Shown here: in pieces, positions 1 to 46,956 of the stretch
Numbering within the stretch: position 1 is the stretch's first letter
How the letters are laid out: each line of letters opens with the position of its first letter
Assembly: GCA_024402005.1 (NCBI GenBank)
Contig: JAKSJV010000001.1
Coordinates: 1-46,956 of the forward strand
Direction: 5' to 3'
DNA from: Bacteroidales bacterium
GTDB lineage: Bacteria > Bacteroidota > Bacteroidia > Bacteroidales > UBA932
Length of the DNA stretch: 46,956 nt
Program-made: the position numbers and the translations under genes
The notes under the pieces: generated by a model
The model's input: only the letters and a program-made list of their open reading frames with translations
Told to the model about the DNA's origin: nothing
The model's database searches: none

Positions 1-127
1 GCAGATGAATACGCCTGGTATAATTTTCCCTGTTTCTCCCCGCCAGAATCATTACGACACCGAGGCATAGCAGAATCCCCGACTGAAGGCCGACAAACAA
101 CGCATCATATGCTATACGGGAATCCAT
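1..127 (-). CDS. Partial (5' end) membrane protein running off the left edge
   Basis: Manual translation from ATG 127: MDSRIAYDALFVGLQSGILLCLGVVMILAGRNRENYTRRIHL, open to the edge, with a hydrophobic helix. A minus-strand TAACTTTG box lies at 135-142. Confidence 0.55.
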   Translation of the reverse strand, partial: MDSRIAYDALFVGLQSGILLCLGVVMILAGRNRENYTRRIHL

Positions 128-454
128 AGTGTAGCAAAGTTACAAAGAATTATGTGGAGCCCCCAGCGCTCGATGGATAATACGGATAAATGTATCCAAA
201 TTTACGAATTGTCCGTCAATACAACGTCGAGAATGATATACGTATTTGCCAAAGATAGAAAGTGCCCTCTGCCGGTCACTGCTCTTCCTCATTCTGATTC
301 ATTCGTCCATACATATGATTCGAACATACTGAGAATCCCATAATTTTGCGGACTTAGATTTTTTATCCCAAAATATGTTCAAATTCTTAACCTTATAATC
401 TATTCAAATACAATAAATTCTGATATTTTTTGTTGTTAATAATTGAAAAGTTTA

Positions 455-462
455 TAACTTTG
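455..462 (+). promoter_or_regulatory. Bacteroidota -7 promoter box for abiEi-abiEii
   Basis: TAACTTTG matches TAnnTTTG, 4 nt before ATG 467. It overlaps the right arm of an imperfect inverted repeat (393-407 / 443-457, 13/15 match). Confidence 0.6.
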
Positions 463-466
463 CATT

Positions 467-1090
467 ATGAAAAGGGAAAAACTTATAGAAAATGAATATG
501 CCGCCGGATGTTCCCGCGTAAACGGAGGGTGTATTTCCTATCATGGTGCATTGCAGTATTATGCGTTGCAGACGCAGCAGTTCAACACTATATACCTTCA
601 TTCTCCGAAGAGGTTCCGCCCGTTTGAAATAGGTGGAATGTCGTATGAATATCACCCGCTGAAATTTACATACAATATCGTATTGAGCAAAGACTGCGAC
701 GGAAATCCGATAGCTGTCACTTCTCTGTCCCAAACAATCATTGACTGTATACGGCACATAGACCTTGCTGGAGGATTGGAAGAACTGCTGTATGCACTTG
801 CCTCAATATCCGACGGGCAGCTGAACGAGAAGGAACTTCTCGCCTGCTTGAACGCATATGGCAACGCCTCGCTTTGGAGTCGTGTCGGTTATCTCTTGTC
901 TCTTTTCAAGGACAATATAGGAGTCAGTGACAGTTTCATTGAAACCTGCCGAATAAAAGGCGGAAACGTGAAAAATAAGATTATGGATAGCAACAAACCA
1001 TTGAAGTACATATCGGACTGGAAATTATTTGTACCGAAAAATATAGAAGGAATGATTTCGAAAGGAGCAGGAAATGGAGAAATTTACTAA
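467..1090 (+). CDS. abiEi: Type IV TA antitoxin, AbiEi family (apparently lacking the N-terminal winged HTH)
   Basis: ISYHGALQYY, VTSLSQTIIDC, GGLEELL, RVGYLL and terminal WKLFVP motifs; overlaps the AbiEii gene. Confidence 0.8.
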   Translation: MKREKLIENEYAAGCSRVNGGCISYHGALQYYALQTQQFNTIYLHSPKRFRPFEIGGMSYEYHPLKFTYNIVLSKDCDGNPIAVTSLSQTIIDCIRHIDLAGGLEELLYALASISDGQLNEKELLACLNAYGNASLWSRVGYLLSLFKDNIGVSDSFIETCRIKGGNVKNKIMDSNKPLKYISDWKLFVPKNIEGMISKGAGNGEIY

Positions 1091-2033
1091 AAAGGACTTG
1101 CGTAACCTTGTAGAAAACACCGGTTACCCGATGGCATCCATTGAGAAGACTATTCGTCTATTGGATCTGCTGAAGAAGTTTAACGCTGACGAATTTCTAA
1201 AAAGTAACTTAGTCCTGAAGGGAGGTACTGCAATAAATGTAATTTACTACTCGGAGCTACGCCGCCTGAGTGTTGATCTGGATTTTGACCTTGCACGTAA
1301 TACCCCAAAAGATGAAATGCTTGAAATAAAAAACAAGGTGTCCGAAAAGATAGCCGTTATAGTAGAGGAGTTGGAATATGAGCTGAAGGACCCCAAACCT
1401 AATTATGCCCTTCACCAGATGGAACTGTACTATCATAGTGTAACCGGTAACCGTGATAAAATCAAATTGGACATCAACTGCCTTTCACGCTGCCATATAT
1501 ACGAACCGATAGTAAAGACTGCTTCCAATCCGTTTGACAAGGAGGACGTATTCCCAGTAAGGATTCTTTCAGAATATGAACTGTTCGGAGCAAAGCTCAA
1601 GGCTTTGCTTGAAAGGTATACGCCAAGGGACATTTTCGATGCATACACCCTAGAGGACAAAGGACTCTTCAGGGAAGAATCTCAGATCAATTCTATCCGA
1701 AAATGTATCGCATATTACCTGTCGCTCACGACGGGAGTAGATGTATCTCAGGCACTGATGTACATTAAATCACGGGGCATACAAGATTTCAAAAAGCAAC
1801 TGTTCCCAATGCTGAAGACCGGATACGGGTTCGTGGATCATGATAAGATGTCATCAGATGCTGTCAAATGCGTTTCCCGTTATCTTGAATTTACAAAAGA
1901 GGAACAAGAGTATCTTATTGCAGCAGAGAACGGCTGTTATTTACCTGAATTATTGTTCGACAGGGATATCTCAAGCAAAATTCAAGATAACCCTGCAGCG
2001 AAGTTCTACATTCTGAGCAGAAATCAAAAGTAA
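1074..2033 (+). CDS. abiEii: Type IV TA toxin, AbiEii nucleotidyltransferase
   Basis: LVLKGGTAIN, RRLSVDLDF, KIKLDIN and KLKALLERYTPRDIFD motifs. Confidence 0.9.
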   Translation: MEKFTKKDLRNLVENTGYPMASIEKTIRLLDLLKKFNADEFLKSNLVLKGGTAINVIYYSELRRLSVDLDFDLARNTPKDEMLEIKNKVSEKIAVIVEELEYELKDPKPNYALHQMELYYHSVTGNRDKIKLDINCLSRCHIYEPIVKTASNPFDKEDVFPVRILSEYELFGAKLKALLERYTPRDIFDAYTLEDKGLFREESQINSIRKCIAYYLSLTTGVDVSQALMYIKSRGIQDFKKQLFPMLKTGYGFVDHDKMSSDAVKCVSRYLEFTKEEQEYLIAAENGCYLPELLFDRDISSKIQDNPAAKFYILSRNQK

Positions 2034-2261
2034 ACCTGAATTATCGACTTATTTTCAAGTTATAGCTGAATTTCTCAATTTGTCCACACAGCGTGTGGAT
2101 AATCCTATTCTTTTCTCAGTGTGTGAAACGCATATGTCCAGGCGGATGAACCAAACTCATATCAAATCATTGTTTGACCGCCTGCTGTTTACGATCTCTG
2201 CCGGTATCAGCAGGGCGACGTTGTATGCGTATGTCAAGGAGCGGAATGGCTAGATTATTTT

Positions 2262-2284
2262 TTTTGACACATTGCTTGTCAAAA
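2262..2284. promoter_or_regulatory. Palindromic candidate operator upstream of the helicase-RM operon
   Basis: TTTTGACA-N7-TGTCAAAA with perfect 8-bp arms, ~70 nt upstream of a TAAATTTG box. Confidence 0.45.
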
Positions 2285-2351
2285 TGGCTGATTTTGGGCC
2301 CAAAACTGACAAGATTGCCATTGAATATGGAGAAGATTGGGAAAATGTTGT

Positions 2352-2359
2352 TAAATTTG
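2352..2359 (+). promoter_or_regulatory. -7 promoter box of the helicase/type III RM operon
   Basis: TAAATTTG about 20 nt before the probable GTG start at 2379. Confidence 0.55.
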
Positions 2360-2378
2360 AGCATTGATAAGTGAATCA

Positions 2379-5300
2379 GTGCAAGCATTTTTCGACAATA
2401 TAAACTCGAAGGTCGTGGATGACCTTCGGGTATCCATTAAGAAAGGGACAAAGCTGAGTATTGCATCGGCCTGTTTCTCTATCTATGCCTTCGAGGAGCT
2501 TAAGGCTCAACTCCAGGGTATTGACGAGCTACGTTTCATTTTCACGGCACCTTCTTTCTTGAAGGATGGAGAGTCAAAACAGCGCAGGGAATTCTATATT
2601 CCCAGAATTGACAGGGAGCGCGCACTGTACGGTTCGCAGTTCGAGGTAAAGCTCAGGAATCAACTCACCCAGAAGGCCATAGCCATTGAATGTGCTGATT
2701 GGATTCGTCAGAAGGTCAAATTCAAATCGAACATCACTTCCGCCAATATGCTCGGCTTCATCAATATTGAAAATGATGAGCCTGCCACCTATACCCCTGT
2801 GAACGGATTCACCACTACAGATTTGGGTTGCGAAAAAGGCAACAATATGTTCAATTTCGTGAACAAGGTCGAGGCTGAAAATTCCAGACAATATCTGAGG
2901 ATGTTCAACGAGCTCTGGAACGATGACAAGCAATTTACAGACGTTACTGAACAGATTGTTGAGAGCATCTCCAACGTTTACAAAGAAAACAGTCCGGAAT
3001 TCATTTATTTCGTGGCATTGTACAACATCTTCAGCGAATTTCTTGAGGATATATCCGAAGATGTTCTTCCTAATGAGGCTACAGGTTTTAAGGATAGCCA
3101 AATTTGGAACAAACTCTATGATTTTCAGAAGGACGCTGCACTGGCCATAATCAACAAACTTGAGAAATACAACGGCTGCATCCTTGCAGACAGTGTCGGA
3201 CTTGGAAAGACGTTTACTGCATTGTCAGTTATCAAATACTACGAAAATCGGAACAAGAGTGTCCTGGTCCTCTGCCCGAAGAAACTGAACGAAAACTGGG
3301 TAACATACCGGAGCAACTATATCAATAACCCTATTGCTAAAGATAGACTCCGTTATGATATCTTTTTCCATTCTGACCTTTCCCGCAGCGGAGGAAGCAC
3401 AAATGGAATGGATCTCAGCCACGTCAATTGGGGTAATTATGACCTGGTTGTCATCGACGAATCCCATAACTTTCGAAATGGCGGCAAACTTACAGTAGGA
3501 GAAAATGATGAGGATCCAAAGGAGAACCGCTATCTTAAACTACTTAACAAGGTCATCAGGGCCGGTGTAAAAACAAAAGTGCTGATGCTTTCGGCCACAC
3601 CGGTAAACAACCGATTCAATGATCTGAAGAACCAGCTCCAACTTGCTTACGAGGGTAATGTTGAACAGATGGACAGCAAGTTGAACACATCAAGTTCCCT
3701 TGAAGATATCTTCCGTCAGGCACAGCGTGCATACAATTCGTGGGCTAAGTTGCCAGTTGGTCTCCGCACTACTGACTCTCTTCTTGGAATGCTGAGTTTT
3801 GATTTCTTTGAAGTTCTGGACTCTGTCACTATCGCCCGCAGCCGAAAGCATATCGAGGCATATTACGATACAGAGGCAATCGGAAAGTTCCCAACACGCC
3901 TTCCGCCTATCTCAAGGCGTCCTCATCTGACAGATTTGAAGGATGCAATCAATTATAACGAGATTTTTACGCAATTACAGAAGCTCAATCTTGCCATATA
4001 CACACCTTCGGCATTCATTCTCCCCAGCAAGGCGGCCAAGTACAGACTTGACATAGGCGATGGGAAAAGCGGCCTTTCGCTTGAAGGCCGGGAAATGGGT
4101 ATTCGCAGATTGATGTGCATCCTGATGCTCAAACGTCTGGAGAGTTCTGTCAATTCCTTCAGACTCACACTTGAACGTGTTGAAGCCCTCATCAAGAGTA
4201 CAATTGAACATATTGACAACCACGATGCAGAAATCAACGTTGAGGAGGCTCAAGGCTACGACTTCGACATTGATGATATCGAGAATGAATCATTCATCGG
4301 CACCAAGAAGAACAAGATTCTCCTGGAAGATATGGACTACATTCAGTGGCGCGAATATCTCCAGAAGGATTATGATGAATTGGAGCTGACAAGATTGATG
4401 CTTACTGACATCACCCCTGAACACGACAGCAAACTCCAGCAGCTTATCGTAGACCTCCAGAATAAGTTCGAAAATCCTATCAACGGGCAGAACAAGAAGG
4501 TTATAATTTTCACGGCCTTCTCCGACACCGCTGTTTACCTGTACGACAATCTGGCCGATAAAATTCAGAAGAAATACGGGATTGACACTGCACTCATTAC
4601 CGGTGACGTTGAAGCCCGAAGCAATGCAAAAGGCATAGGGAAACTTGACTTCAACAAAGTGCTGACACTCTTCTCTCCTGTATCCAAGGAGAAAGAGATC
4701 ATATATCCTGATATCAAGAACGAGATTGAGGTCTTGATTGCCACTGACTGCATCAGTGAAGGCCAAAACCTGCAGGACTGTGACTATCTCATCAACTACG
4801 ATATTCACTGGAATCCGGTACGCATTATCCAGCGTTTCGGGCGTATTGACCGTATCGGCTCCAAGAATGATGTCATTCAGCTTGTGAACTTCTGGCCGGA
4901 TATGACCCTCGACGAGTATATAGACCTGAAAGGCCGCGTGGAGGCAAGGATGAAGGTTTCCGTGATGACGAGTACTGGTGATGATAACTTGATTTCTCCA
5001 GAAGAAAAAGGCGATTTGGAGTACCGCAAGGCCCAGCTCAAGAAGCTTCAGGAAGAGGTGGTTGATATTGAGGAAATGAACACTGGCGTAAGCATAATGG
5101 ACTTGGGGCTCAATGAGTTCCGTCTTGACCTGCTGGAGTACATGAAGGCTCACAAGGATGTTGACCATATGCCATATGGTCTACACGCAGTTGTCGGAGC
5201 AAATGAGAATGCAAAACCAGGAGTGATATTCGTTCTGAAGAACAGGGACAATGCCGTGAATATCGACAAAAAGAACAGGTTGCACCCGTTCTATATGGTC

Positions 5301-5615
5301 TATATCAACAACGACGGTGAAGTTTTGATAAATCATCTGGCCCCCAAGGAACTACTTGACAAGTTCCGCAGCCTTTGCCGTGGAAAGAATCATCCCCAGA
5401 TTACTCTCTGTAAAGAGTTCAACAAAGAGACCAGAAATGGCTTCAAGATGGAACGTTACTCGAAATTGCTCGGTGACGCCATCAACAGTATCATCAACGT
5501 CAAAGACCAGTCAGATCTCGACAGTTTCCTCGATGGAACACAGGCCGAGCTCTTCACAAAGGAGATAACCGGGCTTGATGACTTTGAACTGATAGATTTC
5601 CTGATAATTCGATAA
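2379..5615 (+). CDS. SNF2-like SF2 helicase with degenerate N-terminal PLD-like domain, type III RM-associated
   Basis: LADSVGLGKT (Walker A), VIDESHNFRN (DExH), LSATPVNN, ATDCISEGQNLQ, QRFGRIDRIGS. ORF is open from TTG 2364; GTG 2379 fits the promoter better. Confidence 0.88.
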   Translation: MQAFFDNINSKVVDDLRVSIKKGTKLSIASACFSIYAFEELKAQLQGIDELRFIFTAPSFLKDGESKQRREFYIPRIDRERALYGSQFEVKLRNQLTQKAIAIECADWIRQKVKFKSNITSANMLGFINIENDEPATYTPVNGFTTTDLGCEKGNNMFNFVNKVEAENSRQYLRMFNELWNDDKQFTDVTEQIVESISNVYKENSPEFIYFVALYNIFSEFLEDISEDVLPNEATGFKDSQIWNKLYDFQKDAALAIINKLEKYNGCILADSVGLGKTFTALSVIKYYENRNKSVLVLCPKKLNENWVTYRSNYINNPIAKDRLRYDIFFHSDLSRSGGSTNGMDLSHVNWGNYDLVVIDESHNFRNGGKLTVGENDEDPKENRYLKLLNKVIRAGVKTKVLMLSATPVNNRFNDLKNQLQLAYEGNVEQMDSKLNTSSSLEDIFRQAQRAYNSWAKLPVGLRTTDSLLGMLSFDFFEVLDSVTIARSRKHIEAYYDTEAIGKFPTRLPPISRRPHLTDLKDAINYNEIFTQLQKLNLAIYTPSAFILPSKAAKYRLDIGDGKSGLSLEGREMGIRRLMCILMLKRLESSVNSFRLTLERVEALIKSTIEHIDNHDAEINVEEAQGYDFDIDDIENESFIGTKKNKILLEDMDYIQWREYLQKDYDELELTRLMLTDITPEHDSKLQQLIVDLQNKFENPINGQNKKVIIFTAFSDTAVYLYDNLADKIQKKYGIDTALITGDVEARSNAKGIGKLDFNKVLTLFSPVSKEKEIIYPDIKNEIEVLIATDCISEGQNLQDCDYLINYDIHWNPVRIIQRFGRIDRIGSKNDVIQLVNFWPDMTLDEYIDLKGRVEARMKVSVMTSTGDDNLISPEEKGDLEYRKAQLKKLQEEVVDIEEMNTGVSIMDLGLNEFRLDLLEYMKAHKDVDHMPYGLHAVVGANENAKPGVIFVLKNRDNAVNIDKKNRLHPFYMVYINNDGEVLINHLAPKELLDKFRSLCRGKNHPQITLCKEFNKETRNGFKMERYSKLLGDAINSIINVKDQSDLDSFLDGTQAELFTKEITGLDDFELIDFLIIR

Positions 5616-5621
5616 ATTTAT

Positions 5622-6017
5622 ATGAAGAAAATATTACCTCTATTCTTTGCGTTTATGCTTTCCACTGCACTTTTTGCGCAGGAAGCAAAGCAATTAAACA
5701 TTCCACAGAGTGCATCTGAACCTGTAGGCGGAGCATTTTACAAGCTCTTCCCCACAAGTAACATGTGGACTTTCTTAAAACTTGACACACGTAATGGAAG
5801 GATTTGGAGAGAGCAATTTGCCCTCAAAGACAGCCAGTACCGGTTTGAAGATATTGTATCAATAGAAAAACTTGTTGATATCACTGATGAGAAGCCAGGA
5901 AGATTTACCTTGTATGCCACAGATAATATCTACAATTTCATAATGCTAGATCAAATTGATGGACGCTGCTGGCAGGTACAGTGGGGAGAGAACCCTGTAA
6001 TAATAAGAATCTACTAA
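5622..6017 (+). CDS. Secreted hypothetical protein with two internal repeats
   Basis: Sec signal MKKILPLFFAFMLSTALFA; repeats YKLFPTSNMWTFLKLDTRNGRIW and FTLYATDNIYNFIMLDQIDGRCW. Confidence 0.75.
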   Translation: MKKILPLFFAFMLSTALFAQEAKQLNIPQSASEPVGGAFYKLFPTSNMWTFLKLDTRNGRIWREQFALKDSQYRFEDIVSIEKLVDITDEKPGRFTLYATDNIYNFIMLDQIDGRCWQVQWGENPVIIRIY

Positions 6018-6022
6018 AACAA

Positions 6023-6625
6023 ATGTTAGGACTTCCGATAGCAACTGAAATCAGCAAGTCTCTCCCGAAGAAGGCAATCTATGCCAAGTTCGGCCTGAAG
6101 CCTGCACAGCGCGACCACTTCGACGAAGACGTGGCTAAGCTCGCTATCGTGAACATTATATCTCCCACGACCATCCCGGCCCTCCCGAGAGGTGAACAGA
6201 TTGAGTGCATCTACATCATCGATATCCTCCTGAAGAAACAGGACTACGACCCCAAGAACATCCATTTGTTGAGCAAACTAATTCCGCAGAAGTTGGTGTT
6301 TGTTCTGCGCTTCGAGAACAACGTCCAGCTGGCAATCAATCACACAAAACTCATCTGCAGCAGCTGGATGGGAGCCAGCGATGCTATCCTGGCCCTCCAA
6401 GGTCTTAACCTTGACCGTGTATGGGAGAATATCGTCATAAGCATCGGAGATATCCAAATCGAAGAAGGCAGTACGCTCGAAGAGCAGATTCAGGTAGATG
6501 ACGCCAAGGCCAAAATTCTCAAGCAAATAGAGCAGCTTGAAGCCAAGGCCAGAAACGAAAAACAGCCCCGAAAGAAGCTGCAGTATTTTGAAGAGTTGAA
6601 GTGCCTTAAAAGCAAGATTAGTTAG
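6023..6625 (+). CDS. DUF4391 family protein
   Basis: Starts MLGLP...LPKKAIYAKF, has LLSKLIPQK, LQGLNLDRVWEN and a C-terminal coiled coil EKQPRKK; lies between helicase and Mod. Confidence 0.8.
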   Translation: MLGLPIATEISKSLPKKAIYAKFGLKPAQRDHFDEDVAKLAIVNIISPTTIPALPRGEQIECIYIIDILLKKQDYDPKNIHLLSKLIPQKLVFVLRFENNVQLAINHTKLICSSWMGASDAILALQGLNLDRVWENIVISIGDIQIEEGSTLEEQIQVDDAKAKILKQIEQLEAKARNEKQPRKKLQYFEELKCLKSKIS

Positions 6626-6630
6626 AGCAT

Positions 6631-8430
6631 ATGACGCCATCGACAAAAATAGAAGGCCTTGCGGCGAATTTCATAAGGGACAATATTCTCAAGTGTCCTC
6701 ATTTGGAGCCTTTGATAAGCGAGGGGGATAGAGAACCCTCGTGGGATGGGAATATAAAAATATACAACACCACAGATCAGAAGAAAGAAAATATGCTTGG
6801 ACGGATAAGTGTCCAAGTAAAAGGTCAAGAATGTGATTCTTTTGATGAAGGAACTATATCATATCCTGTTGAGATAGCAGACTTAAGGAACTATCTCAAC
6901 AATGGTGGTGTTGTTTTCTTTGTTGTTCAAGAATTGCCAAATGGTGATAGAAAGGCTTTTTATGAGACTCTTCTTCCAGTAAAGATTCAGCAATATCTTG
7001 ATAAGACAAACGACGGGCAAATTACAAAGAATATCACCCTGTACCCCTTTCCTGTTGATGCGCCCAACAGGATGGAAACAATTCTCGCAAATTTCTATAT
7101 CGACGCGCACAAGCAGGCAAGTTTCTCAAATTCATCCCTGATGACCCTTGAAGATATACAGGGAAACAAGAATATTGAGCAGATTTCCTTCTCTACTACA
7201 AAATATTTCTCGGCAGAAGACAATAAGAACGATTCTATCGCTCCATTTCTTGAGAACGAGGTATGCTTTTATGCTAAGGTAAAAGGCAGTACAACCCCGG
7301 AGCCAATAAAAGCCGGAATAAAAAGTATGGCATTTATCTCGCAAACTGCGTGTGCTGTAACAGTCGGAGAAAAAGCTTACTATCCAAACTGTACAATCAT
7401 CCGGAATAAGCAAAAAATGTTGGCCAAATGGGGACCCGGATTTGTTATGACCTTCCCCGAAGATGGGAGCGCACCAAAGTTTCAATACAAATACCCTACA
7501 TTTTTATCCCAAAGAATCCACAACCAAGAATTCATCTGTGCTGCAGCTGTACAAAAAGAGTTTAAAATCGGTCCAGTTAATTTTCCAATCGATGAATTAA
7601 CGGAGCTTCTTGACCCGCAACAGCAAAAGAATTTGGAATATCTACAGAAAATTCAGCAATTACTTTCGACAATGCATGTTGCCGAAGACTTGGATTTTAC
7701 GGGCATCAAGCCATCCAACTCCAGGAACTTGGATATGTTAGAGCGGTCAATAACTGAAGGGTTGCCTGTCTCAAACATTACGATTTGTAAAGACGGGCCC
7801 ACTTGTACCGACTTAACCATAGGCAATATCACTTTGAGAATCATTGTATCTCCTTCAAGGACGGAGAATGGTAAATATGACATCTGCGATTTCTTTGCGC
7901 CATCTCATTGGCTGATATTTTATACACCTGTAAATTCCGATGAACATCGACTAATGCCGAGAGCGGGACTTCTCAAAGAGGAGGATTTCCTCAAGCTTTC
8001 TAACATTGATTATGACTATATCGTAAAGGAGTATGAGGAATTAGCGCCACAGGATTGTCAGATTTATCTTTTGGCGAACGAAACGCTTAATATGCTCCTG
8101 ACAGCTTATGACAAGAAACCGAAAGAAATATTCCTTGATACAGCAAGCAAAATCTCGCAACTGATGCTCAGAAGTGAAACACCGTGGTTTTCAGAAGCGG
8201 GCAAACTGCTTGATGTCTACCAAATTATAAGAAGAAGACGAAAATTTACTGCAGAAGAAGAGGATAGTCTGTATGGTATTGCTGAGAAAGAATCTACAAT
8301 GCCATTCGATAGAATGTGCACCTATTTACTGTTAGGAGACAAGAAAATGGCCAAACGCTTATATAAAAGTCTCACATCAGAAGAGCAGGTGATATTTAAT
8401 GGCTCACCTCTTCACAGATTTTGGAAATAA
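6631..8430 (+). CDS. DUF4365-like (PD-(D/E)xK fold) nuclease domain with long C-terminal region
   Basis: N-terminal DREPSWDGNI...ISVQVKG...DLRNYLNNGGVVFFVV; helical C-terminus. Confidence 0.7.
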   Translation: MTPSTKIEGLAANFIRDNILKCPHLEPLISEGDREPSWDGNIKIYNTTDQKKENMLGRISVQVKGQECDSFDEGTISYPVEIADLRNYLNNGGVVFFVVQELPNGDRKAFYETLLPVKIQQYLDKTNDGQITKNITLYPFPVDAPNRMETILANFYIDAHKQASFSNSSLMTLEDIQGNKNIEQISFSTTKYFSAEDNKNDSIAPFLENEVCFYAKVKGSTTPEPIKAGIKSMAFISQTACAVTVGEKAYYPNCTIIRNKQKMLAKWGPGFVMTFPEDGSAPKFQYKYPTFLSQRIHNQEFICAAAVQKEFKIGPVNFPIDELTELLDPQQQKNLEYLQKIQQLLSTMHVAEDLDFTGIKPSNSRNLDMLERSITEGLPVSNITICKDGPTCTDLTIGNITLRIIVSPSRTENGKYDICDFFAPSHWLIFYTPVNSDEHRLMPRAGLLKEEDFLKLSNIDYDYIVKEYEELAPQDCQIYLLANETLNMLLTAYDKKPKEIFLDTASKISQLMLRSETPWFSEAGKLLDVYQIIRRRRKFTAEEEDSLYGIAEKESTMPFDRMCTYLLLGDKKMAKRLYKSLTSEEQVIFNGSPLHRFWK

Positions 8431-8444
8431 TATATATAAACATA

Positions 8445-10358
8445 ATGGAAAAGCTTAACATGCACACTCGGGATGTTGCAGAGGCAAACATCGAGAAGAT
8501 TGGACAGTTGTTTCCGAACTGCCTTACCGAACGTCTGAATGAAAAAGGCCAGCCTGAAACCGCAATTGACTTTGACAAACTCAAACAGGAATTGTCAAAG
8601 GAAGTAGTCGAAGGCAACCAAGAGCGCTATCAATTTACTTGGCCAGGCAAGCGAGAAGCAATGCGTTTGGCTAACACTCCTAGCAATATGACTTTGCGCC
8701 CAGACCGCGAGAGCAGTGTTGACTTTGATAACACCGAGAACATTTACATTGAAGGCGACAACCTTGAAGTACTCAAACTGCTTCGCGAGAACTATCTCGG
8801 TAAGGTGAAGATGATTTACATCGATCCGCCCTACAATACCGGAAATGATTTTGTTTACGAAGACGATTTCAGTGAAACTCTCGGAGAGTTCAAAGACAAG
8901 AGTGGAATGTTTGATGAAGACGGAAGGATGCTTTTGAATAATTACGAAGCAAATTCTGACAGTAATGGACGATTCCATACTGATTGGCTTAATATGATGT
9001 ACCCAAGACTGAAAGTCGCAAAAGACCTCCTTCGAGAAGACGGTGTCATTTTTATCAGTATAGATGATAACGAGGCAAAGAATCTCAAAAACATTACTGA
9101 TGAAATTTTTGGCGCTCAAAATTTTTTGGCGCAGGTAGTATGGGAAAGAGCATTCTCCCCGATTAATCTCATGAAGCATTTTTCGCCTTCACACGATTAT
9201 ATAATTTGTTATGCTAAGAATGTGGAGATAGCAGAGTGCTATGGCATTCCTCGTTCATCAGAAACAGACAGCAGATATTCGAATCCTGACAATGATCCAA
9301 GAGGTGTATGGTCTTCAAGCGATATATCTGTAGGTCCGGCGATTGAAGCAAATATATACCCTATCACAACGCCCTCCGGGCGTATCGTAGAGCCTCCAGC
9401 TGGACGCAGCTGGAGTCTCTCGAAAAACGCGTTTTTCGAGAGACTCCAAGATAATAGAATATGGTTTGGGCCTGATGGCAATGGCGTACCACGCATCAAA
9501 AGGTTCTTATCAGAATTGCGTAAAACTGGAATAACGCCAATGACATATTGGAGTTTTAATGAAGTTGGTCATTCACAGGATGCTACTCAAAAGCTGGCGC
9601 AGCTATTCGATGGTAAGAAGTATTTCGATTATCCGAAACCGGTTGGCTTAATCCAACGTTGTCTTTCCCTTTACACGAAAGATGACGATTTGGTTATGGA
9701 TTTCTTCTCGGGTTCTGCAACAACGGCACATGCGATAATGTTGCTTAATAAAGAAAGTGGGAACAGAAAATACATTCTGGTTCAACTCCCGGAACTGTTA
9801 TCCGAAAAGAGCGAAGCATATAAAGCAGGATTCCGAACAATTTGCGATGTTGCAATTGAAAGAATTAAGCGCTCAGCAAACCAAGTAAATGGGAAGGATA
9901 ATAAGGTGAGCCTTGATGCAGGGTTATTCGCAGAAGAGGAGCCAACAAATATAATTGACACTGGCTTCCGCGTCCTGAAACTTGACACATCAAATATGCA
10001 GGATGTCTATTACAAGCCCGAGGATTTCTCTGAAAATACCCTCTTCGAAGACAATGTCAAGCCGGGCCGCACATCGGAAGACCTTCTCTTCCAGGTTATG
10101 CTGGAATGTAATCTTCCTCTTTCCGTTAAGATTGAAAAGAAAACCATTGCCGGCAAGGAAGTTTTCAATGTGAACGACGGATATCTTCTCGCCTGCTTTG
10201 ATGAGGACGTAAATGAAACCGTCATCATGGAAGTGGCCAAACAGAAGCCTTACTACTTCATTATGCGCGACAAGTCTCTCAGTTCCGACAATGTTGCCGA
10301 CAACTTTGAGCAGATTTTCAACGCATACAGTAAAGATACCATACGAAAAATCTTGTAG
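8445..10358 (+). CDS. mod: Type III RM methyltransferase subunit (N6-adenine MTase)
   Basis: IEGDNLEVLK, IYIDPPYNTG, YPKPVGL, MDFFSGSATT; DPPY precedes FxGxG (beta class). Confidence 0.95.
   Translation: MEKLNMHTRDVAEANIEKIGQLFPNCLTERLNEKGQPETAIDFDKLKQELSKEVVEGNQERYQFTWPGKREAMRLANTPSNMTLRPDRESSVDFDNTENIYIEGDNLEVLKLLRENYLGKVKMIYIDPPYNTGNDFVYEDDFSETLGEFKDKSGMFDEDGRMLLNNYEANSDSNGRFHTDWLNMMYPRLKVAKDLLREDGVIFISIDDNEAKNLKNITDEIFGAQNFLAQVVWERAFSPINLMKHFSPSHDYIICYAKNVEIAECYGIPRSSETDSRYSNPDNDPRGVWSSSDISVGPAIEANIYPITTPSGRIVEPPAGRSWSLSKNAFFERLQDNRIWFGPDGNGVPRIKRFLSELRKTGITPMTYWSFNEVGHSQDATQKLAQLFDGKKYFDYPKPVGLIQRCLSLYTKDDDLVMDFFSGSATTAHAIMLLNKESGNRKYILVQLPELLSEKSEAYKAGFRTICDVAIERIKRSANQVNGKDNKVSLDAGLFAEEEPTNIIDTGFRVLKLDTSNMQDVYYKPEDFSENTLFEDNVKPGRTSEDLLFQVMLECNLPLSVKIEKKTIAGKEVFNVNDGYLLACFDEDVNETVIMEVAKQKPYYFIMRDKSLSSDNVADNFEQIFNAYSKDTIRKIL
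9411..9448. repeat. Perfect 38-bp palindrome inside mod
   Basis: TGGAGTCTCTCGAAAAACG|CGTTTTTCGAGAGACTCCA; both strands encode WSLSKNAFFERL. Confidence 0.95.
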
Positions 10359-10360
10359 TT

Positions 10361-11557
10361 ATGACCAACGATTTTATTCAGTTTCTCGATATATTCGCAA
10401 AGATTGCTGCAGTCGTCGCTGTTGTTTACGCACTTGGCAAAGTTTTTCATTATATCTCGCATTATAAAGAAAAACAAAACGAAGAATACACAGCCTCGTT
10501 TAACACAATAATTGCCCAATTATCAACGGACAACCAGTCTTCTCAGCTTTCTGCAGCAATTCTTCTCAGACGCTTTTTCGATGAGAAAGGCAAGAAAGGC
10601 AAAAAGAGTTTAAAAGATGAGACAATCAATGTAATATCGTCTCTCTTAAGGGTTTTACCTACGGGTATCTTTCAAAAGACCCTTGGTGATGGATTAGCTT
10701 ATGCGAAGGACCTGTCTAATTCGGATCTGCAAAAAACCAATTTACAGGATATATACCTTGGCTCGAAAAGCATTCGAATTAACCTTACTGGAGCAGATTT
10801 ATTTGGCGCCGATTTGTCTTATGCAAATCTTGATAATCTTTCTGCTAAAAATGCTGTATTTATGGGAGCAATTCTGTTTAATACAAAAATCAAAAACAGT
10901 GATTTATCCTGCGCAAACTTTATTAATGCAGACCTTAAAAGAGTCACCCTCAAAAATGTAACTCTTTATGGTGCCGACTTTAGCAAAGCATATAATATCC
11001 CTCATATCATCAAGTCCAACCTTGTTGACGGCAAATACTCCTCTGAAGATACAGTTACAGTGATGCCCGAAACAAACGGGAAATCAATATTCTTCAGCGT
11101 GCCTGGATGTATGACAAAAGAGGAAGAACTTCTGACGAAAGACTACAAGCGAGTTCTTGAGAATATGGGATATGAAATTAAGGATTATATAAAAGATAAT
11201 TATCCCAAATATGGTCAATTGAATGACGTGAGACATCGAATAGAGGCATCTGATGCTATGGTTGTTTTTGGTTTCCGTCAAATCCACATAACATCAGGAG
11301 AGTACAGAATTAATACGCCAGAGGCTGAACAAATTGATAATAAATGGCTTCCTACGCCTTGGAATGAAATTGAAGTCGGAATGGGAATGATGGCCGGATT
11401 ACCTATTCTTCTTATCAAGGATGATGACATAAATTCCGGAGTATTTGATAAGAATTTAAGTGAATGTTTTGTCGGGACAATATCCTCCTCACTGGATTGC
11501 CGCAAAATTGACACAAACAAGGAATTTATTTCCTGGCGTTCAAAATTTTCCAATTAA
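10361..11557 (+). CDS. N-terminal TM + pentapeptide repeats + C-terminal TIR-like domain
   Basis: Hydrophobic helix at aa ~10-30; ADLFG-ADLSY-ANLDN-type repeats; C-terminal IFFS...ASDAMVVFG...TPWNEIEVGMG...LPILLI. Confidence 0.7.
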   Translation: MTNDFIQFLDIFAKIAAVVAVVYALGKVFHYISHYKEKQNEEYTASFNTIIAQLSTDNQSSQLSAAILLRRFFDEKGKKGKKSLKDETINVISSLLRVLPTGIFQKTLGDGLAYAKDLSNSDLQKTNLQDIYLGSKSIRINLTGADLFGADLSYANLDNLSAKNAVFMGAILFNTKIKNSDLSCANFINADLKRVTLKNVTLYGADFSKAYNIPHIIKSNLVDGKYSSEDTVTVMPETNGKSIFFSVPGCMTKEEELLTKDYKRVLENMGYEIKDYIKDNYPKYGQLNDVRHRIEASDAMVVFGFRQIHITSGEYRINTPEAEQIDNKWLPTPWNEIEVGMGMMAGLPILLIKDDDINSGVFDKNLSECFVGTISSSLDCRKIDTNKEFISWRSKFSN

Positions 11558-11560
11558 GCA

Positions 11561-14500
11561 ATGAAATTCAATTTCAAAATACAACAATACCAGACGGATG
11601 CAGTTGAGAATACCGTAAGTGTTTTCACCGGTCAGCCGTCCCGGGACAATACGCTGTATCGCAGGGATCTTGGAAAGAAAGTTCAAGGAACTATCACCTA
11701 TGACGAGGACTATTCCGGATATCGCAATACAGACATCGAGCTCACCGACGCTCAACTTTTCGAAAAGATAAGGACTCTGCAAAGCGCACAGGACATCCCT
11801 GAATCGAAAGCACTCTCCCACGACCTTGGCCGCGTTGGGCTGGATATTGAGATGGAGACCGGTACCGGCAAGACTTATGTCTATATCAAGACAATGTTCG
11901 AGCTTAACAAACGTTACGGCTGGAGCAAGTTCATAGTCGTGGTGCCAAGTATCGCAATCCGTGAAGGTGTCTATAAAAGCTTCTGCGTACTTGAAGATCA
12001 CTTTATGGAGCACTATGGCAAGAAGGCCAGATTCTTCATCTACAACAGTTCCAACCTGCAGCAGCTGGATTCCTTCTCTTCAGATGCCGGCATCAACGTA
12101 ATGATCATCAATACGCAGGCGTTCGCGTCGTCATTGAAGGAAGGAGCCAAGAACAAGGAGAGCCGCATCATCTATTCCGAACGAGACGACTTTGGCAGCC
12201 GCAAGCCTATCGACGTATTGGCAGCCAACCGGCCTATCATCATTATGGATGAGCCGCAGAAGATGGAAGGCGAAGCAACCCAGACGGCTCTCAAGAGGTT
12301 TAAGCCTTTATTCGTGCTCTACTATTCCGCAACCCACAAGACCAGTCATAACTGCATCTATGCTCTCGATGCATTGGATGCTTACAAGCAGAAACTCGTC
12401 AAGAAGATTCAGGTGAAAGGCTTCGAGGTGAAAAACCTCAAAGGTACAAGTTCATACCTGTATTTAGACGACATTATCCTTTCAAAGAACCAACCTCCTC
12501 AGGCAAGAATCGAGTTGGAGGTAAGTGGCGTTTCCGGTATCCGGAAAGAGTCGCACAGGTTTGATTTGCACGATACCCTACAGGCGACATCCGGCTTGGC
12601 TCAGTATGACGGATTCACAATTTCCGAAATCGATGCATATAGGGATAGCGTTACCTTCCTCAACGGAGTAACTGTCCGCAAAGGAGAAGTCTATGGCGAC
12701 AGCAGCCTGATTGCTATGCAGCGTGTTCAGATACGTGAGACCATCGCTTCCCACTTTGAGAAAGAGCATGAACTGTTCAAGCAAGGTATCAAAACTCTGT
12801 CCCTGTTCTTCATTGACGAAGTGGCCAACTACAAGAGCTACAACAGCGAAGGTGAAGAAGTTCACGGACCGTTCTGGAAGATATTCGAAGAGGAGTACAC
12901 CAATTACCTCAACGACAATCTTACTCTTTTTGATGACTCATATCAGGCATATTTACGCAGATTTGATGCATCGCAGGTTCACAACGGGTATTTCTCCATT
13001 GATAAGAAGACCGGTCGCTCGATTGACTCTGAGACCAAGCGCGGAAGTGACCTTTCGGATGATATCAGCGCTTACGAGCTTATCCTGAAGAACAAAGAAA
13101 GGCTTCTGAGTTTTGATGAGCCTTGCCGCTTCATATTCTCACACTCCGCATTGCGCGAAGGTTGGGACAATCCCAACGTGTTCCAGATTTGCACTCTGAG
13201 GCACGCAAGTTCGGCTGTGGCAAAACGCCAGGAAGTTGGTCGAGGCTTGCGCCTATGCGTGGACCAGTCAGGAAACAGGATGGACTTTGAGGAGCTGGGC
13301 GACAATGTTCAGGAGGTAAACAAACTGACGGTCATCGCGAATGAAAGCTACAAAGACTTCGTGGATGGTCTCCAGAAGGAGACAAGAGAAGCGCTGCGCG
13401 TCAGGCCGACAAAAGCAGATACTCTATTCTTCCAAGGCAAAGTTGTTGAACGCGACGGCATTAAGACTACAATTGACCCTCAGGAGGCCGTGATGATTCA
13501 CTCTTATCTGATTGCCTATGGGTATGTCGATAAGAACAATAAGATTACCCAGCTTTACAAAGATGACAAAAATAACGGGACACTTCAACCTATGTTCCCT
13601 GGCCTTGCTCCGATAGAGTCTCAGGTTCACACCATCATACAGTCTCTGTTTGACGAAAGTGTCGTACTTGATGAAATGATTGAGGACGGCCACGCCACAA
13701 CCATTCAAGAGAATAAACTGAATGAGAATTTCAAGAAGAAAGAGTTCCAGGCACTGTGGAAAGAAATCAATCAGAAGTATGTCTATACCGTTCATTACGA
13801 CAGTGAGGAGCTTATCCGGAAGGCCATCACATCCATCAATGCTAATCTGATGGTTACTGAGCTGAAATACATAATGACAAGTGGAGACCAGGAGTCTGTC
13901 GATGAGTTTGGAAACCTTTCCACGAAGACAAAAACTTTGAGCACGGTCAGCACATCTTCAGTAAGATACGATCTTGTTGGCGAGATTGCACGAAGGACGA
14001 CATTGACCAGGAAGAGTGCCTGCGCTATTCTGAAAGGACTGAGGCCGACTGTTCTGTCCAAATTCAACAACAATCCGGAAGAGTTCATCAGGGAAGTCAG
14101 CAAGCTCATCAAGAATGAAAAGGCCACAATGATTGTGGAGCATATCAAGTACAACAAGCTTGACGAGACATACGATAGCGACATCTTTACGCAGGAAAAG
14201 AGTTCTCAGCCTATTTCAAAGGCGTATCTTTCTTCTAAAGCAATTCAGGACTACGTATTCACTGACGGATACGCTGAAGAAAGCACTGAAAAGAAATTTG
14301 CAAAGGCTCTTGATGCAGCATCTGAGGTATGCGTGTATGCGAAACTTCCACGTTCATTCCAGATCCCTACGCCGGTAGGTAATTATTCTCCGGACTGGGC
14401 GATTGCATTCAACCAAGGCACAGTTAAGCACATATATTTCATTGCGGAAACAAAAGGATCGATGGATTCGATGCAGATGAAAAAGGTTGAAGATGCAAAA

Positions 14501-14608
14501 ATAAAATGTGCAGAAAAACTATTCAATTATATGCCATCATCAAATGTGCGCTATCACGAAGTGGACAGTTATGAAAAGTTAATCGACGTTATGAAGAATA
14601 TAGACTAG
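11561..14608 (+). CDS. res: Type III RM restriction subunit
   Basis: IEMETGTGKT, IMDEPQ, YSATH, LREGWDNPN, QEVGRGLR and C-terminal YSPDW...IAETKG nuclease motif. Confidence 0.95.
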   Translation: MKFNFKIQQYQTDAVENTVSVFTGQPSRDNTLYRRDLGKKVQGTITYDEDYSGYRNTDIELTDAQLFEKIRTLQSAQDIPESKALSHDLGRVGLDIEMETGTGKTYVYIKTMFELNKRYGWSKFIVVVPSIAIREGVYKSFCVLEDHFMEHYGKKARFFIYNSSNLQQLDSFSSDAGINVMIINTQAFASSLKEGAKNKESRIIYSERDDFGSRKPIDVLAANRPIIIMDEPQKMEGEATQTALKRFKPLFVLYYSATHKTSHNCIYALDALDAYKQKLVKKIQVKGFEVKNLKGTSSYLYLDDIILSKNQPPQARIELEVSGVSGIRKESHRFDLHDTLQATSGLAQYDGFTISEIDAYRDSVTFLNGVTVRKGEVYGDSSLIAMQRVQIRETIASHFEKEHELFKQGIKTLSLFFIDEVANYKSYNSEGEEVHGPFWKIFEEEYTNYLNDNLTLFDDSYQAYLRRFDASQVHNGYFSIDKKTGRSIDSETKRGSDLSDDISAYELILKNKERLLSFDEPCRFIFSHSALREGWDNPNVFQICTLRHASSAVAKRQEVGRGLRLCVDQSGNRMDFEELGDNVQEVNKLTVIANESYKDFVDGLQKETREALRVRPTKADTLFFQGKVVERDGIKTTIDPQEAVMIHSYLIAYGYVDKNNKITQLYKDDKNNGTLQPMFPGLAPIESQVHTIIQSLFDESVVLDEMIEDGHATTIQENKLNENFKKKEFQALWKEINQKYVYTVHYDSEELIRKAITSINANLMVTELKYIMTSGDQESVDEFGNLSTKTKTLSTVSTSSVRYDLVGEIARRTTLTRKSACAILKGLRPTVLSKFNNNPEEFIREVSKLIKNEKATMIVEHIKYNKLDETYDSDIFTQEKSSQPISKAYLSSKAIQDYVFTDGYAEESTEKKFAKALDAASEVCVYAKLPRSFQIPTPVGNYSPDWAIAFNQGTVKHIYFIAETKGSMDSMQMKKVEDAKIKCAEKLFNYMPSSNVRYHEVDSYEKLIDVMKNID

Positions 14609-14612
14609 GTCA

Positions 14613-15374
14613 ATGAGCGAAACAAGCATCATAATCATTGGAGTGGCAGCGGTCATCCTGCTACTGATTCTCTTACGCCTTATCCTTCCTGGGAAAGGTA
14701 CTTTGGGAGAGAAGCGTGTTTGTCATATTCTGTCCAAGCTTCCGAAAGAGAGATATGAAGTATTCAATGATGTGATGCTTAAGACCGGACACGGAACGAC
14801 GCAGATTGATCACATCGTTGTTTCCCGCTATGGCGTATTCGTAATTGAAACGAAATCGTTAAGCGGATGGATTTACGGCAGTGAGGATGACAAGTACTGG
14901 ACACAGAATATATATGGCAACAAATACCAAGTGTATAATCCAGTGTTTCAGAATAGTGGCCACATCAGAGCCTTGCGTAAAATTCTGGACGATGATGGCA
15001 AAATTTTTATCTACTCCATTGTTGCCTTTTCCAGAAAAGCATCGTTAAGAATTTATCTCAAAGAGTCGTGTGTCATATATTGGAGGCAGCTCAGACGCAC
15101 GATTGAAAGTTTTTCCGAGCGGAAACTTAGCGATGAGCAGGTGTGCTTTATCGGAAACAAAATCTATGAAAACAGAATTGATACCAATGAAAAAGGTGTT
15201 AAGAAAGCCCACAAGAAAAGCGTAAAGGCAGCCAGAAAATATAGTGAATCACGGCCTTTCTCAAAGACCTGCCCAAAATGCGGCGGTCATTTGTCATTGA
15301 AGCACGGGAAATTCGGAGATTTCTATGGTTGTTCAAACTATCCGCAATGTTCTTATACGAGAAGAATTCAATAG
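14613..15374 (+). CDS. NERD nuclease-related protein with N-terminal TM and C-terminal topoisomerase-type C4 zinc finger
   Basis: GTLGE, TTQIDHIVV, VIETK, NPVFQN..H; CPKCGG...FYGCSNYPQC. Confidence 0.88.
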   Translation: MSETSIIIIGVAAVILLLILLRLILPGKGTLGEKRVCHILSKLPKERYEVFNDVMLKTGHGTTQIDHIVVSRYGVFVIETKSLSGWIYGSEDDKYWTQNIYGNKYQVYNPVFQNSGHIRALRKILDDDGKIFIYSIVAFSRKASLRIYLKESCVIYWRQLRRTIESFSERKLSDEQVCFIGNKIYENRIDTNEKGVKKAHKKSVKAARKYSESRPFSKTCPKCGGHLSLKHGKFGDFYGCSNYPQCSYTRRIQ

Positions 15375-15382
15375 AAAATAGT

Positions 15383-15697
15383 ATGGTCGGCCCCTACAAA
15401 GTCATAACCCTATGCGGTAGCACACGCTTCAAAGAGCAATTCCTCGAAGCGCAGAAGCGTCTCACCCTCGAAGGCAACATAGTCATCAGCGTCGGGCTCT
15501 TCGGCCATTCCGGAGACGATGAGGTCTGGACGGAAGGCACCAAGGAGATGCTGGACGATATGCATAAGCGCAAGATTGATATGGCGGACGAGATTTTCGT
15601 CATTAACGTTGGCGGCTACATTGGCAGCAGTACCAGGAGCGAGATTGAGTACGCGAAGTCAAATGGCAAGAAAGTCAAATATCTTGAAGCACTCTAA
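15383..15697 (+). CDS. Small nucleoside 2-deoxyribosyltransferase-like (DUF4406-like) protein
   Basis: ITLCGS, KIDMADEIFVIN, GYIGSSTRSEIEYA pattern; ATG 15383 avoids overlap with the NERD gene. Confidence 0.65.
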   Translation: MVGPYKVITLCGSTRFKEQFLEAQKRLTLEGNIVISVGLFGHSGDDEVWTEGTKEMLDDMHKRKIDMADEIFVINVGGYIGSSTRSEIEYAKSNGKKVKYLEAL

Positions 15698-15699
15698 AT

Positions 15700-16533
15700 A
15701 TGGAAGATAAGAAACAAGGCTACGTTTATATTCTAACAAATCCTTCATTCAAAGAGGATTGGGTTAAGATTGGGAAAAGTTCTCGTCCAGTAGATGTCCG
15801 TTCAAAAGAATTGGACAACACGGCTGTTCCGCTTCCATTTGAGATCTATGCGACAATGCGCACCGCTAAATATTCCGAGGCGGAAAAGCTTATCCATCGG
15901 TTCATAGAAACTTTAACAAGCCTGCGTATCAGAGACAATCGTGAGTTCTTCAATTTAAAGCCCGAGAAGGCACTTGAAATATTTAGACAAGTGGCTAGCA
16001 TTCTTGACGATGCTGTGGTTGAAGAAGTGCACAATTCGCCTATGAGAAAAATAGAAAATGTCATCGCTCCGAAACCAGAACGCAGAGTTACTAGATCATC
16101 TATCATGAGTGGAGGCAATAGTTGGATGATTCCCGCAAACCCCAACTTCTTCGATGTGGACGGATGCCTGAATAAGTTTGGTATGGTCTATTGGAGGCAA
16201 CATTATAATTTTCAAACTGGTGACATTGTTTATCTCTATGTTTCCAGTCCGGTATGCTCGCTGCGATATAAATGTATAGTTGAAGAACACGACCTGCCTC
16301 ACTCGCCTATTGTTGAAATTGATAAGGAATTCTTCGTAAAACAAAGCGATTTTGCGACGACAAGAAATCATAATCGCTACGTGAAACTTACTCTGCTGGA
16401 CACATCCTATTCTGAAATGCTGAATCTTCACAATCTTTTGGCACACGGTATGAACAGTGCACCACAAGGTTGTATAAATCTTTCGCAAAATAAATTTTCT
16501 CATCTATTGGAATATATTGAGAATAATTTTTGA
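15700..16533 (+). CDS. GIY-YIG (T5orf172-like) nuclease fused to a C-terminal EVE/PUA-like domain
   Basis: GYVYILTN, VKIG, NREFF; C-terminal WMIPANP..FD...W....GDIVYLYVSSP...YKC.V. Confidence 0.75.
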   Translation: MEDKKQGYVYILTNPSFKEDWVKIGKSSRPVDVRSKELDNTAVPLPFEIYATMRTAKYSEAEKLIHRFIETLTSLRIRDNREFFNLKPEKALEIFRQVASILDDAVVEEVHNSPMRKIENVIAPKPERRVTRSSIMSGGNSWMIPANPNFFDVDGCLNKFGMVYWRQHYNFQTGDIVYLYVSSPVCSLRYKCIVEEHDLPHSPIVEIDKEFFVKQSDFATTRNHNRYVKLTLLDTSYSEMLNLHNLLAHGMNSAPQGCINLSQNKFSHLLEYIENNF

Positions 16534-16543
16534 CATGGATTTA

Positions 16544-16669
16544 GCGGTGCGCCCAGCGAGGCAGACCAAATTATTTTTCGAGGCGGGCGGTTTCCAACGA
16601 AGCGAAGCGAAGTGCCAGAAACCGGGGCCCCGGGAGAAAAAAATTTTCGGTCTGCGAGCCAAGCACCGC
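16544..16669. mobile_element. Structured palindromic element, copy A (intergenic)
   Basis: Terminal IR GCGGTGC/GCACCGC, inner stems GCAGACC/GGTCTGC and CGGTTTC/GAAACCG; both 34-nt arms match the copy at 44583-44735 at 33/34. Confidence 0.8.
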
Positions 16670-16711
16670 CCTACCATTTGAATAACTGGACAATATAAAT
16701 AGCAAAATAAT

Positions 16712-17296
16712 ATGGACGAATTAGTTAGAGACTTCTTCCAGAAGGCCGAGGAAGAAGAAAAGCAAAAAGAAGCTGCGGCAAAAGAAAAACAGCGTAAGGA
16801 TAAGGATAAAATTCTGATAGAGAACGGCCTCTTTACCGAGGAACGGACCTACATGGAAAATCGAGGCTGGGGTGAAGCTTTTTACGACCAAGAGAAGAAA
16901 CAGTATTATAAATCAACCAAGAAAGCTGTTGAAGTCTCTGACGAAGAATATGCCCGCATTTTAGAAATTATCAACAAGAGAAAACAGACAAAGGAAGCGA
17001 AACCAGAAGAAAAACCTGCTAAGAAGTCTGTCCACCTTGAAGACGTCTATCCCAAAGCAGAGAAAATAATGCACCTGATAATCAAGATAAACCTTATTGT
17101 AACCATATTGAGTGCTGTTGTGATAATCATTGGCGGGCTTGTAATAAATGACGGATTTGCCAGCTTCGGAGCAGCACTCGGAATAGCCATCGTCGTTGTC
17201 ATTGTCGGAATTCTTGTCTGGGCATCGTCAATGGTCATAATAAACATATCGAACAACCTTCATAATTTATCACGCCTGAATCAACCAAAAGAATAA
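16712..17296 (+). CDS. Hypothetical membrane protein (charged N-terminus, two C-terminal TM helices)
   Basis: Two hydrophobic segments at aa ~122-180; 1 nt from the WYL gene. Confidence 0.75.
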   Translation: MDELVRDFFQKAEEEEKQKEAAAKEKQRKDKDKILIENGLFTEERTYMENRGWGEAFYDQEKKQYYKSTKKAVEVSDEEYARILEIINKRKQTKEAKPEEKPAKKSVHLEDVYPKAEKIMHLIIKINLIVTILSAVVIIIGGLVINDGFASFGAALGIAIVVVIVGILVWASSMVIINISNNLHNLSRLNQPKE

Positions 17297-17297
17297 T

Positions 17298-18200
17298 ATG
17301 GACCAACCGAAAATAGAGCGTATGCTGCGCCTGATGTGGCTCCTGGCCAGCAACAAAAACTACACGATAGACGAACTCGGCAGCACACTGCATATGTCAT
17401 ACAGAACAGTGTACCGGTACATCGACACCTTCAAAAACTCCGGATTCGCCGTCATCAAACTCTACGGCAACGTCTATAAGCTCGGCAAAATGCCCAAGTC
17501 CACACCCGACTTCGAAAAGCTCCTCTACTTCTCCGAAGAAGAAGCATACATACTCAACGGCCTCATAGACAGACTCGACCAGACCAACGCCATCAAAGCC
17601 GTCCTCAAAAAGAAACTCTCCGCAATATACAACAGCACCAACATCAGTGAATTCGTCGACAACAAGACGCTCTCGGCAAACCTCGCCAACCTGCGGAAAG
17701 CCATCAATGAAAAACGTGTGGTAAAACTCATCGGGTACGAATCATCCCACAGCGGCACAAAACGCGACAGGATTGTCGAACCATACGGATTCACGACCAA
17801 CGACATCGACGTTCTCGCATACGATTCGCAAGACCTGAAAAACAAAGTCTTCAAAATCGCCAGGATAGAGGAAGTGGAAATCCTCGACAGCCCCTGGGAA
17901 TTCGAGAGCAGCCACAGAAAACAAGGGATGGACATATTCAGGATGTCCGGCCACATAGCAAAGAGAGTCAAGCTCAGGCTCAATATCAGGGCCAAGAACC
18001 TCCTCCGCGAGGAATATCCCCTCGCCGGGAAATATCTCCAGAAAGAAGGCAATTACTGGATACTGGAGACTGATGTCTATGACTATGCCGGAGTATGCCG
18101 CTTCTATGTCGGCCTGGCTGACGAAATCAAGATCATCGACTCCCCGGAATTCGCTGCATACGCCAAAGAATATATGTCCAGGAACATAGCAAAGCTGTAG
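17298..18200 (+). CDS. WYL-domain transcriptional regulator (HTH-WYL-WCX)
   Basis: N-terminal HTH SYRTVYRYIDT; RDRIVEPY and KVFKIARIEEV WYL motifs; C-terminal IKIIDSPE. Confidence 0.9.
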   Translation: MDQPKIERMLRLMWLLASNKNYTIDELGSTLHMSYRTVYRYIDTFKNSGFAVIKLYGNVYKLGKMPKSTPDFEKLLYFSEEEAYILNGLIDRLDQTNAIKAVLKKKLSAIYNSTNISEFVDNKTLSANLANLRKAINEKRVVKLIGYESSHSGTKRDRIVEPYGFTTNDIDVLAYDSQDLKNKVFKIARIEEVEILDSPWEFESSHRKQGMDIFRMSGHIAKRVKLRLNIRAKNLLREEYPLAGKYLQKEGNYWILETDVYDYAGVCRFYVGLADEIKIIDSPEFAAYAKEYMSRNIAKL

Positions 18201-18214
18201 AGCCAGAAAAGCCG

Positions 18215-18478
18215 CTAGCTAATGTAGCAGACTGAATCTTCCGTGGATGTCCTGTCGCAGAGACCGGCAGAATGGAACATCCCCTCGAAACTGAGATCCT
18301 CATCAAGTTGAGGCCAATGAATTCCTGAATAGGAAAGATAGAAATCGTTGAGTTGCTGCTCTGTTGCAGACGCAAGCCTTTTCCAGAGAGAAATAGCATA
18401 ACTTGCCACAAGGCCATCGCTGGTCTGTGCATAAACGTGGCCGGACTCGATCCAAACCTTTGTAATGTAATGCTTCAT
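18215..18478 (-). CDS. DUF2442 family protein (putative antitoxin)
   Basis: RLASATEQQL...GIHWPQLDEDLSFEG; directly downstream of DUF4160. Confidence 0.85.
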   Translation of the reverse strand: MKHYITKVWIESGHVYAQTSDGLVASYAISLWKRLASATEQQLNDFYLSYSGIHWPQLDEDLSFEGMFHSAGLCDRTSTEDSVCYIS

Positions 18479-18479
18479 A

Positions 18480-18722
18480 TTACTTCTCTTGTCTAAAATA
18501 TTCCTGCCACCTTTCTTTGATGACATTGACATTCTCTTCAATTATGCTCTCAATCATCGAAATCTCGTGCTTCTTGAAGCCGTGATTAAAAACCTGCACT
18601 ACAGTCGGTTCTACATTGTATTTTGCCTCGTTACCATCCTTCATCACGTGTACATGAATAGGAGTATGGTCGTCTGAGTAAAACTTGAAAATAAATCCAA
18701 ATACGATGAAAATTGTAGGCAT
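18480..18722 (-). CDS. DUF4160 family protein (putative toxin)
   Basis: MPTI...FYSDDHTPIHVHV...EAKY...WQEYF; minus-strand TATATTTG box at 18743-18750. Confidence 0.85.
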   Translation of the reverse strand: MPTIFIVFGFIFKFYSDDHTPIHVHVMKDGNEAKYNVEPTVVQVFNHGFKKHEISMIESIIEENVNVIKERWQEYFRQEK

Positions 18723-18801
18723 AGATCAAAATCATTTACGGGCAAATATACAAAATTTATGCTTAATTTTCGCAAGGAATATTATTCCAACGCTGGCGGG
18801 C

Positions 18802-18835
18802 TGTCAGAAGTTGTCAATTTCCCAGTATACCTTTG
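18802..18835 (+). promoter_or_regulatory. Promoter with TGTCA-N5-TGTCA motif for the downstream accessory genes
   Basis: TGTCA at 18802 and 18812; TACCTTTG at 18828-18835. Confidence 0.45.
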
Positions 18836-18928
18836 CATCAACATTACAACGATGCATATGGAATACTGGGAATTTTATAACAATGGTGGTGACACCGATG
18901 ACGACTAAACAATATACTTTCACTCAAT

Positions 18929-19327
18929 ATGGATGACAGCGGGATACCTGTTGCGGTACTGATAGTAGTGGCAACAATTATATGCGTTATTATTTTTAGA
19001 AAGATTTTATCGTCTGGCAAGTCAAGCCTAAGGATTGATGAACTAGCAGACAAAATCAAGAATCTTGAAGAAAACAAAGGTGAGGACATCGTGTGTATCC
19101 TCTACAAGTACTATTGGCAGAGGCGCGGCGTTACTCCTATTTCGTGCATACCGAAAAATACATCGGAGGAAAGCTTGAAGAGATTCAAGGAGTATGATGA
19201 ATGGTTCAATAATGGAAAGTCTACCGGTATCGAAAGTGATGCGATTTTCTTCGCTTTACAAAGATATATTTTCGGAGATGTGATATGGACTCTAAAAGAG
19301 CTTGAAGATAAGAAAACTGAACAGTAA
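18929..19327 (+). CDS. Hypothetical protein with N-terminal TM
   Basis: Hydrophobic aa 6-24; stop overlaps the next start. Confidence 0.65.
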   Translation: MDDSGIPVAVLIVVATIICVIIFRKILSSGKSSLRIDELADKIKNLEENKGEDIVCILYKYYWQRRGVTPISCIPKNTSEESLKRFKEYDEWFNNGKSTGIESDAIFFALQRYIFGDVIWTLKELEDKKTEQ

Positions 19328-19563
19328 TGAACAACATCTATAATATCTTCCGGCGCTTCTTGCGCGACAATGGTTGCGAACAGCAGTTCGATGCAGATTT
19401 CTATGAGCAGTGCGGAGCTAATTATCTGGACCAGACATTGGCCGATTATCTGGTCATCGATGAGGCATTTTTCGGGCGAGTATTTCGATGGGACATTACT
19501 CCTGAAGGACGGGAGTTCTGGAAAGAGATGGACAGACGATGGTGGAAACTCTGCACAAAATGA
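19327..19563 (+). CDS. Hypothetical protein (78 aa)
   Basis: TAATG coupling to the previous ORF; FRWDITPEGREFW motif. Confidence 0.65.
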   Translation: MNNIYNIFRRFLRDNGCEQQFDADFYEQCGANYLDQTLADYLVIDEAFFGRVFRWDITPEGREFWKEMDRRWWKLCTK

Positions 19564-19581
19564 ATATATTTGTAACCAGGT

Positions 19582-20718
19582 ATGAGTATGAAAGCAAGCG
19601 ATTTCACAGCATACATTCCATCGGTAAACTCCGCAAGCAGCGTTCCTGATGCCTGCGGGAATTATATCATTGTGTTGAAGGACAGCGCAAAGCTTCCTGA
19701 TATAGGAGTGAAGCCTGTGTTCAAGAAGTTCAACGGAAATGATGTAATTTATACCGGGATTGCCGGTACAAGCCTGCGATCGCGTGATGTGCGCACGCAT
19801 TTCGGCGGTAATGCCGGCCGCTCGACATTGAGGAAGTCTCTCGGATGTCTGTTCGGCTATGAATTCGTCCCCAGAGATACTACTGATCCGAATAACGGCA
19901 AGGTAAAGTTCTGTGAAGAAGATGAAGAGAGGTTGTCTGCCTGGATGAAGAAGAATCTCATCCTGTATTACAACGTGAACAAAGAGTTTGAGAAGCACGA
20001 GTTGGAGCTCATAGAGCAGTATAATCCGCCTCTCAATCTGAAGGACAACAACAGCGACATCAATGCCAAATATCGCGAGCAGTTGAGCAAGCTACGCGCC
20101 AGGAAGCCGAATCTAAAAAAGCAGTTAGCAAAAGCGAAACCCAATGCAAAGGAGACCACATCAAATTCAAGTTACAAGGCGAAGGATGTAACTTACTTCA
20201 CTAATCCTGATGGTAAAAGGATACCTAAAAGCGTCATTGACATCTTAACAAGAAAGCCTGAACCAATTGACCCTTTTTTGAAAGAACGGTTGGAAAAAGA
20301 AAGGATGGAAGGATTAAGGGAAGAAAAAATTGACGAAATCGGATGGAAAGTTCTAGGGTTTATACTCCTTTTCGGTTTTGTCTCATGGATTATCTTTGGT
20401 ATTTCGACTTGTAGCTCTTCTAATGAGGTTACCGGCTATCGTCACTACCCCAGTGTCGAGGAGCGTGAAGATTACCAGGAATATCTGCGTCAGGTTGAGG
20501 AAAGGAAGAAAACGATTGATAGCTATACCCCTCCTGCAGATGGTGCAGAGCGGTTCCGCAGGGCACTCCGTGAAGGCAGCAAGGAAAATAGGCTGATTGA
20601 AAAATTCGACAGAGGGGACTATAAGGATTATTATGAGTACCACGATGGACCCGAAGGGAATATCGGAGACGTGGACTATCACGAGATTGAGGATTATTTC
20701 GGAGGGGAACGGGATTAA
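19582..20718 (+). CDS. GIY-YIG nuclease domain + TM helix + acidic C-terminal region
   Basis: GNYII, IYTGIA, SLRSR, HFGGNAGRSTLRKSLG, ELELIEQYNPPLN; TM VLGFILLFGFVSWIIFGI. Confidence 0.75.
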   Translation: MSMKASDFTAYIPSVNSASSVPDACGNYIIVLKDSAKLPDIGVKPVFKKFNGNDVIYTGIAGTSLRSRDVRTHFGGNAGRSTLRKSLGCLFGYEFVPRDTTDPNNGKVKFCEEDEERLSAWMKKNLILYYNVNKEFEKHELELIEQYNPPLNLKDNNSDINAKYREQLSKLRARKPNLKKQLAKAKPNAKETTSNSSYKAKDVTYFTNPDGKRIPKSVIDILTRKPEPIDPFLKERLEKERMEGLREEKIDEIGWKVLGFILLFGFVSWIIFGISTCSSSNEVTGYRHYPSVEEREDYQEYLRQVEERKKTIDSYTPPADGAERFRRALREGSKENRLIEKFDRGDYKDYYEYHDGPEGNIGDVDYHEIEDYFGGERD

Positions 20719-20742
20719 ACCTATTAAGCAGACTATTTTGCT

Positions 20743-21054
20743 ATGACGGTAATGACGCCCGAATGGGAGAAAATAATGAAGGAGGAGGACCTTCGCAGAC
20801 GTCAGATTATCCGGGACAAACTCGGATTTCAGAAAGGAAGAGGAATACGCCTTCTGTATAAAGGTGCCTACGAACTTCCAAACGGCAAAGGATATTATGT
20901 GTACACCATTATTGAGCCATCAATGGAAGGCAGGAAAACCGGTCTCATACCCTATGTCCTGTGCAGCGTCTACAATTACAGCTGCCGGAAAGCTATCGGA
21001 GACGAATGCCTTGGACTGATGGCAGACGAATTTCCGCAACTTTATATAGATTGA
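20743..21054 (+). CDS. Hypothetical protein
   Basis: 103-aa ORF filling the gap, 4 nt before the phosphatase gene. Confidence 0.6.
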   Translation: MTVMTPEWEKIMKEEDLRRRQIIRDKLGFQKGRGIRLLYKGAYELPNGKGYYVYTIIEPSMEGRKTGLIPYVLCSVYNYSCRKAIGDECLGLMADEFPQLYID

Positions 21055-21058
21055 TGCA

Positions 21059-21511
21059 ATGCGTCGAATCCTATTCATATGTCACGGTAATATATGCCGC
21101 AGTCCGATGGCAGAGTTCATCTTGAAGGCCCTTGTGAGAGCAAAGGGCCTGGAGGACCTGTATTATATCGAGAGTGCGGCCGTGTCGACCGAGGAGGTTT
21201 GCAATCCGATATATCCGCCGGCAAAGCGCTGCCTTGCCAATCACGGGGTAGTGTTCGATGCCGGGAAACGGGCAAGGCAGGTTACGCCTGAGGACTATGA
21301 CCGCTTCGACCGGCTTATCTGTATGGACTCCAGCAATCTGCGCCTGTTGCGTCGCATCATTCCGGATGATCCGCAGAAGAAAGTGCATCTGTTGATGTCC
21401 TACACCGGGCAGGGACGCGATGTGGCGGATCCGTGGTACACCGGTGATTTTGAGACTACCTTTCAGGATATCCTCGAAGGCTGCGAGGCAATGTTAAGAC
21501 TACCGCAATGA
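21059..21511 (+). CDS. Low molecular weight protein-tyrosine phosphatase
   Basis: CHGNICRS P-loop and DPWY motif. Confidence 0.95.
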
Positions 21512-21960
21512 GACTTGTAATTCAGAGAGTAAAGGAAGCATCCGTCACAATTGACGGCAAGGTGGTATCCTCCATCAGGCAGGGTCTGTTCATACTTGTC
21601 GGAGTGGAGAATGGCGACACTGAGGCTGATATGGAGTGGCTGGCGGCGAAGGTGGCCGGGCTTCGCATATTCAATGACGAGGAGGGCGTGATGAACCGCA
21701 GCGTTGTTGATGTGGACGGACAACTGCTGGCTGTGTCTCAGTTTACGCTCACTGCTTCCACAAAGAAAGGTAACCGGCCGTCCTATTTCCGGGCGGCGGG
21801 TCACGAACTGGCCGTGCCGTTGTATGACAAGTTCTGCATCCGCCTTTCCGAAATCGCAGGCAGGCCCGTACAGAAAGGCGTTTTCGGCGCTGATATGCAA
21901 TGCGCCCTTATTAATGACGGTCCGGTCACAATAATAATAGATTCTCGAATAAAAGAATAA
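21508..21960 (+). CDS. dtd: D-aminoacyl-tRNA deacylase
   Basis: [25 protein letters not shown]. Confidence 0.97.
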
Positions 21961-22150
21961 CCGAGAATCAAGAAGGTATTTCAAAAAAGAAAATGCCTGA
22001 TACTACCCTTTGAGACCAAAGTATCAATTAAGGAGAAATGGAACCCTTGTATTCTCCGGCTGTTGCCGCAAAGGTAGTAAAAAATCAAAGATTTATCTTA
22101 TATTTGCTTTGAAACACCCGGTTCGTTTTAATCATTCCAAAACTTTCATT

Positions 22151-22363
22151 ATGCCCACATTCAAGCAATGGCGAGACCATAAAAATATCTACTGTGTTGT
22201 TGATTGCTGTTTACCTGCGGTTCGGTTCACGTTCTCTGAGAAGGGAATAGTTTCCTGTATCCTTCCAGACGGCCAAACTATCTCTGTTGGAGATAAGCTT
22301 AACGGAAAGACCGTGCAGTCGATACAGAATAATAGTGGCTCAAAAATGGTAATGACTGATTAA
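22151..22363 (+). CDS. Small hypothetical protein (70 aa)
   Basis: ATG 22151 downstream of TATATTTG (22099-22106); followed by a terminator. Confidence 0.45.
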   Translation: MPTFKQWRDHKNIYCVVDCCLPAVRFTFSEKGIVSCILPDGQTISVGDKLNGKTVQSIQNNSGSKMVMTD

Positions 22364-22396
22364 CGAACCATTTACATGAAGCCCTTTTACTATAAA

Positions 22397-22435
22397 AAAA
22401 TCAGGCAGCTGCAAAACTCGTAACTGCCTGATTTT
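22397..22435. terminator. Bidirectional intrinsic terminator downstream of the tRNAs
   Basis: AAAATCAGGCAG...CTGCCTGATTTT with A/T tracts on both sides. Confidence 0.75.
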
Positions 22436-22448
22436 CTTTGAGGTTATT

Positions 22449-22525
22449 TGGTAGCGGGACCCAGGATTGAACTGGGGACCTCATGATTATGAATCATGCG
22501 CTCTAACCAGCTGAGCTATCCCGCC
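22449..22525 (-). tRNA. tRNA-Met (CAT), probably elongator
   Basis: GGCGGGATAGCTCAGCTGGTTAGAGCGCATGATTCATAATCATGAGGTCCCCAGTTCAATCCTGGGTCCCGCTACCA; cloverleaf with encoded CCA. Confidence 0.93.
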
Positions 22526-22551
22526 ATTGTGCGGACATAGCCGGGATTTTG

Positions 22552-22622
22552 TTGAGATAGACGGATTCGAACCGCCACTAAGAGGACCAGAATCTCTTGT
22601 GCTGCCATTACACCATATCTCA
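22552..22622 (-). tRNA. tRNA-Gln (CTG)
   Basis: TGAGATATGGTGTAATGGCAGCACAAGAGATTCTGGTCCTCTTAGTGGCGGTTCGAATCCGTCTATCTCAA; CCA not encoded. Confidence 0.93.
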
Positions 22623-22653
22623 ATTTAAAGAACTATCCCCGTGATAGGGACTG

Positions 22654-22684
22654 CAAAAATACAACTATTTTGAGAAATAGCAAA
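22654..22684 (-). promoter_or_regulatory. tRNA operon promoter (-33 TTTG / -7 TATTTTTG)
   Basis: Minus-strand TTTG at 22684-22681 and TATTTTTG at 22661-22654, 19-nt spacer. Confidence 0.7.
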
Positions 22685-23165
22685 ACTTTTTTTCCAACAG
22701 GCACACCGCCCAGACTTCGCATCCCTCGCCGCGTCCGACAAAGCCAAGGCGCTCGGTTGTAGTTGCTTTCACGCTTATCCGCCCTACGGAGCAGCCCAGG
22801 ACTTCCGCAAGCGTAGAGCGCATATTGTCGATCAGCGGCCGCAGCTTCGGGCTCTGGAGGGCTATGGTGATATCAACGTTGCCGATACGGTATCCGCGGG
22901 AGCGCACCATATCCATCACCCGGCGCAGAAGAATCTTGCTGTCGATGCCGGCAAAAGCCTCGTCGGAATCCGGAAAATGCAGGCCGATGTCCCCGAGGCC
23001 GAGAGCTCCGAGCAGCGCATCGCAAAGGGCGTGAATCGCAACGTCTCCGTCTGAATGTGCCACAAACCCTTTTTCGGACGGCACCTGAACCCCGCATAGC
23101 CACATAGGCAGCCCGTCGGCAATTGCGTGCACGTCATATCCCTGTCCAATTTTGAAATCAGCCAT
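22665..23165 (-). CDS. ispF: 2-C-methyl-D-erythritol 2,4-cyclodiphosphate synthase
   Basis: IGQGYDVH, HSDGDV, GDIGLHFP, KATTTERLGFVGRGEG; start at MADFK. Confidence 0.97.
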   Translation of the reverse strand: MADFKIGQGYDVHAIADGLPMWLCGVQVPSEKGFVAHSDGDVAIHALCDALLGALGLGDIGLHFPDSDEAFAGIDSKILLRRVMDMVRSRGYRIGNVDITIALQSPKLRPLIDNMRSTLAEVLGCSVGRISVKATTTERLGFVGRGEGCEVWAVCLLEKKFCYFSK

Positions 23166-23238
23166 AGCAGTAATTTTTACAAAAGTAAAAAGAATTGTGT
23201 AACTTTGCAATTCACGCGTACAGACACAGGTAAGGTCT

Positions 23239-23634
23239 ATGGGATTCAATTTCAATTTCTTCGGCGAAACGGAGCACAGGGTGTTCAACTACAAGCCGAT
23301 ATATTTCGACCCCGAGAAGGAGGAGCGCAGGCGCTTCTTCGGTGACCACGGTCAGGAAGGCAAGGCTGGCGGGCAGGAAGAGGCCGCGAACCGGAATGCC
23401 GCAGCATCGGCAGAGGCCGCAAACCAGGATACATCGGCGCAGGGCAAGGCCGCCGGAGAGGAGCCATATACTCCGGGAAAATATATCCAGGGCAGTTTCC
23501 GTGATGGCAATTACCAGCGGTTAAGGACATCCTCGTCAACAAAGGCCCAGAAGGTGATAGGTATTGTCGGCCTGGTTCTGTTCTTCGTCGTGCTGTATTA
23601 CATTGCGCAGTTTTACGGACTTATTCTGAAATAG
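23239..23634 (+). CDS. Hypothetical protein with C-terminal TM
   Basis: FNYKPIYFDPEKE motif, Ala/Gly-rich middle, C-terminal TM; TAACTTTG box at 23200-23207. Confidence 0.8.
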   Translation: MGFNFNFFGETEHRVFNYKPIYFDPEKEERRRFFGDHGQEGKAGGQEEAANRNAAASAEAANQDTSAQGKAAGEEPYTPGKYIQGSFRDGNYQRLRTSSSTKAQKVIGIVGLVLFFVVLYYIAQFYGLILK

Positions 23635-23637
23635 ACG

Positions 23638-25479
23638 ATGGACATCCGCATACTTCCTTCAAACATAGCGAATATGATTGCCGCCGGCGAGGTCGTACAG
23701 AGGCCTGCTTCGGTGGTCAAGGAACTGATGGAAAACGCCGTGGATGCAGGTGCCACCAGGATTGACGTGGTGGTCGTGGACTCGGGTCGCACGCTGATAC
23801 AGGTCATAGACAACGGATGCGGAATGACCGCCGATGAGGCTGTGCTCTGTTTCCAGCGTCACGCCACCAGCAAGATCGCCACTGCGGAGGACTTGCAGAA
23901 GATAGAGACTTTCGGTTTCAGGGGAGAGGCGCTTCCGTCCATCGCTTCGGTTGCGGAGGTTACGCTCCGTACAAGGACGGCAGATGCGGAGGTAGGTACG
24001 GAAGTGACCATTACCGATGCGACGGCCGAAACCCCGGGCAAACAGGATATAAAGGAGGTCGCTACCCCCAAGGGGTCGTCCTTTGCCGTTCGCAACCTTT
24101 ATTACAATACGCCGGCCCGCAGGAAATTCCTCAAGTCTGATGCCGCAGAGCTCAAGGCGGTGATAGCCGAGTTTCTCAAAGTGGCGCTCAGCAGGCCCGG
24201 GATAGCTTTCTGCCTGAATTCAAACGGCAGGGATTTCTATCGCATAGGCCCCGCACAGACATTGAAATATCGCATACGCGACCTGTTCGGCGAGGCCGTC
24301 ACGTCCGATATGCTGCCCGTAGAGGCCGGAACGTCAGTCGCAGCGATAAGCGGTTTCGTCGGCAGGCCCGATGCCGCCCACAAGACGGCTTCAAACCAGT
24401 ATTTCTTTGTAAACGGGCGCTATTTCCGCAGCCCGTATCTGCACAAGGCGGTTATGAAGGCGTATGAAAATCTGCTTCCGGATGCCCTCGCTCCTTCATA
24501 TTTCATTTATCTGGACGTGGATCCTCATTCCATAGACATAAACGTTCATCCCACAAAGACGGAAATAAAGTTCGAGGATGACAATGTTCTGTTTACGGTA
24601 CTTATGGCTGCGGTCAAGGAAGCCCTGGGACGCGAGTCTTTCGGAGACAGGATAGAGTTCGAGAGGGACGGAATCCCTGAAATAAGGAATATAGGTTCGT
24701 CATTTGCCGAGTATCATCCCGTGCAGGAACCGTCTTCCGGAGGAAACAACGATTTCAATCCCTTTGACAGTGACGGATTTCCCAACCAGCAGGAGTGGGA
24801 GCCGGGCCGGAGCGATACCGCAGCTGCGAAGGGTGGCGCCGGTTATCAGGGACACCGTTCCATAGGCGACGGCGACCTGTCAAAACTGTTCGAACGCGAG
24901 ATTCAGGCCCAGCCGCAACGGCAGATTATGCTCAGCGGCAGATATATTCTCCGCGGTGCTCCTTCCGGTTTTATGCTGGTCGATGCCGTCCGCGCAATGC
25001 AGCGCATTATGTACGAGCAGTTCGTGGATGCAATGTCGAAGGACGTTCCGGTGACACAGTCCTGTATGTTCCCGATAAAGGTGGAGATAGGGATGGAGAA
25101 CATACCTGTCCTCGAGGCCAACGAACAGCTTCTTCATAGAATGGGATTTGACTTTTCTTCCCTCGGAGGAGGTACGATAGCGATAAACGGCATACCCGAA
25201 GGCCTCGCTGATGACAAAATGGCAGTGACGGCCCTGATGTTCGAAATAGTGACTGCGTTGAACAACGAACAGACGGCGGTTATCGCCTCCCTGTATGCTC
25301 CATTGGCCGAAAGGCTGGCCTGGAGTGCCGCGCGCGGCATGCAACTTCCATCCACGCAGGAGGAGGCGGGCACGGTTATTGACAGACTGTATGCCTGTGA
25401 AAACCCCGAATACACTTCTGACGGCAAGCGGACCGTGGCGGTCCTTCGTCAGGAGGATTTGGAAAAACTTTTGAAATAA
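23638..25479 (+). CDS. mutL: DNA mismatch repair protein MutL
   Basis: IAAGEVVQRP, ELMENAVDAGA, DNGCGM, HATSK, GFRGEAL, DINVHPTK. Confidence 0.97.
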   Translation: MDIRILPSNIANMIAAGEVVQRPASVVKELMENAVDAGATRIDVVVVDSGRTLIQVIDNGCGMTADEAVLCFQRHATSKIATAEDLQKIETFGFRGEALPSIASVAEVTLRTRTADAEVGTEVTITDATAETPGKQDIKEVATPKGSSFAVRNLYYNTPARRKFLKSDAAELKAVIAEFLKVALSRPGIAFCLNSNGRDFYRIGPAQTLKYRIRDLFGEAVTSDMLPVEAGTSVAAISGFVGRPDAAHKTASNQYFFVNGRYFRSPYLHKAVMKAYENLLPDALAPSYFIYLDVDPHSIDINVHPTKTEIKFEDDNVLFTVLMAAVKEALGRESFGDRIEFERDGIPEIRNIGSSFAEYHPVQEPSSGGNNDFNPFDSDGFPNQQEWEPGRSDTAAAKGGAGYQGHRSIGDGDLSKLFEREIQAQPQRQIMLSGRYILRGAPSGFMLVDAVRAMQRIMYEQFVDAMSKDVPVTQSCMFPIKVEIGMENIPVLEANEQLLHRMGFDFSSLGGGTIAINGIPEGLADDKMAVTALMFEIVTALNNEQTAVIASLYAPLAERLAWSAARGMQLPSTQEEAGTVIDRLYACENPEYTSDGKRTVAVLRQEDLEKLLK

Positions 25480-26180
25480 TGCAGTATTCCTACAATAGGG
25501 GAGGGTTCTTCAGCAATCTTCCCACCGTTACGAAGAACATCCTGATCATCAACGTATTTATGATGATCTTCACCAAACTCCGTCCTGATTTCATGTACGG
25601 AATGTTCGCCCTGTATTATCCGACGTCCCCGCTTTTCGAATGGTGGCAGCCGGTGACCCATATGTTTATGCACGGCGGCTGGTGGCATCTTTTCCTTAAT
25701 ATGTTCACCTTCCTGATGTTCGGATGCACCCTGGAGCGTCAATGGGGCCCGAAGAAGTTCCTGCTGTTCTATTTCATCACGGGACTCGGCGCCGCAGCGC
25801 TGCATATGGGGGTGATGTATCTGCAGATGCACCATTATCTTGGCCTTGTCGCAGAGGGCGGTGTTGCCGCCGCAGGGGCAAGAGCTTCAATCAGGGCGTT
25901 GAACTCCCTGCCTATGGTGGGCGCCTCAGGTGCCATCTACGGCGTCCTGATGGGGTTCGCGATGCTTTTCCCCGACACTGTGATGGTGCTGCTTTTCCCG
26001 CCCATTCCGCTGAAGGCCAAATGGTGGATACTTATATTCGTTGCCATAGAACTATTCACCGGTATTTTCGAACTTCACGACGGTGTAGCGCATTTCGCGC
26101 ACCTGGGCGGTATGTTGCTGGGATGGCTGATGATAAAGTACTGGAAAAGCAAAGGTACGATGTATCAATATGAACAGTAA
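25479..26180 (+). CDS. Rhomboid intramembrane serine protease
   Basis: HMFMHGG..HL..NM, GASG, AHFAHLGG. Confidence 0.95.
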   Translation: MQYSYNRGGFFSNLPTVTKNILIINVFMMIFTKLRPDFMYGMFALYYPTSPLFEWWQPVTHMFMHGGWWHLFLNMFTFLMFGCTLERQWGPKKFLLFYFITGLGAAALHMGVMYLQMHHYLGLVAEGGVAAAGARASIRALNSLPMVGASGAIYGVLMGFAMLFPDTVMVLLFPPIPLKAKWWILIFVAIELFTGIFELHDGVAHFAHLGGMLLGWLMIKYWKSKGTMYQYEQ

Positions 26181-26775
26181 TGTAGAAGAGGCCGTGCGCG
26201 TGCTGCGCAAGGGAGGCCTGATCCTTTATCCCACGGACACCATATGGGGCATCGGCTGCGACGCCCGCAACGAGGATGCCGTAAGGCGCGTATTCGAACT
26301 CAAGCAGCGTGCGGACAGCAAGTCCCTGGTACTGCTTGCGCGCGACGAGGCGATGATAGGTGAATATGTGGAGGAGATTCCCGAAATGGCACTCCAGCTG
26401 CTCGAAGTCAATGATGCTCCGATGACCATCATATATCCCGGAGCCCGCATCGCACATCCCGTAGGCAAGAGCGGCAAGCTCGGGGATGGTCTTGCGCCGT
26501 CCTGTGTGGCCGCCGATGGGACCACAGGTATGCGTATTCCTCACGCTTCCGGATTCTGTATGGAGCTTCTGAAGGCGTTCGGCGCCCCGATAGTAAGCAC
26601 TTCCGCCAATATTTCCGGCAATCCGTCCCCGAAAAGCTTCGATGACGTCGATGCCGCCATCAAAGCCGGTGTGGACCATATTGTGGCCCGTGAATGTGAA
26701 GGCGTTTCAACGGGAGCCGCCAGCCAGATCATAAAGGTGGATATGGACGGTGGAATAAAGATAATACGCGGCTGA
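26170..26775 (+). CDS. tsaC: L-threonylcarbamoyladenylate synthase (Sua5/YrdC)
   Basis: YPTDTIWGIGC, K.R, RIP, STSANISG. Confidence 0.92.
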   Translation: MNSNVEEAVRVLRKGGLILYPTDTIWGIGCDARNEDAVRRVFELKQRADSKSLVLLARDEAMIGEYVEEIPEMALQLLEVNDAPMTIIYPGARIAHPVGKSGKLGDGLAPSCVAADGTTGMRIPHASGFCMELLKAFGAPIVSTSANISGNPSPKSFDDVDAAIKAGVDHIVARECEGVSTGAASQIIKVDMDGGIKIIRG

Positions 26776-26789
26776 AAACAGTTGGGACT

Positions 26790-27542
26790 ATGGAAATTTT
26801 CTATTCGGACAATATAATGGGGACATCCCTTGCCCTGACTGTCGAGGATTCGCTGCATTGTGCAAGGGTTCTGCGCCATCGCAGCGGGGATGCGATAAAC
26901 GTGGTTGACGGTGAAGGCACGATGTACGAATGCCGCATCACCAATGACAACCCGCGTCTTGTGGTGGCGGATATAATCGCCGCGCACGAGCTTTGGAACA
27001 GCCATCCTTACCGTTTGACCATGGCCGTCTGCCCCACTAAGAACAACGACAGATACGAGTGGTTTGTGGAAAAGGCGACAGAGGTTGGTGTGGACAGGAT
27101 AGTCCCTGTTATAGGCGGCAGGTCCGAGCGCAAGGTCTATAAGACCGACCGTGCCCGAAAGATAGTGCTAAGTGCGGCAAAACAGTCGCTGAAGGCCTTG
27201 TTCCCTCAGGTTGAAGAACCTCTTGGCGTAAAAGAGTTTATCGAGGCATCGGCCGGTGAGGCGGATGGCGGGGCCGGAGCTCTCAAATTCATCGCCTGCT
27301 GCTTTGAAGATGCGGATCATCCCAGGACAAGCCTTTCCGATGCCGTGCGCCAGGCACTTGCAAAGACAAAGGCTGCATTGCCCCGGATAACGGTTATGAT
27401 AGGTCCTGAAGGGGATTTCAGTGAAGAAGAGCTGCATCTGGCCATAGAAAGAGGCTTCATCCCCGTCCATCTCGGCGCTTCGCGTCTTCGTACGGAAACG
27501 GCGGCTGTAGTGGCTGCGACCCAGATATATTCTTTGTTCTGA
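26790..27542 (+). CDS. rsmE: 16S rRNA m3U1498 methyltransferase
   Basis: HCARVLR, EKATEVG, IGPEGDFS, LGASRLRTETA. Confidence 0.95.
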   Translation: MEIFYSDNIMGTSLALTVEDSLHCARVLRHRSGDAINVVDGEGTMYECRITNDNPRLVVADIIAAHELWNSHPYRLTMAVCPTKNNDRYEWFVEKATEVGVDRIVPVIGGRSERKVYKTDRARKIVLSAAKQSLKALFPQVEEPLGVKEFIEASAGEADGGAGALKFIACCFEDADHPRTSLSDAVRQALAKTKAALPRITVMIGPEGDFSEEELHLAIERGFIPVHLGASRLRTETAAVVAATQIYSLF

Positions 27543-27547
27543 CAGTT

Positions 27548-28057
27548 ATGAACATAGGTATCATATCCGACACTCACGGGATTTTCAGCCCGCAGTTCAT
27601 CGATTTCTTCGCGGATTGCGATGAAATATGGCATGCGGGAGATTTCGGCGGAGGTTATTCGACGGCAGCGGCAATAGCCGCATTCAAACCCCTTATCGGA
27701 GTTGTCGGCAATTGCGACGAGAGGGGGCTGATGTATGATTATCCTATCCACAGATACTTCCAAAGGGAGGGACTGAATATTCTTATGACCCATATCGGGG
27801 GCTATCCCGGCAACTATGATTTCAGGGCCCGTCAGCTTATCGAGCGCTATCGGCCTGACGTTTTCGTCTGCGGACATTCACACATCCTCAGGGTGATGCG
27901 TGACGGGCATTATCCAACAGGAAAAGGTACGGATATGCTGGTGATAAATCCAGGTGCCGCAGGCCTGCAGGGATTTCATATTGTGAGGACGGCTATCCGT
28001 TTGAAAATCAATGAAGGTGGACTTTCTGACCTGGAAGTGTTGAATATTGATAAATAG
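27548..28057 (+). CDS. Metallophosphoesterase (YfcE/MJ0936 family)
   Basis: SDTH, HAGD, GNCD, GHSH, NPG. Confidence 0.92.
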   Translation: MNIGIISDTHGIFSPQFIDFFADCDEIWHAGDFGGGYSTAAAIAAFKPLIGVVGNCDERGLMYDYPIHRYFQREGLNILMTHIGGYPGNYDFRARQLIERYRPDVFVCGHSHILRVMRDGHYPTGKGTDMLVINPGAAGLQGFHIVRTAIRLKINEGGLSDLEVLNIDK

Positions 28058-28152
28058 GTGTAAAAAAAGGTTGATTTTCTTTGCAATTATCAAAAAAGTA
28101 TCTACCTTTGCCGCTTGGAATTGAGAATTATTCACTTAATAATAAAAACATT

Positions 28153-28332
28153 ATGAAAAAAGTTATTCTTACCCTCGCTGCTGTTGCAATGTTTGCCGGT
28201 ATGACTTCTTGCACTTGCTGCCAGAAATCAGAGGAAGCTTGCGAATGCGAAAACTGCACTGAGTGCTGCCAGGCTGATTCAGTAGAAGTAGCTGACACTG
28301 TTGTTGCTGCTGACACTGTTGTTGCTGAGTAA
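28153..28332 (+). CDS. Small Cys-rich lipoprotein
   Basis: Signal peptide with lipobox MTSC; own promoter (TTTG 28080-83, TACCTTTG 28103-10) and terminator. Confidence 0.8.
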   Translation: MKKVILTLAAVAMFAGMTSCTCCQKSEEACECENCTECCQADSVEVADTVVAADTVVAE

Positions 28333-28347
28333 TTCGTTACGCAACAG

Positions 28348-28386
28348 AAAAAGTGGGGTGACCGTAGCGGCCGCCTCATTTTTTTT
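28348..28386 (+). terminator. Intrinsic terminator
   Basis: GTGGGGTGACCG-TAG-CGGCCGCCTCAT followed by a T tract. Confidence 0.75.
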
Positions 28387-28423
28387 GTATAACTTTGTCT
28401 CTACTCTGACGGGGTGAATAGGT

Positions 28424-29797
28424 ATGGCTGTAACAGGAAAAATCAAGACTGCGTGGTTCTGCACGGAATGTGGCAATGAAGCGCCGAAATGGATGGGACA
28501 ATGCCCCGCCTGCGGTGCGTGGAATACTATGGTTGAGGAAAAGGTGGCCACGGGCGGTTCCAAGGGCAATGAGTCTCATAAAAGTTCACGTTCCGACAAT
28601 GCCCCCGTGAAGTTGTCGGAAGTGTCTTCCAATGACAAGGAAAGGATATCCCTGAATCTGCCTGAAGTGGACCGTCTTCTGGGCGGCGGACTCGTCAAAG
28701 GGTCGCTGGTGCTTATCGGCGGTGAGCCCGGAATAGGCAAATCGACGCTTTCTCTGCAGATCCCCCTTCTCAATCCGGAGCTGAATGTTCTATATGTCAC
28801 AGGCGAGGAAAGCGTGGGACAGGTGAAGATGCGCGCTGCGAGAATAGGAGGCGTGCAGGACAACTGCCTGATTTACAGTGAGACGCAGATGGAGGACATA
28901 ATACGTGAGGCAAAACGTATCAGTCCGGACCTTCTTATCGTCGATTCGGTGCAGACAATGTTCTCTGAATCGCTGGAAGGCTCCCCCGGTACGGTGTCCC
29001 AGGTGCGTGAATGTGCGGCGTCCCTGTTGCGCTATGCCAAGGATACGGATACGCCCGTGATTCTTATCGGCCATATAACCAAAGAAGGCAGTATCGCCGG
29101 TCCCAAGGTCCTGGAACACATAGTCGATGTCGTGCTGCAGTTCGAAGGTGAGAACAGGGGAGCGTACAGGCTTCTGCGAGGCATCAAGAACCGTTTCGGA
29201 AGCACTTCGGAACTTGCCGTTTTCGAGATGACCGGTACAGGACTCCGCGAGATTACAAACCCGTCCGAACTGCTGATACCTATGCACGAGGAGGGACTCA
29301 GCGGTGTGGCTGTCGCGGCTATGCTTGACGGCACAAGACCGTTCCTGATCGAGGTTCAGGCCCTTGTTTCATCGGCGGCTTACGGTACGCCGCAGCGCAG
29401 CGCCACCGGTTTCGACGGACGCCGTTTGAATATGCTTCTCGCGGTTCTGGAGAGAAGGGCCGGTTTCAAGCTTGGTCAGAAGGATGTGTTCATAAATATG
29501 GCCGGAGGGCTTAAGGTCACCGATCCGGCTTGCGATATGTCCGTGATAGCGGCCGTTCTCAGCAGTACCTTCGATATGGCGATATCCTCTGATATCTGTT
29601 TCGCCGGCGAAGTCGGGCTCAGCGGTGAAATCCGTCCCGTCAGCCAGACGGACCGCAGGGTAAGCGAGGCGGCGCGTCTTGGATTCAGGAAGATATACGT
29701 GTCGAAATTCGCGGCCACCGGCGATGCTCCCAAGGGTATTGATGTAGTCAAGGTGGCTGACGTTCCTGAGCTTGTCAGACAACTTTTCAAAAATTGA
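28424..29797 (+). CDS. radA: DNA repair protein RadA/Sms
   Basis: C4 zinc finger, GEPGIGKS, KNRFG, Lon-like C-terminus. Confidence 0.97.
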   Translation: MAVTGKIKTAWFCTECGNEAPKWMGQCPACGAWNTMVEEKVATGGSKGNESHKSSRSDNAPVKLSEVSSNDKERISLNLPEVDRLLGGGLVKGSLVLIGGEPGIGKSTLSLQIPLLNPELNVLYVTGEESVGQVKMRAARIGGVQDNCLIYSETQMEDIIREAKRISPDLLIVDSVQTMFSESLEGSPGTVSQVRECAASLLRYAKDTDTPVILIGHITKEGSIAGPKVLEHIVDVVLQFEGENRGAYRLLRGIKNRFGSTSELAVFEMTGTGLREITNPSELLIPMHEEGLSGVAVAAMLDGTRPFLIEVQALVSSAAYGTPQRSATGFDGRRLNMLLAVLERRAGFKLGQKDVFINMAGGLKVTDPACDMSVIAAVLSSTFDMAISSDICFAGEVGLSGEIRPVSQTDRRVSEAARLGFRKIYVSKFAATGDAPKGIDVVKVADVPELVRQLFKN

Positions 29798-29802
29798 CGG
29801 CA

Positions 29803-30414
29803 ATGGAGTTGATGTTTGCAACAGGCAATGCCGGGAAGCTTCGCGAGGCGCAGGAGATTTGTGATGTCCTGGGTAAGAAATATGGCGTGCAGGTGACGGT
29901 GCGTCCTATGCCGGAGAAAGTCGATATTCCCGAGACAGGTTCTACTTACGAAGAAAATTCGCTTCAGAAGGCGCAATACGTGTGGAACCGCTGGCATTGT
30001 GACTGTATCGCGGACGACTCCGGTCTTGAGGTTGAGGCCCTGGACGGCGCCCCGGGAATCTATACCGCAAGGTATTGTGACAGGGATTTTGCAAGCGGAA
30101 TAGACAAATTGCTGTTCGAGCTGGACCGGCTGGGAGCGGATACTCCGGATAAGCGCCGGGGCAGTTTCGAATGCTGTATCACGCTGATTCAGGGCGGCAA
30201 GCCGCATTTTTTCCGCGGGCATTGTCCAGGCACCATACACAGTGAAAAGTGCGGTGTGGCCGGTTTCGGTTTCGATCCGGTGTTCATTGCCGATTCGACC
30301 CCGGGGCTCTGTATGGCCCAGTTGGATGAAGAAAAAAAGAATATTGTATCCCACCGCGGACTCGCAATGGAGGAAATGTTCCGATATCTGGCCGCGGATG
30401 ACAAAAAACAATGA
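29803..30414 (+). CDS. rdgB: Non-canonical purine NTP pyrophosphatase (RdgB/HAM1)
   Basis: ATGNAGK, ADDSGL, GFGFDP, SHRG. Confidence 0.93.
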   Translation: MELMFATGNAGKLREAQEICDVLGKKYGVQVTVRPMPEKVDIPETGSTYEENSLQKAQYVWNRWHCDCIADDSGLEVEALDGAPGIYTARYCDRDFASGIDKLLFELDRLGADTPDKRRGSFECCITLIQGGKPHFFRGHCPGTIHSEKCGVAGFGFDPVFIADSTPGLCMAQLDEEKKNIVSHRGLAMEEMFRYLAADDKKQ

Positions 30415-30415
30415 T

Positions 30416-32044
30416 ATGATGAGACATTTCAAAACCATAGTTTCCTTTCTGGCGGCCGCCTCGGTAACAGTTGCGGCATTCTCCCAGTCCAAGAGCTTCA
30501 AGCTGGGACAATGGGTGGAGATTCAGAATTCGATAATGAGCAATCTGTCACGTTATTACGTGGACTCTCTGCCGGTGGACAGGATGTACAAGGCAGGTGT
30601 TGACGTTATGCTGGAAAATCTCGACCCTTATACCGTTTATGTGCCGGAGGCGGAACAGGACAATTTCGAGATGATGATTTCCAATACCTACGGCGGCATA
30701 GGAGCCATCATCTACAAGCCCGAGAAGGACGGGAACGTCATCATCAATGAACCGTATGCGGATTCTCCCGCCGCCAAGGCCGGGCTCAGATGCGGAGATG
30801 AAATCATTTCCATAGACGGTGTTTCCGCCGGCGGACTCGAGGTCGGGCAGGCTAGCAGCCGTATGAAAGGCAAACCGGGCACCGATGTGGTATTCCAGGT
30901 CAAAAAAGTCCGCACCGGTGAAATCGTCGAAATGAAAATCACCCGTGAGAGGATACACCTTCCCAATGTGGAGTATGCCGGGATATTGTCGGACGGCAAG
31001 ACGGGATATATCTTCCAGACAGGCTTCACCCAGAATGCCTATGAGGAGATACGCGATTCGTATTATGCCTTGAAAAAGCAGGGTATGACGCGTCTGGTGC
31101 TGGATTTGCGCGGAAATGGCGGAGGATCCCTTGATGAGGCGATAAAGATAGTGTCGCTTTTCGTTCCCAGGGGGACTCTCGTCGTGACGACACGCGGGTC
31201 TTTGGAAAGAGAGGTCAAATACGTGACGAGACACGACCCTGTGGATACGAAGATTCCTTTGATGGTGATGGTGGATTCCGGCTCGGCCTCGGCCTCGGAG
31301 ATTGTGGCCGGTGCCATTCAGGACCTGGACCGTGGAATGATTGCCGGCAAGAGGAGTTATGGCAAGGGACTGGTGCAGAAGATAGTCCCCATCATCTATG
31401 ACGGCCAGCTCAAAGTCACCACTGCCAAGTATTATACTCCTTCGGGACGTTGTGTCCAGGCGAAGGACTACTCCCATCGTGCCGAAGACGGCAGCGTAGG
31501 CAATATCCCCGATTCCCTGACCAGGGAATTCAAAACGGCATCGGGACGCATCGTGCGCGATGGAGGCGGAATCACTCCGGATTTTGTCGTGGAGACTCAG
31601 CCGTATAGCAGAATTACGTATTCGGCGGTTTTGAGCGGTCTTACGAACAACTATCCGGTAATATATGCCCGCAAGCACGATGCTATTGCTCCTTTGGCCG
31701 ACTTCCATCTGAGCGATGAGGAATATGCGGAGTTCGTGGACTGGGCTGCGGAGCAGAAATTCGATGACCGTAGCGAGAGCAGGACATATTACGACCTGCT
31801 GGTGGAACAACTGAAGAAAGACGGTGAATACGATGACATTGCCTCTCAGCTGGATACCATAGGAAAGGCGGTGCGTATGGACAAGAAAACGTCGCTTATG
31901 AAGGCAAAGGCGCAGATAATGCCGCTGCTTGAGGAGGAGATAGCCGTCAGGTATTATTTCCAGAGCGCAGGGCCCGCGATAAGGCTTCGCGGTGACGTCC
32001 AGCTCCAGTCGGCCTTGAAGATGTGGGATGAAAGTACAAGATAG
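30416..32044 (+). CDS. S41 family C-terminal processing peptidase
   Basis: Signal peptide, PDZ domain, DLRGNGGG, SASASEI, GKGLVQ, TAKYYTPSG. Confidence 0.93.
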   Translation: MMRHFKTIVSFLAAASVTVAAFSQSKSFKLGQWVEIQNSIMSNLSRYYVDSLPVDRMYKAGVDVMLENLDPYTVYVPEAEQDNFEMMISNTYGGIGAIIYKPEKDGNVIINEPYADSPAAKAGLRCGDEIISIDGVSAGGLEVGQASSRMKGKPGTDVVFQVKKVRTGEIVEMKITRERIHLPNVEYAGILSDGKTGYIFQTGFTQNAYEEIRDSYYALKKQGMTRLVLDLRGNGGGSLDEAIKIVSLFVPRGTLVVTTRGSLEREVKYVTRHDPVDTKIPLMVMVDSGSASASEIVAGAIQDLDRGMIAGKRSYGKGLVQKIVPIIYDGQLKVTTAKYYTPSGRCVQAKDYSHRAEDGSVGNIPDSLTREFKTASGRIVRDGGGITPDFVVETQPYSRITYSAVLSGLTNNYPVIYARKHDAIAPLADFHLSDEEYAEFVDWAAEQKFDDRSESRTYYDLLVEQLKKDGEYDDIASQLDTIGKAVRMDKKTSLMKAKAQIMPLLEEEIAVRYYFQSAGPAIRLRGDVQLQSALKMWDESTR

Positions 32045-32672
32045 GGTAATAGTTCTCAACAGCACACCGTTTTCGGAAAAGTCGCTGGTTCTGCACTGTC
32101 TGTCCCGCGAGTGGGGAAGGCGCAGTTTCCTTGTCAGCAACGCATCCCGCCTGATGCCATTTTTCCAGCCTTTGAACATACTGGATTGCGAGGTTGCGGA
32201 AAATCCCAAGTCCAGACTTTACAAGGCATCCTCCTTCTCCAGCGTGGTTCCTCTCGCAGGGATGAGGTCGTCCTATGGCAAGAACGCCATCTCGATGTTT
32301 ATGGCTGAGGTCCTGTACAGGGCCTTGCGTGAAGATGTGTCAGAGCCAGGTCTGTTTGCCTGGTGTCAGGAGGAGATACTGCTTCTGGATGCACTGCAAG
32401 CGGATTATGCCAATTTCCATATAAGGTTTCTGCTGGATTTTGCGTCCGCAATGGGGTTTAGCCCGTCTTACGATGCATTGTTGCCGTTTTTGGATGACAG
32501 TGCCGCTCTCGCAGGAGAATTCCTCAGCCGAGATGCGGCCGATTCGATGCTGATACCCGTTTCCGGAGCACGGCGCAGCGATTTGTGCGCGCGGCTGTTG
32601 AAATACCTGGAATGCCATCTCGAAGCCCCGTTGAAGATAAGGAGCCTGTCCGTATTGCAGGAAATACAATAA
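32028..32672 (+). CDS. recO: DNA repair protein RecO
   Basis: IVLNSTPFSEKSLV, FQPLNIL, KNAISMFMAEVL, C-terminal IRSLSVLQE. Confidence 0.85.
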   Translation: MKVQDRVIVLNSTPFSEKSLVLHCLSREWGRRSFLVSNASRLMPFFQPLNILDCEVAENPKSRLYKASSFSSVVPLAGMRSSYGKNAISMFMAEVLYRALREDVSEPGLFAWCQEEILLLDALQADYANFHIRFLLDFASAMGFSPSYDALLPFLDDSAALAGEFLSRDAADSMLIPVSGARRSDLCARLLKYLECHLEAPLKIRSLSVLQEIQ

Positions 32673-32730
32673 TGTTTGCCGTTTGCGGCAGAAATATTAA
32701 CTTTGAAGAACGTTTGAAAATATTGATTGT

Positions 32731-33750
32731 ATGAAAACAGTGCTTGTTTCCGGTGGTGCCGGTTATATCGGATCCCACGTTACGGTTGAACTTGTCCAAA
32801 GCGGCTACAATGTGGTCGTTGCAGACAATTTCTCCAATTGTGACAGAACCTGTTTCGAAGGTGTGCAGAAGATACTCGGTCGTGAACTGCCTCTTGAAGT
32901 GGTCGATTTCTGCGATGCAGCTGCCTCGGACGCCCTTTTTGCCAAGTACCATATCGATGCGGTGATTCATTTCGCCGCGTTCAAGGCTGTGGGCGAGAGC
33001 GTTGCCGATCCCTTGAAATATTACGGCAACAACCTTGAGTCCTTCGTCAACGTCATTTCCGCCGCAAGGGCCCACGGTTGCAATAATATTCTGTTTTCAT
33101 CATCAGCCACCGTGTATGGCGAGACCGACAAACTGCCGGTGACCGAGCAATCCGAAAGACAGCCGGCAACATCTCCATACGGCAATACCAAGCAGATTTG
33201 CGAGGACATACTCCGCGACTGCGTGAAGGCATATGAAGGGATTCACGGCATAGCGCTCCGCTATTTCAATCCCATAGGCGCGCATCCTTCCGCCCTTATC
33301 GGCGAACTTCCCCGCGGCGTGCCCGCCAATCTGGTGCCTTACATCACCCAGACGGCCATAGGCAAGCGCGAATGCCTCAGCATTTTCGGCAATGACTATC
33401 CCACTCCCGACGGTACCTGCCTGCGGGACTACATCGATATCGTCGATCTGGCGAAGGCCCACGTGGCCGCCGTCACACGTATGGTGGACGGCAGGATGAA
33501 ACTTGACTACGAGATTTTCAACGTCGGCACCGGCAAGCCCGTTTCCGTGATGGAACTTGTCACCACCTTCGAAAAGGTCAACAATCTCAAACTCAACTAC
33601 AGGATTGCTCCGCGTCGCCCCGGTGACGTCACCGCCATCTGGGCCGACACCGCAGTGGGTGAAAAGGAACTTGGTTGGAAAGCCACCCGCACTCTTGACG
33701 AGACCCTCGCTTCCGCCTGGGCCTGGGAAAAGAAACTCGCCGGGAAATAA
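32731..33750 (+). CDS. galE: UDP-glucose 4-epimerase
   Basis: GGAGYIGSH, HFAAFKAVGES, SSSATVYG, YGNTK, LRYFNP; promoter box at 32698-32705. Confidence 0.97.
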   Translation: MKTVLVSGGAGYIGSHVTVELVQSGYNVVVADNFSNCDRTCFEGVQKILGRELPLEVVDFCDAAASDALFAKYHIDAVIHFAAFKAVGESVADPLKYYGNNLESFVNVISAARAHGCNNILFSSSATVYGETDKLPVTEQSERQPATSPYGNTKQICEDILRDCVKAYEGIHGIALRYFNPIGAHPSALIGELPRGVPANLVPYITQTAIGKRECLSIFGNDYPTPDGTCLRDYIDIVDLAKAHVAAVTRMVDGRMKLDYEIFNVGTGKPVSVMELVTTFEKVNNLKLNYRIAPRRPGDVTAIWADTAVGEKELGWKATRTLDETLASAWAWEKKLAGK

Positions 33751-33764
33751 GCGCAGGAGAAATT

Positions 33765-33806
33765 GCGGGATACCCTAAATGTTTGCAGAGGGTGTCTTTG
33801 CTTTTT
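33765..33806 (+). terminator. Probable intrinsic terminator after galE
   Basis: GATACCCT...AGGGTGTC stem followed by a T-rich tract. Confidence 0.55.
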
Positions 33807-33823
33807 ACGAATATTTCGGCAAA

Positions 33824-35848
33824 ATGAAAAATAAAACTTTATCTGTTTCTATATGGACCATCTCTGTGGCCCTTTTCGCGTTATATACCCCTTTGTGCTG
33901 CTCCTGCAGCAAGGGGGCTGAGATGCATTTGTCCTATGTGGACCCGTTCATCGGCACAGACTATACGGGCCATACTTTTCCGGCGGCCTCCTGCCCTATG
34001 GGTATGGTGCAGCCGGGGCCGGATACCGGCAATTATCTCTGGAAATATTGCAGCGGCTACAACTGGTCGGATTCCCTGATACTTGGGTTTTCGCAGAACC
34101 GCCTCAACGGAACGGGAGTACCCTCACTGTGCAACGTCCTGATAATGCCTTTTTCCGACAGCTGCGGGACCGACCGTTCCAGCAGGAAAGCCGCAGAGGT
34201 GGCGGCCCCCGGATTCTATGGCGTCGAACTCCCCGACAACGGGGTGAAGGTGGAAATAACCTGTTCTCCGAGGGTGGCCTGCTACAATATGGAATTTTCC
34301 GGCACGGCGCGCCGCCTTTTCATAAATTTCCAGAATGCGCAGAAACGCAACAGGACTTCGACTCCTTCGATGAAAGGTTTCGTAAAGTCCTGGGAGGGAT
34401 GGAAGAAGAGCGACAGTTCGATGGCCGGACATCTGGTGGTTTCCAGCTGGGTGAAATACGACCTATGGTATGAAATCACCTTCGACACTCCCGTATGCTC
34501 GGTCGACACTTTGTGCCTGAATCCCGATTATGCGGCTCCTGCCCTGATATTGGACTTCGGCAGCGGAAACGCTCCCGTCAAGGCGAAGATAGCCCTGTCC
34601 TACAGCAGCGCGCTCGGCGCCCACGGCAATATGGCTGAAGTTCCCGACTGGGATTTCGAAAAAGTGCGCAGGGATGCCGAACGTTCCTGGGAGAAGATAT
34701 TGGGACTTATCGACATCGATGCGGCGGACAGCGTAAAGACGGCGTTCTATACGTCTATGTACCATCTTTACCTGCAGCCGAACCTGATTTCCGACAGGGA
34801 TGACGCCGACCGCTATTCCACTTTCTCGCAATGGGACACGTTCAGGGCCGCCGATCCTCTGCGGGCCTTGCTGACTCCCGACATAGAGGCCGATATCGTG
34901 AACACTATGCTGGACGAGGCCGAAGAACGGGGGCATCTCCCCGTGTGGGACCTGTGCGGCAGGGACAACTACTGTATGATAGCCAACCACGCTGTCCCCA
35001 CTGTCGTCGGAGCCTGTCTGCAGAATCTCCCCGGCGTCGACAGGGAACGTGCATACAGGGCCGTAAAGGCTTCTCTCACGACGAATCACCCGAAGTCCGA
35101 CTGGGACGTATATGACAGATACGGTTATTATCCTTTCGATATCGTGGAGGAGGAGTCCGTGTCGAGGACTCTGGAAACCTGCTATGACGACTGGTGCGCG
35201 GCGCAGCTGGCGAAGGCTCTGGGCTATGAGGATGATTATGGATTCTTCCTCTCCCGTTCAAAGAACTATCGGAATCTCTTCGATGCCTCCACCGGATTTT
35301 TCAGGGGCCGCGATTCCGCTGGAAACTGGCGGGAACCGTTCGAGCCGTACCGCTATTCGCACGCGTCGCATCAGGGCGGGGATTACACCGAAGGCAATGC
35401 CTGGCATTATCTGTGGCACGTGCTCCACGATACTGACGACCTGATAGCCCTGCTCGGCGGCAAGGAGAAGTTCGTGGAGAGGCTCGACACTCTTTTCGAC
35501 GTCAGCGTGCCGTCTTCCGTTACAGGTGAGGCTTCCGATGTCACGGGACTCATAGGACAGTATTCCCACGGCAACGAGCCCTGTCACCACGTAATATATC
35601 TCTATACTCTTGCCGGCCGTCAGGACAAGGCCTGGCAGAGGCTGGATCAGGTATTCGGCAGTTTCTACAGGAATGAGCCCGGCGGGCTTTGCGGGAATGA
35701 CGATTGCGGTCAGATGAGCGCGTGGTACATTTATTCCGCTCTGGGCTGCTATCCCCTCAATCCGGCAGGCGGAGAATTGGTGAAAGGCAAGGCTCAGGTG
35801 AAAAAGGCCGTCATCAGGAACAACCGTAGCAAAAGGATCAGACTATGA
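33824..35848 (+). CDS. GH92 alpha-mannosidase, exported, short C-terminus
   Basis: YVDPFIGT, GHTFP, WDTFR, SVSRTLE..YDD, YTEGNAW, HGNEP, GNDDCGQMSAWY. Confidence 0.9.
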   Translation: MKNKTLSVSIWTISVALFALYTPLCCSCSKGAEMHLSYVDPFIGTDYTGHTFPAASCPMGMVQPGPDTGNYLWKYCSGYNWSDSLILGFSQNRLNGTGVPSLCNVLIMPFSDSCGTDRSSRKAAEVAAPGFYGVELPDNGVKVEITCSPRVACYNMEFSGTARRLFINFQNAQKRNRTSTPSMKGFVKSWEGWKKSDSSMAGHLVVSSWVKYDLWYEITFDTPVCSVDTLCLNPDYAAPALILDFGSGNAPVKAKIALSYSSALGAHGNMAEVPDWDFEKVRRDAERSWEKILGLIDIDAADSVKTAFYTSMYHLYLQPNLISDRDDADRYSTFSQWDTFRAADPLRALLTPDIEADIVNTMLDEAEERGHLPVWDLCGRDNYCMIANHAVPTVVGACLQNLPGVDRERAYRAVKASLTTNHPKSDWDVYDRYGYYPFDIVEEESVSRTLETCYDDWCAAQLAKALGYEDDYGFFLSRSKNYRNLFDASTGFFRGRDSAGNWREPFEPYRYSHASHQGGDYTEGNAWHYLWHVLHDTDDLIALLGGKEKFVERLDTLFDVSVPSSVTGEASDVTGLIGQYSHGNEPCHHVIYLYTLAGRQDKAWQRLDQVFGSFYRNEPGGLCGNDDCGQMSAWYIYSALGCYPLNPAGGELVKGKAQVKKAVIRNNRSKRIRL

Positions 35849-35978
35849 TTAAAGCGCTTGTCGCAATACTTGCCGCGCCTATGGGGACAGTCTCTACAGG
35901 GTGACTCTTGCCGAGAAAAGCCCTTGCCCAAAGGGCTCGTATCACTTGAAGATAGGAAAATAAGGCATGGCCTCGATG

Positions 35979-37916
35979 TCAGTCAAGCCCTTCAACTCTG
36001 ATCTTCGATGACAGCTGGGGGAAGACGGTGAGGCGAAGCTGCGTGCATCCGTAAGGCACGAGATCTATTTCGTGCTCTGTCTTGGAGAGTTTCTTCACCT
36101 TGACGGTCGGGATTGACGGCGTGTATTTGCCCTCGACCAGAGGCCAGTCTATTTCGCGTACCTGTATCCTTATCTTGAACGGGGGCACGTCGAAAGGATA
36201 GCACCCCTCCGCTTTGTCATTCCGGATTTCGGTGAACCCGAACCTGTCTATGCCATAATTGAATTTCCCGGCCGGAGTCAGACTCCAGCACTTGAAATCG
36301 GGATTTCCGCAAACCTTGCCCCTCATATTGGGGTAAACGTTGTCATCGACCGTCCATTCGGTAGGTATATGGTAGGAGAACAGCAGAGGTCCCTTTTCGA
36401 AACTTATTCCCTGACCGGCGGGACAGGTCATCCTGGCAGGCATATCGAAGACCAGCTCCACCGTGTCACCTTCCTTGAACGTGCGCCTGATCGAAGTGAA
36501 CTTGCCTTTTTCCGTATTCTTCAGTCCGGCATCCTTCCCGTTTATCCTGACCTCGGCCTTGTCACACCAGCCGGGAATCCTGAACGTGAAAGTCTTTTTC
36601 TGGGGTTTGCTGCAATGGAATACGAAATCTATCCTGTCGTTGAAGGGGTATTCAGTCTTTTCTTCTATCCTCATTCCGTCCACTTCCACCTCGCAGGGCC
36701 CGTACAGGGCGGAAACGATTTCGTCCCTGTCACCTTTCAGCCACATTCCCGAAACATAATCCGGCATTATGCGGTGCACGTTCCCCACGCAGCATTCCGT
36801 CTGGTGTATGGGCCTGTATGCCTGCCAGGTACTGCCGTGGTAATAGGGGTTGGGATTGGAGTCGGCGGTGACGTTGAACTGGTTCATATTGGAGAAGTAC
36901 TGTATCGCCTTGAAATCCTTTGTCATCGCCCCAGGCGCGGCGTTGAACACGGCTTTCTCGATTCTGTCCGCGTGTACGCCTTCGCCGTTCATCTGCAGGA
37001 AATATCCCTCGGCCCAGGTGAAATCAGCTATGTCGCAGGTCTCGTGGGCATTGTCTATGCTGTTGCCCAGAACGTGCTCCGCGCTGGACGGTACTCCTGA
37101 AGGCAGCATATTGTAATGGACAAGCTTGTCTTCGAACACCTCCGCCATACGTCTGTACTCTTCATCACCCGTGTACATATATATGATGGCGGGAAGTTTC
37201 ATTTCTTCGCAGAATGTCACCCCGTGCAGGTGAGGACAGCCATCTGTGTCCGCAAGCTCCGGATACAACTCGAATCCACCCATCATATATGCTTTCTTTG
37301 CGAGGTCGGCAAGGGCTTTGTTTCCGGTGATGCCGTAGGTCCACATCATACCCTCGATGCTGACAATATTACGTCCGCGGCTGATTTGTTCGGGAGAAAA
37401 ATTGAGATAGAATTTCTCCAGCGCCTGAGGTATCCTTGTGTCTCCGGTGGCATCGTAATATGCTTTCATTGCGCGGAAAAAGACAGCCTGGGGCCATAGG
37501 AAATTGTAAGGTTCTTCGAAAATGTCCGGTTCTCCGAGCCTTCCTTGCTGCGTTGCATGGTTGAGCGTGTATTCGATGCCGGCAACAATTTTGTCTATAT
37601 ATTCTTTTTTGTCCAGGGCATATCCCAGTCTGAGGAGTCCGTCGGAATAGTATGCTGTCTGTTCATAGCGCCACCATCCCTTGCCGTGGGTGTTCATCCT
37701 CTTGATGGGGCCGTTCCAAAGGTCCGTGTCATACGGATATGCCATTGCTTCAGGATGCCCGGAAAGCCCGGTGCACTGTCTTTCGAGGTATTCCTTTATC
37801 CATCCCTGAGGAGTGATTTTGTCCAGAAGGCCGTCGCTGAACCTGCGGTTGCCGGCGAAAAGTGCGGAAGATGCGAAAAGCGCCGCACAAAGGGTGATGA
37901 GACGTATCTTTTTCAT
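35979..37916 (-). CDS. GH127-like glycoside hydrolase (beta-L-arabinofuranosidase family), exported
   Basis: Signal peptide MKKIRL; HETCD, DRIEKAVFNA, TECCVGN, LVPYGC motifs. Confidence 0.85.
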   Translation of the reverse strand: MKKIRLITLCAALFASSALFAGNRRFSDGLLDKITPQGWIKEYLERQCTGLSGHPEAMAYPYDTDLWNGPIKRMNTHGKGWWRYEQTAYYSDGLLRLGYALDKKEYIDKIVAGIEYTLNHATQQGRLGEPDIFEEPYNFLWPQAVFFRAMKAYYDATGDTRIPQALEKFYLNFSPEQISRGRNIVSIEGMMWTYGITGNKALADLAKKAYMMGGFELYPELADTDGCPHLHGVTFCEEMKLPAIIYMYTGDEEYRRMAEVFEDKLVHYNMLPSGVPSSAEHVLGNSIDNAHETCDIADFTWAEGYFLQMNGEGVHADRIEKAVFNAAPGAMTKDFKAIQYFSNMNQFNVTADSNPNPYYHGSTWQAYRPIHQTECCVGNVHRIMPDYVSGMWLKGDRDEIVSALYGPCEVEVDGMRIEEKTEYPFNDRIDFVFHCSKPQKKTFTFRIPGWCDKAEVRINGKDAGLKNTEKGKFTSIRRTFKEGDTVELVFDMPARMTCPAGQGISFEKGPLLFSYHIPTEWTVDDNVYPNMRGKVCGNPDFKCWSLTPAGKFNYGIDRFGFTEIRNDKAEGCYPFDVPPFKIRIQVREIDWPLVEGKYTPSIPTVKVKKLSKTEHEIDLVPYGCTQLRLTVFPQLSSKIRVEGLD

Positions 37917-37921
37917 AAAGT

Positions 37922-38164
37922 TCAATGTAATGCAATGGTGTGAAGTCCGGCGGTTGCGATGTACGCGCGTGCTTTCGTTATGCGGCCTCTGACCTTGAAT
38001 TCCTTTCTGAACCTTCCGGCAGTTTCCATTTTCCACGAGAAGCGCGGATTCGCCGCATCCATTCCCATCGGTTCCCTTAAGTGCTCCGTCCGGAGATCAT
38101 ATATCCCCTCCGCATAGGAAAAAAGCGGAAGCAATAAAAAAAGTACGGTTGCAAGCTTTTTCAC
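37922..38164 (-). pseudogene. Internally deleted remnant of a GH78 alpha-L-rhamnosidase
   Basis: Signal peptide + DLRTEHLREPMGMDAANPRFSWK joined directly to FRKEF...KARAYIATAGL, then stop; promoter box at 38186-38193. Confidence 0.7.
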
Positions 38165-38382
38165 TTTTTCTGAAAGAATAATCTCCAAAGTTAGCGAAAA
38201 TGGTTTGAAATCTCAATTTATTTCGAGAGATATGAGGGTTGATTTTCGCGTTTTTTGATATTTATGATGTGAAAACACAGGGTTTTACCCCTGAGGTCTC
38301 TGAGCTATGCGGATTATTACTTTATGGAAGCGCTGTGGCGTCTGAAACGGCTTTAGAACCATTTCAAAACAGGTTCTTGGCC

Positions 38383-39291
38383 TTATGACAATAATGCAAG
38401 AACCGCTACGCCGGCCATAAGAACGGCAAGGTCTATGGCCTTGCTTTTTATGTTGTTCTCCTTGAAGAGAATGGCGCTGCCGGCGAAGGTGACCACCACG
38501 CTGCAGCGTCGTATTATCGAAATTATCGAGAGCATCGCCCCTTCCTGCGCGAGTGACTGGAAATAGAGTGCGTCGGCCCCTACTATTATTATGGCTGTGA
38601 ACAGCAGGTTCCAGTCCCAGCGGAAACGGCCGGAAACGTCTTCCTGGGCTGCCTCCGAGGTGCCTTTTACTATGGCCTCCTCCGTATGGATGGCTGTCCG
38701 GTGTCTGTCGATCAATGTCTTGACCCCCAGCACTATGCAGAGTATGACGAGTATGTAAAGGTTGCTCCAGCACAGTACGGACATAGGGTCCATCTTCGTT
38801 ATGACGAATTTGTCGTAGAGGGCGCTGGCTACACCTGAAAATACGGATACGGCTATCCAAAGTATGCCTTTGTTGCTCTTGAAGCTTATCCCTTCCTTTT
38901 CGGACGAGCGGCTGAGCATCCACAGGGCGGTGAAAACCGTAAATACGCCCACCCATTGCCAGGCATTGAGTTTTTCTCCGAAGAGCAGTATGCTGAAAAT
39001 CAGCACGAATACCGGCCTCGATGCCTTGATGGTGCTGATGGTGGTGAGGGGCAGCAGTTTCATCGCCATCAGCCCGGAAATCCACGACGTTGCCACGAGT
39101 ATGCCTTTGGGAATCAGCAGCAGGCTGCCTTCTGCGGCGTCGGCCTTGAAGAATGGCGCAAGGATGATTGTGGAGATTGCCGTGACGGACACAAGCACCC
39201 ACATTACGCTGTTTTTCTGCAGCGAGCGTTTTTTGAATATGTCATAGAATCCCAGCAGGAAGGCGGAGGCGAGTGCAAGATAAAGCCACAT
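38383..39291 (-). CDS. EamA/DMT family transporter
   Basis: About 10 TM helices, LLFGEKL and ILFKE repeat ends. Confidence 0.9.
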   Translation of the reverse strand: MWLYLALASAFLLGFYDIFKKRSLQKNSVMWVLVSVTAISTIILAPFFKADAAEGSLLLIPKGILVATSWISGLMAMKLLPLTTISTIKASRPVFVLIFSILLFGEKLNAWQWVGVFTVFTALWMLSRSSEKEGISFKSNKGILWIAVSVFSGVASALYDKFVITKMDPMSVLCWSNLYILVILCIVLGVKTLIDRHRTAIHTEEAIVKGTSEAAQEDVSGRFRWDWNLLFTAIIIVGADALYFQSLAQEGAMLSIISIIRRCSVVVTFAGSAILFKENNIKSKAIDLAVLMAGVAVLALLS

Positions 39292-39434
39292 AAACGTAGG
39301 AGTGCAATATATTCAGTTTTCCGGTACGAAGATACTGAATTTTTTGTAAATTTGCGGCCGGAAAAATGCCAGGGGCGTGTAACGTGGCTCAGCAAGCATC
39401 CTGCCACCCCCAGTATTAAAAAATTCAAAGGCAT

Positions 39435-40703
39435 ATGACTCGGATAGAGAGAAAAACATTCAGTTTTCTGGACAGGCTTACGACAAATCCCTGGACGGCG
39501 TTCCCCATCTTCATCCTTGTTGTTTATTTTCTTTTCTGGTGCACGTTTTCCCTGGGGCAGTACCCGATGAGCTGGATACAGTCCGGCGTGACTCTGCTGT
39601 CGGGGTGGCTCAATGCCCTGATCCGTGTCGATTGGCTGCGCGACCTCGTAGTGGACGGTATCCTGGCCGGTGTCGGGGGCGTGCTGGTGTTTCTGCCCAA
39701 TATCATAATACTTTATCTGCTGATATCCATAATGGAGAGTACGGGTTATATGGGACGTGTCGCCTTCATTATGGACAAGATAATGCACCATATGGGCCTT
39801 CACGGCAAGAGTTTCATACCTATGATTATGGGCTTCGGGTGCAACGTGCCGGCGATTCTGGCCTGCCGCGACATCCATCCGCGCAAGAGCCGTCTGGTGA
39901 CGGTGATGATAATACCGTTTATGTCCTGCAGCGGGCGTCTGCCGGTGTATCTGCTGCTGGTGGCGGCGTTCTTCCCGGAGCACGGGCCTGTTATTTTGCT
40001 GGGGCTCTATGCTTTGGGGCTGGTGCTGGCGGTGATTGCTGCAAAGATTATTTCTATGATTCTGCCGGGTATTTCGGCTCACGACCACGTGGAGCAGAAA
40101 CCGTATATGATGCCTCAGTGGAATTATGTTTTCGGCAATACCTTCATTCAGGTCAAGGAGTATTTGCAGAAGTTGGCCGGTCCGATTCTGGCCTTTTCTG
40201 TGGCCCTGTGGGTGTTGGGGTATTTCCCGCGTGCGGAGGCTTCCGGCGGTGATGCGGCTGTGGCTCCCGCGATGTCTGCGGCGGCCGTGGATGCGGCTGT
40301 GGCTCCCGCGATGTCTGCGGCGGTGCAGAAGGAACAGTCCTTTATCGGCAGGATAGGGCACATAATCAGCCCCGTGCTGGAGCCGATAGGGATGAATTGG
40401 AAGGACGGCGTGGCTATAATTGGCGGCGTTGGTGCGAAAGAGTTGATAGTCAGTACTTTGGGCGTGATGTACAGCGATGACGGTCCCACGCTTCAGGATG
40501 CTTTGAGAGGCAGTCATACTGCCGCGGGTGCCCTGGCATTTATGGTATTCGTACTGCTGTATTTCCCCTGTGTCGGGACTTTCGTGGCGCTGAAACACAC
40601 TACGGACAGCTGGGGCTGGACTTTGTTCGGTGCCGTGAACAGCATTATGGTTGCCTGGGTGATGGCGTTTGTGGTATTCCGGGTATTCACTTTGGTTCTT
40701 TGA
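39435..40703 (+). CDS. FeoB membrane domain only (no GTPase domain)
   Basis: GVGGVLVFLPNI, ESTGYMGR, GFGCNVPA, PFMSCSGRLP, AKELIVSTL, LYFPCV; no P-loop; promoter TAAATTTG at 39347-39354. Confidence 0.85.
   Translation: MTRIERKTFSFLDRLTTNPWTAFPIFILVVYFLFWCTFSLGQYPMSWIQSGVTLLSGWLNALIRVDWLRDLVVDGILAGVGGVLVFLPNIIILYLLISIMESTGYMGRVAFIMDKIMHHMGLHGKSFIPMIMGFGCNVPAILACRDIHPRKSRLVTVMIIPFMSCSGRLPVYLLLVAAFFPEHGPVILLGLYALGLVLAVIAAKIISMILPGISAHDHVEQKPYMMPQWNYVFGNTFIQVKEYLQKLAGPILAFSVALWVLGYFPRAEASGGDAAVAPAMSAAAVDAAVAPAMSAAVQKEQSFIGRIGHIISPVLEPIGMNWKDGVAIIGGVGAKELIVSTLGVMYSDDGPTLQDALRGSHTAAGALAFMVFVLLYFPCVGTFVALKHTTDSWGWTLFGAVNSIMVAWVMAFVVFRVFTLVL
40251..40323 (+). repeat. 39-bp-period tandem duplication in the FeoB-like gene
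   Basis: Identical 34-mer GATGCGGCTGTGGCTCCCGCGATGTCTGCGGCGG at 40251 and 40290. Confidence 0.9.
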
Positions 40704-40729
40704 GCCTTTGATTTTGCGATGATGCCGGT

Positions 40730-41284
40730 ATGAAACTTCTCCTGCATACTTGTTGCGCTCCCTGCAGCGGTGCCATAGTAGAGACTCTGCTCAAGGAGGG
40801 TGTGCGCCCTACCATATATTATTGCAATCCAAATATCTACCCTTACGAGGAATACCTCAAGCGCAAGGACGAGTGCAGCCGCTATGCCGCCGAGTGCGGG
40901 CTTGATATGGTGGATGCCGACTACAATCACGAGACCTGGCTCCAGTGCGTCCACGGTCTTGAAGATGAGCCGGAAAGGGGACTGAGGTGCAGCGCCTGCT
41001 TCCGCCACAGGCTGCTTTCATCGGCCCAGTATGCCCTCGCCCACGGTTTCGATACGCTTGCGACGACCCTTGCTTCTTCCCGTTGGAAGGATCTCTCCCA
41101 GGTGAATGCCGCCGGGGCGTGGGCCGTGGCTCAGGCCAACGAGGCCGCCGCAGCTGTGCAGGCTCTTGTTTGGTGGGACCGCGACTGGCGCAAGGGTGGC
41201 CTCCAGGAGCGTCGAAACCAGATTATCCGCGAAAAAGGTTTCTACAACCAGCTCTGGTGCGGCTGCGAATTCTCCATCCGCTAG
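40730..41284 (+). CDS. queH: Epoxyqueuosine reductase QueH (DUF208)
   Basis: LLHTCCAPCS, NPNIYP..EY, EPERGLRC..C, YNQLWCGCEFS. Confidence 0.93.
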   Translation: MKLLLHTCCAPCSGAIVETLLKEGVRPTIYYCNPNIYPYEEYLKRKDECSRYAAECGLDMVDADYNHETWLQCVHGLEDEPERGLRCSACFRHRLLSSAQYALAHGFDTLATTLASSRWKDLSQVNAAGAWAVAQANEAAAAVQALVWWDRDWRKGGLQERRNQIIREKGFYNQLWCGCEFSIR

Positions 41285-42054
41285 TAGTACACAGGGCCGC
41301 CGTCGGTCTCAGGTATGTCGAATTCAAATTCGACGGTCAGATTTTCTATGACGTCATCTTCGATTTCCTGGAACGGGCAGAACAGTTCACAGGCTGTCAT
41401 ATTCTCCACCATCTCCTGTACTGAGGCGGGGAGTTTCGGAAAAAGGTTGTATCCGCTGTGCAACTCAATGATGTTCACACTGCAACCAAGATTGTAGATA
41501 GCCTGACTGCTGCCGCTGGATTCGGGTATCAGAAATGCTATGGACGAGAATCCGAGCGGGCAGAGCCGTCCGATGTTCTCTTTCTTGCATACAGCTACGA
41601 ACCAGGCATAGGGCTTGTCAGCCGTTCCTATGAACAGTGGGCCCATCGTGATATTGGTGTTTCCGTAAGGCTTGCGCCAGGCCCATTTGTAACATTCGTT
41701 GATTGCTGCACGTATATTGCCGTCGCAGGAAGGAACATAGCCATTGGGCAGCGATGACTTGTATGGGAGGAAACGGTCTGCCCCGAAACTTGCGAGATCC
41801 AGATTCCAGTTTATCCAGCGTGGTACGCTGAGAGAGTCTTCCCTATATAGAACATAGGTCTCCATTTCCTCTGGAGCTTCCGCTTTGCCTGAAATGTGTA
41901 CCGGTACACCCCAGAAAGGAGAATGGGTGCGCAGCTTTTTGGGTATCCTGCCTTGTACCAGCGCTTCCTTGAGTTGCAGATTAGCCGGTTGTTGGGTATA
42001 GGCGCTTGCGCAGGAGAGCACAAGAATGAATATGAGGCAGATAAGTCTCCGCAT
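41281..42054 (-). CDS. Exported protein resembling a degenerate DNA/RNA non-specific endonuclease
   Basis: Signal peptide; PRWINWNL, ITMGPLF, IAFLIP, SVNIIELHSGYNLFPKLP; no DRGH motif. Confidence 0.55.
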   Translation of the reverse strand: MRRLICLIFILVLSCASAYTQQPANLQLKEALVQGRIPKKLRTHSPFWGVPVHISGKAEAPEEMETYVLYREDSLSVPRWINWNLDLASFGADRFLPYKSSLPNGYVPSCDGNIRAAINECYKWAWRKPYGNTNITMGPLFIGTADKPYAWFVAVCKKENIGRLCPLGFSSIAFLIPESSGSSQAIYNLGCSVNIIELHSGYNLFPKLPASVQEMVENMTACELFCPFQEIEDDVIENLTVEFEFDIPETDGGPVYY

Positions 42055-42068
42055 AGTTGTATCAGCTG

Positions 42069-43535
42069 TCAACGGTCAGTGATTTTGCCCCAGACGCTGC
42101 GACGGTAGCGGAAGCAGAGGTAGACGGTGCGGACCACCAGGTGCAGGCAGTAGGCGCCAAGCAGCAGGTGCAGGCCGAGGAGACCGCTTCTCTGGCTGTT
42201 TTCAATATCGCCGACTGTTCCGGCACTGAAACTCCCTTCGTTGAAGATGGCGTTCGCTGCAAAGTAAGAGATGAAATACAGGGCGGTTGCCATCAGCATC
42301 GAGTTGCGCATATCTGCCGTACAGGTGGCCCCCGTGAAGATTCCGTCCCAGGTGAAGGCGGCGCATCCTATCAGCGGCATAAGCTGGAGCCATATAAGGA
42401 AATACTGGCAGCAGACAAGAACGGTAGGGTCATTTGTGAATATCTCCAGCATCGGGTTTCCCCAGAACCAGTAAACCGCCAGAAAGACGAAGGTTACAGC
42501 AAAACTCCAGAGCGTCACGAAGCGTGATGTCAGGCGCAGGTTCCACAGGTTCTGCTCTCCGACAAAACGCCCCACCAGCGCCTCTCCGGCATAGGCGAAA
42601 CCGTCCGTAATATATGAGAACAGCATCATCAGCTGCATCATTATGCTGCTTGTCGCCAGAATCAGGTCTCCGTATGTGGCTGCTATGGCCGTGAAACCTA
42701 TGTAAATCCCGATAAAGCATACGCTGCGGACAAACAGGTCGAAATTCATACTGAAGAAGAGCCGTACCTGCGGACCGCTGAATGCCCTGAAGAAGTCAGC
42801 AAGTCCGTGCCCCGAGAAAACGTTGCGGTACTTCACGAAAATAAGCAGCAGGCCGAGAATGAAACCGGAATATTGGGCTATTACCGTGGCGATGGCGACT
42901 CCGATGAACCCCACTCCACCATAACTTATTCCGTCGAAGTGCATTCCGGCAATGTCGAATCCGCCTATGTGTATTCCCAAGGCCAGGGCAATGCTCAACA
43001 CTATGTTCACTACGTTGACCACAATATCGGTAAGCATCGGGCTGATGCCGTCCTGCATACCTATGAGCCAGCCTTTTATGGACATAAGACTCAGCGTTGC
43101 GGGGGCTGCCCAAACCCTTATGTAGAAATAGCGAGCAGCCAGGTATTCCACTTCAGGCGTTGCATTCACTATGGCCAGGGCCAGTTTTACAACGAACCAC
43201 TGCATGGCCAGAATCAGTGCCGCCGAGGCCAGGGCGATGCCCTCCGCGCGGTAGAATATTGCGGCGCATTCGGCCTTGTCGCCACGTCCGTATGCCTGTG
43301 CGGTGAGACCGCCGGTTCCGGTGCGCAGGAAACCGAAATTCCAGTACATCAGGTCGAAAAGCATCGAACCTATGGATATGCCGCCGATAAGCGTCGCAGC
43401 TCCGAATCCGGGTTCTCCGTTGATGTGGCCCACAACGCCTATGGCCACCATACCCACAATGGGGATGGTTATGTTGGCGATTATACTGGGTATCGCCAGC
43501 CGGAATATTTCCTTGTTGAGGGCCGCTTTCGTCAT
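42069..43535 (-). CDS. MATE family efflux protein (DinF-like)
   Basis: LAIPSIIANITIP, FGFLRTGTGGLTAQAYG, DGFAYAGEALVG; ~12 TM. Confidence 0.92.
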   Translation of the reverse strand: MTKAALNKEIFRLAIPSIIANITIPIVGMVAIGVVGHINGEPGFGAATLIGGISIGSMLFDLMYWNFGFLRTGTGGLTAQAYGRGDKAECAAIFYRAEGIALASAALILAMQWFVVKLALAIVNATPEVEYLAARYFYIRVWAAPATLSLMSIKGWLIGMQDGISPMLTDIVVNVVNIVLSIALALGIHIGGFDIAGMHFDGISYGGVGFIGVAIATVIAQYSGFILGLLLIFVKYRNVFSGHGLADFFRAFSGPQVRLFFSMNFDLFVRSVCFIGIYIGFTAIAATYGDLILATSSIMMQLMMLFSYITDGFAYAGEALVGRFVGEQNLWNLRLTSRFVTLWSFAVTFVFLAVYWFWGNPMLEIFTNDPTVLVCCQYFLIWLQLMPLIGCAAFTWDGIFTGATCTADMRNSMLMATALYFISYFAANAIFNEGSFSAGTVGDIENSQRSGLLGLHLLLGAYCLHLVVRTVYLCFRYRRSVWGKITDR

Positions 43536-43543
43536 TTCTCCAC

Positions 43544-43846
43544 CTATTTGTCGGATTTTTTGAGCAGGTCCGTGTTCTTCTTGCCGTATGCTTCTCCTCT
43601 CGGCACAAGGTATTTGAAAAATACACAGTCGTCGACTATCTCGATATGAAAAATGAAGAATGCACGGAGGCTTCCGATGCGGATGCGATAGACGTGTTCA
43701 AATCCGACAAGCTTCTTGCAGTCGGTGATTTCTTCAAGACTTGATGCGTTCTTGACCTCCAGAATGGTGTTCCGAACGGAATTCAGCGTCTTGCCGGAGA
43801 GTCTGCGTACCGATTTCTCAAACTCCTTGGAGTATTTTGTTCTCAT
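43544..43846 (-). CDS. RelE/ParE family toxin
   Basis: YSKEFEK, KKLVG, YRIRIGSLR, PRGEAY. Confidence 0.85.
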   Translation of the reverse strand: MRTKYSKEFEKSVRRLSGKTLNSVRNTILEVKNASSLEEITDCKKLVGFEHVYRIRIGSLRAFFIFHIEIVDDCVFFKYLVPRGEAYGKKNTDLLKKSDK

Positions 43847-44094
43847 ATTCCCAACCAGTTCTCGAAGTCTTCCGTTTCCTGATCATTCAGCGCAATGTTG
43901 CCATCGGGTCGTGCATTGCAGAGATACTGATAAGTGGCGGCCTCGTTCATATCCTCAACGTCCTTCTCAAGAAGGGTCTCGATGTAGTTCTTGAGGTTTG
44001 TTCCGGATGCGGCGGCCTTTATGGAAAGGAAATGAAAGACGTCCTCGCGGATATCGATATTCTTTCTTTTGGTCCTGAGAGCAACAGTGTTCAT
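43843..44094 (-). CDS. Ribbon-helix-helix-type antitoxin
   Basis: RKNIDI...LSIKAA..GTNLKNYIE; acidic C-terminus; overlaps the toxin start; TATATTTG box at 44114-44121. Confidence 0.8.
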   Translation of the reverse strand: MNTVALRTKRKNIDIREDVFHFLSIKAAASGTNLKNYIETLLEKDVEDMNEAATYQYLCNARPDGNIALNDQETEDFENWLGI

Positions 44095-44157
44095 AGTAAT
44101 TTTTTATATACCGCAAATATACAAAATATATTGAATATATAATATATATGAGATATA

Positions 44158-45327
44158 TTATTTTTGGCGGTATTTGGTGTTTTCTTCCAGCATTCCGAGA
44201 TAGGAATTGTAGCGGTCGGCGCTGATGCGGCCTTCATCCACGGCCTTTTTCACCGCACAGCCAGGCTCGTGGGTATGGGTGCAGGGGGTGAAGCGGCAGC
44301 CCTGGCTTTCCCGTAGCATTTCGGGGAAATACAGGGCGATTTCTTCGGGCTGGAGGTCCAGCAGGCCGAAACTCCTGATGCCTGGGGTGTCTATGATGAA
44401 GCCTCCGCTCTGCAGCGGGTACATTTCGTAAAAAGTCGTGGTGTGTCTGCCTTGCAGGTGGCTGAGTGATATCTGCGCGGTTTTCGGGTTGAGGCTCGGG
44501 TCCAACGCCTTTATGAGCGACGATTTCCCCACTCCGGACACTCCCGACAACAGGTTGATTCCGGTCTCAAGACTGGACTCACCCGGTGCGTCAGCGAGGC
44601 AGACCAAACTATTTTTCGAGGCGGGACCGACGGGCTTAAGCCCTGCTGCTCGGGCCGAAAGCATCAAAATGCTTTCTGTGGACCCACTCGCGACCCGGGA
44701 GAAAAAAGTTTTCGGTCTGCGAGCCAAAGCGCCGGTGCAATCGGGGTTTTGACACCCTGTGGCTGTGTAGATGAAGCTCCCGGCGAGAGCCTGGCGCAGG
44801 GCGTCGATGCCCTCGCCTGTTTTGGCGGAAGTTTCGATTATGTCATAGCCCGCAAGACGGCCGTAAGTGTCGTGGAATGCGGCAATCAGGTCATCTGCGC
44901 CTGCCTTGCGCAGCAGGTCGATCTTGTTCAGGACTATGGTGACGTGCACGCCGTACACCTCGCAGGTCACCAGCAGACGGTCCAAGAAAGGCAGTTTCAC
45001 TTCGGGAAAGGCAAGTGTCACCACCACGAAGGCCCTGTCTATGTTCGACGCTATGATGTGGGCCTCGCGGCTCAGGTTGGTGCTTTTGCGTATCACGTAG
45101 TTGCGGCGCGGAAGCACCTCGGTGATTATCGCTGGATTGGATTCTGATACGTCGTCAGGCACTTCGCAAAGCACATTGTCACCAACGGCGACAGGGTTGG
45201 TCGCAGTAGATTTCTGCAGACGGACCTTGCCCCGTATCACCGCTGGAAACAGTTCCCACGCGGGCAGTATGCTCAAAAGATAATGGCTGCCCGTATGTTT
45301 TACTACTGTCGCCTGAACGTTTTTCAT
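44158..45327 (-). CDS. rsgA: Ribosome small subunit-dependent GTPase A with ~72-aa in-frame insertion
   Basis: OB fold with VGD, NKID (G4), TSA (G5), GVSGVGKS (G1), GRHTT, DTPG, CRFTPCTHTHEPGC zinc site. Confidence 0.95.
   Translation of the reverse strand: MKNVQATVVKHTGSHYLLSILPAWELFPAVIRGKVRLQKSTATNPVAVGDNVLCEVPDDVSESNPAIITEVLPRRNYVIRKSTNLSREAHIIASNIDRAFVVVTLAFPEVKLPFLDRLLVTCEVYGVHVTIVLNKIDLLRKAGADDLIAAFHDTYGRLAGYDIIETSAKTGEGIDALRQALAGSFIYTATGCQNPDCTGALARRPKTFFSRVASGSTESILMLSARAAGLKPVGPASKNSLVCLADAPGESSLETGINLLSGVSGVGKSSLIKALDPSLNPKTAQISLSHLQGRHTTTFYEMYPLQSGGFIIDTPGIRSFGLLDLQPEEIALYFPEMLRESQGCRFTPCTHTHEPGCAVKKAVDEGRISADRYNSYLGMLEENTKYRQK
44583..44735. mobile_element. Structured palindromic element, copy B (inside rsgA)
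   Basis: Arms 44592-44625 and 44694-44727 match copy A at 33/34 each; different centre with hairpins GGGC-TTAA-GCCC and GAAAGCAT-CAAA-ATGCTTTC. Confidence 0.85.
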
Positions 45328-45394
45328 AGCACAAAGATAATGTAAATTTGAGTTTTATACCTATATTTGTATGATAACTTCTATACCAGCCGAT

Positions 45395-46369
45395 ATGATA
45401 AAGGAATCAGCCATCGAGCAGACACTTGCCCGGATTTTTGACAACATCGAGTTCACGGCCGAGCCGAAAGGACTTTATGACCCCCTGCGCTATATGATAG
45501 GCATAGGCGGCAAGAGGATACGCCCGCGCCTGTGCCTTACTACCTACGGCCTTTATAAGGATGAGTTCGCCGACGGTATCCTTGACGCCGCGGCGGCTCT
45601 TGAAGTGTTCCATACCTTCACCCTCATTCACGATGACATTATGGACAAGGCGCCTATGCGTCGCGGCCAGGCTACGGTCTGGAAGAAATGGGAGGCCAAT
45701 ACGGCCATCCTCAGCGGCGACGTGATGGATATCGACAGCTATGCCCGCCTCGCAAAGGTGGCTCCGTCCGCCCTGCCCGCGGCTCTCGCACTGTTCAACG
45801 CCACGGCCGCCCAGGTGTGCGAAGGCCAGCAGTATGATATGGAATTCGAGTCCTGCCCTAAAGTGGAAATGGCCGATTATATGAAGATGATAGGCCTCAA
45901 GACAGGCGTTCTGATTGCCTGTGCGGCCAAAATGGGCGCCATAGTGGCAGGAGCGCCGCAGAAGGATGCCGACCTGCTCTACAAATACGGTTACGATCTC
46001 GGTCTGGCGTTCCAGATTGCCGACGACTACCTCGACACTTTCGGAGACGCGAAGACTTTCGGCAAGGCGATAGGCGGGGACATACTCAATGACAAGAAGA
46101 CCTGGCTGCTGACAAAGGCGATGGAGAAGGATGCCGATGCCGTCGGCAGGGCAATGGCTCTTCCTTCAGGTACTCCTGAGCGGGATAAGGCGAAAATAGA
46201 TGCCGTGACGACCGTTTATCGTGACCTCGGCATTGACGAGGATGCCAAATACGAGATACTGAAATATACGCAGAAGGCGATGGAGCACGCCGGGGCCATA
46301 GGTCTGACACGTGTGGAGACCGAAATTCTGGCCCGCTATGCTGACAAACTTGTGGGTAGGACGAAATAA
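45395..46369 (+). CDS. Polyprenyl synthetase (FPP/GGPP synthase family)
   Basis: GGKRIRP, LIHDDIMD..RRG, GQQYD, KT, FQIADDYLD; ORF open from 45371. Confidence 0.93.
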   Translation: MIKESAIEQTLARIFDNIEFTAEPKGLYDPLRYMIGIGGKRIRPRLCLTTYGLYKDEFADGILDAAAALEVFHTFTLIHDDIMDKAPMRRGQATVWKKWEANTAILSGDVMDIDSYARLAKVAPSALPAALALFNATAAQVCEGQQYDMEFESCPKVEMADYMKMIGLKTGVLIACAAKMGAIVAGAPQKDADLLYKYGYDLGLAFQIADDYLDTFGDAKTFGKAIGGDILNDKKTWLLTKAMEKDADAVGRAMALPSGTPERDKAKIDAVTTVYRDLGIDEDAKYEILKYTQKAMEHAGAIGLTRVETEILARYADKLVGRTK

Positions 46370-46390
46370 ACGGACATCCAGGGCTGAATT

Positions 46391-46956
46391 ATGACAATGA
46401 CGGAAAAATTGGAAATAATGGCCCCTGCGGGCAACTTCGAATGTCTTACTGCGGCGATTCAGGCGGGCGCGGACAGCGTGTATTTCGGGGTGGAGAAGCT
46501 CAATATGCGCAGTCATTCGGCCAATAATTTCACGATGGCCGATCTGAACGAAGTGTGCCGTCAGTGCCGGAAAGCCGGGGTGAAAAGCTACCTCACGCTG
46601 AACATAGCCCTGTATCAGGAAGACCTTCAGGCGATGCGGGATACCCTCGATGCGGCGAAGGCGGCGGGGATTTCGGCGGTCATCGCTTCCGATATGGCGG
46701 CGATAATGTATTGCCGTTCCATAGACTTGGAAGTCCATATTTCCACGCAGCTGAGCATTTCCAACGTCGAGGCCCTGCGCTTCTATGCCCAATGGGCTGA
46801 CGTAATTGTGCTGGCCAGGGAGCTTAATCTGGGTCAGGTGAAGGATATCCACGAGACCATAGTCCGCGAGAATATCTGCGGCCCGTCCGGCAATCAGGTG
46901 CGTATAGAAATGTTTGCGCACGGCGCCCTGTGTATGGCGATTTCCGGCAAATGCTA
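46391..46956 (+). CDS. U32 family protein (tRNA/rRNA hydroxylation type), partial
   Basis: Manual translation: EIMAPAG, GADSVYFG, HISTQ, VLAREL, EMFAHGALCMAISGKC; runs off the right edge. Confidence 0.9.
   Translation, partial: MTMTEKLEIMAPAGNFECLTAAIQAGADSVYFGVEKLNMRSHSANNFTMADLNEVCRQCRKAGVKSYLTLNIALYQEDLQAMRDTLDAAKAAGISAVIASDMAAIMYCRSIDLEVHISTQLSISNVEALRFYAQWADVIVLARELNLGQVKDIHETIVRENICGPSGNQVRIEMFAHGALCMAISGKC

What the first reader, a model, noticed from the sequence alone, without database searches (positions are those of the whole stretch)
16544..16669. Dispersed structured element with compensatory substitutions and a swappable centre
Seen: this 126-nt intergenic hairpin recurs at 44583-44735. 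Each 34-nt arm differs at one position, and those two positions pair with each other (T16571:A16643 vs C44609:G44708). The closing pair also covaries (G16544:C16669 vs C44583:G44735) and one T:A becomes T:G. Purine-rich internal loops are conserved, but the centres are unrelated: CGAAG repeats containing GCGAAGC in copy A, two other hairpins in copy B. Copy A is sense and copy B antisense to the local transcript. Inference: selection acts on a single-stranded fold of the + strand regardless of transcription direction. That fits a non-autonomous REP/MITE-like ssDNA element or an unrecognised structured RNA family. No cognate transposase is in the window.
Basis: partly seen in the sequence, partly recalled or inferred. 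Interest (0 to 1): 0.85.

Follow-up and report, generated by a model that had tools for sequence, protein, structure and literature searches.

The report
Flipping modular hairpins inside housekeeping genes
A family of 100-240-base hairpin-shaped DNA repeats in a gut Bacteroidales genome sits both between genes and in frame inside housekeeping genes such as rsgA, where close strains show it missing, shortened, flipped or carrying a different centre; it is likely a selfish element that folds as single-stranded DNA, like REP and Rickettsia palindromic repeats, and its mobilising enzyme is not identified.

Summary
The two copies are real, but copy B is not intergenic. It lies in a 73-codon in-frame insertion in rsgA, bounded by CCGG. 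The genome (1.58 Mb, 72% complete) holds 16 loci of this rod element, 7 in frame in housekeeping genes, within a network of about 32 related hairpin loci. The arms are the conserved core; the centre is optional cargo (at least four kinds, or none). Close strains show empty, trimmed, flipped and cargo-swapped alleles at the same sites (rsgA, truB, wbqC, spoU). The outermost stem is site-specific, so the 'covarying closing pair' is not a homologous pair. Template switching could make stem covariation and flips without selection; the invariant purine loops and GCGN(N)AGC DNA mini-hairpin motifs (20 on one strand, 2 on the other) favour an ssDNA element over an RNA. Best reading: a non-autonomous REP/RPE-like element, likely spread by an HUH (Y1) transposase and remodelled at replication. 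Two of three such genes in the genome lie near one cargo module, but cognate status is not shown. No Rfam family matches. New variant of a known kind.

The parts
16544..16669 (+). Copy A of the rod element, intergenic, 10 nt after the stop of a T5orf172/MUG113-domain gene and 42 nt before the next start; sense to both
16544..16550 (+). Copy A site-specific outer stem, 5' arm (pairs with 16663-16669, 7 bp)
16554..16587 (+). Copy A conserved left arm (GC-GAG loop, 7-bp helix, A/T helix, GAGG loop, CGGG)
16588..16628 (+). Copy A cargo 'a'; holds the DNA mini-hairpin motif GCGAAGC at 16602-16608
16629..16662 (+). Copy A conserved right arm
16663..16669 (+). Copy A site-specific outer stem, 3' arm
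15700..16533 (+). Upstream neighbour of copy A: T5orf172/MUG113 (GIY-YIG-like) protein in a defence island; not shown to be linked to the element
44158..45327 (-). rsgA (ribosome small subunit-dependent GTPase A), 389 aa, carrying the insertion in frame at residues about 184-256
44561..44564 (.). CCGG at one end of the rsgA insertion; junction of the flipped alleles
44565..44783 (+). Whole rsgA insertion, 219 nt = 73 codons, including one CCGG copy (44780-44783); absent from the 316-aa allele P0007
44583..44735 (+). Copy B of the rod element (antisense to rsgA); begins with the mini-hairpin motif GCGTCAGC at 44588-44595
44592..44625 (+). Copy B conserved left arm
44626..44693 (+). Copy B cargo 'b': a two-hairpin module that also occurs alone or in other carriers, in 21 of 400 genus genomes
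44694..44727 (+). Copy B conserved right arm
44737..44779 (+). Right end of a second carrier ('type II') in which copy B is nested; same end in frame in folC, rsmG and an FAD oxidoreductase elsewhere in the genome

Best explanation
This is a multi-copy hairpin repeat found between genes and in frame inside genes, likely a non-autonomous selfish element that is recognised as folded single-stranded DNA, likely spread in trans by an HUH (Y1, TnpA-REP-like) transposase and likely remodelled afterwards by replication template switching. Shown: a conserved rod of two arms with invariant purine-rich internal loops; cargo that can be a, a', b, a'+b, c or absent; an outer stem that is different at each site; gain, loss, trimming, flipping and cargo exchange at the same site among close strains; open reading frames across every intragenic copy except one. 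Inferred steps: (1) one strand (+ here) extrudes as a rod when DNA is single-stranded; (2) a transposase reads its unpaired loops and moves it, with a preference for hairpins or short palindromes as targets, including other elements, which gives nested mosaics; (3) polymerase template switching on the extruded hairpin perfects the flanks into a site-specific stem and inverts the enclosed element; (4) recombination between the shared arms swaps or deletes cargo; (5) selection keeps only copies that preserve the frame in tolerant surface loops or sit just behind stop codons. The inserted peptide is predicted to be a disordered passenger with no function of its own.
For: Copy number and mosaic build: 13 core matches plus 3 partial or other-cargo loci; 32 of 36 module clusters at E<0.001. 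In frame in rsgA, truB, the murG-murC linker, folC, rnr, glycerate kinase and wbqC; type II alone in rsmG and an FAD oxidoreductase. RsgA alleles of 316, 333, 333, 360, 367, 389, 393 and 393 aa with 93-100% identical flanks. Opposite-strand joints exactly at CCGG in 4 of 4 runs from 4 studies and a flipped, still in-frame allele in G161. At spoU-DUF362, G000 and G307 share the outer stem but have the element flipped and a different cargo. Empty truB alleles are themselves 7-bp hairpins whose loop is replaced by the element, +36 codons. Outer stems: median 7.5 bp, 9 of 14 at least 7 bp, versus median 4 and 16 of 182 for cross-copy pairs. Inner helix 96.6% paired, 5 of 18 pairs changed on both sides; cargo b 6 of 14 pairs. 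GCGNAGC/GCGNNAGC 20 on + versus 2 on -, about 2 expected; these motifs are far more stable in DNA than RNA (PMC13037366, passages). Conserved mismatches are what TnpA-REP and IS200/IS605 transposases read (PMC8266576, passages). Two of the three Y1 genes in the genome have cargo b within about 500 nt, one on both sides in inverted orientation. AlphaFold2 pLDDT <50 for RsgA 184-253 between a helix and the P-loop strand.
Against: No Y1 gene was found beside a complete rod element; the nearest flanks of these genes are other repeat units, a 91%-identical Y1 gene in G146 has no cargo b beside it, only 1 of 44 other Y1 loci had it, and the enrichment across genomes is modest (3 of 34 cargo-b loci versus 1 of 81 control loci). 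No GTAG foot; CGTC in only 6 of 14 copies. Direct repeats at rsgA (4 bp) and truB (7-8 bp) are not expected from peel-and-paste transposition (established knowledge, recalled), and the 'empty' alleles may be later deletions rather than ancestral sites. The 20:2 motif count is over related copies (about 6-7 independent positions). Folding energies hardly separate strands or DNA from RNA, and loops of cargo a' (GGAA, GGCA, GAAA, TTCG) would also suit RNA. A replication-strand bias could not be measured.
Confidence: 0.6

Rival explanations
1. Transposase-free spread: the hairpins copy themselves by replication or repair accidents (template switching and microhomology-mediated invasion of other hairpins), with no dedicated enzyme.
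For: At truB the element's left end overlaps the host hairpin arm by 6-7 identical bases in both orientations; flips end at palindromes; even the 4-nt loop of the empty truB hairpin occurs in both orientations; no enzyme sits beside a complete rod.
Against: Template switching should erase the asymmetric loops, yet GAG, GAGG and GGA are invariant in 14 of 14 aligned copies and the GA/GGA core persists in cargo-less relatives in 4 other genomes; the lineage-specific burst (16 loci here, core pattern in 2 of 185,579 other genomes) fits an enzyme-driven expansion.
Confidence: 0.17
2. A structured RNA element (terminator, mRNA stabiliser or small RNA) kept for the host's benefit.
For: Covariation; 10 of 12 intergenic copies lie within 17 nt of a stop codon; GNRA- and UUCG-type loops in cargo a'.
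Against: The same site carries either orientation or nothing in close strains; 6 of 7 in-gene copies are antisense, so the conserved strand is not in the mRNA; non-GNRA loops GTCA, GACA, GCCA, GGTA and GNA triloops are DNA-type (PMC13037366); no Rfam family. Secondary effects on mRNA are still possible.
Confidence: 0.1
3. A MITE moved by a DDE transposase, with CCGG as target-site duplication.
For: The rsgA insertion is bounded by a 4-bp direct repeat and the empty allele has one copy; truB shows a 7-8-bp direct repeat.
Against: No terminal inverted repeat shared between loci; duplication length is not constant; at wbqC about 5 host codons are replaced rather than duplicated; strong one-strand motif bias. 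ISfinder could not be searched.
Confidence: 0.08
4. A small self-splicing intron or other RNA-excised insert.
For: It interrupts essential genes and is highly structured.
Against: Both orientations occur in frame at one site; all RsgA alleles keep the frame; no intron family in Rfam; no reverse transcriptase found in the 72%-complete genome. No RNA reads were laid.
Confidence: 0.02

Closest known systems
Rickettsia palindromic elements (RPE; as summarised in PMC10969869 and PMC3733652, passages read; the original papers were not held)
   Same: About 100-150-nt palindromic repeats, many in frame inside unrelated housekeeping genes (truB is hit in both), no known mobiliser.
   Different: Other phylum and a free-living gut lineage; no single conserved peptide (both strands, at least three frames); exchangeable cargo and nesting; polymorphic flips at one site; site-specific outer stem. 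No sequence comparison with RPEs was run.
CGTC- and GTAG-tagged REPs, REPINs/BIMEs and REPtrons (PMC3733652, PMC8266576, passages)
   Same: Dispersed imperfect hairpins just downstream of stop codons, some intragenic, some inserted inside other palindromes; conserved bulges; one-strand asymmetry; Y1 genes nearby; CGTC at the 5' end and CCA after the stem in 6 of 14 copies each.
   Different: Rod of about 25 bp plus cargo rather than an 8-9-bp stem with a 4-5-nt loop; no invariant tetranucleotide foot; not shown to flank a cognate transposase as the proximal repeat.
TnpA-Y1 class 2 HUH proteins, subclass 2.1-like long forms with a C-terminal HTH, and subclass 2.6 of Bacteroidetes (PMC6006769, passages)
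   Same: The genome's three 295-307-aa proteins have an NH-x-H motif and Y-x-x-x-N-(P/G); weak hits to PF01797 and NF047646.
   Different: Below the NCBIfam cut-off; subclass not assigned by tree; the paper found no REP-like repeats beside 2.1/2.3 genes, whereas 27 of 43 loci here have matching repeats on both sides.
Template-switch homogenisation and spacer inversion at short inverted repeats (PMC8604942, abstract)
   Same: Explains perfected arms, apparent compensatory changes and in-place inversion.
   Different: A mutational process, not an element; does not explain copy number or conserved loops.

Membership tests
Rickettsia palindromic elements (RPE) | Palindromic repeat of roughly 100-150 nt in many copies | tested here: met
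Rickettsia palindromic elements (RPE) | Frequent in-frame insertion in unrelated conserved genes | tested here: met
   7 of 16 rod loci, plus 2 type II loci
Rickettsia palindromic elements (RPE) | Each family encodes a conserved peptide | tested here: not met
   both strands and at least three frames are used
Rickettsia palindromic elements (RPE) | Sequence homology to RPE-1 to RPE-10 | not tested
   no RPE sequences were fetched; the core pattern matched only 2 Bacteroidales genomes among 185,579
GTAG REP / REPtron | GTAG or GTGG foot 0-2 nt 5' of a 7-20-bp stem | tested here: not met
   left ends of 14 copies
GTAG REP / REPtron | Repeat flanks its cognate tnpA-REP gene | tested here: inconclusive
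   cargo b lies beside 2 of 3 own Y1 genes but outside other, closer repeats; no complete rod beside any
GTAG REP / REPtron | Strand-specific cleavage of the folded single strand by the transposase | not testable with these tools
   needs biochemistry
CGTC REP | Terminal CGTC (or TGTC, CCTC) and CCA tail | tested here: inconclusive
   CGTC in 6 of 14, CCA in 6 of 14
CGTC REP | 8-9-bp stem starting with AT, loop of 4-5 nt | tested here: not met
   stem starts with GC, about 25 bp, centre 15-102 nt
MITE (DDE-type) | Terminal inverted repeats conserved across copies | tested here: not met
   outer stems differ at every site
MITE (DDE-type) | Target-site duplication of constant length | tested here: inconclusive
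   4 bp at rsgA, 7-8 bp at truB, replacement at wbqC; only three sites had empty alleles
MITE (DDE-type) | Ends match an autonomous IS | not testable with these tools
   no ISfinder; no match in plasmid, phage or IMG/VR collections
Known structured RNA (Rfam 15) | Match above a family's gathering score | tested here: not met
   only two tRNAs in the window; best weak hit E 0.083 to a eukaryotic family
Known structured RNA (Rfam 15) | Discrete stranded transcript | not tested

The most novel reading that the evidence does not exclude
The conserved arms are a carrier: a single-stranded DNA mini-transposon that targets hairpin loops, captures and swaps other hairpin modules, and in inverted pairs moves host DNA (the duplicated 5' 750 nt of truB is bracketed by two inverted rods). 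Its mobiliser would be the widespread long HUH family (117 of 151 genus genomes) for which no repeat substrate has been described, making this a modular, protein-loop-building transposition system distinct from GTAG REPtrons.
Probability: 0.2. Interest if true: 0.75.

Novelty: new variant of a known kind. Interest (0 to 1): 0.5.

Why it matters
How RPE-type and CGTC-type palindromes spread has been open for two decades because no mobiliser and few filled/empty pairs are known. Here one site in one gene shows eight alleles (empty, trimmed, flipped, cargo-swapped) in a living population, with candidate HUH enzymes in the same genome, so the mechanism can be tested on oligonucleotides. It also shows 36-73-residue loops entering essential proteins (RsgA, TruB, FolC, MurG-MurC) on a strain time scale, and it warns that compensatory changes in dispersed hairpins need not mean a functional RNA. 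The importance is tempered: no host function is evident, the organism is uncultured, and unchecked notes of this scan report the same general phenomenon in other Bacteroidales.

Tried and rejected
Rfam at gathering and E-value thresholds: nothing relevant. Plasmid, phage and IMG/VR searches: no match. JGI metagenomes: 0 matches for the rod core, 2 for cargo b. IS110 (PF01548) and reverse transcriptase (PF00078) not found in the 72%-complete genome; the one GIY-YIG (PF01541) hit is a 601-aa frame on C84, a contig with no element in the census. Replication-strand bias: skew was unimodal and confounded by codon use, so no call. RNA versus DNA folding energies: not discriminating (DNA + strand lower in 10 of 12, RNA in 7 of 12). 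Empty site for copy A: no orthologous locus in 400 genomes, only WYL-gene starts. Outer-stem covariation counted on the MAFFT alignment failed by register (30% paired) and was redone by anchors. A profile of the inserted peptide against 1.84 billion representatives returned 2 unrelated tandem-repeat proteins. A loose core pattern hit 18 of 400 genomes against 10 for the reversed control; of 9 loci inspected, 5 were true rods, 1 (G247) a more distant repeat with no transposase evident among the ORFs listed, 3 chance. PDB search for the Y1 protein: no hit. The T5orf172 gene beside copy A was considered as mobiliser and set aside: no such neighbour at the other loci scanned. Assembly artefact was rejected for rsgA because independent assemblies carry related inserts; it is not excluded for the truB duplication. 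The original RPE paper was not held. Supplements of PMC3733652 and PMC6006769 (lists of REP consensus sequences and loci) were not read and may bear on the membership tests.

Full report
Observation. The two 34-nt arms recur at 97% identity, far beyond chance (E about 1e-9 to 1e-10), and both copies fold into the same rod with z-scores of -2.57 and -3.28. Rfam finds only two tRNAs in the window and nothing credible at loose thresholds. In all 23 of 24 same-genus genomes with a match, the alignment skips residues about 185-250. The insertion runs from 44565 to 44783, 219 nt or 73 codons, with CCGG at both ends. AlphaFold2 models it as disordered (pLDDT <50, residues 184-253) between a helix and the P-loop strand.

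Organism and range. The only other genomes holding the core pattern, 2 of 185,579, are titled horse-faeces Bacteroidales MAGs, and a close WbqC homologue is named from Candidatus Hennigimonas equi. Placement in the large genus Cryptobacteroides is my inference. Those two contigs are closer to this genome (87% and 93-96%) than other loci of their own bins (70-83% and 69-74%), so they may be mis-binned or transferred, and the full rod may be confined to this species group. Parts are wider spread: cargo b is in 21 of 400 genus genomes, and a cargo-less rod with the same loops is in 4 others, three times in frame in the same truB loop.

Anatomy. The genome holds 13 matches to the rod core, two more cut by contig ends and one with outer arms only: 16 loci. 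With related modules, 32 of 36 clusters pass E<0.001. The constant part is two arms forming about 25 bp with purine-rich internal loops; GAG, GAGG and GGA are invariant in 14 of 14 aligned copies. The centre is 15-102 nt and can be a, a', b, a'+b, c or a short loop. A second carrier (type II) uses the same cargo b, and the two carriers nest or abut in rsgA and folC. The main arm helix is 96.6% paired with 5 of 18 pairs changed on both sides, covariation score 0.127 against 0.076 for shuffles (0 of 500); a +2 slide scores as high (0.131) and copies are related, so this is supportive, not decisive. Cargo b shows two-sided changes in 6 of 14 pairs over 26 copies. The outermost stem is different at every site yet complementary: median 7.5 bp, 9 of 14 at least 7 bp, against median 4 and 16 of 182 for left and right flanks taken from different copies.

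Where copies sit. Seven of 16 rods are in frame in genes named by Pfam: rsgA, truB, the murG-murC linker, folC, RNase R, glycerate kinase and wbqC (the last three frames run to a contig end). One ends a truncated second truB. Type II alone is in frame in rsmG and an FAD-dependent oxidoreductase. Six of the seven are antisense to the gene. Of 12 intergenic copies checked (rods, type II, cargo b), 10 lie within 17 nt of a stop codon.

Turnover at single sites. RsgA proteins with 93-100% identical flanks come in lengths 316 (empty), 333, 333, 360 (cargo deleted), 367, 389, 393 and 393, five of them flipped; a protein 73-79% identical has a type II insert at the same place. Contigs from 4 of 4 runs in 4 studies show an opposite-strand joint exactly at CCGG, and G161 has the flipped allele in frame. 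Between spoU and a DUF362 gene, this genome and G307 share flanks (92-95%) and an outer stem, but the rod is flipped and the cargo differs: direct support for the 'swappable centre'. Empty truB alleles (one contig each in two runs, and 278-aa proteins) are small hairpins whose loop is replaced by the element, adding 36 codons, and the element's left end overlaps the host arm by 6-7 bases. At wbqC, four empty proteins match the family pattern; in the filled allele the downstream arm of a 17-bp stem resembles host codons while the upstream arm replaces them (read from proteins, so codons are inferred). Whether the empty alleles are ancestral or later deletions is not settled: the empty RsgA junction is one residue shorter than in most relatives.

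DNA or RNA. The motifs GCGNAGC and GCGNNAGC occur 20 times on the element strand and twice on the other, about 2 expected; the copies are related, so this is about 6-7 independent positions. These are DNA mini-hairpins, much less stable as RNA (PMC13037366, passages), and several loops are not GNRA. With flips at one site and mostly antisense intragenic copies, this favours folded single-stranded DNA. Against: energies do not separate the cases, cargo a' has RNA-friendly loops, and no RNA reads were examined. Template switching homogenises arms and inverts spacers (PMC8604942, abstract), so stem covariation alone does not show selection; the unerased asymmetric loops do point to a recognised structure, as conserved bulges do in E. 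coli REPs (PMC8266576, passages).

Mobiliser. No IS110 recombinase or reverse transcriptase was found in the incomplete genome. It has three Y1/HUH genes of 295-307 aa with weak hits to PF01797 and NF047646; the family is in 117 of 151 genus genomes. One is flanked on both sides by inverted cargo b and another has half of cargo b downstream. But their nearest flanks are other repeats, a 91%-identical gene in G146 lacks cargo b, only 1 of 44 other Y1 loci has it, and 3 of 34 cargo-b loci against 1 of 81 control loci hold such a gene. They are candidates, not shown to be cognate.

Comparison and novelty. It works like RPEs (PMC10969869, passages) and like REPs that sit behind stop codons, inside genes and inside other palindromes (PMC3733652, passages), but fails membership on a conserved peptide, the GTAG foot, CGTC stem geometry and shared terminal repeats. 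Five full-text searches found no description of such elements in Bacteroidales; the library lacks most subscription papers. Unchecked notes of this scan describe similar in-frame, flipping hairpins in other Bacteroidales and host-derived stems in Patescibacteria; none matched this sequence and they are not evidence. Verdict: real, a new variant of a known kind; the distinctive points are exchangeable cargo, nesting and a full allele series at single sites. Interest 0.5.

Noticed in passing
G000 C138:2734-2825 and 3873-3964; loci L144-L188: The long Y1/HUH genes of this genus are often flanked on both sides by their own genome-specific arrays of short palindromic units (27 of 43 loci with matching flanks at E<=0.01, 24 direct and 3 inverted). 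PMC6006769 reported no REP-like repeats beside the long subclasses; this may be an undescribed REPtron type.
   Followed up: partly
L068:1524-3336 (G000 C2:9223-11035): Tandem duplication of truB: a truncated copy is bracketed by two inverted rods that share the same right-end variant; one other strain lacks the whole block. Could be element-mediated duplication or a two-strain assembly.
   Followed up: partly
TruB proteins P0195-P0242: The same TruB loop carries several unrelated inserted peptides across relatives, which look hairpin-derived: a hot spot for many repeat families.
   Followed up: partly
window 467-20718: Defence island: AbiEii, SNF2 helicase, DUF4391, type III restriction-modification, NERD nuclease, T5orf172, WYL and GIY-YIG genes, ahead of two tRNAs at 22452-22622. 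Copy A sits inside it.
   Followed up: no
L068:8728-11370; L086, L088: murG and murC are one open frame in G000, G161 and G247 but separate in G307, G271 and G004; the rod sits in the linker only in G000.
   Followed up: partly
G000 C2:9143, C8:3445, C64:12159, C72:12172, C99:1367, C107:6091, C145:3627; C72:15150, C109:8925, C115:4786; C3:1, C67:10217, C108:9536; C65:212, C75:7729, C101:7229, C116:5231: At least four further families of dispersed hairpin repeats in this genome, some with a conserved loop and variable stems, one beside tRNA genes.
   Followed up: no
window 40251-40323: A 39-nt tandem duplication (13 codons) inside overlapping long ORFs.
   Followed up: no
L111 (G161:C46), L112 and L116 (G307:C13): These contigs are closer to G000 than the rest of their bins: possible mis-binning or recent transfer.
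   Followed up: partly
L212, L228, L230, L232 (G247:C2): Four identical copies of a larger branched repeat with the same inner T-tract/GA core on one contig; those in L212 lie between genes for small predicted lipoproteins.
   Followed up: partly

What the first reader, a model, noticed from the sequence alone, without database searches (positions are those of the whole stretch)
44563..44778. The palindromic element is inserted in-frame in rsgA, adding ~72 aa just before the G1 motif
Seen: LRQALAG is separated from GINLLSGVSGVGKS by SFIYTATGC...ESSLET (216 nt, no stop). The insert contains the whole of copy B, read antisense. All GTPase and zinc motifs are intact, and CCGG flanks both ends (44561, 44780), which is weak evidence for a target duplication. 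Known: in RsgA the post-G5 helix leads directly into the G1 strand, and Rickettsia palindromic elements are the precedent for repeats translated inside conserved genes. Inference: an RPE-like coding-compatible element in Bacteroidales, either translated as a surface loop or removed at RNA or DNA level.
Basis: partly seen in the sequence, partly recalled or inferred. Interest (0 to 1): 0.82.

Follow-up and report, generated by a model that had tools for sequence, protein, structure and literature searches.

The report
Flipped hairpin repeat inside rsgA gene
A small hairpin-shaped repeated DNA element sits in frame inside the ribosome-assembly gene rsgA and at least seven other housekeeping genes of this gut bacterium, and close relatives carry the same insert back to front yet still in frame, so it is likely selfish DNA read as a harmless floppy protein loop, as known from Rickettsia.

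Summary
Observation confirmed. rsgA (44158-45327, minus strand) carries 72 extra stop-free codons just before G1, made of a nested hairpin repeat found at 26 loci in this genome; 9 lie in frame in recognisable genes. [quoted passage not shown] Flipping that allele in place would give three stops; the window allele avoids them through a 16-nt net loss and a 4-nt gain. A third form (P0003) lost 87 nt, again in frame. Host codons show dN/dS 0.07, and AlphaFold leaves the insert disordered on an intact RsgA fold. No empty or spliced joint was seen. Best reading (0.8): Rickettsia-RPE-like selfish DNA, likely translated as a tolerated loop, not spliced or excised. CCGG marks the inversion breakpoints; a target duplication is unproven. 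The mobiliser is unknown; a RAYT-like HUH protein is a weak candidate. Seven literature searches found no description for Bacteroidales, but this scan has noted the same phenomenon in at least 15 other genomes.

The parts
44158..45327 (-). rsgA, 389 aa, small-subunit biogenesis GTPase carrying the in-frame insert
44563..44778 (-). 72-codon stop-free insert between the post-G5 helix and the G1 strand (boundary uncertain by about one codon); predicted disordered (residues 185-251, pLDDT below 50)
44561..44564 (.). CCGG at the G1-side junction; inversion breakpoint region
   Evidence: opposite-strand joints 44560/44564 to 44783/44779, 4 letters fit both sides
44560..44577 (.). small quasi-palindrome (7 of 8 pairs) found only in the window-type allele; likely a local fold-back rewrite that replaced one terminal repeat
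   Evidence: origin inferred
44590..44625 (+). family-1 left arm, shared with copy A and other copies
44627..44696 (+). 70-nt core module with two hairpins; found in 21 of 400 other genomes of the genus; second hairpin covaries
44694..44731 (+). family-1 right arm
44617..44703 (.). 87-nt hairpin apex that is missing, in frame, in allele P0003 and skipped by a contig of run X3
44737..44779 (+). right arm and terminus of a second repeat family (also in rsmG, folC, the FAD oxidoreductase and intergenic copies); shortened by 16 nt net relative to allele L040
44776..44783 (.). 8-bp arm ending in CCGG; in the opposite-orientation allele it forms a perfect terminal inverted repeat with the other end
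44521..44544 (-). G1 (P-loop) motif, G262-S269, intact
44257..44298 (-). zinc-binding motif C344-C357, intact
16545..16670 (+). copy A: intergenic family-1 element with a different interior

Best explanation
The insert is one copy of a nested hairpin repeat family that lies in frame inside rsgA and other housekeeping genes, and it is likely selfish non-coding DNA that is translated as a disordered, tolerated loop rather than spliced or excised. Steps: (1, inferred) a family-2 element entered the permissive loop after the G5 helix and a family-1 element with the core replaced its interior, giving the 76-codon sense allele that is common among relatives; (2, shown as a difference, order inferred) the whole composite inverted in place between its own 8-bp terminal repeats, likely by template switching or recombination during replication; (3, shown by calculation) that inversion alone reads three stops, and the window allele carries a 16-nt net loss and a 4-nt gain that put the core in its only stop-free antisense frame; (4, inferred) the inverted allele arose once and spread between strain backgrounds by homologous recombination; (5, inferred) selection acts as a filter that keeps only frame-preserving versions in loops the protein can spare.
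For: 26 loci in G000, 21 of them 100 bp or longer; 9 in frame in genes with family matches: rsgA, glxK, truB, murG-murC linker, wbqC, rsmG, folC, rnr, an FAD oxidoreductase. For 8 of these an orthologue comparison shows a clean in-frame gain of 32-110 residues. No family was split across any other locus whose flanks were scanned. Opposite orientation at the same site: L040, P0004, joints in 7 of 8 runs from 7 studies. In-place inversion of L040 gives 3 stops. Further in-frame remodelling: P0003 lacks 29 residues; FolC P0007 is 39 residues shorter than P0006. dN/dS 0.066 on 317 host codons. AlphaFold: core mostly pLDDT above 90, insert below 50; TM 0.83 to RsgA 7boi_W normalised by target. The same loops hold unrelated inserts in other genomes (folC G194; FAD oxidoreductase G161, G365; truB G307). 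Orientation does not follow host relatedness: P0004 (sense) differs from the window protein at 4 of 317 flank residues, P0003 (window type) at 11.
Against: No peptide or activity data: translation is inferred. Low pLDDT is expected for any unaligned insert and proves nothing about tolerance. The element's DNA is far more conserved than a neutral loop should be (5 differences in 198 nt between window and L040, against 0.28 at host synonymous sites), which needs recombination or DNA-level selection as an added step. The divergence also falls towards the insert on the 5' side (10 to 1 per 60 nt), fitting recombination but not proving it. No empty allele from a close strain was found, so boundaries and insertion chemistry are unknown. 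The frame count is subject to survivor bias. G000 is a 72% complete assembly; a second rsgA could be missing.
Confidence: 0.8

Rival explanations
1. The insert is removed from the RNA (self-splicing or protein-assisted), so normal RsgA is made.
For: Long stem that brings the ends together in the sense allele; covarying hairpin in the core; DNA conserved beyond synonymous sites.
Against: Both orientations occur at one site, and one folC insert holds modules in both orientations; all length changes keep the frame, which splicing would not need; no Rfam family at gathering or useful E-value; both RNA runs hold junctions with the element and no skipping joint (contigs only, low depth, DNA carry-over not excluded).
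Confidence: 0.05
2. The element is a live, reversible intragenic inverton that switches RsgA between a full-length and a stop-truncated or recoded form.
For: Two orientations in strains whose flanks are 94-99% alike; 8-bp perfect terminal repeat (12 of 14) in the sense allele; its flip would stop translation before G1, while the window allele is open either way round.
Against: No run lists joints of both orientations; depth over 44559-44575 in X2, X14, X16 and X20 is explained by the sense form alone; the window allele keeps only 4 bp of the repeat and has extra indels shared with P0003, which points to one old event. Contigs drop rare variants, and X3 holds an 87-nt skip like P0003's, so a mixture there is not excluded.
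Confidence: 0.1
3. The element excises from the DNA under some condition and restores the empty gene.
For: CCGG at both ends 219 nt (73 codons) apart would leave an in-frame site; a HUH tyrosine transposase-like gene sits beside core copies.
Against: No empty joint in 6 DNA-type and 2 RNA runs; the resulting spacing of 23 is rare (1 of 71); copies lack shared terminal repeats.
Confidence: 0.03
4. The window allele is an assembly artefact at a repeat, or rsgA is a decaying gene.
For: Fragmented assembly; no listed contig spans the whole insert; a chimera through this repeat exists (P0002); a possibly misassembled truB duplicate lies between copies.
Against: X1 contigs cross both junctions exactly; P0003 has the same two ends in a host 11 residues different; dN/dS 0.066 and all motifs intact.
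Confidence: 0.02

Closest known systems
Rickettsia palindromic elements (RPE; Ogata et al. 2000, Abergel et al. 2006, as summarised in PMC2229807, passages read; primary papers not read)
   Same: 100-200 bp stem-loop repeats, both intergenic and fused in frame in conserved genes; truB is a shared target (PMC3733652 section 15); for Rickettsia gmk the insert is translated and the enzyme active.
   Different: Free-living gut Bacteroidales, not an intracellular alphaproteobacterium; modular nested structure; each copy has its own flanking stem; in-place inversion with compensating frameshifts between close strains; sequence homology to RPEs not tested.
Intragenic GTAG/CGTC REPs and REP dimers (Di Nocera et al. 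2013, PMC3733652, passages and section 15 read)
   Same: In-frame in unrelated genes, thought neutral in linkers and loops; many copies just after stop codons; some families sit inside other palindromes.
   Different: Much longer units; no 20-40 bp REP with a GTAG foot; the CGTC at the family-1 left end is not followed by the 8-9 bp stem and 4-5 nt loop of CGTC REPs.
REPIN-RAYT systems / TnpA(Y1) class 2 (Quentin et al. 2018, PMC6006769, passages and sections 12, 17 read)
   Same: A HUH-plus-tyrosine protein (N75-H76-x-H78, Y134, 58 residues apart) is flanked by two inverted core copies in G000; Bacteroidetes subclasses are described with atypical flanking structures and with in-frame REP insertions.
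   Different: The protein has Y-x-x-x-N-G instead of the class-2 Y-x-x-x-N-P, is about 306 aa and matches no Pfam or NCBIfam model; 0 of its 29 closest homologue loci carry the core.
Intragenic invertons (Chanin et al., PMC10028968, passages read)
   Same: A segment inside a gene flanked by inverted repeats occurs in two orientations, recoding it or adding stops.
   Different: Here the inverted segment is a multi-copy repeat, the orientations are seen in different populations and not within one, and one allele has lost the repeat; no invertase identified.
Template switching between short inverted repeats (Abraham and Hazkani-Covo 2021, PMC8604942, abstract and outline seen)
   Same: Gives arm homogenisation and spacer inversion in coding DNA, the two changes seen here.
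   Different: Described in yeast for short native repeats; here a 220-nt inserted element in bacteria.

Membership tests
RPE-like coding palindromic repeat (works like) | Multi-copy 100-200 bp stem-loop repeat in one genome | tested here: met
   26 loci, 21 of 100 bp or more; covarying hairpin; whole-insert folding z only about -2
RPE-like coding palindromic repeat (works like) | Copies both between genes and in frame inside conserved genes | tested here: met
   9 of 26 in frame in recognised genes, 16 outside genes, 1 ending a truncated truB duplicate
RPE-like coding palindromic repeat (works like) | Insert lies in a loop and leaves the fold intact | tested here: met
   Predicted only: helix 174-182, disordered 185-251, strand 257-262; RsgA fold recovered
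RPE-like coding palindromic repeat (works like) | Protein is made with the insert and is active | not testable with these tools
   Needs proteomics or assay; indirect support from dN/dS and frame conservation
RPE family proper | Occurs in Rickettsia and is homologous to RPE-1 to RPE-10 | tested here: not met
   Host is a Bacteroidales (relatives' record titles); sequence homology to RPEs was not tested
REP/REPIN-RAYT | Short REP with GTAG or CGTC foot at a small hairpin | tested here: not met
   No such unit in the copies printed against the definition in PMC3733652
REP/REPIN-RAYT | Cognate HUH-Y1 gene flanked by the repeat | tested here: inconclusive
   2 of 3 RAYT-like genes of G000 and 3 of 28 other core loci are adjacent; 0 of 29 closest homologue loci have the core; 18 of 21 core-bearing genomes versus 272 of 400 overall have the protein
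REP/REPIN-RAYT | Candidate protein has the HUH motif, catalytic tyrosine and TnpA(Y1) fold | tested here: met
   Invariant H76, H78, Y134; profile hit to ISDra2 transposase E 0.02; top fold matches are ISDra2, 4er8 and IS608, all with E above 0.001
REP/REPIN-RAYT | Class-2 signature Y-x-x-x-N-P | tested here: not met
   Consensus Y-x-N-R-N-G against PMC6006769
Classical MITE | Shared terminal inverted repeats and a target-site duplication | tested here: inconclusive
   Flanking stems differ from copy to copy (own 5.5 versus cross 3.3 bp, permutation p 0.002, 8 copies); no close empty rsgA allele to define a duplication
Intragenic inverton | Inverted repeats flank the segment | tested here: inconclusive
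   8 bp perfect in the sense allele, only CCGG in the window allele
Intragenic inverton | Both orientations within one population | tested here: inconclusive
   0 of 8 runs list joints of both kinds, but contigs drop rare variants
Intragenic inverton | Site-specific invertase | not tested
   No search made
Self-splicing intron or IStron | Match to a catalytic RNA family | tested here: not met
   Rfam: only tRNAs in the window at gathering; three chance hits at E 0.13-1.3
Self-splicing intron or IStron | Fixed orientation relative to the host transcript | tested here: not met
   Both orientations at this site

The most novel reading that the evidence does not exclude
A selfish hairpin repeat has built a working genetic switch inside a ribosome-assembly gene: the common sense allele flips between its own terminal repeats at a measurable rate and cuts RsgA off before the P-loop in part of the population, the window allele is an escape that re-opened the frame, and a divergent Bacteroidales HUH tyrosine enzyme drives insertion and rewriting of these elements genome-wide.
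Probability: 0.1. Interest if true: 0.78.

Novelty: new variant of a known kind. Interest (0 to 1): 0.5.

Why it matters
It extends 'selfish DNA inside genes' from Rickettsia and scattered REP cases to a large genus of animal-gut Bacteroidales, where about a third of the copies in this genome sit in housekeeping genes. This locus is a natural experiment: four protein forms (72, 76, 76 and 43 extra residues) put unrelated peptides from opposite strands into one loop and all keep the frame, which is strong indirect evidence that such inserts are translated and filtered only for frame and position. The recurrent hits map insertion-tolerant loops in RsgA, FolC, TruB and RNase R. The open questions it makes testable are what mobilises these elements and why their DNA is conserved beyond synonymous sites. 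The appeal is tempered by the known precedent and by the scan having met the phenomenon in many other Bacteroidales genomes.

Tried and rejected
Rfam at gathering and by E-value: nothing relevant. Exact patterns for the core and for family 1 in viral contigs: 0 matches each. Insert against plasmids: no match. DUF559, a lead from an earlier finding: no match in G000, 72% complete. Search of earlier findings by sequence and in this genome: nothing. Metagenome and genome scans with RsgA gave no close strain with an empty site: of 71 distinct loops only the window and L040 match the repeat; of 80 genome loci 56 could be measured and 24 were missed by the pattern, and only the L040-type record has the long loop. 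I first took G161 for a sister species; rejected, because its other genes are only 72-79% identical to G000 and it has a second, empty rsgA, so contig L040/L070 is likely a mis-binned piece of a closer relative. The idea that the element created the murG-murC fusion was rejected: three relatives have the fusion without it. RNAalifold alone recovered only the first hairpin; the second was named by hand and counted. Single-sequence search of the candidate transposase against solved structures gave nothing. Protein searches with insert peptides returned only 3, 1 and 2 proteins; they are weak for short queries, so the family's reach outside close strains is not measured by them. The small shares of RNA runs X19 and X20 are not evidence of expression level.

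Full report
Observation. The ORF at 44158-45327 (minus strand) is RsgA by Pfam, NCBIfam and solved structures and the only RsgA over the cut-off in G000 (72% complete). Between LRQALAG and GINLLSGVSGVGKS lie 72 stop-free codons. The T(SA)-to-G1 spacing is 96, against 24 in 39 of 71 distinct relatives' loops, 41 in 19, and up to 59 in others; only the window and L040 loops match the repeat. So the loop is permissive in this genus, and the insert is not an ordinary long loop. Relatives' record titles point to Candidatus Cryptobacteroides, Bacteroidales (genus inferred). Contigs of run X1, probably the source and so not independent, cross each junction without a mismatch.

Anatomy. The insert is a composite: family-1 arms (44590-44625, 44694-44731) around a 70-nt two-hairpin core (44627-44696), then the right arm of a second family (44737-44779). 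Iterated search finds 26 loci in G000. The core is in 21 of 400 other genomes of the genus (only two candidate places per genome were scored). Over 33 copies its second hairpin changes on both sides at 6 of 8 pairs; 0 of 500 shuffles reach the paired fraction, and slid controls fall to 25-54% (relatedness and my hand-drawn structure inflate this). Family-1 copies pair better with their own flanks than with other copies' flanks (5.5 versus 3.3 bp, p 0.002, 8 copies found by fixed patterns). Whole-insert folding is only about 2 SD better than shuffles. Rfam has no match.

Other genes. Nine loci are in frame in recognisable genes: rsgA, glxK, truB, the murG-murC linker, wbqC, rsmG, folC, rnr and an FAD oxidoreductase. 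Against orthologues without the element the gains are +56 (murG-murC), +110 (folC), +32 (truB), +52 (oxidoreductase), +32 (rnr), +37 or +43 (rsmG) and +62 (glxK, one distant orthologue); wbqC ends at a contig edge and could not be compared. One locus ends a truncated truB duplicate. For 14 of the other 16 loci one or both flanking ORFs were scanned and no family is split across a copy (one reference was dropped for a frame error); two were judged from ORF layout only. If inserts were spliced out, about two in three could shift the frame; 8 of 8 do not, though survivors are all we can see. The same loops carry different hairpin-like inserts in other genomes (folC in G194, the oxidoreductase in G161 and G365, truB in G307), and truA of G307 carries a family-2 copy in frame.

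The flip. A search of 400 genomes found one contig (L040, 89-94% identical over rsgA) with the same composite at the same site, reversed and in frame for 76 codons. It is held in G161 but is likely from a closer relative, since G161's other genes are 72-79% identical and it has its own empty rsgA. Protein P0004 has this sense form in a host that differs from the window's at 4 of 317 residues. Seven of 8 runs laid (X2, X3, X4, X14, X16 and RNA runs X19, X20; 7 studies) show the opposite-strand joint at 44560/44564 to 44783/44779; none of the 8 shows a joint that skips the insert (8 of 20 listed runs were laid, all as contigs). The sense allele has both family-2 termini and an 8-bp terminal inverted repeat, so it is likely ancestral. 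Inverting it in place gives three stops; the window allele differs from that inversion by an 18-to-2-nt replacement and a 19-to-23-nt replacement, net minus 12, which puts the core in its only open antisense frame. P0003 has the window-type ends and lacks 29 residues, the 87-nt apex also skipped by a contig of X3. FolC shows the same kind of in-frame remodelling (P0006 versus P0007). P0003 is further from the window than P0004 is (11 versus 4 residues), so orientation does not follow the host gene; one inversion spread by recombination is the simplest account (inference).

Function of the host gene. Between the window and L040, dN/dS over 317 codons is 0.066. AlphaFold gives an intact RsgA with residues 185-251 below pLDDT 50 between helix 174-182 and strand 257-262; low confidence is expected for any unaligned insert. 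Whether the loop faces away from the 30S subunit was not computed.

Result against a purely neutral reading. The element differs at only 5 of 198 aligned bases between the two alleles, far below host synonymous divergence (0.28) and below the coding average (p 0.0005), although it is read from opposite strands. Recent allele exchange, overwriting by other copies, or selection on the DNA structure could each explain this; I could not separate them.

Mobiliser. A 306-aa protein on C138 lies between two inverted core copies. It has no Pfam or NCBIfam match but invariant H76, H78 and Y134, a weak profile hit to ISDra2 transposase, and Y1 transposases including 4er8 as top fold matches, none at E 0.001 or better. 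Core copies lie beside such genes in 2 of 3 cases in G000 and 3 of 28 other loci, but 0 of the 29 closest homologue loci carry the core, and the family is in 272 of 400 genomes anyway. I put it at about one in three. mtaB is empty in G000 and joined to the element in P0002, which suggests recent mobility, though P0002 is a chimera that runs on into antisense rsgA.

Comparison. It works like Rickettsia RPEs and intragenic REPs (PMC2229807, passages; PMC3733652, passages and section 15) but is not a member of either family. Inversion and stem extension fit template switching (PMC8604942, abstract). It resembles intragenic invertons (PMC10028968, passages) but reversibility is not shown. Seven searches (listings and abstract starts seen) found no description of in-frame palindromic repeats in Bacteroidales; the library lacks most subscription papers and supplements were not read. 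The scan's own notes list 16 such findings in at least 15 genomes, several with flips and excess conservation (unchecked notes, seen after my reading was recorded).

Verdict. Real; a new variant of a known kind; likely translated as a tolerated loop (0.8); interest 0.5.

Noticed in passing
window 43544-44094 (minus strand): Two small genes between rsgA and the MATE gene look like a ribbon-helix-helix antitoxin (weak Pfam Omega_Repress, E 0.0015) and a RelE/ParE-type toxin (recalled resemblance, no Pfam hit); the pair is absent in contig L070, where rsgA runs straight into the MATE gene.
   Followed up: partly
L074 (G000 C2:9226-11031): Tandem partial duplication of truB bounded by three element copies: a truncated 5' copy ends in an element and a stop, followed by a full copy with an in-frame element; recombination between copies or misassembly.
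   Followed up: partly
L075 (G000 C2:16430-19069): murG and murC are fused in one 880-codon frame; the fusion is also in G161, G365 and G194 without the element, and split in G307 and G182.
   Followed up: yes
P0002; G000 C97:10415 onward: An mtaB-like N-terminus joined through the element to antisense rsgA sequence; mtaB is empty at that site in G000.
   Followed up: partly
L088:2905-3843, L126, L127: A RAYT-like HUH family with no Pfam or NCBIfam model, three copies in G000 and present in 272 of 400 genomes of the genus; the C138 gene is also flanked by its own ~100-bp direct repeats with a hairpin.
   Followed up: partly
L255, L256 (G161, G365), L245 (G194), L252, L268 (G307): Different hairpin-like in-frame inserts at the same loops of the FAD oxidoreductase, folC, truB and rnr in other species: recurrent insertion at permissive sites.
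   Followed up: partly
L117 (G322), L098 (G307): Core module in frame in a 679-codon ORF that looks like a glycoside hydrolase (recalled, not scanned), and a family-2 copy in frame in truA.
   Followed up: no
L078 (G000 C78:1-150): The copy in wbqC is flanked by a 17-bp perfect inverted repeat inside coding sequence, which suggests the stem rewrote host codons.
   Followed up: no
G161 contigs C46 and C39 (L070, L069): One assembly holds two syntenic rsgA-ispA regions, 85-94% and 75% identical to the window; likely mis-binning.
   Followed up: yes
window 11561-14608 and 15700-16533: A 1015-aa ORF resembling a type III restriction subunit (recalled, not scanned) and a T5orf172/MUG113 protein directly upstream of copy A.
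   Followed up: no
L015, L157-L198 and others: A clade of relatives has a conserved 17-residue extension (spacing 41) in the same RsgA loop, unrelated to the repeat.
   Followed up: partly
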